Assembly: GCA_965235115.1 (NCBI GenBank)
Contig: OZ249436.1
Span: forward strand, 18,726,001 to 18,790,000
DNA length: 64,000 nucleotides
Source of the DNA: Laetmonice hystrix
Taxonomy: Eukaryota
Direction: 5' to 3'
Part shown: positions 1 to 64,000 of the stretch, piece after piece
Layout of the letters: every line of letters begins with the position of its first letter
Numbering within the stretch: the stretch's first letter is position 1
Notes under the pieces: model-generated
The model's database searches: none
The model's input: only the letters and a program-made list of their open reading frames with translations
Told to the model about the DNA's origin: nothing
Program-made: the position numbers and the translations under genes

Positions 1-351
1 TTATACTTTACTTCCTTACATGGGTATTAAAATATATTTATCAGTCAATCCGAAATGACAGAATAGCAATCAACAACTCAAAATGTTTTTGAAGATAGTT
101 GGTCATGTCGATGCTCTAACTTTGAAGACTCTTTCATCTTCTAATGCCGTTTGAATAGATGAAGGTGAAAAAAGACATCTAGTGCTATGATTTTATTTGC
201 GCTGTGTATACGTTATTTTTGCGCTGTGTATACCTACGTTATAAAATGTTTAAATTATATCTAACTACTAGTTCAGTTAAATTAGGCTTAGCTATTTTTA
301 TTCTGTAGTTAAAAATTGCTATTCTATTTACCATGACTACTTACTTACAAG

Positions 352-573
352 ATGCAATCATTGCTTCCAGATGTTGACATCATTCAAGCAAACCTCGAAA
401 CTATTGTAAACGTCAAGAACGAGATAGTGAACCTCGTAAATGCCCTGAGGACCAAGTTGCAGGACCTGGGCAGTGCTGTCTCCACCACCCTGTCGGGCTG
501 TACGAGTGCAGAGTGTGACCAAGTACGGAACAGGGTGGCAGCTCTCGACGCCAGCCTCGACTTCAGCCAATCA
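352..573 (+). CDS. PROM1: Prominin exon (extracellular loop 1: MQSLLPDV...CTSAECDQV...LDFSQS)
   Basis: caag acceptor and GTGAGT donor; helical loop containing a Cys pair. Confidence 0.85.
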
Positions 574-3500
574 GTGAGTACTTTTTGTCTATGATTAACT
601 ATGCCTTGCACGGTTTCCTTAGAAGCATCTCCAGGGAATTCAGTCATATTCTGTAAGTTCACGCGAGTCCAACTTGATTTCAACAGGGCGGAAAGCAGAC
701 CATAATTTGTAAACTAGTGGCAAGGTGTTGCTGGGCGACACCCACCGGATCCCATTTCCCCATCTATATACTAATACCGTAACGGGGCTGCGTTGTCATC
801 GCTCTACCGCTTTGCTCTTTCGAAGCATCAACGTGAAAGTACGCCAGGCATATCCACAGTATTCCCCTGTTTGTTTTGATGTGTATTCAAGTTTGTTTCC
901 TTGGCGCTGTGAGGCATTTTTGGCACATGTTTCACTAGAACCGCCCGAACTGTCCGCCATTGTTGTTGTTGATCGGCTACGACAACTGACCTTGGCTGGA
1001 GACCCGCGCCCTTTGGTGGCAGTCTGGCCGCACCATCTCTGGTGCGGCGTAGAGGGCAGCAGCAGAGGGCAGGTCTCCAGCCAACAACTGACCTCGTTTA
1101 CGGTAATCGCGACAATCGAGCCACTTCTCAACATAATTCATGTCAAGCCTGTGCCACAGACTCGACCCCCGCACCCGGCCGCCCACTTGCTGAGCCTGTT
1201 GATCTGTGCTGTAGTCCGAGAGACTCTGACCCTCTCTGAGGGGAAACTTGTGTATCATTTCTCTCGAGATCCATTAAGATCGTACGGAAAGGACTGGGAC
1301 AGGGGGTCATTATGATTAAATTTTGCATTGTAAAGGAAATGAACTTTGATAGAATTTTTGATCGGGGGGGGGGGGGGCATTTCTGCACGTACCAGGGTGG
1401 TGCATGTTAACCACTACACTACAGTCCCTTCACTCCCTAAAACATGTCATCATTATTTTGAAGTGTTGAAAACTTCATAAATTTTTCAGTTAGGTTGCCT
1501 GATGTAATCCTTGACATAGCTTGTTAAACATGTCAATTAGGCGAATGTGTTCACTAAGTTTCTTTCAGATATTCTGAAAAATAACAAAGATGCATGTTAC
1601 CTGTAATGGGAAATGGCAGTTTCAACAACTTTGAGGTCACCTGACTGAAACGTTGGATCGCTTTAAAACTCCGTAACTTTATGAGGCCTTCTATAGAGAT
1701 TGCAAAATTTGGTGAGAATTCAAAAAAAAAATTTGGGGAGGAGTAGCGAAGTTCTCATTTTTTGACCTTTGGCAAAGGCCAAAGGGCAGAGATGAAATGA
1801 AGGGGGAAATTTAAAGACCTCTAAGGGCCAAGTAAGATGGAATGAATGATTTTTGTCTAACTTCTCCTGGTACTGTACTAAGTGGTACCAAACATGACAT
1901 AATGTCATAAAATGACGTCATAATGTATTATGACGTATGCGGTATTCCATTATATGTCGAGAACTTCATGCCATGATTTCTCTTCCGTCCAAGTTTCATT
2001 CCGATATCCTGAAAACTAAGCGAGAAATGACCATTGTCTAATAACGACAACTATAAAAGTGTACACATACCCTTACAATTTCAAGATCCCATTCCCCCTG
2101 AAGGGGGAACGGGGATAATAAGGTGTATGTACATGTTATTGTTACCAACAAACGTTTGTCCATGGCCAGTGGTGTATATGTAGGTCTGGTCCACGCCCTT
2201 GGTGCAGAGAGACACTGGTGAGAAACATTATATATTAATTTATTCTCATACAACCTGTGGAACCTAGATATAACTTTACAAAGTGAAACTTGATAAACGT
2301 TCCAGGCCCAAGATGTGACTGATGAGTTGAACAGAGTTCAGAATCTAGTCTCAGCTGACCTACCAGCTCGTATTGATGAGGTAAGTGGGTCTCCTACCTA
2401 ACAGACTTTCTACCATTGAATATTCGGGAATGGCTACAAATAATCGAATTTCAGAAGCTGACCAAGTTACCTTTATAGCAATCTGATAAGAAAATATCTT
2501 GTGGCTCAGATTTCATTGTGGGACTTTGAGTTATGCAACAAACTCATGATTGAGTCTGAAGCCAAAAAAATAATGGCAGCCTCCCTTTAAAAATCTCTCA
2601 ACAGGTACAAATTTTGTATGTTCGAAGCCTACATTTCCAAATATAAGACATGTTTATGATCTGTCTTGTAGCACATAGGAAAGTATGAAGAGATCAAGAC
2701 TAAAGTCAACTCAACAATTAGTGGGGAGATTTCAAGTAAGTAAATGTTACATTATTACAGGAAGGAAATTTGACCTGCCGTAGTATTCAGGTTGTACATG
2801 TATTTTCATAACTTGTGTTAAAATTCGTATCAAAACAGTGCATCTTTAAATTTCCAAAGAAAGCTAGCAGACGGGCAGAGTGTAGTGCATGTATAAAGAA
2901 TTTTTTTGCAAACTTACTGTTTTCTTCAATAAAAAGATATAAGATGTGTACGCTCCATCACTTCAAGTCCGTTCAAGCCTTTCAAAATGTATTGTAGATC
3001 ATATGAAAAATAGACGTGAAAAGTGACATATACTTGTCTGACATTTTATTTTTTTTGTAGCCTTGGCCCAGCAGGTGGGCCAGGCTATGGTCATACTCCT
3101 TGCGTTCTGCAACTACAATGTACTTTCTCGCAAATTTTTTGGAATCTGCTTTCATAAATTATGTCGTAATTTCATTAATGTAGGAATGCGGTGATCTAGA
3201 ATGCGCTTTTTTTCAATCATCATTGATCCGTTTTAGTAAAAATGCGTTCAATTTAGTAAAATTAACAAAAGTGAATCAAAAGTTATGCCGTCGTATTCCA
3301 TCAGAGGGCAGCTTGCACAGCGAATAGGCCTGCGTTTTTGATCTACAATGGTACTGCCATCTGGTGGGAAGCAGAGTAAAGTCGCGTAGTAATCTAGGCC
3401 TACTCCATTCTCTGAAATAAGAGTTAGGCCTACTGTAGCCTACATGTAGTATACTGTATATGCTCCAAAAATCGCGTTTAGGTGTTTTAAAGTCTTATTG

Positions 3501-6500
3501 AAGGAAGCATTGGGGTGAGCGGACAATCGTGTGCATACAGACTCCAGTGACGTAGCCAGGAGTTAATGAAGGGGGGGGGGGCGTAAATTCTTTAAGGAAA
3601 ATCTGACAAGCCAAAAAAAAAAGGTCTTCAACAATGCTGGCAAGCAAAAAAAAAGCCAAACGGGGGGGGGGCGTACGCCGGGTACGCCTATATGACCATC
3701 GAGTTCAAATACACCAGCGACTGCTATATTAGAACTCGCTTCGGTCTGGCTTATCTATCGTAAATTAGGCCTACTTCTTCAAAATGCCAAGGCTCAGTGG
3801 CCAGTTGCCTATTTTTGTATGGTGTCATGTTCAACAAACTTCGATGGGCAGAATTGAAAAGTGCTTCCTGAAATGTGTGATAATTGAGGTGCCTTGTCTT
3901 GATTGCAGAGGTTCAGTCAGAAGCATCCACAATTTTGGACCAAGTGAAGCACGAAGTGCAAACAGTGAAGGAACAATTGAAACCTGTAAGTAGAAACATC
4001 GTAAAAGTGATAGTTTTGGTATAGATTTTAGTTGGAAATAAGCAGTTGTTAGAGATGGTATCGGTATACACTCAGACCTCGTTAATCCGGACACGTTGGT
4101 CCCTATTACTTTGTCCGGATTGTAAACGGATAACCAAGTCGGCAATGTAGGCTATATAGTGCCCCTAGCGTCTTTTTCTGAAGGTTTAACACCACCTGGT
4201 GACTGTTTTGAACACCTTAACTTTCCCACCTTTCCTCCCGACCACGTGCTATACTTGACGGCACGTTAGAGATCTTCGCCCCATAGGACCCCCCCCCCCC
4301 CCCACACACACACTAGAAAATGATAAGAAAACAACTAGGCCCTAGTCCAACTTCCAAGAAAAATTGGTTTCCGTGATACATCAGAAACATAGCAAACTTA
4401 AGCAGGCCTGGCGCCATATAAGAGTGTTGGCTTGTCATCTCTACTCCTTTGAGGATGGCTTCATGGCCGTTACGTAACCATGAGCCAGGGTTCACACCTG
4501 AGCACCGGTTCCCGGTGAAAGAGATGGTATTTGGAAATAAGCAGTGATAGTGTTGGTATAGACGTTATTTGGGAATGAGCAGTGATAGTCTCGGTAGGGA
4601 TTGTATTTAAAAATGTCCAGTGATAGTGCTGGGAAAAACACACCGATAGTGTTGGGAGAGATGGTATTTGTAAATGATAAATAATAGTGTTTTGAAATTA
4701 GCCATCTAAATGCAATCTAGTATCCTAGATTGGTCCACCTGGTCACAGATCAGTAGGTCACGCACTGTATAGTCTGCTCGAATACAGAGCGGTAATGAGA
4801 AAGCTCTTAAACAAGCCATCGAGAGAGAATATTTCCAGGTTTATGGTTCATGGTTCATTGCAGGGGATACCAATATGTGGGGAGTTTGATGTTGATTAAA
4901 TTTACTTTTTTCAAGTTGCAAACTGCACTCAACGATACCAAGAAGCCTGTTCGGGATATTCAACCGTACCTGGAAAGATATGGGAATTACAGGTAGGCCT
5001 AGAACTCTCACTTTGTATTTGTACATGGATTGCATAATGCTTTAAACCTGATACCTATAAGTATTGTCTGACACAAATCTGGGTCTTCATGTAAGCTTGT
5101 ATCATGCGTTTGCAATGCAATATAATTAAAGTTCAGACTGAGAAAGAGTTATGCAAACTTGTCCATGTTGGTTAAGGTAAATTCAGATGCCTGTGAATGA
5201 TGAACTCTGTATCCTGGTCTGTTACAGGTGGTATGGCTGCATTGCACTGTGCTGCGTGTTTCTGCTCATTGTGTTGTGTTTCTTCATGGGCCTGGCGTTT
5301 GGGGCGTGGGGTGAACGTCCGTACGACGATGCCAGAATCTGTAACAAGGGTGTCGGGGCCAATCTCCTCCTCGCGTAAGTTGAAGGCACTGGACACTGAA
5401 AGAAGGTTTAACCAGAACTAATAAGGCGTTTCTTTGATCTATGGGGACTCTTTGGCTGTATGATTGAGAACAAGTCGATTGACTGAATGGTGGCAGGGAA
5501 TGAACAGTTGTTTGGAGGCAACAGTTCTTCAGGGTTCACACAACAACCGCACGGCGGATATAGCTGTTTCAACTGAGAGGGATAGGGACACAATGGTAGA
5601 AACAGGTTCAGTTACTTGTGCATTCCTGACAATATATTATAAATCATATGGATTTGCTTGGCATCTTAAGTACGTACTGCTAACCGAAAAATATGTGGAT
5701 AAGGCATAATTTTCTACCCTCGCCTAGGATATATCTGCAACGTTCTATCCTCAAAAGGCCCCCCCCCCCCCCGAAGACCCGGTAGCTGACCATTTTAGGG
5801 TTAAGAGAAGTAGGTGTTTTATGGTGAAACGATGAGACAATAAGAATAATATCGACGTTGTGTGTTTGCAGGGGAGTTGGCTTCTGCTTCCTGTTCAGCT
5901 GGCTGCTGATGCTGGTGTGTATGATTCTCTTCTTGCCCGGTGGTGTGGCTCACACCGAGGTCTGTAGGCACATCACACCCATCCCAACCAAAAGCAAATA
6001 CCTTGATGTAAGTATCAACTGGTCAACCTTTTAGACTACTAATAGAAAGGTTGTGAGACTCATACTTGTGTATACCACTAGCAGGGCCGTAAATTGCATC
6101 GAGGCAGCTGAATTTAGATAGAATTGCTTAAATCTAAGGAAAGCAATGAGTTATCCTGGGGTCACACTGCCCATTTTTCCGAGTCGGTCGACTTTTCATC
6201 ACCAATCTCCCAAATTTCGTTCAGTATAGGCTTTTGATTTTTATCTCCAGATCCCAGGAAATAGCGTTTGTAGCCGTCCAAATTAAAACAAATTTCTGAG
6301 AGTAGCCCCCCCCCCAACCCCCGCCGCATGAACGGTTAGCGCCTTTGGTGCTCGCCCCGGCCAAATTCCCTTCAAATTTACGGCCCTGAATAGGTTAGTT
6401 ATGTTTTTCTTTTAGATAATGCAGATAGTAGATACAGTATTTTTATTTCAAAGTTTACAAGGATGGAAAAATTTTAGATGATTTTATGTTTTATTCTAAC

Positions 6501-9500
6501 GGAAGGTTATCACTGGTTTATCAGTTTATTGGCGTAACGAGCTACCATCATTGACATCAGTTTCTGCCGTTGGTTGTACGTGTTTCAGCCTCAGGAGTAT
6601 TTCACACTTGACACTGAGTATTCCAGGCGGGTGAGTTGTGGCAAGTCGAAGGAACCGTGTTAGAGAATGAACCGTATAGCTTTTACCACCGTCCTACCAC
6701 CGTAAATTCGTCATAAACTCACTCCTTTCAGCCGCCACCATAGGCTTTGAACCCTGAACACTGCATGATTCACAGTCATTACAGGGGTGCTTCAGACCGC
6801 TGGGCTGCAGTGATGTCACTGTAATCTATAAACTGTCAGATGCAACTTAGAATTGAGTGATGATTGATAATATTTGGCTAGACAAAATTGTAGTAAAATC
6901 GGTGCATAGAACGTTGCATAGAATGAGTGGCATGGTGATAAGAAGACGTGAGAATAGGGGTGCGGTGCTCAGCAGACCGCTCAGCTAGCTGGGTTTATCC
7001 AGGTTAAGTCTCACATGTTTGATTTAAATACACTTATAACGTTTAGTATCTCAAGATGGCAGCTTGATGTGGTGATGGTATTTAGGTTTTAATAAATAGA
7101 AAACTTACCCGTCACTCTAGTACAGATAATTACCTGACGTCGTGGTTAAGAAAAACAATAGAAAAACAAGACCCAGCCGGAGTCACATCCCCCAACTGGG
7201 TAGGGACTAATTATCTGTGGGTCTAGGAACTATACCTACTTTTTTTGAGATACAGTCCATGTGAGAAAGTCGCTCATTTTATGGAAATGACTTCCTAACC
7301 TTAGTTTATAGAAAGTATATATAATAACCTTGTTCACTTATATTTAATCTGAACAAAAAGTAAATTGGTACGCTTGTGGCCCTTCATATGCCTTCGCTTA
7401 TCACCAGGTTTGAAAGAAATCCAGACAATTTTATCTGAGTTATTGCTGTAAATGTGTTGACTTTTTATTGGTGGACATTTTAAAGTTACAGAAGGTTACG
7501 GAAAATGGCGCCAAACGAAAGTTCATAATGACTTCCGATCTGTCAATAATAATAACCATAGCGTTATCTTGCAGCATTTTCGAGATATGGGTGAACAGTG
7601 TTATTTTTAGGGGGGGGGGGTAAAAAACAAATATGGCAGCCATGTCGCCATACTTGCTCTCAACTGAGAATACAATTATAGCGTATACATTGCCCCTCAT
7701 GCTCCTTCTTTGCACCAAATTTGAAAGAAATCTGGATTCTTATAATTCTTATTCTCAGATTCATGGGTCTGATGATGTAAAATATTATAGCCTTTTCGCA
7801 TTAGAACATGCGCCTAGTCGAGGGTTCGATCGTTGTTAGACGTAGGGCTGCTGAGGAGAGAATGCATGGTAGAGAGACAAAGGCCGATGGTAGTGAATTA
7901 CACGTCCTGGAATGACCCAACTATAAGAGTCCTGCATGAACATTTGCCTGGACAAGCGTACCAGCATGGTTCGCTATTTCCTATGGTACCTGTTGATTGT
8001 AACAGTGTTCTCGCTGTAATATATTGCATTCTTGGGGATGCTGACCATCCAGCTTAAAACACCAAGCACCCAAGCTTTCCCCACATAGGATTTCCTATTT
8101 GAGCACTGAATGATGAAAAGAAACCGTTTTGCATACTATCGGTAAGGATTTCTTCAGATTAACTCGTCCATCGGACTGCTTGCCACATATTCATCTCGGG
8201 GGCAGTGCCGTAAATGTTTGGATGTCAACGTCTGTCGGCAAACAATCAGGCACTTCTGAGTCGTCTGGAATTTATACACATGCATGTATGGAAGTGGCTC
8301 TACAAGACTACAAATGACGTTTTACAACACTCGATTGAGATTGATACAGATTGATAGAAGAGGAATGAAATGAGGATAGGATACAGCAATTAAGTGTACA
8401 AATTCAACCTCCATTAGAACTCGACTAGATGCAGTTTCTTGTTGATCTACTCGGTGTAGAGGACTTAAATTGAAGGTGCATAGTTTTTATGAAAAGATGC
8501 TGCTTTAAAGTTATTGGTTTCCTCATTAGAATTGGTAGTAGGCCTATTACCTCGTTTGTTCTGGCTTTGGTATTGTGTAGAATATAATCCATCATCAGTA
8601 ACAGCATGAGTTATGTGAATAGCCAGATAGGAGTTGAGAGATGCCCGCCACAGATTATAGATCTACGATCCTGGCGTTGCAAGTCGTGAGCTCTCTCAGA
8701 CTAATACGCTCAGGGGGTGTTTCAATAAGCGCGTCAGACCGTCCTACCGACGACGGACCAAATATTGCAGGCCCTACAACCAAGCGACGTATATAACTGT
8801 CCGTCGCTAGTCGGACGGTCCGACGCGCTTATTGAAACCCCCCCCCCCCCCCCAGGTTCCTGCTAGCTATCGCATTGGGCACGCACACCAAGCGACGAGA
8901 ACCCTGATATCATTATGTGTTCGATCTTGAAAGGTAGGTTCAGGAGCCTTTGACATTTTTAAGCCACCAGCAAAAGTGGCCGGTGGGGACCCCCCCCCCC
9001 CCCCGGCGCCCCTGTGTACTCTAGCTGTACTTTGGCCTTTAGGTCCCGATGGCGATCGGGTCGTATGTAGGTATAGTCTGCGGCGGGCATTAGACCCTGG
9101 CTGATGCTAGGGGTCCTTCACCACGATTGTTATTATTAAGAGAATGCATTAGAAAGACGTGGTGGTGGAGTTAGTAAGGTTGTTGTTAAGAAATGACGTG
9201 CATGTGAGCTACACAAGGTGGCAGCACTGTTTGCCACCTCCACTCCTCGCGTGAAGCTGACCGCCAGTCGTTGTGTGATGGGATCTGATTTCTGTGGGCA
9301 GTGAAAGTGTCCCACTTGTCAGTCTGTGCAGCTCTCTGTCATTGACTTCATCGTACATCATAACATGACGAATTCCTCATTCATATGATGATCTGTTTTT
9401 GTTGATGTAGCTGGTCGACATATTGACGAAGAGGCTCATGCGCGGGACTTCTTTGCGGAACAATGTTTCCACGATACTGCGGTAGGGTTTGAGTAATAAT

Positions 9501-12500
9501 ATATTCATGTGCTTTATTAAACCCAATTCTAGAAGCGCAACTTATGAAGACTGATTCATTGTGTTCAACACTTTAATCCGTGATAATAGTTGCTCCCTTG
9601 GCTAAGAGAAGTTTTATCAAGGCACAATTATTAATTAAATGTAAAAAGTAAGCTGGTTTACCTAGAGGTGTAATAGGCCTAGAATACCCTGACTATGAGC
9701 TAAGCCTCCATATAGATCGTACACGTTAAAAGTAGGCCTCCATATTTTAACGGAGATTATGATATGAGCTTTGTATTGTCTTGGTTTCAATAGCAACTGC
9801 CAAGAGAATCAAGGTATCTACTCGGCGCTGGGTCTCCACAAGATCATACCACTGGATAACGTCTTTGATATTGATGTAAGTTTTCTCCTTTTATTGACTA
9901 GTGACAGGGGGTTGACAAAGACCAGTTGGAACACTGGAAACGGATATGCTTGTAAGAATAGCTATGTAATTTCCAAGTACAAATGTATATTAGAATTAGA
10001 ATTTGAATATATCTGTGTTTCAATTAAACTTTCCAGAGTTGTCAGACTTAAACATTTGGACTTTCGCAACTATAGTGTAGTTGAATTAATTGTAGTTAAA
10101 ATCAAATTATCAGTTGATCTGCATGGACTTGATGTATAAGGGCCGGTTCACACCTGGCTTATTCTTATTCTTAAGCGGACGCGTTTGCGGTCGATTGCCT
10201 TCTACTTCGAATCATTAGAGTGTTCAGACTAGTCGTAGGCGTTTCCAATGACTGCGTTCTTAATGCGAAGCATTGGGAAATTTCCAAACTTTCGCTGCCT
10301 CTGCCGCGTACATTCCTCTTTTGCGGTCCATGTCTGACCCTGTTGATAGCGGGGTCACAGTGACCTTATAGGCCTGATGTGAACATATTCTGTCGCAAAA
10401 CGCGTCCGCCAACGCAATCGCTTAAGAATAAGAATTAAGCCAGATGTGAACCTACCCTAAGTAATGCCCATATTTTTTTTTCTTTTAGAAATATAATGTT
10501 CGCAGCAAGTTGGATGAGTTGAAAAACCTCAATGTTGATCTCAATGATGTTGAAATCATTAGTGCTCAAACAAAGAGTCAGCTTCAGGATCTGGGCAATG
10601 CTAAGTTGGACAATATTAACTTTGACGCATTCTACGATGAGGTAAGCACTTGGTGTAATCTTACTTTCTATGAAAAAAAAACACCAAAAAAACCTCACAT
10701 CATCTCTAAGAAGCAACGATTAATCAGAAATAGAATATGACATGACTGTTAAATGCTTTCATTAAAATTAGGTTTTTAAAGGGCTTTTTTTGGATGTGTT
10801 ATATTTTTAGCCCCCAAACCAAAGGGGCAGGGGCTTCTAATTCGCCCTCAGTTCGTCAAAACATCCATCCGTCTGTCCATAGACAACGATTTCTCATAAG
10901 TGTATGTGGCGACATAGCGGCCTTAGTTTTTAGCCCCCATAACAGGGGGCTTATAATTCACCCTCCGTCCGTCGGTCCGTACGTACGTACGCGCGTACGT
11001 ATGTTCGTACACAGCAATTTCTCGGAAGTGTATCAGTCGATTTCTTTGAAACTTCATACAATAATCAGGGATGATCTGAGGATGATGCACGTCAAACAGA
11101 TTTATGATATCTTTCGAAATGGCCGCTTGCCGGCCATCTTGGACGTAAACACATTTTAAGCAATAACTCGGCTAAAACAATCGCGATTTCTTTCAAACCT
11201 GGTGCAGGGAGGACGCATAATCATGGCCAATATGCCTCACAATGTAATTTCAATTCAGATCCAAAATGGCCACATGGCAGCCATATTTGTTTCCTGACCC
11301 CCACAATGACACTGTTTTGACTTATATCTCGAAAACGGTGCAAGATGACGCAAGAGTTACTTTATTGATAGATGTCGTATAGGGATAGGGAGTCGTATAT
11401 GAAGTTTCATTTGGCGCCATTTTCCATGACCTTGAGCGACCTTGAAAGGTCAATCAAGGTCATACATATTTTCAATAGCTGGATCTTCAAAACAGTTGAC
11501 ATATGAGTGCATATGAGGGGCAATGTATATATGCCAATGTATTCCCAGATCAGATCAGATATGGCGACATGGCGGCCATATTAATATTTTTACTCCCCCC
11601 CCCAATAAGACTGTTTTGGCTCATAGCCATCTCGAAAACGGTGCAAGATAAGGCAATACAGTGGTCCCCCTCATAAGCGACCACCCCTGCTGCAGAGAGA
11701 AAGTGGTCGCTAGTGGCGGGTGGTCGCCTAAACGAGGGGTTGTTAAGTACGCATAGTTACCACCAGGTGGCTGCATATGAGATAACTACACACAGTTAAC
11801 ACTAGGTGGCGACTTCCCAGTGAGATTTGATGATGCCATTTCTGTGATGTGTCCAGCAATAGAGATTGAATCTGAATGGTGACTGATCCTAGTCAGACGG
11901 CATATATGTAGGAAATCGTACTCTGCACCTGTGTATACATGAGTCTGGTTTGCCTCAGACATTTTGTTGCTTCAACCAGCCACTTGGTGACATACCGTTT
12001 TTTCAACATGCATGGTAGTAGGAGGGGGAGCAAAACCGTTAGCTTAAAGTGTGATGGAAGGTTGGGCCGTGTGATGGAAGTCGGGCGGGTAAGGTGAGAC
12101 ACGTGGCCGGCCATTGTGGGATGGAAGTGGGTTGGGGGGGGGGGGGAGGTGTTGGTGTTAGGTCAGCAGGGTGCCAGGCAGGCGGGCATGGGGAGACAAG
12201 TGTTATGACTAGCCACACGGCTGGCTGATTCTCAAAGGCTGGTCGCTGATAAGGGGTGACCGGTGGAGTTGATGCAGGGATATGCCGGTCGCTGGTCGTT
12301 AGTGCCGGGTGGTCGCTTATAGGGGTGGAATTATAGTGTGAAGTGGTTAATGCAATGGAAATGCGGTCGCTAGAGGCGGGCGGTCGCTTATAAGGGGTGG
12401 TCTTTAAGAGGGGGACCACTGTAGTTACAATTATTGAAAGATAGGAAGTCATATATGAAGTTTCATTTGGCGCTTTTTTCCATGACCTTGAGCGACCTTG

Positions 12501-15500
12501 AAAGGTCAATCAAGGTCATGCATATTTTAATGGCCTGTACCTCCAAACCAGTTAAAGGTAACATCTAATCTTGCATGAAACATTACATAATAACCAGGGA
12601 CATACGAAGTATTGGTATAGGCCAATGTATTCTCAGATCAGAGCAAATATGGCGACCATATTGGAATTTTTACCACCCAAATAACACTGTTTCGGCACTT
12701 ATCTCAAAAACGGTGCAAGGTATCGCATTAGTTACTAAATATTATTGACAGATAGGAAGTCAGATATGAACTTTTGTTTAGCGCCATTTTCCAAGACCTT
12801 GAGCAACCTCGAAAGGTCAATCAAGGTCATCCATATTTATAATGGCCTGTAGGCCTACCTCCAAACCAGTTGAAGATAACAACATAATCTTGCATGAAAC
12901 ATTACATAATAACCAGGGACAAGGAGGACACAGGTCAAACATATCATTAAAAATGGCCGCTTGGTGGCCATCTTGGATATAAAGAAATTTGAAGCAATAA
13001 CTCGATTTCGTTCTTGGTGACAGGAGAAGGCATATGGGGGCAACAAGTGTGCCAAAAGTACGCATAGTTCCTGGACCCACAGATAATTAGTCCCTACTCA
13101 CTTGGAGGCTGTGACTCCGACAGGGTCTTGTTGTTGAATGAATTACTACATGCTATCAAGATGTCTTCCCTTCTATTCAAAGCATGAAGTAAAGATTGAC
13201 TTTTCAAAGCCAGAAACTACAAGAAACTTCTACGATGTAACAATACCAGTTACAAAACGTGTATAATAAATTAATTAGTTGTACTTTGTTGATAGTTGGA
13301 TAAAGCGACAACAACAGAAGACCTCAGCAGTGTAGAGAACGATTTGAGGTCCTTGGCCAATGATTTGAGGGCTGCAGTGAGTATCCAAAATGGTCCATGT
13401 GGAACAAATAGGGTTCTGTTTGCAGCAATTGAGTATCAGAAATTGAAGGTTGCCTAGTTCAATGCAGAATCATTATTCATACCATGCAAGAGGAAAGACT
13501 TGAAGTATTCGTGATAGAAATCTACAGATGAATTCCGTTGACAATGGGGGCAGGTTGCGTTAGTAGTGCTGCGGAAGGGTTGCTGGTAATTGGTGACCAC
13601 TGTAACACCTGTCTAGAAAATGATAGAATGGAAATAATCACTTTAACCTCCATAGGCTTCAAGGAGATGCATTATCCAATGCTGAAGACGATGTTCTGAT
13701 AGATGTGAGATTATTCCAATTTGTGATTTTTCGACTATGCTTAAGCATTTAGGAATACTGCAGTTAGACTGATGGCGCCGCTTGTCGTTATGACAATCAA
13801 AGCAAAGTCATGTTCAGTATGCGTTGGAATACATGTACAGTATTTGTAATAGAGCGGTGAATCATGTTGCCCACCTGATCATTATTACCTTTCAAGGTGA
13901 ACAATTAATACTGAAGGTATTATAGATATCATGTGTTCAGTGATAACAATGTCATCTTTCAGGGTGAGACTGCCAAAGCAGATGAATTAGAGGGTCACGC
14001 CGATACCCTTAAAAGCATAGGAACAACAGATAAAAGAAATATTGAAATCAAAAAGGTAAGTGATAAACATTTGCTTGCATTAGTAGAAGTGAATGTAGCA
14101 CCCTTATGTTATTTTGCAGTCGTTCCCTATGTTTGCAATAACCTGTGTTGGCTAACTTACGTAAAATATAGTCAGAAGTAAACTGTCCGGGATATAGAGT
14201 ACGAAGAGAACCGTTGGGGGTAAAAAGCGCATGGAGAGAACCATTCAGGCCCATGTACCAAGACCTATTAATCGTAGTGAGTTGCGATCCGTCCGCCTGA
14301 AAAGCACAAAATTCAGTCACGGCCACAATTGTATTACGATATGTACAACGCTAGTACGACGCCAGTACGATGTGCCATGATACGGGCACGATTTGACACA
14401 AAACAATAACGAACAATCACAATATTGGTACGAGCAACTACTACATAAGTACAATATGTCACGACTTGCCAAGACAGTGACAAGATGAATCATGATGTGT
14501 CACGAATTTCTAAGATCTCCCACGATGTTGTTACGACTTAGCTACGATTATCTAAGATAACCTGACGATTCGTCACAACGTTTGTACGATTCCACCACAA
14601 TTTTATGGGAATGTGGAATGTCGTGTTAGCATTGTGGCATTTCGTGACCGTCGGAATTCGTGATGACATCGTGTTAGCATCGTGACCATTCTTGGCCATT
14701 CGGCTGAGAACGTGGAATGTCGTGGCAATGTCTTGTTGACTTCGTGACACATTCGTGATAGAGTCGTGGTGGCATCGTGCCTATTTGACATCACATTATC
14801 TTCGTTCATCGTGGGTCTGTCTCATTCCATTCGTGTTCACATCATGTTATGTCGTGGGCATTTGTCGCACATCATGACTACATCTTCCACAATCTTGGCC
14901 ATTTCCCACAAGACGATTGCCTACAAATTCACGAACAATCACGACACTAACCCCCCCCCCCCCCCCCCCCGATTACAACTACGACACTCCCATGTTTTGC
15001 CACGATCTGACATCGGCGTAGAAAATTGTGAAAGTGGGAAAGGGACTATACACACCGGGTGACGATCGGAAGGGCTATTGTAGCGGAGAAGTGCGGGAAG
15101 CAATTGGAGTATCTTTATTCTCGGAAAAAGCTATAAAGTTGCAGGTGATACCGGCAGATAGAAAGATTGAGGAGGAAGCACGATCGTTGATAGAAGAAAG
15201 TGAAAGCAGGAGCCAGGATTACGAAAGGCCGGAATACAGGGATTAGGCTACCATAGTTCTAGGGTGTGTACTTGGTGAACTTTGTCGTATACTGGTGGTT
15301 ATCTACTTTGGATAATACGTATGCTTTGAGCACGTACTTGGAAGTATTGTGAACTGAGATAATAAATAGTTGAAATCTACCTGGACGTATTCGGATGTTG
15401 GATTCCTGGGCTCAACCGTCAGTCATTAAGGGTAGGATGCTTTCAATATAAGATTCTATTTCCTATTTCCCCAAACCACTTCAAGAGCTAGCTACACATT

Positions 15501-18500
15501 ACTGTTCTGGGACTCGTTACAGGTACCTCTCGCAATTATGGAACAAAAGTGGCCTAAGCCTGGGGGAGAATGACTCTAAGGGCTACTGGACTAGCCTCCC
15601 CAAAGACTTAACATAAACTAAATAGAAACCCCAAACGAAGGAAGCACCATAAAAAACAAACACAAACCACTGCTGGCATCATGTCATGAGTTCCCAACAG
15701 TGCATCATTTGTGTGGCCATCCGATGATGTTGCATGTTTCTGTGTATCCATGCAGAAGAGTGCGAACCCCAAAGAATAAATCAATTGCCATTTCTAAGTT
15801 AGGATGGAAGAAACAAATAAGTTTTTTATTCTGAAGGTCAGCATACAGCCTAGTTCTTGATGTGCTTGAACTGCCAAGAGTTATCATGACTCTGGAAATA
15901 AAAAGAAAGCAGGGGTTCGAAGTTCTAAATGACCGAAGTTATTATTAATTATTAAAGGAATGCAAAATATTAGATTTTCAGCTGTCTGTACATGTGCTTC
16001 TTACCTTTAAGCTTCTTTCCAACCCAAAATTGAACCCAATAGGTTGTTCAGAATAGAGAATTCAATAATAGGAAGAGGTGTGCTCTATAGAAGGCACGAA
16101 TATTGGAGTAGACCATCATTTTTGCCACGCCCATCATATTAACCAATCAAAAAAGACCGGGATTCCAGGACTAATGACGTCACTAAGTCAAACCACAGCC
16201 CTGCCGCCATTCATTCAGGGGTAAAACTTGGTATCCTTTATACGCGTCTGCAGGCCTTCTATACAACTTTACAAGTCGTTTGGACTTTAGTCCAAGTTTT
16301 AGAAGTACTGGAGACTAGTGAAGTCGAGACAGGGAGAGGTTCGTGATAGTGTTTAGGCCTACGACGAGGTAGCCTAGTAGGCAGTGGCGGATCTAGACTG
16401 TCGCTCAGGCAGCTTGAGCGACATACAGTCAGCCCCCCACCCCAGCATTGCTTTGGGGGCTGTTCGCAGCTACAGTCTGAGACTGTCAGTCCTGAGCTAC
16501 AGCCAGGCCTTGTCTCTGGATCCGCCTCTGGTAGGGACTGTCGACTGAGTCAGCATGCCAGGTTGTGTGGCTGTCGGCTGCACTCAATTCGAAAAGACCG
16601 AAGACCAGCGCTATAAATAACTATGTTGGCGGCTCTCGGTCGCTGCTGCTGCCGCGTCACATCCACCTGCCTGGACACCTTGTATCTCCCAGCCCAGAGT
16701 TCCCAGAGTACCATATTCTATGGTGTCCTGCCACATGGAATAGGGTACGCACAAGTGACGTCATTTGCCAAGTGACTGAACAATGTTCTTGGCACAAGAT
16801 GGCAGAGAAGGGCCGGTGAGGAGTGGCGGTGGATTTTTAACAATTACTTTTTTGATCGTTTTGTTCTGATTTTTTTAGAGGTCCAAGGTGCAAGGTATAG
16901 GATTGGTCTACCAGTGCAGTCCTATGTGATATAGTTGTTTTTCGTCGCTTTAATTATTAATTTTGATCAGTCACATCAAGCATCAAGCATTCTTATTTAA
17001 GATGCACATTTTCTAAAGGTCGCCCTGAGGTGCTGCTACATTGCACCAATTTAAAACCACACGACAGTTTTTTTATACATATTTCGCAACCACACATTTA
17101 AATGTTGCAGCCTCAATGGAAGGTGAGTAAAAAACGCAGCACTCATCCGTGGTCATCTTTCCTGTCTTTCTGGTAACCATAGCTACTGTTGTCATGGAGA
17201 TCAGAGACCCCTTTACTCCAGTCTTGGTCATGAGAAGGGAAGTTAAAAACGGTTTCGGTGGAGCCTGCATGTAGATCAAGGAAGTACGCCTCTGTCTGCT
17301 TCAGAAGTTAATCAGAAAGGAAAGGGAAATGCCTGTAAAGTCCTTGAAAATCCGAATAGCGTGACATATTTCCAGGCTTGGGGGGGGGGGGGGGTTAAGG
17401 ATAAATAGGCGGACAGCGGAAAAGTTGCTACATATTGGAGAGTCAGATAGTATGGTAGTAAACAATTCAGACTCTCTAAGAATATGAATAAAGTGATTGT
17501 TACACTTGTTAGACCATGTACCTGTTGCGAGCAAAATGATGGGTTCATCAGGTGGTACTTGGTCTTGTGTTTGCACGCATATTGTCTGCCCCAGTTACCT
17601 TGCGCTTATATACAGCTTCGGCCGGTAGATGACCCTGCCTGTATGCCTCGACACCCAGATCTTAAGGAATTTTGTGCCGAATTCAGTTGTACTAAATGCA
17701 GGGGCGGATCCGGGATTTTGCTGGGGGGGGGGGGGGGGGTAAGCGGGATAATTTGGCGGGAGGGGGAGTTAGCATGGTCAATTCAGAAAGTTCAATGTAG
17801 AAAAAAGAAAGATTGGATCCGCCACTGGAATGACTGTGTCGCAAAACTACCTGTGAGATTTTGTGACGAGCATATAAGCATATTTTATATCTCTGTGTAT
17901 GCTGGGTTTTTTTTACATTATATCGAAGCAGTTCTCCTTCAACAAGCAATCTGTCACGTTTCCCTTTCCGTTTTTCTGACGATATTCAGCAGGATGCCTA
18001 AAAGTGCCTTTTTTCTCCAGCGACCTTGTTTTGCGACTCCTAACTTTTATAGTCTAGCTACTCTTCGTAGTTAAGAGTAGATTCAAATGCTTCATCTTCG
18101 AAACTATTAGCTGATAAGTATTTGTAAGTTTTGTAAATTAAAAGGAGAGAGACCAAATAATTTTGGGCAGCTTTACATCATAATGGCTAGTTAAATTGAG
18201 CCATAGCGATCAGCCTTTAATTAGCCCCCAACCCAAAGCTTCTCCTTTACCCTCCATACGTCCGTCCGCTGGTACGGACATCCATAGACAGCGATTTCTC
18301 AGAAGTGTATGGGTCAATTTGTATGAAACTTTGCACAAAGATCAGGGACCGTCCCAGGATGATGCACGTGAAATAGATTTTTGATATCTTTCAAAAAAGC
18401 CGCTGAGCAGCCAGCTTGGATGTAAACACATTTTGAGCAGTAACTCAAGACAAAACAATCCCGATTTCTTTCAAATTTGGTGCAAAGAAGAAGCATATGA

Positions 18501-21500
18501 GGGGCAATGTGTATGCTAATGTATTGTTTGTTCAGAGCAAATATGGCGACACGGCGGCCATATTTGTTGTTTGACCCCCAAAATAACACTGTTTTGGCTC
18601 ATATCTTGAAAATGGTGCAAGATAGTGCAATAGTTACTATTATTAACAGGAACTCGTATGAAGTTTCGTTTGGCGCCATTTTTCATGACCTTGAGTAACC
18701 TTGAAAGGTCAATCAAGGTCATGCATATATTTTCAATGGCCTGTTTCTCCCAAACAGACATAACTTGCATAAAACATTATACATTGATCAGGGACAGTCT
18801 ACGGATGTGGCAGATCAAGCATATTTTTGACATTCAAAATGGCTGCTTGGTATCCATTTTGGAAATAAATACATTTGGAGCAATAACTCAGACTATTAAA
18901 ACGGTCCCGATTTCTTTCAAATTTGGTACCAGAGGAAGCATATGGGGGACTGTATCTCAAAAACACAAAGTACACATACTAGACCCACAGATAATTAGTT
19001 CCTACCCAGTTAGAGGCTGTGACTCTGATGGGGTCCTGTCTTCAATAATATAATATATCGCAATCACAGTGGCAGATTTTCTGTTGCCGATCATCTGTTT
19101 CCTTCGATACCAGTCAAAAGGTTGATTTTTACGTCAATGAGAACCTTATAATTAATATTTGTATTACAGGATGACCTCCGCACAGCTGTGGATGGCCTCA
19201 GGAATGCAGTCGACCAGGACGGAATGGTAGGAATACAAGATTAACATTTGTAGGGAAATTCTCTGAATGAAAGGATTAATTTCTTCTTGTCTGCGAATTT
19301 GGGAGGAAATGAATGGGAAATGGCGCATCCTCACACGGGACAAGTCCTAATTATTGCATGCTTCAAAAGTTTCACATTGTTATTTTATGCCAGGCGAATA
19401 TTTAAGTTATGATTTGTATCAAGTACAAACACAATTATAATTTTATTTTTAAACAAAATATAAGGAAGACTCAGTGCAACAGAAAACTGTGTGTTACACT
19501 TTGCTCTAAAGTAATCTTTGTATAAACTTGTTTTTGATTGCTCACACATTTTCTTGTTTTCTTTACTTAGACCTTGCAGCAGAAAACTGTCACATTAATC
19601 ACAGACTTGGAACAGGCGCAAACTAAAATAAAAAATGATGGTGCATTAGAATTGAGAACGGTGGGTGAAGTTTTCAGTTTGTAAAGATTCTATCCTGTTC
19701 AATGGTGGATAGAAGGGGTTCCTCCCATTTCGTCAGCTATCTTGGAAAGACTTATATCGGGTGGATAAAAAAAACGCCCCGAAATTTAAACTTCAATATT
19801 TCAAAAAGTAATGATTGTAATTCAATGAAATCTTTCTTAATATCACTTCATGATGTTGTCACTTGGTTGTTAATGTTACAACTCAATAGCTTGGATAATA
19901 TTTCCGTGGCGCTAAAAACAAAAATCATTGTACAAAAGCGCAATGCCGGGCTAAAGCGAGTTGTAGTCGCACCCAGAGTCCCTGGCCTCACACTAGAGTA
20001 GGTGGTCAATCGGTCCCCCGCTGCCTCTAGCATCAGATCGGTGTAGTTTCCACTGTCATGGGCTGTGCGCATGCTGCCTGGTATTATGTTTATACTGTAC
20101 TCTGGATCGTACTTTGCTATTTCGTCCTTCCACAACCTGTCTAGGCGTCTTTCAAAGGACTTAACGCTGGGAGCATTCACTATATATACTACGTCCTCTG
20201 GTAGATTGTTCCATAGGTTCACACATCTGTGTACGAAGGAGTATCTTCTCACGTTTAACCTATTATAGTGTGTGTCTTATATATCATGTAGTTGTGTCCT
20301 CTGGTTTCATTGCGGTTTAATCTTATAAAGTCTGTGACTTTCTGGATCGTATTTCCCTGTCATTATTCTTGTATAATTCAATCATGTCTCTCTTGTGCGC
20401 CTGTAGCTTAAACAGGGTAGGTTCAGGTATTTTAGTATCTCTGGGTACGACTTATCCTCAAGGCCGGGCATCTGTTTCGTGGCTTATCTTTGTACATTTT
20501 CCACTGCCCTAATGTGTTTTTTCAGATAAGGAGCCCACACTTGGTTGGCATACTCGAGGTGGGGACGTACCAGGGCCTTGTAAAGTAACAGAAAACTATC
20601 CCTGTCCAAATATGTGTTCTTCGTATTGCCCCCATCACCGAGTTGGCTTTACTGACTATGCCTGACATATGTTTATCAAAAGTTAATTTGTTGTCTATGG
20701 TTACTCCAATGTATTTTTCCTCATTGACTTTTTTAAGGATTTCCGAGTCGTGTCCCATGGTATAATCCTTCTCTTCATGTCTCCCAATCCTCATTGCGCT
20801 ACACTTGCCCAGGTGGAATTTTAAAAGCGAGTTGCCCGTCCAGTCATGCATATTGTCTATATCCCTTTGTAGCATTTCGCAGTCTGGGTGCACCCAAAGA
20901 AACTCGTACATTTTGCTATTATGATCTATAGAAATTACGAGCACGTAAAATACGAGTGTTTAGTAAAACGGGCCCCTGGAGTAGAGAATCCGATCCAGTT
21001 AACTTGACTTCACATAGTTGCGCCTTCTTGACCTCAATTAGGCTGTTCAGGTTTATCATGTTGTATTTTAACGTACTGTCTATATACATGAGCATTCCTC
21101 TACCCGTTTCTTCCTGTATGTTGATGTACTCAACATCATATCCTTTAATGTTGTACCGGGCAGGGTCAATCTTAAACTTAATGTTTCGGTCGTACTTCTT
21201 GCAATGCAATTAAGTGCGGTGAAAATTCCTTAATCGTAGATTGCAATTCAATGTGCTTTTCTTGTGTATATACATCTGTATTGGCTATCCAGATCTTCAG
21301 GCTTGATCCTGTTTACGCAGCGGACTGCGTGCTTCCTCCTCTGTCTCTCTTGTAGTTTTCCTTTTTGTTTTTGTGACCTTTCTTTTCCATGGCGGACCTC
21401 GCACCACGTACACAAAATCTTCTTTCGGGCCGCTGTCTGTAGTTTCTTGTCTGTTTCCCGCTCCTGTCTCGTCATATCCTGCCTTATACTTAATCCTTTA

Positions 21501-24500
21501 TAGGGGTCCATGGAGTTCTTTCATTTATATGGTTTCCTCATCATCTCTTGCTTATCCGACTCTAGTTCAAAGCTGACGGGTAGGGGTCTACTCTTAGTAT
21601 TTTCCTCCTGGTCATTATCCCTCCTGCCTTCTCCCTTTTGTCCTAGTCTTTTGGATTTGAAGTTAATTCCATTACTTGGGCATTCTGGCATTTTGAAAAT
21701 GACAATATTCCTTTGCCGTGCAATACGTTCTTTCACGTTGCTACATACTTCGTTGACTACCATATTTTTAGCTGTCGGATCCTCAATCCCTGGTTTCGAC
21801 CTTGTGTGATTCTACCTCGGTCGCCATCTTGGTTTCCTTCTGGCCTAATCATGCCGTGAGCCCGCGTCCATTGCGATTAATCTGTTCCAGTGGATGTGGC
21901 ACACCAATTTGAGCATAAATCCGTGATCCACAGACTGTAATATCTCTCTCCTGTCTAATTTATACCCCCTAAATCTGCCCCTTACAGGACAGAATTGCGA
22001 AAATTTAAGCAGCTATTCGAAACTGCCATCAGAGCACCGCGCATGCGCACTCCCGTCGTTGCAGTTTCTCTGTAGGGTTTGGCACATAAACATCTGGTTT
22101 TCTCTAGAAGTACTAGGAATAACACATAATTTATTATATCTATAGTCCACAACATTATACATATTGTAAAACATGCAAAAAGTAAATATTGAATTTTTTT
22201 ACCCAAGGTACAATGCGGTGCATCAAACAGGTGTCAAATTGGACACCTGGCAGCTGCATAATATTTGACTTATTTCCGGCATTGCGCTTTTACAATGATT
22301 TTTGTTTTTAGCGCCACGGGATTAATATCAAAGCTATTGAGCTGAAACTTTAACATACCAGATATAATATCATGAAGTGCTATTAAGAGAAATTCTATGG
22401 AATTATGTTTTTTTTTATTCACCCGATATAATACAGAGTACTCTGTGAGACTATTCCCGCTCTCCCCCTGCCCCCACACTCACTCGGGAAAATCATGGTC
22501 TTTACGACCCCTTTCCCGAAATGCTTGATCCAACACTGCTTAAAAGGTAAGACACGATCATGTGCAGAAAGTATGTACCCAACCGGTACCTCTTACCATC
22601 TGGTTGTCGGCCAACATACCACAGATAAGATATTCTTCTTATAAACCTAAATTAAGTACGAATATAATCGTTTTCCTGCAATTATTCCTGCAAAATTTTG
22701 TTTTTTAAACGGGAACGATAGGGTTTTTTCAATTCAATGAAAAATGGGTGATTTTGCCGGTCAATTTCGCAAGGAAATATACCCAAAGTGAAGCAATTAG
22801 TGGCAGCATTCTATAGTTTAGAGTATTATACAAATGTGGGTAAAAAACGATTTTGGAAACGTATTTTGAGGTTTACCTTCACTTTAAATACATGGTAAAA
22901 ATTGAAACTTCCAACGGCATAAATATATCTGCCGCCAGAGATATGTAGAAATTTACTAATATGTGAACTATAAACGTCTGTAATGTGGGAATGTTGTCTT
23001 TTTTCCAGCTCTTTATCAACACGTCCGACAATCTGTATTCAAAGATACAATATGACCTCAACGGTTTGAAGAAACAGGTAAGCATAGATTTCATGTCAAT
23101 CTGATATACATTTGTATTCAAGGAGAGCACCCAGCCTTAACCTTTTGAACAGTGCCCCCTCCCCCCCCCCCCCCCGTCTTTTCATAATGAAGACGGCCTC
23201 AGTTTCCAATATGGCGTTAAGTCGCCCGGTTCGCGATACTAAGACATCTTGCTTAAGCTTAAGCTTAACGCAACTGATTGGCTAGTTGTCACCGGTTTGA
23301 GCAAGGCAGCTTAAATGTGTGGCAATCAGCCAATCAGAAATCTTAAGCTTAAGCTTAAGCATGATGTCTTAGTATCGCGAACCGGGCCCTGGACACACTG
23401 GTTAGTGGTAGTAAAAAAAGGAGTATCTTGCCTTTGACAACAGATTGAGTCTGACCTGGGAAGATGTCGACCTCTTTACCAGTCGTTGAGCGGAGTTGTC
23501 AACATTTTCTGTGTCAATGTTCTCAACCCATTCGTGAGTACAGTTTAAATTTTTCATAGATGACGTAACTATCAGCACTGTAGAAGATGCTCTCGTCATA
23601 TTCTGAATGCATGCATGGTTACGTTTACGTTAGTTTTTTTAGTTCTCTGAAAGCCTGAACAACAAGCAAAATCAATTTACATTAGTCTGAGACAGGTATG
23701 GCACGTAGCGGAAAACATCATGTATTTATCATATACATGTTCATTAGGTCTATCCCCAACAAGTAATTATATGCTCGGTTTATTTCCAGAATGGGTTCTG
23801 GTTTAGCTTCGGCTGGTGTCTGGCCTTCTTCATTCCCAGTATCATAATTGCTGTCAAGCTGGCAGGGCTGTATCGTAAGACAGTGAAATATGACAGCCTT
23901 GACAACAAGAGTTTTGACGACCCGTAAGTATTAATGAAACTTTATAGTCTTTCAATATTAAAATCTCATTTCTTAAAATATGGTCAAGTAAAGGCGTTTT
24001 GAGGCAGTAAGTGATTTGTGGTTGATTTTGACAGGCGCATGTCGGGGGGAGGGTCCAGGGGGGCGCCCCCTGCTCCCCCAGAGCATTTTTTTCTTAGATT
24101 CAACGGAATAACGTCGAACGAGCAAGTGCAAAGCATTCACACCATTTTGAACCCGTTGAGCGATGACTCCACAAAATATAATCCATAAAATGGCCCCTAA
24201 ATGGCGGCGTCTCAGAGCTTCTAATTTTTTAAAATTTTCCGAGACCCCCACCCTGCTGAAAATCCTGGACACGCGCCTGTATGAATGGTATGAGCAGTAT
24301 AGATTTCAAATTAGGCAGGTAGTACAGAACAAAAAGAACACGACAAAAAAATAAAAGAAAGATAGAATAGATGAACATTACGGGTATGTGCGGTTTGCAA
24401 GGCCAGTACTTTCATTATAAGATTCTGAGAATGGAGTAACTGAGAAGATATCAGGCTTACTAGCAGTTGTCCGAATAGGCTATGTAATAATTATTGTGCA

Positions 24501-27500
24501 AAGAACGTGAAAATATTATGTATTCGGCCACAGAAAAGTACTCCGACAAATTTTGACGATATATCATCAAAAATGGGAATAATTTAGACCTTTTATTAAA
24601 AGGTTTCCTTTGTTTAAAAAAATTGAAGTAATTACTGTGTAATTAAAGTCTTACTTTTCAGCTAGTTTTTGTAATCCTAATGGCACGTTATTGAATACCT
24701 TGCTGTGGTCATACGTTGTATGTAAACACACTTTGTTTTTTGGTGTGGCAAGCAGGCCTTTGTGTTGATTAAATATATGCATGATGCATGAACTCCGCGT
24801 AGTCGTAGAGCTCTCACGACCAAATGTTACCTGCCAGGAGAATTTGATTTTGTGAAGGCTGAGTCAGTGTCAGTCCCGACTAAGAAATGTTACTAACACC
24901 GTGCCAAGCCATCTCTCAGACCAACACTCAGTCGTCTATCATAGCCGTGTTTACGAGGAAAAGTCTTAGATGAGTGTCATCCGAGAAAAGGAAAGGATAC
25001 TTCATAAACGACACTTAAATGGCAGAGAGCAGTGCAGACAAATGGATTGGTGAAATACGGTCATGATTCCATCAAAGGAATTCTGGCGGAGGTTCCGTGA
25101 TATACATAAGTAAACATGTTCTCTGAGTTTTTCTCTCTTAAGCAGCGATTGGAAAATAAGCCATAATGAAAAGGGTTTTTTTTACAGAAATGTTATATCG
25201 TCCAGGGATAATTAGAATCGTGGGCAAATTAGAGCCTGGGCAAAACAATTCTCCTATTTTTAAACCAGGAAATATTTATTGTAGTATCACCCAGTTCAGT
25301 CCTCTGCCATATATTGCACGACTTGAGTGATGGTCAACCTCCTAATGATAACTAATATCTAAAGCTATTATTGAAGACCAGGGATGTACGTAGAAAAAAT
25401 GCCTTTCTTTTAAACATCCGGAAAATAACTTTATACTTCGTTCTGTACTTTCTGACTCTGAAACTCAATATGTCTCTGAATCCACGCTACAGCCGTCGAT
25501 AGTAGGACTAAAAGTTAGACGCTGCTGTGTGAAGCATGATAATAACTTGTCTGCCATGTGCTGTAACTTCCAGAATTGATTGGTGCATTCCTGAACAACA
25601 GGTCGGCCTCTTAGGCGACCGTCGTCCCCACAGATGATGTATGTTTCTTGTCTCTTTTTTTCTCTTTCCTCCTCGCTCCCTTGACCTTACCTTATTTTGT
25701 CCCTTTCACCTGACCATGCTGCAAACGTGATTGATTCCTTCTTCCAGAGACTCTGGCGCCCGTATGTTCCTCAGCGGGCAGACCAATTACCACGTGCTTC
25801 CCACCGAACCCGTCTGAACACTCCCTTAGCTTCCTGCACACTTTATTTAAATTAATTTGATTGATTTACGAATTGACTGCATATGAATAATTGACGGAAT
25901 CAACTGAACCCACCTATCTAAGCATGCGATGAATATGCATGCATGGCTGATCCGAGATGTAGATATGAAAATAATAAGCGCTCCCTGAATGCTGGAGGGA
26001 GTTGATCGGTGGACTGGCTTTGCTTGACCTTTGACCTCTGACCCCGATAGCCCTGCTTTTCTCAACAGGAATTTTGATGCGTACACGGGTGTGTATCCTG
26101 GAGACAACATTCCCCTTGAAGAGTAAGTTTACCGTGTCCATGTTTCTCACCTGGCACCAATCCATGCATGTGCAAGTTTTCACAAACCTTGAAGTCAGAT
26201 CTTCTGACAGCTGTACTAAACTTTAACAAATACAACATAAAAAATACTCTCCGCATGATACGGTAGGCCTATAGAACTAAGTAGACCAACACCATATCCA
26301 CTAGAGCCTGCTTCACTTACTGTCTGCCTGGACGAATAATAGATAGCAGTCTTTCGCCCAGGTTGACTGTCTGTGTGCATGTTTGTGTCTGTCTAGTTGT
26401 TGTTTTGTGGCGTGTTTATTGTATTCATGTCAAAGAACCATTGTTATCACTGATAATATGGGACTATCAGTATCAGTTCCTGAAGCTTGCCAGCTATGCA
26501 GGCCAGATGGTCTGTCCTGGGTCTTAACCATGCCTGCACCATTGCGGGATGAAGCTTTAGAAATATTAACAACGTAAAACAAAGACCATATTTCTGCAGT
26601 CGTTGAAGTCCAGACCAGTGAACTCTTGCGATAACATGCCATACAATATAGATCCAGTTTCCAAATTAAGAGTATTTTTGGAAATAATAGAAATAATTTT
26701 TCAGATACAAGTTGCTAGAAAAACGCTAGAAAAAAGTAAATAGTGTATTCAATATGATGCAGTTTGGTTTATTAACTTTTGGGAGTAGGATATTCCTACG
26801 ATCAGTCCAAATATATTTCGCGACCTTAGAATTAATTTACAGTGTTCTAAGTAACGTGTTAACGATTTCAAGAAAATTGAATTTAAAATTAGCTTTTTTG
26901 CACCTCAGCCTTTTTTTAGAACATACGTCTAGGTAATGGATGAAGATGCTGTATATTTGGAAATATTTTAAAATTGCTTTATAATTTTGCTTAGTTTCTC
27001 TTTCGTAATCGTGTTTATTAGGAAAATATGACAAATCGGCCTAGAACATCGTAATGGTAAAAAATTACGTTTTGAAGCCATGCTGGCTCAGAAAGCAGGC
27101 CGAAGAGCTGGCTTCTCATTGGAGATAAGTTAAGATCTAAATCGGCCCTAAGGCTAGAATAGGCCAACGTTGTAGGGATAGTTAGAACCATATTATTCTC
27201 AAACTATCAATGCATAGCGAGATATAACTATGTAATTCTAACACCCAAATAGACGCCGATTCGGTCGATAGGAACTCCATTTTGACCCAAATATTAGTTG
27301 GAGTCCTCTAATTCTAAGGTCGCGCAGTGTCAAACCTTCTGGCAACAATTTCCTGAGCTGTACAGTTCCCAGTAATGTACTTCCCTAATTTAGAAAGAAA
27401 ACGTTTTGCAATGCCATAGATCTACATATTACCACACGCAGACAGACCATCAGTTTGCCATGGCTGCCCAGGCCAAAGGAGCAGTTGCTGGCTGATGTGA

Positions 27501-30500
27501 AAGAAGGTCTGTGACACCGTTCTATGGAGAGGTGGTGCCATCTCGTGGTGAACTTTTTACACTAAAGACCCTAGCAGGATGGTCTAGCGGGAAGTAACGA
27601 CAAACATAATTTTTATTTTTCGAAAGGGCGGACTACCCATGGTCCACACGTCTGGTAGGTGGCGCATGTGTGGCCTTGCCACGCTGCATGTTGCCCTAGA
27701 TACGCTTCAAATTCCGATCCCTGTCCTACTCCATATGGAGGGGCAGGAACAGAACTGGAAAGTGTGGCGTGTGAAATAACAAGTTTTGAGCTTTTTGTTT
27801 CTACAGTTTCGAACTCTTTGACATTGAGAAAGTACCTTCCGCTAGACAACCTCTGTGCTTTCTGTGATGACTTTTGAAGTTGTTAGTTTTTGTTTGACAA
27901 ACCTTTTTAAGGGGGGGGGGTTAAATTGGAAAATGAAGGTTTTAAAAGGAATTACAAATCGATGAAATTGTGTAATATAAATGTGTCTGGTGGGGTTAGC
28001 AACAGGGTCAGTGATGTCGGAACAGGGGGGCCGAGGGGCCATGCCCCCCCCCTACTTTCAAAAGTGGGTGGGGCATAGGCCTACTATGGTTTGCCCCCCC
28101 CCCCCCCGGCCACCTTTCAGGACTGTATTGTTCAACACAATATACAGCTGAGTTGAGTGACACAGTCGGATAATAATACTGTGTTTCCAGATGCCATGAA
28201 AACGCGTATTTGGCACTTTAATTTTTATTTTTTTCTAGGGGAGGACCCCCAGACCCCCCCCCCCCCCGGCTCGAGGCTTCGCGCCTTCGGCGCTCCCATG
28301 ACCAGCATTTCAAATCTTGGAACTTGGGACATATGATTTCAAATAACTTTCTGAGTGGGCACGTAGAGGTCCACATTCTCCGAACGCCCCCCCCCCCCAA
28401 CAAAATGTTCTGGCTACGGCTACGGGGCCTGCAACTCGAGTATGTTAGAACAGTTTGCCCCCCCCCCCTTCTTTTTTGCTTCCGACATCACTGAGGGTTT
28501 GCGTGTCTGTATGCATGTATATACCGGTACCGGTATGTTATTGTATACATTGTATATAGAGAAAGCACAGCTCAGTAGGTGTATATGTGGACATACATGG
28601 ATGCATATCTTATCTTTGGCAAAGAAGCCCTGAATAAGTTTAATCCATAGTAGTTAGGTATACAAATAATGTGCATTATATATGCTTGTATGTAATTAGA
28701 TATTTTTTCTGAATAAGATTTCCTAACCTGCTTTTTTCATAGGGCATTGTCCTTTATATGATCGCCTGTACGTTCCCATTCAATGACTTGAGTAGACTAT
28801 AGTCCTTTTATAACGGTAGTTACACACACTCCCGGTACCTTAGGCATAAGAAACTCTTAGTACTATAGTGAATTCCCTGGGTGAAAGTGATGTTCAAAAG
28901 ACAAAATTCTCAGGGAAAATTGGTCCCCGCAATTGTCCTAGCTTCTAATTCTGCAGTAAGTATGAAATCAGATAGTTGTGAACAGCCCTTAGAAAGCGTT
29001 ATGGAGACCTTTCTGTTGCTTTCTGGCGCGCCCTCTTCCCCCATAAAGTGTAACATATTGATAACACTTCTAATTACATACAGTGCAATTTTAGACAATA
29101 ATAAATATTGAGAAGTTTTGGGGGGACAGTGGTCATATTCCCATCCTTAACTCAGATTAGATGCAGATGAGATTAGATGAATTTGAAGGTGGCGGTTGAG
29201 GTGTGATTAGTTCCAAATAGAACATGGTCATCGTGATCGTGACGTCGTCGTTGTATGTAGGCCATGCTAGGAGTTCTCGACGTCTCCCCACCACCCACGC
29301 TTTACCTCCTGGGTTATTCGCCACACAGCCTCAGGGGTACACTTGGGGGGTTGTCGCATGGTTGCCCAATGAAGCGTGAAAATGGGGCAGAAATTCGTTG
29401 AATTTTGTCATCCCCATAGAGGTACGAGCCCTGAGATGCTGTGGAGTAACGGCAGGCAAGCCTCAATCAGTAGCATACATTTGGAATCTAAAAAGGATAT
29501 GTTTGCTAGAGCATGAAAGGTGACTTCCTCACGCTGTGTGGCTCCAGAGTTCGCCAAAGATTTAAGCACTGCTGTCTTTCATATAGCACGTGACGCTTTT
29601 CTTTATGTGTTTGTAGAAGAAGAAAATATGAACTGATAAGATCGGGGTATGTGAACTGGCCCAGTTTGTAAACTGCCTGGAGTAGGGGCTTGCTTTCAAC
29701 CCGACACAGACAGCTCAACACAGACTTCACAACTGACACTGTCCCTCAACGTCTGTACATCGCAACATAATCTACTCCAATTTATGTGGGGTTTCTACTG
29801 TTTCTAAAAATATTTTTTTACTTTAAGATAAGTCTGTATTTTTGATTTAGGATTATTCGGACTTTTTGTGTGGCGGCCAAATAACTGTCGGCCTTTTGAT
29901 TACCAGGTCTAGAAAAACAGCCATTCTGACTGATAAAACAGTATCAGTATGTACGTACAGATAGCACTAGGCTGTATACCTGTATTAAATTATTCGTATA
30001 GAAATCTTTATAGTTCCATGTCCCAAACGGGTGCAATGCGACGGCAAACACCAAAAGAATGTCGGATGTACATGGGGTTTCTGTTTTTATCAGGAAGTCT
30101 TTGTTGAGCTTTCATCAGTGCATGTTAGTGCTTGCGGTGCCTATGACGTACAATTAATGCCACGCTTTTTGGTAGAGGGTGTTTCAGAATACTTAATGCT
30201 TGATCTGCCTGGCAGGCGGTACGATAGTCGGCAGTCATTAGCCGTATTAAAGAATTGTCATTTTCATGTTTTCTGTGCTATCTTTTCAACTTTCCCCCTG
30301 TCAAAGACAGTCATAACGCATACTTCATAGGTAACTTTTCTCCTTTTTGCATGTGCAGCTATGATCGCAGGAAAAACTACCGCCAGGCCAGCCGCGGCCA
30401 GCCAAACACAGCATATGAAACGGACAACTACCCCAGTAGCCGGAATGCAACCCCCACGACCCCATATAACGAGAATTACAATAGAGACAATTACAATAGA

Positions 30501-33406
30501 AATGGCGGCCCTGCACACCCTCCCACTGGTGGGGGTCCGAAGGGCGGAGGTGCCATTGCCACCCCTCCCAACCCACCCCACTACTACAAGTAAGCAGCAC
30601 TCCATAGCTTAAAATACGAGTACGTATAATAATCACCTTAGTGTTGAGGCAGGGTACCAGGTGGCTGCTGCTGCTGCTCTAAATCTTCTGCAGATCGAAA
30701 ACCGAGGTAGCGTTTTGCAGCCCACTGTTCTTTACTTCTTTTACCTATCTTAATTCTCTCCATTACCCATTAAAAATCTGTTTTTAAAAACAATCCTTTA
30801 GCCAAAAAGGTGTTTGGGCTTAAATGCTGGGAAATTTTCTGTGTAGTAGATCTAAAACCAAAGAATTTGGCTTTGGCTGTGATCACCGCGTGCCTGCTGT
30901 CAGCGCATATTAACAGGGCTTGTGCAGGTAAAGTAAGGTGCTGGGTGGATTTAACATGGTGGAGTAGACAGATATCTAAGGGTTCCACAATGCTAGTTGT
31001 AGAGGTAGTGGATGATTTATAAGCATCACGTGAGACAGAGTAGGCCTTCACTTGGTTCTGTGCATTGTATTCAGCTGCGGAGAAAACGGGAACGAGTACT
31101 ACTGCACAGATTAATAGGCATAAACCAGATCTATGCTTCAGGATACTAAAAAAAATCTTAGAATAAATTTACTTGACTTGGAGGGCAAAAGGTCCAGCGG
31201 CGAATGAATTTTGGCAGCAGGCCTGCAGGAGTCTGACTTTTTGTAATCTATAGTATCATTATTCAGATGTGTTTCAGAGCCACTGCTTGCTGCCATTCTC
31301 GTAGACAACAGTACACATAACATCCGCCTGATTCAGGCGCCCCCACAAATACAGTCGGTTCTTGCATGCTGTCATCTGTCATTCTCTGACAGTGCATGAA
31401 TAAACTGTGAGAAAACCTCTAGCCTCACTCACGACAAACACCACCCTTCTTTTGATTGGACCGGACTGAATACGCCTTGCTAGAGTTGCTCACTTTTGTT
31501 TTTGAAAGGGAATGCCCTTTGCTTAAAGGTGCTCTCTGAGTCATCATGCATGTCTTTACAGCAGTGAGATTAGGCTGAACAATTAGGTTTTCTTTCACAG
31601 TGGATACGATGATGAATATGGACGGCCCAAACAGAGGTATAATTGGCGTGGTGAAACAATTGTCTAGAGTCCAAGTGAGTGCTGACGTGAAGGTTTACTT
31701 TCTGGCAAAGACGCACTGCTTTGGAGTGGAATATGGACTTTATCAGATACTAGATTTTTTGTCTCACCATACAGGGTTACTTATTCAAAAGCTTTACTGA
31801 CATATTGTCATACATATTGTGATGTCCCCTTTTCGCCAAAATTTACTGATATCTCAAAATATGCATCACTATTTTGACAGTTTTCTGGATTTTGTTAAAA
31901 GGAATTGTAAACTAGTTGATGTACGCTTGCATCAAAATGCAAATATTTTCATTTGGCTTTTCTCTGTGCAGTACTGAATAGGCCTCCCTGTGCAGATTCT
32001 GTCATGCTCAAATTTTAATGATCACTGTTTTGTAGTGGGCTTAAATATTATGTTACTGTTAGACCATTCCAAATTTTGTCACATGAAAGGTGTCACCCGT
32101 TGGCCCAAATCGCACAGACATTGATTTGAGTTCTGATTTGAAAAGAGATTGGCAGCAGTAGCCTTTTTATAAGCGACGCACAGCCCGCAGACAAATGCTT
32201 AATCCGTAGTTTTATAGATGACTTAATGTCAGATTGTAATGTATGTACACGGACAATACTGTACGACCCGTAATTGAGGTATCACGGACGAATACATTGC
32301 ACTGAAATCATGAGAGGGTGCGTGGGAAACTCGTACAATAAAGGCTGACTCTGGGTATGGTGCTCACTGATATCACTTGATGCCTTCAAATTCGCCATCA
32401 TTTGAACCTCATTCGTTTTTATTTTAATTAAGGATAAATCTATTCTAAATGTCTGCGTAATCAGAGGCTATCAGTGTGGTCCATGTCAATCCAGAGTCAT
32501 TCTTTGAAATAAGTAGTAACCTCCTTGACTGTTTATTTTGTGTCTTGTTTAGTCCGAAAAGATCTGAATTAATGGCATTGTTAAAATCACAGATATAGAT
32601 TATCACGACAAGGGAAAAGGGGGAGGAAGGAAATACAAATTTGCATGCAATATCACTCAAATACAATATGGATGGTTGAGCTAGTAACATCCTCACACCC
32701 ACTGCCTCGACGCGGCAAAAAAGTTGCGCAGGAGAACGATGGTGATAATGTTATGGTTATAGGAAGCTGCAATACTAAAGTATCGTATGCATAGAACCCT
32801 GTTCGACGGGGACTCCACTTAGAGTTAGGAATAACTAACATTAGTGTGTGAACCATGATGTGGTAAGTGCATGGCTTGTACACAGCTCGTGCTGTACATA
32901 GAAAGCTTTATTGACTAACGTCGGTAAAGAAATAGCACCAAACTCAGGGGCGGATCCAGATCTGCTGCGCAAGGGGGGGGGGTTGTGCATTGTCGATTCT
33001 GGCCTCCTTTTAGTTCCCTATTCTAATTCCCCTTAGATCTAGTGATACATAAGGGAGAAAAAAAGAAAAATTCCCTCCTCTGGATCCGCCACTGAAATGG
33101 ATGCTATTGTTATCCTTCCTGTATCATATATTACTGTATTATTATATATTACGTAATCTTGCTTCCGGTCATCAACCGTTTTAAAAAATGGCAGCATCTT
33201 TACTTCCCGGTTTGTAATATACTTATAGCAAATGTAATTGTGAAGAACAGTAGTTAATGCTCAGAAAGAGGTCTTGACTTTCAGGTTTTAGAAATATTTT
33301 GTATTGTATGTGCATTCCATTTTTCAATTCTGCCAGGTATTAAGTGTACACTGTACTTTAATCTTTGTCTGTGCTGTTTTTCAGTAACCGTCCTGGGGCA
33401 TACTGA
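352..33406 (+). CDS. PROM1: Prominin (CD133-like pentaspan membrane glycoprotein), 5'-partial spliced gene; upstream exons lie outside the window
   Basis: Phase-consistent AG/GT exons: 352-573, 2306-2380, 2672-2735, 3909-3985, 4916-4992, 5228-5374, 5872-6007, (6589-6630), 9411-9481, 9794-9875, 10489-10641, 13296-13376, 13963-14055, 19170-19226, 19571-19660, 23009-23077, 23444-23533, 23790-23923, 26069-26122, 30359-30589, 31601-31636, 33385-33406. Prominin hallmarks: YRWYG..LCCVFLLIV..GLAFG, GANLLLAGVGFCFLFSWLLML, NCQENQGIYSAL, LGRCRPLY...FC...LNPFNGFWFSFGWC...PSIIIAVKLAGLYRK. Confidence 0.93.
2306..2380 (+). CDS. PROM1: Prominin exon (AQDVTDELNRVQNLVSADLPARIDE)
   Basis: tccag acceptor, GTAAGT donor, phase 0-0. 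Confidence 0.85.
2672..2735 (+). CDS. PROM1: Prominin exon (HIGKYEEIKTKVNSTISGEIS)
   Basis: ttgtag acceptor, GTAAGT donor, phase 0-1. Confidence 0.75.
3909..3985 (+). CDS. PROM1: Prominin exon (KVQSEASTILDQVKHEVQTVKEQLKP)
   Basis: ttgcag acceptor, GTAAGT donor, phase 1-0. Confidence 0.8.
4916..4992 (+). CDS. PROM1: Prominin exon (LQTALNDTKKPVRDIQPYLERYGNYR)
   Basis: polypyrimidine tract plus caag acceptor, GTAGGC donor, phase 0-2. Confidence 0.8.
5228..5374 (+). CDS. PROM1: Prominin exon, TM3 (WYGCIALCCVFLLIVLCFFMGLAFGAWG...GANLLLA)
   Basis: ttacag acceptor, GTAAGT donor; hydrophobic segment typical of prominin TM3. Confidence 0.92.
5872..6007 (+). CDS. PROM1: Prominin exon, TM4 (GVGFCFLFSWLLMLVCMILFLPGGVAHTEVCR...)
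   Basis: ttgcag acceptor, GTAAGT donor; conserved GVG..FLFSW motif. Confidence 0.92.
6589..6630 (+). CDS. PROM1: Candidate 42-nt symmetric prominin exon (PQEYFTLDTEYSRR)
   Basis: tttcag acceptor, CGG|GTGAGT donor, phase 0-0, open frame. Confidence 0.5.
7165..7740 (-). mobile_element. Inverted partial copy of the same family
   Basis: AACAAGACCC..GGAGTCACA..GGGACTAATTATCTGTGGGTC is the reverse complement of the 13075-13132 end. Confidence 0.65.
8712..8853. mobile_element. Small palindromic MITE
   Basis: GTTTCAATAAGCGCGTC...GACGCGCTTATTGAAAC inverted arms. Confidence 0.75.
9411..9481 (+). CDS. PROM1: Prominin exon (LVDILTKRLMRGTSLRNNVSTILR)
   Basis: tgtag acceptor, GTAGGG donor; phase 0-2 matches the next exon. 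Confidence 0.75.
9794..9875 (+). CDS. PROM1: Prominin exon (NCQENQGIYSALGLHKIIPLDNVFDID)
   Basis: aatag acceptor, GTAAGT donor; prominin C..N.G.Y..L motif. Confidence 0.88.
10140..10457. mobile_element. PIF/Harbinger-type MITE
   Basis: TAA|GGGCCGGTTCACACCTGGCTTA...TAAGCCAGATGTGAACCTACCC|TAA. Confidence 0.8.
10489..10641 (+). CDS. PROM1: Prominin exon (KYNVRSKLDELKNLNVDL...INFDAFYDE)
   Basis: strong polypyrimidine acceptor, GTAAGC donor. Confidence 0.88.
10805..13135 (+). mobile_element. Non-autonomous Helentron/HINE-like element with internal tandem repeats
   Basis: TTTTAGCCCCC start, (CCGT)n, repeated ATGACCTTGAGCGACCTTGAAAGGTCAATCAAGGTCAT units, end ...GGGTCTTGTT; sister copies at 18220-19040 and, inverted, 7165-7740. 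Confidence 0.65.
11659..12421. mobile_element. Tc1/mariner-pogo-type MITE nested in the HINE-like element
   Basis: TA|CAGTGGTCCCCCTC...GAGGGGGACCACTG|TA; splits the host consensus GCAATA/GTTAC. Confidence 0.88.
13296..13376 (+). CDS. PROM1: Prominin exon (LDKATTTEDLSSVENDLRSLANDLRAA)
   Basis: gatag acceptor, GTGAGT donor, phase 0-0. Confidence 0.82.
13963..14055 (+). CDS. PROM1: Prominin exon (GETAKADELEGHADTLKSIG...IEIKK)
   Basis: tttcag acceptor, GTAAGT donor. Confidence 0.85.
15029..15445 (+). mobile_element. Probable solo LTR; inverted fragment at ~45190-45345
   Basis: TGAAAG...CTTTCA termini, internal AATAAA at 15361, second copy in the window; no clean TSD. Confidence 0.55.
16382..16530. 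mobile_element. Short CAG(T/G)GGCGGATC-TIR element; relatives at 17699-17827, 32945-33094 and 51619-52832
   Basis: CAGTGGCGGATCTAGA...TCTGGATCCGCCTCTG flanked by GTAGG on both sides. Confidence 0.65.
18220..19040 (+). mobile_element. Second copy of the Helentron/HINE-like family
   Basis: colinear with 10805-13135. Confidence 0.7.
19170..19226 (+). CDS. PROM1: Prominin exon (DDLRTAVDGLRNAVDQDGM)
   Basis: ttacag acceptor, GTAGGA donor. Confidence 0.75.
19571..19660 (+). CDS. PROM1: Prominin exon (TLQQKTVTLITDLEQAQTKIKNDGALELRT)
   Basis: long pyrimidine tract plus ttag acceptor, GTGGGT donor. Confidence 0.8.
19755..22428. mobile_element. Tc1/mariner-type MITE with long TIRs, interrupted by the LINE
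   Basis: TA-TATCGGGTG...CACCCGATA-TA; inverted similarity between 19755-19950 and 22275-22428. Confidence 0.8.
20040..21830 (-). mobile_element. Decayed CR1-type LINE (ORF1, endonuclease start and RT C-terminus remnants; internal deletion)
   Basis: ORF fragments ERIARQRNIVIF/RLGQK/SIRQDMT (ORF1), YNIKGYD..GRGMLMYI (EN), LQRDID..W...LKFHLGKC..IGVTIDNKLTFDKH and RRYSF.HRCVNLWNNLPEDVV..APSVKSFERRLD (RT end). Confidence 0.88.
23009..23077 (+). CDS. PROM1: Prominin exon (LFINTSDNLYSKIQYDLNGLKKQ)
   Basis: ttccag acceptor, GTAAGC donor. Confidence 0.82.
23224..23387. mobile_element. Small palindromic MITE
   Basis: GCCCGGTTCGCGATACTAAGACATC...GATGTCTTAGTATCGCGAACCGGGC. Confidence 0.8.
23444..23533 (+). 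CDS. PROM1: Prominin exon (IESDLGRCRPLYQSLSGVVNIFCVNVLNPF)
   Basis: aacag acceptor, GTGAGT donor; prominin signature C.P...C...P.N. Confidence 0.92.
23790..23923 (+). CDS. PROM1: Prominin exon, TM5 (NGFWFSFGWCLAFFIPSIIIAVKLAGLYRK...FDDP)
   Basis: ttccag acceptor, GTAAGT donor; prominin signature N.FW. Confidence 0.94.
25748..25817 (+). CDS. PROM1: Candidate alternative terminal prominin exon (DSGARMFLSGQTNYHVLPTEPV*)
   Basis: preceded by a ~100-nt pyrimidine-rich tract and cttccag; phase 2 matches the TM5 exon. Confidence 0.5.
26069..26122 (+). CDS. PROM1: Prominin cytoplasmic-tail exon (NFDAYTGVYPGDNIPLE)
   Basis: caacag acceptor, GTAAGT donor, phase 2-2. Confidence 0.78.
26819..27324. 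mobile_element. MITE-like TIR element
   Basis: CGCGACCTTAGAATTA...TAATTCTAAGGTCGCG. Confidence 0.6.
30359..30589 (+). CDS. PROM1: Prominin cytoplasmic-tail exon (YDRRKNYRQ...PPNPPHYY)
   Basis: tgcag acceptor, AA|GTAAGC donor, phase 2-2; Tyr/Pro/Gly-rich open frame. Confidence 0.8.
31601..31667 (+). CDS. PROM1: Prominin tail exon (GYDDEYGRPKQ); spliced at 31636 or read through to RYNWRGETIV*
   Basis: ttcacag acceptor, phase 2; internal AG|GTATAA donor; in-frame stop at 31665-31667. Confidence 0.65.
33385..33406 (+). CDS. PROM1: Probable last prominin coding exon (SNRPGAY*)
   Basis: tttttcag acceptor, phase 2, TGA at 33404-33406. Confidence 0.55.
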
Positions 33407-34455
33407 GGACGACATTACAAAGTTACAATACAATTGGCAAGAAAGAATAGATGAGGGTTATTGGCCATTCACCTCGCAGGACACGGTGATCGACCTGTTT
33501 GATTGTACAAGCAGATAACATTACAAGTGACGCATAAAAAATTGGTCAATGATCGGCATTCTGTATTATAATCATGTAAACTTTGGTACTGTGCACTTTC
33601 CTGATGGTGACGATCTTAATGTTATTCTCTGTGAAATATAAGTGATATGGAACAATGCTACAGTATAGGATACCAAGAATACAAAGCAGTGTTAAAAGTC
33701 AGCCAAGAAACAACATAATTCCAGTGGGTGGATGCTACGTGTGTATTGCTTCGTCCCAGTGGTGCCGAACAAAGAGAAGTGTACATTAACGTGAAGGGGC
33801 CTGACAATGTTTTTTGTGAGAAGACCTTACAGGTATTTGTTCTGGGGACTGTCATTTTGTGCCTTAAGCAGTTAGGGGCAGACCATTTAATAGCTGGGGG
33901 GTTCAAAACTTGGAACTTGGGACCTATGATTTGGTCCCCCCCCCCCCCCGCCCACCTGTGAATATCTTCCGGCGCCTATGCCTGCGGAACAGAAATTTAC
34001 AGGATAACATAATGGTTGCTGCAGAATTATGTCCTGGAAAAAAAGTTTGTCTCTGCTACCTCGGGAAAAAAATTGTTTGCTTTTGATTAGGGAGTAAAAA
34101 AAAATGTTTTTTGTTGGAAGCAAAAAAAAAAGTTTGGTCAGAAAGAAAAAACATACCCTCCTCCCAGCTATTAAATAGTCTGCCCCTTAGTGACTTGCCT
34201 TTGAGCAGAGTGCATTTTGGAGACATGTCAACCATTTCCCGGCGTAAGTGTTGAATCAGGACCTGGTGTCAGAAATCTCCAAGCGGTGGTTCACCTAAAA
34301 TATTCAGAAAATGTCGGTATAATGTACCCTACAAAGTAGTGAATTCACAGTTGGTACACTTCCCATTGGTATAGCTTTGTGAACTAACTTGTAATCTATG
34401 GGTTGTTTGCAAATACTGGGCCCTGACTTCCCATTGGTATAACTTTGTCAACTAA

Positions 34456-34666
34456 AGTGCTAAACCCACCAAGGCGATTCCCCTTGCGACGGCCATGCGG
34501 TTTTTGATTTAATGGTGGAATTTCACTCTGAAATTTTTCCTGGCTGGCCTTCTCCGTTTCTGGAAATGGGTTCCATCCTTTAATCTCAAAATTACAGTAA
34601 AATAAAAGGGTGATGTCAAAATCGCATGGGCGTCGCAAGGGGAATCGCCTTGGTGGGTTCAGCACT
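34456..34666. mobile_element. PIF/Harbinger-type MITE with TAA TSD
   Basis: AGTGCTAAACCCACCAAGGCGATTCCCCTTGCGACG...CGTCGCAAGGGGAATCGCCTTGGTGGGTTCAGCACT. Confidence 0.85.
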
Positions 34667-37027
34667 TAACTTGTAATCTATGGGTTGTTTGCAAATACTG
34701 GGCCCTATTTTGTGTATAACCAAAAAGTATGTGAAAAAACTGATGTTGTACTTTACAGAAAGCCAACCAGTCATGTCTTAATATATCAGTAATTTATTGT
34801 TGGTATTGTGTGTTAAGCGGTCCGTCAACTGGAATCTGACGTGCCCTGTGTTGCCAACAGAATATCTGAGGAACAGGTCGACGAGGGAATTGGAAACACC
34901 AGCTTCCCTTATGTAGAATAGGACCAACGACCAACATTCACTTTCAGAAGGGTTAAACAGTGGCATTTTTTCTCATGAGGCGAGATAATGGGGAAGAGGT
35001 CATTTGGGTGGTTAATGGGCTTAATTTTCTCATCTGAGATCGCGCGTGAAGATTCTTGACAAAATATAACATTACGTAGTTTTTGAAAATTGTCGCCCCA
35101 AAAAGGACTATGGGTTAATTTGATATTGATGGCCTGTGTTTAGGGGTTAGATATAACATTTCACAATTGAATGAAACACCTGGGTATAGTTGAGATTTAA
35201 TTGACTTTTCGAGCCCTCTAGTCGTGAGAGGCAAGCAAATGAGAAGGGTGGAATCCACATGCGCGGTCACTTTTTAGTTTGTAGTGGTGTGTCGCAGCAT
35301 TTGCTCTCCTCCCACGACTAGTCAGCCTGAAAAGTCTCAATTAAATCACAAAATTACATAGGCCTATAATTTAATTTAAACGCACTTCGTGATACGACAT
35401 GCAGTAGTTATCGTTCGGCCTAGAATGTTACTGATCTAAATAAGGGGAGCTAGAATGGGGGATGAAAAGGGACCTGGAGTCGACAATTTGTATACGCAGA
35501 AAGAAAGAAATAGTAATTGTGTATCCCAGGCACCGTAGGTGCGAAGCAAAAGATAGGGTTTTTTTTCTTTGGCACTGGGGGGGGGGGGGTTCCAGTAACA
35601 CCCCCCCCCCCCCGGCTACGGCCCTGCTGGTCCCAATGGCTATTTGCTTATAGTCTTACCCACTGCCACTGGCCAGAACAAAGCCGTGGGTGGGGTTGTG
35701 AAGGAGGGCCACCTCCCAAAGTGCCGGCAGAAAATTTTTTATGGTAAATATTTGACACTGGGCAGTTGTAGGCCTACTCTCTTCCTTTAAGGTAAGAACT
35801 GACTTATGAAGGGTTTAACTTCTATGTGCCTTTGAAAGTTCGTGAGGGTGGAGAGGGGAGCCGGCCCCCTCTGGTTCCGACGCCCATGTCACATGTCCCA
35901 CCGTCCAGCCAAAGGCATGACCCGCGGGTGTCCTAAGTCTGGTCCTGTCTGTCCCTCCAATTACAGTCAGTCTTCACGACATTCTGTCCCTTGCGGGATG
36001 ATTAGGTCCCCGTTACCCTGTGCTCCTAGCATGATTTACACACGCTAATACGTGCCATATTGGTGCACGTAGTGCCTTAGTCCCGCCTTCAACCAGTAGT
36101 AGAGGGCACGTTATTTAAGTAAGGTGTAAATTGACCCCATGTTAATTGTGAATTCCTTGTTATTACGTTTGGCGGTATATTGAGGGCTACCATTCGTTCC
36201 AGGTTTTTCTTTTCTGGCCAACTCCACGTAAATGAAAAAGGAAGGGCAGGCAGTGATACGATATTATTTGGTTGAAATATCCAGGCATTACAGAACTCAG
36301 ATAGTAGTACCCCAGTGGTTCTCAGCCTTTTTTTTGACGCCGCCCAACTGACCAATATCCCCGTCTTGCCCTGTCTCTCCGAATCCCGATTCAAAGAAGC
36401 TGAACAACCTAAATTCTATACGGGTCTCAGCCCCCCCCCCCCCCCCCCCCCCAAGTCCCGAAAGCTCCAAAACGCCCGCTGGGCTGTTGAGAACCACTGT
36501 AGTACACCAGCCCTTCTCTAATATCCTAGAGTAAGTATAAATTAATACGTATTTACCCATGTTGTACAGAAATTTGTTTTAACAGTGGTTTGTAAATAAC
36601 ATTGTACATGGTAGATACTTTTAGACAAATGAACATTGTTGATTTTTTGAAGGAGTTTTAGCCCGTTTTGGCTAATTTTGAAAGTTAGATACTGAACGGC
36701 ACCAAACGACAGGCTAAACAGTGTATCTTCCCTTTTATGTGATGTCCACGGCATGAGTGGTTGAACCTGTACGGTTCTAATTGCGCGTTAAAGACATGTG
36801 TATCTTTGGTATAATGTGGCACAGTAGAGGATCCCGATTTTATTACATTACGCCTTTAGAATGCAAAAACTCATGTAAATGTAGTCCCAATGGCATGATA
36901 ATTTGATTTTAACAAAAGGATGTTTGCTTTCATAACATTGGACAACTAGAGTTCCGGATGGGTGTTGGTATGTGTAAAAGTAAGTTTCATTAAAGCAAAC
37001 GCCGACTGTTTCTTATTTCAATGACTC

Positions 37028-37339
37028 CAAAATGGAGACATAGGCTGTTACGTTAGAGAAGGCCTTAGGTTATGCAAGTCAATAAATCTATACCCACAGA
37101 AATGGAGAAATCTAATGAAATTCAACATTCCAGTTGCCTGTTGTCGCTATGATGCGATCGTCTTTTGGCTGGCTGGTGACCTGGCATTGACTTCAACAGC
37201 CAATAAAATTCATCAGTCCATAGATTGGTAATTTCATAGGCTCAAGTCGATCAATGCCAGGTCAACAATTTTGTCAACAAGCCATAATAATATTCATTAT
37301 ATTCATTATATTTCATGAACAGCCTATGTCTTCATTTTT
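37028..37339. mobile_element. MITE-like TIR element
   Basis: AAAATGGAGACATAGGCTGTT...AACAGCCTATGTCTTCATTTT. Confidence 0.65.
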
Positions 37340-40300
37340 GCTGAGAGATTTGGGAGGGTCGGGATTCAAAATACTTCAATATAATTTGTAGCCAAAAATG
37401 GTGTACCGGGTAATCGGTAAATCGGTTTTCTTTAAGGTCATGAGAAAATGGTAGTGAAATTGAAGGGGCTAGGGTTGAATGGGCATGCTAGAGACTCGGC
37501 AGGCAGCCTGCTAGCTGTGCCGGTTAATATGTTGAGGAAACCTACCTCCCGCTACCGACCCTATAAGATTGGATGGGTAACCATATCATTATTCATCAGA
37601 TGAACGCCTTTCTTTGAATGTTAATGTTGGAATCCCTTGGACTGTCGGTTTGTAGATGCCGAGTTTACTGGCATACCAAGTTTCGAAGGCAGTCAACATT
37701 TCCAAGAGGTGGTGTACCCAAATGAAAGTAACATTTCAGTGGGGAGCCTTGCCCATCTTACTTATTGGTTGAATTCCCAATTTTCCCAATTCTAGTCATC
37801 TAGGATTTTAAAAAAATACCAGACTGAAAACAAATATGTGAGGTGTGCTTATTAAAATGAGAAATAAGATAGGGTCTTAATGTAATGTAGTACCGGGGGA
37901 CTGCTGGAAATGAAGACTATTTTTGAGAAATGCAGTAAGTCCACGCCAAATTTAGGATCCAGTGCAATACGCCAAAGACATGAAGCCCAAATAGAATGCA
38001 TTGGAACTACGTGCCTTTAATTCATAGTACTTTAACAAAAGTAATGCTTGTTATAAATAGCAGTCTTTACAGGCCAATTGTCCTTCAGCCTCGACACGTG
38101 GGGCAGTGTGTCAAGTGCCTTGGGGTACCACTTTCGTCAGACGCCTTATACTTGGAGGAGACTGGTAGATACAGACTTCGCCTCATGTGTTCATAAACCA
38201 CGTGGCCTTAGTTCGGTAAACACCTGCTACATCAAGTTTAATGGCCCAGTTTCTAGCACTGCGAATACATTTTGTACTGGCAAGCATCGAGTTGAGGTTT
38301 TTGATGAAATGTTCAGTATGCAAGTTAACTATAGGCGTCAGGGGAATCATTTTGTGGTTGTATATTTTTCAGTGAATCTTTGATATACAAATGTACCAGA
38401 GAATAAAAGTTATGATTATTTTATGTATGGCGTGTACATTCCTCGGCCAGCCATTATTGGCAACCACACCGCAGCCCACCAGATACACCTTTCATTGACC
38501 CGAACCCCTCCCCAGTCAGCCACCAGAAAGGCCTATATCTTGCCATGATACAAACAAAATTGCTTCAAATAATTTATAGATTTAACATCTTCCCGTTTGG
38601 CGTTAACCAAGATTCAGTTTGCTAAATTTATATTTGAATACCGTGACAAGTAGTTTTTTCCCCAATTGATAATAAGTAGGTTGGGTAGATAGTTTGCAAT
38701 TTTAAAATGTATTTAAAAGAATAGAGCAAAGTTTAACTAGCAATAAGGCCAGAGGTGCTGCATTGCTTCCAGGAATAATTGTTTGTCAGGGCGGTAGGGA
38801 GGTGCTAAGTCACTCGCAGCTTGGTAACTACGCACCTGCCACCAGCTAACGGTACCCAAATGAACATAATAATTGGGTCATTCCATGTCAAATCATCAAA
38901 TTTTCAGAAAAATCCCCGGGTGACCCCCTTAGAATTCAACCATTTTTTGCATACATGTACTATTTTGAACCCCTGCAAAAATTTTAGGGCAAAATATCCA
39001 ATAGTTTTGAAGATATGACCCTTTAACCATGCCTTGGGGGATGTGAATTTCGCGAGCTTTTTTTTTCGCGTGTTATTTTTCATGTCGTGTTCAAGACCCA
39101 GTCGGCTCTACCTCGACAGATGGCAGATCCATTCGGAACACCGAGCCCTTTACGATGTAGAGAGACTCGGATACCAATCGGAGGTCGCCATATTGGGTCA
39201 GATGGGGTCAGCGCACTATTGTCGTAGCGTCCCATGTAAACAACGGCCCGTGTCTGGGCTGTGGTGTTGTCAATAGACGGCTTTCTTCGTTAATAGTTGG
39301 CAAAAAACTGAAACCGAATTTGTTACGGATTGTAGCCTTTCTTGACAATGACATTAAACCATGAAAACGTGGACTATTCCTTATTTAGCATGTATCACTA
39401 TGATCCGTGTGATAAGAGGATCGAATCAAGGTAGCCTGTCAAACCGTTACACGCCACCGTTGGCGTTGAATCGTAACACCCGTTTTTCTGTGACGGTTTG
39501 AACTTTGACTTCTTTCATTTTACGCCGATTGTGACGATTCATTTTGACGACTTGACTCTCATGTTAAGCGTTATGTTGAACACCCTTGTGTTGAATCCAG
39601 TCAAATCAAGGTAAATATGCCTAATATGGCAAATCCATAGGCCTACTCAAAGTGCTTCAATATTATGAGCCAGGGCGACTCGGAGCGCGCGGACCGCCGG
39701 GCCGCCCTAGCTGTCCCCACCGGGAGCCACCCGCGCGGCCCTGCAGAGCTGTCGCGAAGTTGCCGGGTCATTTTATTCGATTAATCTATGTTTGGTCAAA
39801 GTTGTTAACGTAACAACAACTTTATAATGATATCTGGTCTATATGAGTTTACTAACACCATTAATAGAGGCTCTACCCACTATATATATAAGGGACTCAA
39901 TTTTTGCCGGCATCTCACTACCTGTGCCAGTCTTGTGACATTGCGCACTGGGGCGATACATGGAATCCATGTATATCAATGCGTCGAGGGGTGTCCCAGT
40001 CTCGATCATCCAGACCCTCAGCGGCCCGAGCAGAGGGTCTGGAAAAGTTCCTATGTGAGAGTTGTTCGTTTCGTTGAGCCCGTAAGCGGCCCGTTTACTC
40101 GGTTCCAGTTTCCGGTTTGCTTGCAGCTGATTGGTCCATTCCGAAAATCTATCAAGAGCCGGAGCATGGGGGGGGGGGGGTCGCATGCAGCGACCGAGCG
40201 TGGGAATATCAAGCCGGACAGGGCGTGAGCAGGTGATCCCGTCGTCGGGCCTGCCGGCGTATTCACGCGTCCCACAGAATCTAGCCATTCACTCGTTTTT

Positions 40301-41965
40301 TTAACAATTTTAAACCGGTCTGAGGTTTTAAAAATATATGCCCCTAACATATATAGGCCTAAGCCTTAGTTTGTGGGTGGACATTAAATAACATATTGAC
40401 ATCACACGACACTGTTTATTCTTAGTTATAATAATAGAACAAATTCAGGCAAACTGACCAAAACAAACACCGCTCTGAGATCGCTTACGACATGGAGCAC
40501 GGGGCGTGAATACTGCGCCACCTTGTGACGAACAAACGCCAGACACAAACTTTCCCAGACTCTCTTACAGCGAGAGAGAGTCGGGTGACCGAGACTGGGG
40601 GTGTCCGAGCACAACTACAGCGAAGCGACCGGAAGTTGGGCCGAGGTTTTCCGAATGATGGCAGATCATGTCTCGGCCGTAATCGTCGGGTCGCCATTTT
40701 TGAAAGTAGTCACACAACTAAACAAACCCATGTGCTTTCCACAGCTCCCATCTTGGCCTTTGTCGCTATAAAAAAAATTCTAGTGAGTGTTGACGGAAGG
40801 GACGGTGATCAGAGTTATGTGAAATAACGTTTAATTGGTATCTCGCCTAGACTGCCTCACCAGTTTCCGACGATGGGACGAATGGAGGCATAAGCCATTT
40901 TCGAGTTGAGTCTCCCGATTTGGAGAGTTATTTCCCGACCTCCCGATTCATACTTAAAATCTCCCGATATCAAATTTCACCGCTGACAGAGCTCTATAAA
41001 TAGGCCTACATGGCTGCAGACTATAGCCGACAACTCAAATCAGACTGCAAGGCCTGTAACTTCAAACCCTCAAAAGATGAACTTAAAGCTGCAAATTAAG
41101 AATGCCACTTAATTACCTTTATAACCAGGCCCACAGGAGCAAATAAACAATGAACTTCGATCGAACTGTGACTGGACTTTTTGTTCTTGTTTTACATACT
41201 GTGCAATAAATTAATTAAGTAGGATTTAATTAATAAGAACTAAAAAAAGAAACAATGTACCGTGCTGTACAGGGCCCGAGGGTGGGTTGCACATTCATGT
41301 TTCGGTCTTCCGAAAAATTCTCCCTCTCTGACATTTGCCAAAGTTGACAGGTATGTGTTTCTCTCTGTTTTGGTTTAACTGCCGCGACTTTCCTTTGGTT
41401 ATCGGACAGTTTTCAAGTGCATAATGCAAACACTCATCAACCGCTGCCATTAGATCTATGCTGTAGGGATTACTTGGTCAGCGCGCATTGTGCCCAGGGG
41501 CGGATTCAGGGGGGGGGGCGAGGGGGCCGCGGCCCCCCCCCCCCTTTCGTCAGGGTACCAATCAGAAAAAAGGCAAAATTGTGTTGTTTGCAACTGTAAA
41601 AGCAAACATTTTGCTTTCTCAGAATGCAGGAAATTTCAGGAAATGCCATTTCAGAGACTCTAGATGATAAAAATTGTCCGGGGGCATGCCCCCGGACCCC
41701 CTACTAGGGCTCGGCCCCCCTTTAATTCCAACCGCCCCCCCCCCCCCTTTTCCAAAATCCTGGATCCGCCCCTGGTGCCCCCCTGCCTGCTTACTCATAT
41801 TCATTTGCGCCGCATCACAAAGTCACACAAATCTGTCCATTACACCCGAGGTGAAAATCCGAACCCACCGGAAGGTGGCGGACTTTCCCGAGGGTTCCCG
41901 AATGCACCCGAGGGTATATTCGAATAGCAAGAAGTGACGTCATTTGCCCGAAGGGATCCCGAATG

Positions 41966-42610
41966 GAACGCCACCTATGGTATATGTTAGAGACGATTAT
42001 AACGCCATCTAGAGTAGATAGTACCTGACGTCATGAACGCCACCTATGGTATATGTTAGAGACGATTGTAACGCCAATTAGAGTAGATAGTACTGGACGT
42101 CATGAACGTCACCTATGGTATATGTTAGAGACAATTGTAACGCCATCTAGAGTAGATAGTACCTGACGTCATGAACGCCACCTATGGTATCTGTTAGAGA
42201 CGACTGTAACGCCATCTAGAGTAGATAGTACCTGACGTCATGAACGCCACCTATGGTATATGTTAGAGACGATTGTAACGCCATCTAGAGTAGATAGTAC
42301 CTGACGTCATGAACGCCACCTATGGTATATGTTAGAGACGACTGTAACGCCATCTAGAGTAGATAGTACCTGACGTCATGAACGCCACCTATGGTATATG
42401 TTAGAGACGACTGTAACGCCATCTAGAGTCGATAGTACCGGACGTCATGAACGCCACCTACGGTATATGTTAGAGACGATTGTAACGCCATCTAGAGTAG
42501 AGAGTACTGGACGTCATGAACGCATAAATGCTAGAGACGATTGTAACGCTATCTAGAGTAGATAGTACCGGACGTCATGAACGCCACCTATGGTATGTGT
42601 GTCATGAACG
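41966..42610. repeat. 69-bp tandem repeat, about 9 copies
   Basis: unit GAACGCCACCTATGGTATATGTTAGAGACGATTGTAACGCCATCTAGAGTAGATAGTACCTGACGTCAT at 41966, 42035, 42104 and onward. Confidence 0.95.
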
Positions 42611-43839
42611 CTAATCCACCCGAGGGTATTCGAATAGCAGGAAGTGACGTCATATGCCCGAGGGAATCCCGAATGATCCTTTGGGTGTTTCCGACTATGT
42701 AGGCCTACTTCCGTTCAACATAGCGGCTACAGATGATTTCTCCGAAGATTTAGATGGTACTTTGTGTGGCATCATACTCTGACAGTCTGCGCCATATAAG
42801 TTAACAAAAGTGCCTCAGCAAAATCGAGCAGCCACGATTCGAGCTCGGCAATGTTCGGCTGTTCCAGTCAGGGATTTCTAGGTCAGGTCAGGGGTCACTC
42901 AAACAGCAGTAGAGAGTCTACCCCGGGCGTGGTCGACTCGCGTTAATCGGGCTGATCGTGTTTCACGCAAACTGCCCAATGTTGCAGTTCTAGTGACGTC
43001 ATTTGACCTAGTTGGGTCCAACACGACCAACCCACCCCCTTGGCCAAACTAGTTCCTACCGCGCATGCGCGACCTCATTTGTATCGGCCGGCTTATGGCG
43101 CTAGCACCAGCTGGCCTCATCACTTGTCATCTGGCTGACATATAGTGCCACTTCATTTAACACCCATAAAAGAAAATTAAGTCAATTGAAATAAAATGGA
43201 AATAAAAGATCTGCATTTACCAAAACTAGAAATGTAAGATTTCGGGCAAATAAATGTTGTAAATGATCAGAATTAGCAGCTTGTTTGCGAAAGTTTTTTT
43301 GCACGGGAAGTGATTCGTCTTTTGCTCGTAACCATAGAACGTGTGCTCGTAACCAATCAGACGACGTAATTTGATCACGTGCGTTTATTTACCGGCCAAG
43401 CACGTGCTTTTGTGTAGCCTACATGCTATGCACGTTTCCAGTAGACTACAGTATTTTTCCTTTAGAAAAATATTGCTTTTTCTTGCGAGTTATCTACAAT
43501 GGATCCCTTAGAAGGTTGCAGCAATGAATACTAGCTGACTGGCTCCAGTCTAGGTGTTGGCGTATAGCTTCTGTCGTACTCTACATTTCGCTCAGGCTAT
43601 AATATCGGCTCAGCTACCTATACCCGGCTTGGAGCCACTGGCCGGCACTTGGACGCAGCAACTCCCGACAGCAAGCAGTTGGCCTGTCGGTGTCCTGCCG
43701 CGCAACGCTGTTTTCAATTTTGGACACAGAAAACGTTATATAGAAGTCTAGGCCTAGGCCTGCTAAATCTAAAGCCCAGAAGACTTAGGCGTACAATGTT
43801 GAGGTTGGGTTTTATAACAAAATACCATTTAAAAGAAAA

Positions 43840-44605
43840 GACCATCGCCAGTCTGTATAGGCCAGACACACATGCAGTGATATTCTAAGCAAGTTAAAAA
43901 ATATTTGAACACAATTGGTGCTCAGATGGTTAAGATATAGGCACTTTAGTGCCGGAGGCTTCTTACAAAAATACAACCTGCTCAGCTGGTGAAGGCCGCC
44001 ATTCCTTGGGCTAATCTCAAAGTGCGCATGCTCGCCTTAGGCGAGCATGCGCAGCACGACTGCTCTCCAGTTTGGGAGGAACTGAAAGCTGACGCACCTG
44101 TTGCGTTGATCGATTTGGAAGGCAGCGAACGTTGACAGCTTATAAGCAAAATTTGTTAGAACATAGGCCTAGACGAAAACCATCGATAGTGATGAGGAAT
44201 GGGCTAGGAAAAACCTACCGATGTCAGGGGACATAATTTATCAGGGTGGACACGGATCTGGGCAGCCGTGGGTTTCGGCCGCCTGCATTCGTCCCACTTG
44301 GATTCGTGCATGTGTGGGATGTTGACGGGAGCTCTGGCCCCTGAGGCCCGGCGCCACTCTGACTACGACCGCGAGCAATGGCAGTGCATATTTAGTCAGC
44401 AGTGTCACCACTCTCCAGACAGAGATCGTTCACTTCATTCAATCTCTGCCACACCCTGGGCCGAGTTCGCGTGCGTAACTCTAGGAACACTAGTGTTGTT
44501 CATGAATATGTTAATGAACCCATATCACACGACCCGCCTAGTGTTCCGAGCTAGAGTTTCAATGGTTTCCGGGTCTCTCGATAGGGGCCCATTGAGTTTG
44601 CCTTG
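43840..44605 (+). repeat. Dispersed repeat, copy 1 (copy 2 at ~54465-55040)
   Basis: shared TTGAACACAATTGGTGCTCA, CTGCTCTCCAGTTTGGGAGGAAC, CAGGGTGGACACGGATCTGGGCA, CCCATTGAGTT. Confidence 0.8.
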
Positions 44606-46089
44606 ACTGCCCATATTCGCAACATTAGCGATCCCTGCCAAGGGGCACTCTCCAACGGCAGAGGTCAGACGGCGGCCTACTGACTCTGCCACCAGCTCCC
44701 CACCTCCCGCGCTACTTGCGCGTAAGACTAAGAGCAGCCAGTGCTGCCATCTACTGAGCGATAATAGAGAACAAAAGCAAACGCGCGTTTTTGGGATAAA
44801 AAGCCTAACTTTGACCTGGTGACTACACTACTACTAAATCAAGCTCCAAAGATTTGCTGGTCCACAGACATAGACATAGGGCCTATAGACCTCTATCCAT
44901 ACTTTTTAAAAACCTGTTAGAGCTCGACGATTTTATGTATTTTTCAGCCACCAACGTTGGGCCAACGTGGGTGTTCCAACTGGGTTCTAACAAAAGAGGG
45001 TGGCGATAGTACCGACTAAAATGCCAACATTGGGCCAACGTGGGTGTTCCAACCAGGTTCCAACCACGAGGGTGCTGACAGAGCTTGAGTACAAACGTCG
45101 GGCCACCGTAGTTCTTTCCAACCCCAACGGTGGCGACAGTTCCGACCAATTGCCAACTTTGAGCCAACGTAGGGCCTATGTTATCTGGGAATTATGGTAG
45201 GCCTAATACCCGTATTCTGGCTACTGCTTTCACTGTCTTCTATCAACGTCGACAGCCATCGTACGTAGCCTACTTCCTCCTCAGTCTTTCTATCTGCCGG
45301 TATCGCCTCCAACTCTATAGGTAGCTGCTTCCGAGAATAAAGATACCGGCGACGACATGCGAGATAGTGTGTTTGGGTTAGGGTAAAGGTTACGCCTAGG
45401 GTTAGTGTTAGTTTTCCATTTAGCCCCAAAATTATTGTTAAATAGGCACTAATTGAGCAGTGGATCTTGATGTCCGTGTCAATAAGAAACATTCTATGTG
45501 CTAAATTGACACTGTTCGGTCCCATATCGCTTCTCGCATCTTGCATGTCGTCGCCGGTAGGCCTATTCCATACCGGGGAACCCTCTCTGCTCTGCGCAGC
45601 GACCTTTTACACCCCCCCCCCCCCCCCGACCGTCCGTACGTCACTGGTGGCTCTTCCCCTCTTACAGGGTCAATTTAGTGCTTTTTTTTTATAGGGGCAG
45701 GGTTCATATGTTGCATAGCTAGCCTACATACCCTATCTGTCCGCCTTGAGGGAACGCACCGCTGTATACTTTTACCGCAAAGCTGCCGTCTGAGAGCAAA
45801 ACTCTGTCATCTGACAGCTCAACGCTGAGATAGGCCTATTTCCAGAATCTGTCCACCCAAGACTGTATATGTGACAGGCAGATCTATGCAACAAACCCCA
45901 GAAGTTGGCCTCAGAATGCACCATTTGGCATCTAAAATATGAAAATTTTACCCGGACCCCCACGGGAGGGGACACCGCTCCCGTACCCTCCCCGCATTGG
46001 GCAATGGCGCGCCACATTGATTTCACTACTTTACTTTTTACTTTAGCAAGCATTATTGCACGGATATTGCCTACTGCTCGCAACAAGTA

Positions 46090-46811
46090 CAGGGTGTCAA
46101 GTGCCAATAACCCTTAAAAAATAGGAAAATACGAATTTGTTGTGCCAAAAAAATAGGGAATAAAATAAGAATATCAAACAGAAAATATATGGAAAATAGG
46201 AATTTTTTGAAGTCACTATCGACTTAGATAAACGATCATATATCACCCTCTAATAGTAATCCGCCTGAATCTTTAAAAAATCGACTCTTAAAGGGAATAG
46301 AAAAGTTCAAACTATCAATATAAGGGTGTTCAGTATGAACAAGCTTGTTTTTACCTACAATTCTGTGATTATCTGATCTTTAATAAAGGAATAATGAACC
46401 GAAATGTAGAGACATTCTCCCGCTAGCTTTGTCGGTTTGTTTACCCTATTTGGCCATTATCTCAATCTACTAATAGATATAGCTCCCGCTGTCTCGCGTG
46501 AGAAATAGCGAATGACCCGGGCGGTATTTTTAAAAAGTCGCCGTAGACAGTGTTCCACTTATCGGTGTGACCTTAGACACTTTATATGGTGTTACTGGTT
46601 TAAGTCCTTGTAAAAAATGTCCAGCGACGAGGTGGTCTTCACTTTGGTACCATTTATTGAAATTCACGCAATTTTACGGTTTATAAAAATCGACAAAAGA
46701 CGTGTAGGAATATTTTAGGGATACTGCCCCAAAATAGGAATGTTACTCCAAAAATAGGAATAAATAGGAATGATGCCGAAAAATAGGAAAAAATAGGAAC
46801 TTGACACCCTG
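46090..46811. mobile_element. hAT-like non-autonomous element
   Basis: CAGGGTGTCAAGT...ACTTGACACCCTG with AAATAGGAA subterminal repeats. Confidence 0.7.
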
Positions 46812-47362
46812 CAGGTATGCTTTTAACATGAAAGTTCAATTTGAAAGTTTTATGTTCAGAACATAAAATAGCGAGATACATGTATAAGTAATAATTTTCT
46901 GCATTAGCGGTCTAGATGTTGCATTGCTGTTCAACAAGCATCACCAGTCAGTGTGGTGTTGCTTCATGGGTAGGCTGACTGAATTTTTCAAATGTTACGT
47001 AGGAATAGAAACACACAGAAAACTCCGACCAGAAAAATTTATAGTTTTCCTAATCTTGCATTCTACTCCTAGATGTAATGTAGATGGTATAGTGACCTTA
47101 CATCAAGGTTACTGTAAAATGACTTCTCCACAGTACAGTAAAGAAGGCAGAACAAAGGGGACTGGGAAACAGCGTTAAAAAAAACAAAACGCTTACAACA
47201 AGAGATCCACAACATTTTTCTGTGTTCTCTAAAAACTTAAGAAATCAGAAAACATTAAAACACCCCTGAAAATGATTTATTACTCTACCCCAAACAGTCG
47301 AAACAAAGATTAGAATGTGTTGATTTCCCTCATACAGAAATTCTTAGAAGTGTTCTAAGATG

Positions 47363-49103
47363 TCAGGCTTCTCCACCCTTCCTTTCTTCTCCTTTCAGTT
47401 TTCTATTGGACTCATTTGACCTTTGTTTTGGTCTTCTCCCAATTTTAGAATCCAAAGGACAGAACTTTAACGGAGTGGGTATTTTATCCTTCCCTGCCAC
47501 CTTATCCTTGTGTTTCTTCATGTGCCAGTTAAGAGCATTTCGTTGGCGACAACTGTATTCACAGAACTCACATTTCAAAGGTTTCTCCCCAGTGTGAATC
47601 CTGGTGTGAACCTCAAGTGCATGACTTGTCTTGAACTCCTTCCCACACGATTCACACAGATATAAACGTATCCCTTCATGCACTACACTGATATGCTCGA
47701 TAAAACTCGCCCTGTCATACATGTACAGGTCACAAATCACACATCGGTAGTGTCTCACTCCCAAGTGAGCTCTCTCTATGTGCCGACGTACCATGGCTTT
47801 ATCTCCAGGAGCCTTTTGACATATGCCACATTTCACTTTATCATGTGTCCTCCTCCAGTGATAACTGAGCTTTCTGTAAGTACTAAATCGTCTGGAGCAA
47901 TCCTGGCACTTGAACTCTTGTCCCTCTACTTCAGCTATATGAGTTGTTTTTACATGTGTATGGATATTTCCCCTACGAATTAAAGTTCCACAAATGGAAC
48001 ACTTCACATTATCCCAGTAATAAGACCGATTCTTCCCAACTGCTTTCATCACCTTGATGTGTTCACAGACAGGAGAACTCCTATCCCACTCGTGCTGTCT
48101 CTCGAGGTGAAGGTGAATCTGGTATCGATGGATCACCTTGTACGGACACTTCACACAACTAAACATTGTCTTTTCATGTTGATCTTCCACGTGGAAGACA
48201 AACAATGACGGAATGGTACACATGAACGTACATTGGGGACACACGTATTTGTCCAGTTTGTTTCCCTCTTGATTTACTAATTTTCTAAGCCCATGAGCCT
48301 CAGCTAGATGATTTGCGACTTCCTGAACTCTATCCTCAATCAATTCCTTCCACTCATATCCACAGAAACTGCACTTCTTGACCTCTTGATCACCATGACA
48401 ACTGAGGCTATGACCAACCATTGGCTGGTATTCATCAAAAGTCTCCTCGCAAAAGTTACAAGGGAAAATCTCCATCTCAACGTTCCTTTTCGGTTCCTGC
48501 AGGAGTGGGATATTGCTCTCAACCATTTCTTCTGTTGACTCTTCTCTTGGGGAATGTTGCTCCTTACATTTGTTCTGTTTTTTGTTCCCTTCTGGTCCTA
48601 CTTTGAAAGTTGGGCTTCTTTTCTGTTTCTTCAATGTACATACACGTCTCGACCTGGTCCTCTTCATGGAACCTTTTGGATCTCCATGAGCTGTGGCGAA
48701 AGCATCTTTGTTTCTCTTCGCCTTCCATGAAGATCCAGGAAACCAACTAGGATCATCACATTTCTCTTCTTCTTCTTTTTCTTCTTCTATTTCAAGTTCT
48801 TCTTCTTCTCTTTCCTCTTCTTCATTCACTTTTTCTTTTGAGAGTTCAAGGTCACCATCGACTTCACTTGTTTGCACTTCTTCTTTCACTCTGATCTCAT
48901 CTATTGTGAGCTCTATATTTAAAATGCTATGACTTTCACTCTCCTGCACAGGTTGTATAATTATTGCTTCCTTCTTATCTTCAAACTCTGGCTCCTGAGC
49001 TGCATTGCTGTGATTGCATGATATTTCTGAGTCCTCTGCACTATCCTGCAGAGGCTCCAGTCCTATTGTAGAGTCGACCAGTTGACCAGCCTCCTGTTCA
49101 TCA
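47363..49103 (-). CDS. Zinc-finger gene exon 2 (acidic region plus all 10 C2H2 fingers)
   Basis: 528-aa ORF in the track extends upstream in frame to the acceptor at 49104-49106. Confidence 0.92.
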
Positions 49104-51436
49104 CTGTAACATAAATGAAACCAAACCTTATGTCAACAATACCGACTTGTACATGGCCTTGAGTGACAAAATCACATATACAGGCCTCCCAGTGCCCCTC
49201 TTCCTCAATATAGTTTTTTTTATAGGTTTCGAAAATCAAAATATAGGTTTTTAAAGGTTTTTAAAGTGGCAAAAAATAGGTTATTAGAAAAATATAGGCT
49301 CCCAAGTTGAAAAATAGGTTTTTATAGGTTTTATGATATAACGTCTAATTGATGGCAGGGTGAAGTTTGAGTGTTCTGTGTAAAGACCGTAAAAAATACC
49401 CAACACATCGTGAAGAGATCTTGCTAACCTAGAACCAGGATCTGTTGCAGATCGTAACACTATATTTTGTTCCAATCCGACAGATGTTTGAGCCATGGCA
49501 CCAGGGGTAGACCAGCGTTGAGACATGTTGTCCTTTGATATCTTATTCTTCCGTCCAAGTGATACTTCAAGCCTGCAGGTTTTCAGATCCAATAAAAAAC
49601 ATACAACAAAACAATCAACATTGGGGCAAACATCTTTAAAGCCCGCCGTACACTTTCCCGATTTTGCCCAACTCAAGTCGGTAACCATGGTTCCCGACTG
49701 CTCCCGACAGCTCCCGACTGCAGTTGGAGCAAATCGTAGCCGATTCGAAAAACGAATCGGGAACGGCCGACTAAGCTTAGCTTTTCCAACCTTGGGTTCT
49801 TCAAAACACGCTCGTGGTGGTAATAACAATGAATCAATTCAGATGGAAATTATTGCAAAGGAAACTAGAGATATGTGGCTTTTGTCCAGTATAAAATTTA
49901 ATAAATAGATTTAAGGATTCTTTTTCATACGGCCATTCGAAAATCATAAAAAAAGTATAAAAAACCTGAAAACGTGTGACTTCTCTACCTTGCAGGTCTT
50001 GCCATGCAAAATCTGTCCGACGACCTATACAAAAAAGTACCCAGAATTTTTCCCCATATCGTAAGGTTTCCATAGATGTCTTCCTTTTAGCGAGACTCCT
50101 TTTAGTTATGAATACAGCGAGCTTTGTTTGGAAATTTAAAAGTTCCCAAAACTTTGATAATGACGTTAAATATCACAATAGACAAAGCATTAGCTGTCTA
50201 GAAATGTGCATTCTCAGGACATCTTGTGCGGAAATCTGAAGATTTCCTTTTGTTAAGATAATCATATATACTTCATTTGTTCAAAAACGTCCTTAATATA
50301 GTAATTTTGCAAAGGGGGGGGGGGGGGGGGTCCCGGATACGTAGAAACCCCCCTGGAGACGCTACTGCACCATGTCAAGCTCGAAATGTGACGGTGACCG
50401 CCGTGACCTGCGTGCAATTATAAGTAGTTCAAGTTTTCAACACCAGGATCGCAGCAATGGGCTGGCGGGTCGCCGACAGTTGAGTCGCAAGTGTGCATGT
50501 GTCTCGTCGTAGAAATCATGTAGTGTACACGTGCCAGTCTGTAATCGGGAATCTGGAAGAATAGCAACTCAACTGTCCGAGTCAGGGCCGGATCCAGGGG
50601 GGGGCGTGGGGGGCGTACGCCCCCCTATTTTTGGCAGAGTAATGATTTTTTAAGACTGGAATTTTACCAGTACTGAAAAAAAGGAACAGTTCTTTTCTCA
50701 GATGCCGGGAAAATGCATCTGACAAACATGAATTTTCAAATTTTTCGGGGAGAGGTCCCCCAGACCCCCCTGGGGCTTTGCGCCTTTGGCGCTCGCAATT
50801 TTCTCCAGGGGCTACGCCCCCCCTTTCTAAGAATCCTGGATCCGGCCCCGAGTGTCGCGTCTTAGAAGTCGTGTAGTGTGCACCAGGCATTAGTGAAACG
50901 GGCCCCAGGGGTGGATCCAGGATTTTGCAACAGGGGGGGAGGGGGGGGGCTACATCCAGGAATTTGCAACTGGGGGGCTACATCCAGGAATTTGCAACTG
51001 GGGGGGGGGCCACATCCAGGATTTTGCAACGGGGGGGGCCTTGATTTATGTATAATCACCTCTTAGGTGCCCCCAAAGCCCCCCCCCCCCCCCGCTGGAT
51101 CCGCCACTGCCCCCCCTTCCTCATCCTAGATAGAAATCCCGACACCTGGTGGCGCCACCTGACGGTACGGGTGCCAATCTTCTACTATTTATTGGCGCCA
51201 TCTAACGTTTTATTTTTCGCTTACATATCTAGAAGGATGCGTGCGAAGGCCGCGTCGTTGTCTTCGCCCACGACCGTTTTCAGTTCCCTCCATCGTTGAG
51301 CCTCGTAACTGAGGTTAACTAGCCGTTGCCTGTACTGCTTGCACCGAAAGGCATTTCTTTCCTTTTCCAATTCCGTTACCAAGACCCTCGGCCTCCCACG
51401 CTTTGGCCTCGTCGGACTGGGCGTGTGTTCCGCCAT
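47363..51436 (-). CDS. AT-hook plus 10x C2H2 zinc-finger protein, ZNF653/ZFP91/ZNF692-like; join(51225-51436, 47363-49103), 650 aa
   Basis: Exon 1 MAEHTPSPTRPKRGRPR...RWRELK...AFARILLD ends AT|GTAAGC. Exon 2 follows a ttacag acceptor in matching phase. Acidic region, then 10 C2H2 fingers ending LEVHTRIHTGEKPLKCEFCEYSCRQRNALNWHMKKH, the ZFP91/ZNF653-type CRQ..LNWHMKKH motif. AATAAA on - at 47276-47281. Confidence 0.9.
51225..51436 (-). CDS. Zinc-finger gene exon 1 (AT-hook plus ZNF653/ZNF692-type N-terminal motif)
   Basis: aacATGG Kozak context, PKRGRPR AT-hook, GTAAGC donor. Confidence 0.82.
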
Positions 51437-51454
51437 GTTGCTCCTGGCTGAGGC

Positions 51455-51515
51455 ATTCCATGCATGACGTCACACTAATGATGTGGCCACCTGGCGGTAG
51501 CCACCTGGCGGTAGC
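51455..51515 (-). promoter_or_regulatory. Zinc-finger gene proximal promoter: CRE plus two tandem CTCF-like motifs
   Basis: TGACGTCA at ~51465; GCCACCTGGCGGTA twice at ~51487-51513. Confidence 0.45.
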
Positions 51516-51648
51516 TTTTAGAGCTGGCTGTGCACGCGTTCCCACACTTTTTGCATGATCTTCAGGCGGCCGATTAAGCCGTGGTGCTTGGTAGTGTACC
51601 CCGGCCCGGGCCTGGGGGCAGTGGCGGATCCATGAATTCAGGAAAGGG

Positions 51649-52568
51649 TTCTTCTTCTTCTTCTTCTTCTTCTTCTTCTTCTTCTTCTTCTTCTTCTTCT
51701 TCTTCTTCTTCTTCTTCTTCTTCTCTTCTTCTTCTTCTTCTTCTTCTTCTTCTTCTTCTTCTTCTTCTTCTTCTTCTTTCTTCTTCTTCTCTTCTTCTTC
51801 TCTTCTTCTTCTTCTTCTTCTTCTCTTCTTCTTCTTCTTCTTCTTCTTCTTCTTCTTTCTTCTTCTCTTCTTCTTCTTCTTCTTCTTCTTTCTTCTTCTT
51901 CTTCTTCTTCTTCTTCTTCTTCTTCTTCTTCTTCTTCTTCTTCTTCTTCTTCTTCTTCTTCTTCTTCTTCTTCTTCTTCATCTTCTTCTTCTTCTTCTTC
52001 TTCTTCTTCTTCTTCTCTTCTCTTCTTCTTCTTCTTCTTCTTCTTCTCTTCTTCTTCTCTCTTCTTCTTCTTTCTTCTTCTTCTTCTTCTTCTTCTTCTT
52101 CTTCTTCTTCTTCTTCTTCTTCTTCTTCTTCTTCTTCTTCTTCTTCTTCTTCTTCTTCTTCTTCTTCTTCTTCTTCTTCTTCTTCTTCTTCTCTTCTTCT
52201 TCTTCTTCTTCTTCTTCTTCTTCTTCCTTCTTCTTCTTCTTCTTCTTCTTCTTCTTCTTCTTCTTCTTCTTCTTCTTCTTCTTTCTTCTTCTTCTTCTTC
52301 TTCTTCTTCTTCTTCTTCTTCTTCTTCTTCTTCTTCTTCTTCTTCTTCTTCTTCTTCTTCTTCTTCTTTCTTCTTCTTCTTCTTCTTTCTTCTTCTTCTT
52401 CTTCTTCTTCTTCTTCTTCTTTCTTCTTCTTCTTTTCTTCTTCTTCTTCTTCTTCTTCTTCTTCTTCTTCTTCTTCTTCTTCTTCTTCTTCTTCTTCTTT
52501 CTTCTTCTTCTTCTCTTCTTCTTCTTCTTCTTCTTCTTCTTCTTCTTCTTCTTCTTCTTCTTCTTCTT
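51649..52568. repeat. ~920-bp (TTC)n/(GAA)n microsatellite
   Basis: near-pure TTC repeat with occasional phase slips. Confidence 0.98.
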
Positions 52569-52569
52569 G

Positions 52570-52760
52570 TCCGGCTTCGATCCCCGGCCAGGGCTGCATG
52601 TGTGAAAGGTTTGTCAGTCAGTTTCTTCCCGAGGGTCGGTTGGTTCCTCCGGGCACTCCGGTTTCCTCCACCAAGAAAAACTGACTTTCATCATCATCTT
52701 CACCGCCGTGGTATGACCCTGGCTGTTGCAAGGCGTAAAACCCCAAATACCCAAATACCC
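52570..52760 (+). mobile_element. 5'-truncated tRNA-derived SINE
   Basis: B-box-like GGCTTCGATCC; conserved core CTCCGGGCACTCCGGTTTCCTCCA; tail GGCGTAAAACCCCAAATACCCAAATACC. Confidence 0.7.
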
Positions 52761-53000
52761 ATCTTCTTCTTATCTTCATTCTTTTTCGTCAGTCTTTCTC
52801 TTTTTGGGGGGGAAAATAGGAACCCGCCACTGTAAGGTGTCCCATCCATAATGTGAAAGCGGGCGGGTCAAAGGCAGGTTGAAATTAACCAAGCTATTGG
52901 TTGAATCAACCAATATTGGTTGAAATGTGTCCAACCAATTGGATTGGTTGGACACATTTCAACCAATATTGGTTACTTCAACCAATCTGTTTTTAGAGTA

Positions 53001-53784
53001 TAGAAGTTCGGCAGAATACCAGTCCGAAATTATTATTATTTTATGAAATATTATCAGGCTATAGCCTACTTATCGCTGGATTCTAGAATCACACTGTGGT
53101 TCCTGGAGGACGGGCATTTTGACACCTTTTCTTTTCTTTTCTTTTTTCTTTCTTTTTGGGGGGAATTTTTTAAATATTACAAAAGTACCAAAGCCGTGCA
53201 CATGCATGGCTGAAAACTTTCACATATTTACTTTTATATGCATAAATGAGCATACATCGACCGAAAGGCACCGAAAGGCATCGAGAGGGTCGGGCCGCCA
53301 TATAGTGTGCACAATGAGAGGCGTGCGTACCTTCTCGAAGCGGCAACGATTATCCGGTGACATTGACGCCATCTAACGGGAATCCGCTACCCTAAATCAA
53401 AACGTGACTAGAGGGCTTTGGCACAGATTAGCTATGGTAATCTGTGGCTTTGTTTCAACTCGTCCCTGCTATGCTGATCCACTCTACGTCTAGGCATGGC
53501 TGATCGTATGCAGGGCCGGATTGGGGGGGGGGGGGTTGCACCCCCCTTAGAAATCCCCCCCCCCCCCAAAAAAAAAAGAAAAGAAAAACCTGTGTCAAAA
53601 TGCCCGTCCTCCAAAGAACCACTGTCCACAGTGTGATTCTAGAATCTAAAGCGATAAATTAGCCTATGTCATAGCATCTAAGGCTAGTCAGTCATGAAAT
53701 ATTTATCTTAGAGTTTAGACTATGGCTATGATAAATATTTCATAAAATAATAATATTTTCGGACTGGTATTTTGCGAACTTCTA
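53001..53784. mobile_element. MITE with long imperfect TIRs
   Basis: TAGAAGTTCG..CCAGTCCGAAA..TTCTAGAATCACACTGTGG..GGACGGGCATTTTGACAC is mirrored at 53592-53784. Confidence 0.75.
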
Positions 53785-54464
53785 GTGACGTATTGTAACC
53801 AATTAAGTGGGGTCGGACTTTGGTGGAAAAGGTGATGGTGGCGGACCCTCGTGGTCACAGTAGAATAACACAACACCGGGTTCTTCAGCAACTCAGTCTA
53901 TTAGACTTTAGACGGACAGCATGGTGCGGCGATCGTGGAGGTTGAGTGGTTTCTCGGCTCGGCCAGTTCTTCTATCAGCTCTGTCCCGTTCTGACTAGCC
54001 TGTCTACAGCTCCTAAATACCTCGGGCCCTCTCCCTGGGCGTTCCCTGTATTATCATGTTTGCATTCTTTCACGTAATTTAGCGTCTAGACTATGTCTGG
54101 AAAGGACCATTTTGTAAGGTAGGCCTATGACCGGTGTTTCACTTAACCTTAAGGCCCTATAGCTATGTTATAGGCCCTAATCATTACAAACTGTATGTTA
54201 TTTAGCCTATTAACCTCAACTATGCACGGGCGGCCGTAACCATGGCGACGCACCGCAACTATGATGTTTACGACAATACCGTGGGACCCTATTATCTGTG
54301 GAATGTCCCGATCTCTGTGGTCATTAATCAACAGGTTCTCCCCTCCGCCATCATCCACGTGGGTATGAATCATGTTAGGCCTAAAACTAAACTTAACCAT
54401 GACATCATGGTTCCTACTAGATCTACAGATGAGCCCCCAGCAGTTTCAAGAAAGTGGTTAATTA

Positions 54465-55040
54465 AAAAGGCCGCCGCCAGTATGTACAGGCCAGGCACAC
54501 AGGCCGTGATGTTCTAAGCAATTAAAAAAAAATTGAACACAATTGGTGCTCAAATAGTTAAGATGTAAGCACTATAGTGCCGGAGCCTGCTTTGAACCTA
54601 CTCCGCTGCTGGTAGCTGCCATAGCGTCTGCTCCTTGGGCTAATCTCACATTGCGCATGCTCCGACCACTGCTCTCCAGTTTGGGAGGAACGAAAAACTG
54701 ACACACCTGTTGCGTTGAGCGATTCGAAAGACCATCGATCACAGTGATGAGGAATGGCTAGGAATTAAGCCTACCGATGTCAGGGGATATATCAGGGTGG
54801 ACACGGATCTGGGCAAGCTCCAGCCGTGGGTTTCGGCCGCCTGAATTCAATTCGTCCCGCTCGGAGATGCGATGTTGACGGAGGTCCACTAGCTGCCACT
54901 GTGCCGGGGGCCGGGCCCTGACCGTGGCTTTGACCGCGGGCGGGTGCTGGCAGTGTCAGACTCCTGTGGTCAGTTCAGCACAGACCTGTTGCGTGTAGTT
55001 GTGACTGCGACTGTGAGACTGACCCCCATTGAGTTGCCGA
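54465..55040 (+). repeat. Dispersed repeat, copy 2, abutting the putative CatSper2 promoter
   Basis: colinear with 43840-44605. Confidence 0.8.
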
Positions 55041-55099
55041 ACCGCCTTGGCTGCCTTTACTTTAGTCTCGTCTAGCCTAGCCCCGGCATGCAAAGATTA

Positions 55100-55239
55100 G
55101 CCCCGGAACGTCACTTCCGGCCAGCCGAATAGCAACAAATGGCTGCGCCGCTGAAGCAGTGATTTTGACAGGGTTGTCATGTTCAACTTATGACTTCTTG
55201 GAATAGGGGGACATTTATTTCCAACCACTACTCTGAAAG
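55100..55239 (+). promoter_or_regulatory. Putative CatSper2 core promoter and non-coding first exon
   Basis: ETS motif CACTTCCGG at ~55112; RFX half-site TAGCAAC at 55130; YY1-like AAATGGC; AAG|GTGAGT donor at 55240 pairing with the acceptor at 55854-55856. Confidence 0.55.
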
Positions 55240-55857
55240 GTGAGTGTAGATCTATAGGCCTATAGGCTAGAGGCCTTGCAGCTGTCCAAATGTGATTTTT
55301 GACTGGACTTTTCCTTTATAAAGTTAACTAAGTTAGTTAGGATGAATTTTAACCAGAAATTAACCAATCAGGAAACAGAGAATTAACCCATTTTGGTTAA
55401 AGTCATAGTTAACCACGATTTAAACTAACTTAGTTAACTTATCAGTGTAGGTAGCTAACCACTTTCTTGAAACCAGGGCGTGTCCTAGCATCAGAGCCCC
55501 CTGGTGGGTTCCCTCTACTAAGCCCCCTAGCGGCAAAAAGGTTAGGTGTTACCCACTTCCTGCACTCGGACCTGCCTTTGACCCTCCTGGCGCCAGTCTT
55601 GTTGATAGTTAGTCCATCAACGGACCCACCAACGGCATAGCCTGGGTGCACAGCGAGTGGACTGTTTCCGGTCTAGTCTAGTTGATAGTCGGGTGACCGT
55701 CCGAGAGTGTTGACCCCGGCGCCCGCTTCCACTGCGGGCTCCAGTTTGAGGAAATAACTGGCGCCACCTGGTGAGTATGGCGCACTTCCTCTCTTGCCGT
55801 TGACGTGATCAAGGAACCTTGATATCTTGACATAGGCCTTGTCCTCATCACATCAGG

Positions 55858-56011
55858 ATGGCGCAAGCAGAAGGTGGCGACACTGATTTGATTTCCCATC
55901 GAGCCGAACTCTTTCGGTCGAAATTAATCGCAGATTTCCATTTGTTGGATACCATCAAGGAGACGGGAGGGACGACAGATGCTCCTAAATATGAAACGGA
56001 AGATCTGATTG
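55858..56011 (+). CDS. CATSPER2: CatSper2 coding exon 1
   Basis: catcag acceptor 1 nt before the ATG; G|GTAAGA donor. Confidence 0.9.
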
Positions 56012-59000
56012 GTAAGATAATATTTTTAGATAACCTGGAACAACTTACTTAGCCTAGGGCCTACAGTCACGTTTTACTAGATTGTTAATTTCTAGTAGAA
56101 GTTCAAGTCTACTAGACTCTAGACTGACTTAGGCTAAGCTACGCCTAGCTAAGGCTAAGCCTAGGCTAGGGCTAGGGCCAGGGCCGGATCTAAGCCAAGG
56201 GGGGGGGGACGTGGGCGTACGCCCCCTATTTTTGGCAGAGTAGTGATTTTTTTATCATTACTCTGCCCAGGGGGGTTCCCCCCGCCCCCCTAGGGCTTTG
56301 CGCCTTCGGCGCTCGCAATCTTCTCTAGGGGCTACGCCCCCCTTTCTAAGAAACCAGCTGGATCCAGCCAGGGCTATACTTGCTATACTGCCTAACGTTA
56401 CAGACAATTAATTATACAGATATGCTATGGCAGTATGGGACTGAAACGTCATCATGTTGCCCGTGTATTTTTTGCGTCTGGCTTGCACTGACCGGGCACA
56501 GCCTACACGGGGCACAGCCTGCACGGGGCACAGTCTGCACGGGGCACAGCCTACACGGGGCACAGCCTGCACGGGGCACAGCCTGCACGGGGCACAGTCT
56601 GCATCGGGCACAGCTTGCACTGGGCACAGCCTGCATCGGGCACAGCCTGCACCGGGCAACACCAATCCCGTCCCCATGCACTACCCAAACCGGGCACAGC
56701 TTGGACCGGCCGCAGCCTGCATGCCATGGGGCATAGCTTGGACCGGGCACAGCCTGCACTGGGCACAGTCTGCACCGGGTACAGCCTGCACGGGGCACAG
56801 CCTGCACGGGGCACAGTCTGCACCGGGCACAGCTTGCACCGGGCACGGTCGGGGCACAGCCTGCGCGGCCCCGGGGCGCTGCCTGCACCAGGCACAGCCT
56901 GCACCGGGCAACACCAATCCCGTTCACTGCCTGAACCGGGCACAGCTTGGACCGGCCGCAGCCTGCACGGGGCATAGCTTGGACCGGGCACAGCCTGCAC
57001 GGGACACAGCCTGCACTGGCTTAGCCTAGGCCTAGATCTAAACCTAGGTTAGCGGTAAAAAAAAAAAGGGGGGGGGGGAACCATATCCATATTATATCAA
57101 TATAATATTGTGTTGGGGGGGGGGGGGGGTCCCGAAGTTGTTCGTTCATATTGAAGAGGCTAGAATTAACTTCAAGTAGCCTTTACTTTAGTTTAGGGTT
57201 GAGGTATAATATAGGCCTACGCTACGGTAGTTTGTAACGAGTCCCAACACATTCATTAAATGCTAATAATAATGGCGTACCAGGTATAGAGGCTATGTGA
57301 AACAGGCCCCTGAACAGTGATCTCGACAGTTTGGCTCAGACGTTCGGGGTTCCCGGCCTGTACCTTTGCACTGAACGTTCTGCATGTACCGTACATCACT
57401 ACATGCGTGTGTTAGCCAGCACACCAGTCACCAGGCATGATACAAACCGTACTGGCGTAGCCTTAGCTAAGTAAGGTAGGTTATGGCAAAAACTAAAAAA
57501 GGTCCCCGCACCCTGCACCCAGTAAAATCCGAATCCTTTATTGATGGCCCTCTTTTTAAACGGTAAAAATAACCACGTATTCGACCCACACTATAGAGAG
57601 ATCGAAAGACCACGAAATACAAATAAGTTCTCAGAAACTGATATTGATCTAATTTGATTGCGTCCACGGACAGATCCTGCTCAGCAGCAGAAGATCCTGA
57701 AACAGCACCCCGACGCCCTGGTACGCTTCCAGATGTACACGAAGAAAGCTGGAGTCAGTCCTGGCGACCGCAGACAAAACAGAGTCCGCTACAAAAACTC
57801 CAAAAATCCCAGTCTCGATGTTTGGGCTCACTGGGTGGTGGAAAGTATCCTTTTTATTCACCATATTCATAAAGCAAACATTTACCAAAAGTTTTCAAAA
57901 CGCTAAAGAATTCATCCCTCTACTCGGCTCTCTAAAACTAGTATAGATTAGAAGTTGAACTCATGAGGAAAGAGAGCTTTAACTTCGAATTGTTATTTTT
58001 CAAGGCCCCCTGGAAGTTTTGTCCTTGACTGCTCTCCCAGGTGCTCCGTTCCAGAACTCTGTTTTGGCTCTGATTTTGCTCAACAGTGTCGTACTTGGTG
58101 TTCAGGGGGGTAAGACTGGTGTCAATAATAAATAACCTCGCAGAACTCAATAAATATATTAAAGTTCAAGTGATGATGTTATTGCAGGGTGACCACAGCA
58201 CAGGGAAAACACAGAGAATTTCTTAAAATCGCCAAAACACAGGGAAAACAGAGGAAAAGAATTAACAACCAATAAAACATTGTGATGGGGCAGCCGCAGG
58301 GGAAACACATAGAATTTGAAAATCAATTTGTGTGGTCGCCATGACCACCATGAGTATTAGTAAACGTTGTATGGATGAAGAGCAAATCCTGCATTATTTC
58401 TGTAGAAATATGGACAATCTAATTAAAATTAGATCTTGGTATTCCGCGTCTCTCTCGGCTGTGTCAGTGTTGCCGCGCTCCATAGCGCATGCGAAATAAC
58501 TAAGACCTAATTTTAATTAGATTGAAATGTGGATGACCCACTTACACAGGTACATATTAATTTCTCTTCCAGAGTTGAGTGGTATCATTGACGAACGGGT
58601 AGAGAAGATCAAGCTAGCCCTCGATATATTTGACTATTGCACCATGTTTGTGTACATGATGGAAATTTTCCTGAAGTGGATAGATGACTTCTGGGGTTTC
58701 TGGAAGAATCGATGGAATATATTTGACTTTTTCGTCACTTTTCTTGTAAGTTTTATTGCCCTCTCACTCTGACTGCAGTTTTCATGTTTTCTTTTTTTTT
58801 TACCTGGCTCTGCATAGAATTTCTTAATGATTTTCACGAGATTAACTAATATTTCTCTCATTCAGTTTCTTATCCCAGAAATCATTAACTTTTCGACTGG
58901 GGAGTTTGGGAAACGCAATGCCAAGTCGGACCTAACGGTGATTGCCAACAACTTGCGGACATTTCGTATTCTCAGGTCACTGAAGATGGTGTCTAGGTTT

Positions 59001-62000
59001 CAGAAAGTCCGTCTCATTGTGCTCGCCGTCACGAAAGCTTTCCAGGTTAGGCCACAAATTGGGTGACATCTATTTATTATGCTTTAATAATATTTAACCT
59101 TTACCCGGGAATAAGGCATTTTTAGCGGTGACAGCGTGTTATAATTTGTTTAATTTTCACACGCCCAGGCCATGGTGTTTATCACCGTTCTACTCCTCGT
59201 GTTCGCCTATATTTTCGCAATCATTGGCGTCAGCTTCTTCAAGGACGGTTACGTGAACGCCCAGGTCACTGGTCTGGCCAAGTCTCTGAAATACGAGGAC
59301 AGTTTTACGTAAGTTCTTTAGGAGATACATCAAACCCTCTATACACGCACCTGTTTACTGGAAAGGGCGCGTTTATACGCCATTATTGTGTTCTTATAGC
59401 AAATGTTTCTGTGATACCATATACTGCGAATTTGGAATGAGCTATACCCTAACCACGGGTTTAGACGGCGGTTACATTATTACGATTCATTTCACATACA
59501 TTTCTTTTGTTAGTCCTACGTGCCCCACCTGTTCGCCCTCTGGCCCATGTCCGACCTGTCTGAGCTCTGACCAGTACCCCACGTGTTTGACCCGTGTCCA
59601 ACGTATTCAGGTCGATCGGGACGGCCCTGATCACATTATTCCAGCTGTTCACCCTGGACCATTGGCTGGCCGTGTACCGCGACATCACCTCCGTCACATC
59701 GCCCCTCTTTGGCGCCTTCTACGTCATCCTCTGGATCATCATCGGCTCCTTCATCTTCAGGAACATCTTCGCTGGCATTATGGGCAAGTCTCCATGACAA
59801 TACTAATACAAAACTCAACCCCCGTTATTATGCCAACCTTCGCGATACAATAACCATCCAGTTGCGTGGTCGGAAACGCAATGTCAAGTCGGACCTGACG
59901 GCGATTACCAACTTGCGGGCGTATAGTATTCTCGCTGTCTACCCAGGGATATTTTTATTGCCCCCCCCCCCCCCCCCCTTGACTTTTGACAACCCCAAAA
60001 GGTCCAGAATTTGGGAGGCATATGTCGGAAAGAAAGATCCACAATTTTGGATGTTTTGTGAACTGATTCATGGACCTCTGAGCCATGTGCCAGAGATAAA
60101 GGTTCATAAGATGGCAAGAATATTGGGATCTTTTGCCAAATATCTGGACCTCTGACCCAGTGGCTTACTAAAAAGGTCCACAATTTTGGATCTTTTGTGA
60201 AATATCTGGAGGTCTAGACCACCCCCTTCCCACCCCCGTAGAAAAAGGTCCAATTTATTTTAAAGAAAGGGTCCAAAATCTCAAATGTCACCCCTTGGAG
60301 ATTTGATAAAAAATATCCCTGCTACCCTATAGGCCTAGACTGACTGAGGAAGTTACTAAGCGTATTGGCCGCTGTCGGTACAACAGAGCATTTTGTCGTA
60401 CAAATTAGTATATGAATGTATGTACCAGTCCCAGCAGGGGTAAGAATGGCCGCGGATAAAAGTGATGGCGATCGATGATGATGTGTGGTCCCTGCCATGT
60501 TGTTTCAGTGAACAACTTCCAGAGTATTCGGAAGGACCTGTTCCAGGAGGTGAAGGAGATGAAGGAGCGTGAGCAACATGACGCCGACATGATGGAGCTG
60601 GCCGGCGAGATGGAGCGCCAACTCCAGAAGTACGCTTCCATCATATAGTCCGGGGGCCGCGACAGACCGTCAGACAGGCGACGGGAAGTCTTTCGCTTGG
60701 TTGTAGGGCCTGGTACTCATGGTCTGTCGCTGTTCGTGAACCCCCTCCCCCCCCCCCCCCCCCCCCCGAGTCTGGAGGTGGCTTTAGATGTCAAATAGTG
60801 TGTAGACTCTATCACCTGAATCTGAGCGTTTTACAAGCTAAAAGTGTTGGGTTTGGGTGCGAGGCATCACTTTTACGTAGTCAGACGAAAATAATCAGCC
60901 TGGATGATCGGGGATGGGGTGACATTAAAATAGTTTTATATAGAATGTTTACTTTAATAGAATTTTATTACTGAGATGTCATTTTAAAGCCCACACAACG
61001 TACTTTCAGATTATACTCATTATGGTATCAATCGTCAATATCTAGGTAACCAGAGGTCAAAAGGTGATCTGACCATGATATCGTTGATTATTGATAAAAT
61101 TCTTGCAGACAGACGAGCACTCATGCCATTCCAACCGGGCGGGCAGACCAAGAACCTCAGGCGGGACCCTCCCACACTGACAATCACATCCCACCGGGGT
61201 AAGTCAACCTCAGACGGGACCCTCCCACACTGACAGTCACAACACACGGGGTAAGTCAACCTCAGACGGGACCCTCGCACACTGACAGTCACAACACACG
61301 GGGGTAAGTCAACCTCAGGCGGGACCCTCCTACACTGACAGTCACAACACACCGGGGTAAGTCAACCTCAGGCGGGACCCTCCTACACTGACAGTCACAA
61401 CACACGGGGTAAGTCAACCTCAGGCGGGACCCTCCCACTCTGACAGTCACAACACACGGGGGTAAGTCAACCTCAGGCGGGACCCTCGCACACTACACAG
61501 TCACAACACACGGGGGTAAGTCAACCTCAGGCGGGACCCTCCCACACTGACAGTCACAACACACGGGGTAAGTCAACCTCAGGCGGGACCCTCCCACTCT
61601 GACAGTCACAACACACGGGGGTAAGTCAACCTCAGGCGGGACCCTCCCACACCGACAGTCACAACACACGGGGGTAAGTCAACCTCAGGCGGGACCCTCC
61701 CACTCTGACAGTCACAACACACGGGGGTAAGTCAACCTCAGGCGGGACCCTCCCACACTGACAATCACATCCCACCGGGGTAAGTCAACCTCAGGCGGGA
61801 CCCTCCCACACTGACAGTCACAACACAGCGGGGTAAGTCAACCTCAGGCGGGACCCTCCCACACTGACAATCACAGCCCACCGGGGTAAGTCAACCTCAG
61901 GCGGGACCCTCCCACACTGACAGTCACAACACACCGGGGTAAGTCAACCTCAGGCGGGACCCTCGCACACTACACAGTCACAACACAGCGGGGTAAGTCA

Positions 62001-62706
62001 ACCTCAGGCGGGACCCTCCCACACTGACAGTCACAACAAACGGGGTAAGTCAACCTCAGGCGGGACCCTCCCACACTGACAGTCACAACACAGCTGTGGC
62101 TTTCTCTCCTATATATTTTATTTCAGACCCACCCCGAACGATTCCAGACGAATGTTTGAAACCCAAGGCAGTCTGAGGGAAGCCATCAGTGATCACGTGA
62201 TCAGCTCGGAGAGGCAGAGTTTGGGTAAGGCTATAACTTCAGATTCGACACCCCGTAAGATTTTGAGGGTGTGATGGAGTTCTTTCTGGGAGACAAACTG
62301 CTGGGGGGGGGGGGGGGGAGGGGGGTGTGAAGATAGCAGAAAATCAAAAAGTTGAGGTTGGGGTACAATTATAATACTGTATCTACTAAATTACGGATAG
62401 GCTAACAACTGTCGTTTACATGGACTCCACCAGTTTCAATCACTTTACACGCCCACCACCGCACGGCGCTGCGATCAGTCACCGACTCTGACGTGACTGT
62501 CTATGTGTGTGTGTATCTCAGAGTGGCAGCGAGTTGTGGAGCGCCACCTATACAACCTGTCCAAGGAGGAGACAAGCTACTGTTGGCCCAAGGACACCCT
62601 CTTCAGGTACTTCCAGGTGATGGAGGCCCTGCAGGAGAACCTCACAGAACGCCAGGAGATCCTAACCCTGGCCAACGAAACGTTGATCCACCTTCACGAC
62701 ACGTAG
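55858..62706 (+). CDS. CATSPER2: Cation channel sperm-associated protein 2 (CatSper2), complete, 11 coding exons, 517 aa
   Basis: Exons 55858-56011, 57674-57844, 58041-58109, 58573-58745, 58866-59045, 59169-59308, 59611-59783, 60509-60629, 61109-61198, 62127-62224, 62522-62706 sum to 1554 nt in one frame. CatSper2 features: N-terminal RAELFRSKLIADFHLL and DPAQQQKIL..LVRF; S4 LRTFRILRSLKMVSRF; pore LFTLDHW; S6 IGSFIFRNIFAGIMVNNFQSIRK; C-terminal WPKDTLFRYFQVMEALQENLTERQ. Confidence 0.95.
56490..57017. repeat. 16-bp GC-rich minisatellite (GGGCACAGCCTGCACG) with a higher-order duplication
   Basis: directly visible; lies in a CatSper2 intron. Confidence 0.93.
57674..57844 (+). CDS. CATSPER2: CatSper2 coding exon 2
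   Basis: DPAQQQKIL...LDVWAHWVVE; ends at the U12-type donor GTATCCTTTT. Confidence 0.9.
57845..58040 (+). other. U12-type (minor spliceosome) GT-AG intron
   Basis: 5' GTATCCTTTT; branch site TCCTTGAC at 58022-58029, about 12 nt upstream of the 3' splice site. Confidence 0.9.
58041..58109 (+). CDS. CATSPER2: CatSper2 coding exon 3 (S1: SAPFQNSVLALILLNSVVLGVQG)
   Basis: follows U12 branch site TCCTTGAC and cccag; GTAAGA donor. Confidence 0.9.
58573..58745 (+). CDS. CATSPER2: CatSper2 coding exon 4 (S2-S3)
   Basis: EIFLKW...FWKNRWNIFDFFVT. Confidence 0.93.
58866..59045 (+). CDS. CATSPER2: CatSper2 coding exon 5 (S4 voltage sensor)
   Basis: LRTFRILRSLKMVSRFQKVR. Confidence 0.93.
59169..59308 (+). 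CDS. CATSPER2: CatSper2 coding exon 6 (S5)
   Basis: AMVFITVLLLVFAYIFAIIGVSFF. Confidence 0.92.
59611..59783 (+). CDS. CATSPER2: CatSper2 coding exon 7 (pore plus S6)
   Basis: LFQLFTLDHW; ends at the GC donor G|GCAAGT. Confidence 0.92.
60509..60629 (+). CDS. CATSPER2: CatSper2 coding exon 8 (VNNFQSIRKDLFQEVKEM...)
   Basis: tttcag acceptor; coiled coil after S6. Confidence 0.88.
61109..61198 (+). CDS. CATSPER2: CatSper2 coding exon 9 (low-complexity linker)
   Basis: ttgcag acceptor, GG|GTAAGT donor, phase 2-2. Confidence 0.7.
61153..62093 (+). repeat. ~53-bp minisatellite, about 17-18 copies, each containing GG|GTAAGTC
   Basis: unit AACCTCAGGCGGGACCCTCCCACACTGACAGTCACAACACACGGGGGTAAGTC. Confidence 0.96.
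62127..62224 (+). CDS. CATSPER2: CatSper2 coding exon 10
   Basis: tttcag acceptor, G|GTAAGG donor, phase 2-1. Confidence 0.8.
62522..62706 (+). CDS. CATSPER2: CatSper2 last coding exon
   Basis: WQRVVERHL...WPKDTLFRYF...LHDT*; AATAAA near 62958. Confidence 0.92.
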
Positions 62707-64000
62707 GTCAACCTGTACCACGTGTCCAGTTCCTACCCACTCATTGGCTCAGTCCACGTTGTCATGGATACGGGAGACCAAGGAACGCAAGATCATCCTG
62801 ACCCTGGCCAACGAAACTTTGATCCACCTCCACGTTAACCTGTAGGCCTATCACGTACGTGTCCCGTTCCTACCCCCTCTTTGGCTCAACCCACATCGTC
62901 ATGGTTACGGGGGTCATGGTTACTGTGTATTGTTTTTCTATTTAGAAAACAGCGAGTAATAAATATGTATCAACTTCCGAAGATACCTTCATTTTTACAA
63001 GAAAGGTACACTTAATATCTTATCTCCCTCAGTGCAGGTTTCGAAGTGTCCGATATTAAAACGCTCCCAAGAGAAGAATTTTGTCTTACTGGACTTTCTT
63101 ATAACAGGCCCGTAGCCAGGGGGGGTGCGCAGGGTGCGTACGCACCCCCCCCCCCCCCCGACAGCCCAAGCTCCCCCTAATTTCAAAAGGTCGCAAGCAC
63201 TCGCTGGAGTACCCTGCACCCCCCCCCCCCCCCCCCACCTGCCCAACAGTCCAAGATCTTCCTAACTTCAGTTATTGTATGCTCCAAATTGCACCAGATA
63301 TCACCAAAATACACCTTAAATTCCAAAATTTTCTGGGGGACATGACCCTGGACCCGCCTAACTAGGCTTCGCGCTCTCAGCACTAAAAGTTTGCGGGCTT
63401 CGCACCTTTGGCCTGTGGGGCTTGTGTGCTTCGTGCCTATAGCTATGGGCGCTGGAGGACTGTAGGGGTAGGGGGTAGGGGGATTGCATTCCTGTTATAT
63501 TGACAGCCAAGGCCGTAGCTAGCGGGGGGGGGGGGGGCAGTTTCCCCCTGTAACACCCCCCCCCTCCAGAAAAATGTCATATTATATAGGCCTAATTTGA
63601 CTGCAAACTGGCTGGGATCGTCGGTGGTATCCTCAAAAGTGGCCCAGCAGGCTTTTCATTTCTATCAGAAAAGTGATCTCCAGATGCCGGGAAATAGCGG
63701 GTTTCTTTTGCCTTCCATATTATTTTTTTCCCCAAGGGAGGGCCCCCGGACCCCAAGCCGCAGGAACGGCTCACTCCATCGGCGCTCGCTGAATTTTACC
63801 TTAGCCTACAGCTTTATCTCTGCAGCCCCCCCCCCCCCCCCCCCCCCATATCTTGTCCATTACATTTGTAGGCTATAGTAGGCCTATTCCCATGTAGGGA
63901 GGGATCCAGGTTGGCGCCAAATGGGGGGAGGGGGGGTTGTGAGTGCCAAGAATGGGGGTAGGCCCCCTATGCTTGGTTTGAACCTTTCAAGCAGAAAAAA

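Follow-up and report, generated by a model that had tools for sequence, protein, structure and literature searches.

The window analyzed in this study is a 64,000 nt stretch of Laetmonice hystrix DNA (contig OZ249436.1) that contains a CatSper2 gene (Table 1). Both the identity of the gene and the numbering of its exon 9, as given in the original prediction, are borne out by PDB matches and by the spliced contig described below. The best PDB matches of exon 7 are CatSper2 chains (E = 9.6e-13), with CatSper3 next (8.5e-05), and the sole PDB match of the last exon is the C-terminus of CatSper2 (7eeb_B, residues 527-587; E = 6.2e-07). The gene encodes a six-helix ion-transport domain with a TLDHW pore motif that is nearest to CatSper2; Ion_trans (PF00520) was matched in three of the eight CatSper2 exons scanned against Pfam, and the other five, including exon 9, gave no match. 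The five nearest informatively named BLAST homologues are CatSper2, CatSper2-like or ion transport proteins; the nearest homologue is 46% identical and the CatSper2 of Branchiostoma 45%. When the last exon served as query, a word-index protein search returned 17 candidates, none of them at an E value of 0.001, where a HMMER protein search found 133.

The mean identity to 20 homologues is 0.43 for the last exon and 0.06 for exon 9 (0.05-0.06 in both halves). Judged by sequence comparison, what exon 9 encodes is a putative cytoplasmic linker that is unconserved. Including exon 9, the linker comprises 125 residues, with a median of 124 and a range of 47-262 among 25 homologues, and skipping of the exon was computed to preserve the reading frame.

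Table 1. Features of the CatSper2 locus and of the minisatellite at the exon 9-intron 9 boundary (positions in the window).
Feature	Position	Strand	Remarks
CatSper2 gene	55858..62706	+	11 coding exons, 517 aa; one open frame over all 11 exons
Exon 1	55858-56011	+	Open frame
Exon 2	57674-57844	+	In spliced contig
Exon 3	58041-58109	+	In spliced contig
Exon 4	58573-58745	+	In spliced contig
Exon 5	58866-59045	+	In spliced contig
Exon 6	59169-59308	+	In spliced contig
Exon 7	59611-59783	+	GC donor; in spliced contig
Exon 8	60509-60629	+	In spliced contig
Exon 9	61109-61198	+	90 nt, equal phase at both ends; residues 394-423; in spliced contig
Minisatellite array	61153..62093	+	52-54-bp units; 17 whole units and one cut unit
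Array unit 1	61153..61205	+	Last 46 nt of exon 9 and first 7 nt of intron 9
Donor 1 (authentic 5' splice site)	61196..61206	+	Cut after 61198; contig departs from genome there
In-frame TAA within donor 1	61200..61202	+	Would end translation at codon 425 of 517 if exon 9 were extended
16 pseudo-donors (span)	61251..62051	+	Same sequence as donor 1
Pseudo-donor GTs 1-8	61251, 61304, 61357, 61409, 61462, 61516, 61568, 61621	+	
Pseudo-donor GTs 9-16	61674, 61727, 61780, 61833, 61886, 61939, 61993, 62045	+	
Unique intron tail and predicted acceptor	62094..62126	+	33 nt; no other T-rich pyrimidine tract in intron 9
Predicted exon 10	62127-62224	+	Frame runs on into conserved last exon
Exon 11 (last coding exon)	62522-62706	+	Conserved CatSper2 C-terminal segment; open frame

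The main feature of intron 9 is a minisatellite that begins within the preceding exon. A unit of approximately 53 bp, made up of about 46 nt of the end of exon 9 and its donor and repeated through the intron, had been predicted, and this was confirmed using Tandem Repeats Finder (61153-62092, period 53, 17.8 copies, 93% matches), in which its score of 1617 is second only to that of a TTC microsatellite among 18 rows for the window. The array comprises 18 unit starts but 17 GTAAGT donors (61199 to 62045), which follow one another at 52-54 nt, unit 18 stopping short of its donor. Thus, the predicted number of about 17 donors holds, although 16 rather than 17 of them are additional to the authentic site; a donor in every unit is not found, as the last unit has a CTCAG and no donor, and the first CTCAG is exonic, lying inside exon 9. 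The array occupies 895 of the 928 bases of intron 9 (96%), leaving just 33 nt of unique sequence ahead of the predicted acceptor (62126), and holds 17 of the 38 plus-strand GTAAGT motifs of the window (18 per kb versus 0.33 per kb elsewhere). No further copy of the unit was found in the window, where the best local scores outside the array were 20-30 (match +2). Among the 17 units there are 14 distinct sequences, with 13 variable columns and 0-4 differences from the consensus: units 1 and 12 are identical, unit 7 resembles unit 16, and units 6, 9 and 11 are alike. This recurrence of variants at scattered positions fits turnover within the array. Three clustered positions set unit 1 apart from the majority unit.

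From -3 to +8 the 17 donors share one sequence, and the 18 columns surrounding the donor are invariant across the 17 units. The strength of this donor is ordinary for the gene (it matches the consensus at seven of 11 letters, and ten donors of the gene range from 5 to 8), and its competitors lie 52-846 nt downstream of the first copy. As had been predicted, reading beyond donor 1 gives GGG TAA, an in-frame stop, which falls at codon 425 of 517; an exon 9 lengthened to one of the later donors would therefore include this stop (computed for donors 2-4) and would lose the conserved C-terminal segment of the last exon. Since the stop lies at least 146 nt upstream of the last exon junction, extended transcripts would fit the 50-nt rule of decay, should that rule operate in the host animal. 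On the acceptor side, the predicted site at 62126 is the best of the 54 AG sites of the intron, pyrimidines making up 16 of its 20 nt and T alone 12, and the ten real acceptors of the gene have 11-16 pyrimidines and 5-12 T. The CTCAG sites have 8-10 pyrimidines and 3 T and are without a pyrimidine tract; where they would need one, the donor is located instead. An alternative acceptor at 62093 would add 11 codons in frame but is also without a pyrimidine tract.

Transcript evidence was taken from one unlabelled run (X4, one of four runs, none of them recorded as RNA; one sample, one study), judged to be transcript-derived solely from its spliced contig. This contig (2189 nt, depth 148.2) agrees with the prediction at every junction between exons 2 and 9. 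It includes exon 9, inclusion of which had been proposed as a test, joining 60629 to 61109 and covering 61109-61198, and its match to the genome stops precisely at 61198, after which another 818 nt follow. The join of 61198 to 62127 is predicted. With an exon 10 of 98 nt, those 818 nt would end near 63241, a figure that has no bearing on the predicted join. The comparison with read contigs covered donors 1-2 of the array (to 61260); all four runs derive from one sample, their contigs break at the array and, since the depths are sums over overlapping contigs, the array copy number is not readable from DNA depth. No X4 contig lies on 61199-61260, an interval in which minor or decayed forms would be missed in contigs: the depth of 50.5 in the bin 61167-61260 equals that of the spliced contig alone over 32 of its 94 bases (50.45), so that nothing is left for the remainder. 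Within donors 1-2, no X4 contig reaches the first pseudo-donor and no 37-39-nt unit-derived piece is present on unit 2. Because assembly into contigs loses forms that are rare or prone to decay, the result describes the dominant form only. Use of donor 1 in that form goes some way towards the condition under which the original proposal was to be refuted, and minor leakage to later donors would be invisible.

Minisatellites that repeat a donor across an exon boundary are already known in human and amphioxus genes, and CatSper2 is a new case. The closest precedent found in the literature is the 37-bp repeat of intron 7 of human F7 (Borensztajn et al., 2006; PMC1557585), in which, as in CatSper2, the first unit spans the boundary, identical donors continue down the intron and the most upstream one is used. 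In F7, only the most upstream site was used and donor choice was unchanged in minigenes with 1-12 units; the repeat is polymorphic in length, and its pseudo-donors become active once the first donor is inactivated. The F7 repeat has 5-9 copies of 37 bp with four exon bases per unit, compared with 17.8 copies of 53 bp and 46 exon bases in CatSper2. Furthermore, two F7 pseudo-sites are given there as free of a premature stop, whereas the stop inside donor 1 of CatSper2 would truncate every extension, and the array fills nearly the whole intron. Donor-repeating arrays of 10-25 units are also described for human 6-16, CBS intron 13, LAMIN B2 and PDGF intron 4 (PMC1557585), with unit numbers near that of CatSper2 in PDGF (16-18) and CBS (15-20). 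The authentic donor alone is reported to be used in LAMIN B2 and PDGF, while splicing in 6-16 and CBS also employs two pseudo-sites; unlike the latter two, the X4 contigs show no pseudo-site use, a comparison of weak power that covers donors 1-2.

In amphioxus, the 'mirages' of Adh3, BflGb6 and BflGb9 (Ebner et al., 2010; PMC3087553) are tandem duplications of exon-intron boundaries on either the donor or the acceptor side. Many of their units carry splice signals, they evolve in concert and show haplotype and somatic length instability, and they are reported not to disturb regular splicing. The CatSper2 array resembles them as a minisatellite-like boundary duplication with repeated splice signals in an invertebrate; its 53-bp unit compares with units of 10-72 bp in Adh3 and 150-160 bp in the globins (PMC3087553), and it lies in another gene and, by protein distance (45% to the Branchiostoma CatSper2), in another animal. 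In a search of the literature, too weak to establish that the locus is unpublished, none of the papers listed mentions CatSper2.

With a first unit that spans the boundary, a repeated donor that is unchanged, retention of the most upstream donor in the dominant form and turnover of units, the array is another case of the F7 intron 7 or mirage type and is most likely neutral. We consider it very probable that it arose as a boundary-spanning minisatellite by local duplication, that its first donor is chosen by position and that it is close to neutral. According to this reading, a 53-bp segment spanning the donor of exon 9 would have been duplicated in tandem, as suggested by the overlap of unit 1 with the end of exon 9 and by the confinement of the unit to the array, and then amplified and mixed by the slippage or unequal exchange that is usual in minisatellite turnover. 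The spliceosome would pair the acceptor of exon 9 with the donor lying furthest upstream, position deciding because the 17 donors are the same in sequence, and the whole array would be removed as an intron to give a normal CatSper2 mRNA. If a later donor were occasionally used, the TAA of donor 1 would be brought in and the message truncated or decayed; errors would thus cost a little mRNA and make no new protein, and the array may persist because it is close to neutral. The invariance of the 18 donor-flanking columns counts against plain neutrality, and the leak in 6-16 and CBS may, by analogy, count against a purely first-donor reading. The array is a clean example of an exon that retains its first donor in the presence of 16 identical competitors and, judging by protein distance, lies outside vertebrates and cephalochordates. 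It could be used in an invertebrate as a natural test of donor choice by position, all wrong choices having one stop in common.

It is unlikely that an otherwise neutral array leaks without regulation, with donor 2 or 3 taking a noticeable minor share of splicing and the resulting transcripts being degraded or encoding a channel without its C-terminal segment, so that CatSper2 output is slightly lowered. The sequence identity of the donors and the two pseudo-sites used in each of 6-16 and CBS (PMC1557585) are consistent with such a leak, and its transcripts, if subject to the decay for which the codon 425 stop would qualify, would be scarce in steady-state RNA. However, the contig is unbroken through the junction and no other X4 contig lies on 61199-61260; in F7, moreover, 50 further clones per transfection are reported to have yielded no other variants (PMC1557585).

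A selected function, as originally proposed, is very improbable: the units would act as copy-number-tunable U1 decoys or as a splice switch setting CatSper2 dosage via decay, or would supply repeat-derived mini-exons to the linker. Each unit has a donor and an AG, 14 of the 17 intronic units also hold a CTRAY branch-like motif approximately 32 nt before the next CTCAG, the donor columns are unvarying, and human tandem repeats can affect splicing (PMC10078293). In addition, the wide range of linker lengths among the homologues suggests that the linker tolerates length change, and in-frame inserts would therefore be tolerated; the frame is kept by two of the 16 CTCAG-to-donor mini-exons and by eight of the 12 GACAG mini-exons. 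However, the decoy or switch is unsupported by the dominant transcript, which uses donor 1, by the identity of the donors, by the unconserved linker that exon 9 encodes and by F7, in which copy number did not affect donor choice (PMC1557585), and the invariance of the nine donor columns is not significant (P = 0.08-0.17 for random placement of 9-12 changes). Nor are exons entered through CTCAG supported, since these internal acceptors are without a pyrimidine tract, 14 of the 16 mini-exons shift the frame and no unit-derived piece appears on unit 2. Recursive splicing was rejected, as no AGGT occurs anywhere in intron 9, and RNA structure marking donor 1 is not supported (61090-61420; z = 0.48 versus shuffles). 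A length-variable dial, in which more units divert more transcripts to stop-carrying donors and allele length sets the CatSper2 dose via decay, as a possible target of selection at the level of sperm, would stay hidden from the contigs because diverted transcripts decay, and we give it very little credence. Greater importance would attach to the array only if CatSper2 level and sperm performance proved to be tuned by allele length, and there is no evidence that they are.

The reverse origin, in which the minisatellite was present in the intron before exon 9 was extended into unit 1 or formed out of it, making the last 15 residues of the exon newly coding, is extremely unlikely: exon 9 is symmetrical, removable in frame and unconserved, and unit 1 departs from the majority unit, but the unit does not recur elsewhere in the window, the linker with exon 9 is at the median length and boundary-crossing local duplication is a documented pattern (PMC1557585; PMC3087553). 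The 5' half of exon 9 was also considered as an older copy of the unit and rejected, its match being equalled by 610 of 2000 shuffles and by 61 of 1385 44-mers of the window.

The host gene of the ~53-bp minisatellite is identified by its predicted protein as CatSper2. Matches to PF00520 were obtained in three of the eight exons scanned, the best PDB matches are CatSper2 chains for exon 7 (E 9.6e-13) and a CatSper2 chain for the last exon (E 6.2e-07). Of 133 homologues, those nearest to the protein belong to Priapulus, Branchiostoma, Pocillopora and Lineus and share 42-46% identity with it, which indicates an invertebrate lacking close relatives in the collections searched. Exon 9, the end of which is overlapped by unit 1 of the array, has an equal phase at its two ends and its skipping would therefore preserve the frame. 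Among 20 long homologues taken by BLAST rank from the 133, some with very long linkers being left out, its mean identity is 0.06; the corresponding values are 0.25-0.47 in exons 1-8 and 0.43 in the last exon. Judged by this comparison, its product is part of an unconserved cytoplasmic linker, which has 125 residues here and 47-262 in the 25 of 133 homologues in which both bounding motifs were matched.

The original prediction of tandemly repeated donors at this exon edge was borne out. Among 18 unit starts there are 17 GTAAGT donors, 52-54 nt apart and all of the same sequence from -3 to +8; on the plus strand this motif occurs at 18 per kb inside the array versus 0.33 per kb outside it in the window. 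Unit 1 consists of 46 nt of the exon 9 end and seven intron bases. The 18th unit stops short of its donor, and 33 unique bases separate it from the end of the intron at the predicted acceptor, 62126. The array occupies 895 of the 928 bases (96%) of intron 9. The 17 units comprise 14 distinct sequences; units 1 and 12 are identical, and other variants recur at places scattered along the array.

Features of the CatSper2 locus and other repeats of the window
Feature	Position	Description
CatSper2 gene	55858-62706	11 exons, single open frame, 517 residues
Intron 1 minisatellite	56491-57016	16 bp, 32 copies; mid-intron, away from exon edges
Dispersed repeats, introns 3 and 7	58340-58580, 59940-60310	High copy
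Intron 7 GC donor	59783/59784	Contig joint 59782 -> 60508, one shared letter
Exon 5-like stretch, intron 7	59859-59912	Short likeness to ~58910-58965, judged by eye
Exon 9	61109-61198	90 nt
Donor array	61153-62092	Period 53, 17.8 copies, 93% matches (Tandem Repeats Finder)
GTAAGT donors	61199-62045	17
CTRAY branch-like motifs	61230-62080	14
Exon 10 (predicted)	62127-62224	
Tandem duplication	62659-62911	137 bp, diverged, 79% matches; coding end and 3' UTR start
Minisatellite	41966-42600	69 bp, 9.3 copies; similar short stretches either side (~41905-41965, 42617-42675); by eye, no apparent splice donor motif
TTC microsatellite	51649-52568	Very long, ~307 copies, 95% matches

Reading beyond donor 1, exon 9's genuine 5' splice site, gives GGG TAA, the in-frame stop that had been claimed, at codon 425; it sits inside this donor and is therefore carried by extension to any later one. 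For extension to donors 2-4, the stop was computed to lie 146-252 nt upstream of the last junction, which fits the usual distance rule for decay, an established rule not known to operate in this animal. The CTCAG sites of the array have 8-10 pyrimidines and three T in the upstream 20 nt, and the ten real acceptors of CatSper2 have 11-16 pyrimidines and 5-12 T; by sequence, the internal AG sites are thus poor acceptors. Mini-exons running from CTCAG to a donor keep the frame in 2 of 16 cases, and the proposal that such exons are inserted found no support in these tract-poor sites. Pieces of 14-15 nt from GACAG to a donor keep the frame in 8 of 12.

The locus is covered by four runs from one study, all on one sample, which may also be the one that was assembled. 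None is on record as RNA; three behave as DNA, and the fourth, X4, was recognised as transcript-derived through a single spliced contig, record 25, which is 2189 nt long and has a depth of 148.2. Contigs were aligned over 57600-61260, ending within unit 2. Record 25 has a joint for each of the seven introns that separate exons 2 to 9, among them 60629 -> 61109, and contains exon 9, its last piece stopping exactly at 61198, with 818 nt further. In this one contig from one sample, donor 1 is used and exon 9 included in the dominant transcript form; the onward join to 62127 is a prediction based on the reading frame and the pyrimidine tract. In the bin 61167-61260 the X4 depth is 50.5, and record 25 alone over 32 of the 94 bases would give 50.45, so that, within the aligned region, the start of the intron, unit 2 and donor 2 are free of X4 contigs. 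A unit-derived exon of 37-39 nt on unit 2 was absent from the dominant form of X4, where it was expected to be visible, and one of 14-15 nt would be too short to appear in a contig alignment. Contigs lose minor forms, and decay would deplete such forms further. An unregulated leak of splicing to the donors following donor 1 is an unlikely alternative. In all three DNA runs, a contig anchored to unique upstream sequence carries C>G at 61169, which is synonymous in unit 1 and absent from all array units of the window; this contig is probably a second haplotype, reaching 61199 too.

Arrays of this kind are already known. In the human F7 intron 7 VNTR, according to Borensztajn et al. (2006; PMC1557585), the first 37-bp unit crosses the donor, the most upstream site is the only one used, pseudo-sites become active once upstream sites are inactivated, and splicing does not differ among constructs of 1-6 or 8-12 units. 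The Introduction of that paper cites two used pseudo-sites each for the 6-16 array (of 25) and the CBS array (15-20 units), and use of the first donor alone for the LAMIN B2 and PDGF arrays. Amphioxus 'mirages' are length-unstable arrays of such kind, which reportedly leave regular splicing undisturbed (Ebner et al., 2010; PMC3087553). The CatSper2 array belongs to this class of donor-repeating minisatellite, showing a boundary-spanning first unit, a repeated donor, use of the first donor in the dominant form and unit turnover; however, it has more exon per unit, fills 96% of its intron and places a stop inside donor 1.

We consider it likely that the array arose by neutral local amplification across the donor, with the first donor chosen by position and errors bearing the stop. 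A 53-bp piece across the exon 9 donor would have been duplicated and then amplified locally, and turnover would have mixed the units; a search across the window found no other copy of the unit outside the array. The donors match 7 of 11 letters of the donor consensus (range 5-8 for this gene). As they have one sequence and a strength that is ordinary for this gene, the choice must depend on position, and donor 1 is the one used in the dominant form. Errors would carry the stop and yield no new protein.

While the anatomy of the original prediction stands, its functional reading found no support. A selected, tunable splice switch is very improbable. In its favour, CTRAY motifs, one per unit in most units and each directly followed by AG, lie ~32 nt upstream of the next CTCAG in 14 units, inside the 19-37 nt quoted in PMC10078293; however, between the two the donor sits where the pyrimidine tract belongs, intron 9 contains no AGGT recursive site and RNA folding around donor 1 is not above shuffles (z 0.48). 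The donor columns show no variation, but at P 0.08-0.17 from only 9-12 independent changes this invariance is no demonstration of selection. There is similarly little reason to expect that the array acts as a length-variable dial on CatSper2 dose via decay, and recruitment of the exon 9 end from a repeat already present is scarcely credible.

Other repeats were noted within CatSper2. The tandem duplication at the coding end is a second exon-edge duplication, its second copy still resembling the last ~20 residues and closing with a stop, and the exon 5-like stretch is another small exon-sequence copy. The contig joint at the GC donor is consistent with a GC-AG intron, and the dispersed repeats in introns 3 and 7 reach a summed DNA depth of 10,000-150,000, versus ~40 in unique sequence.
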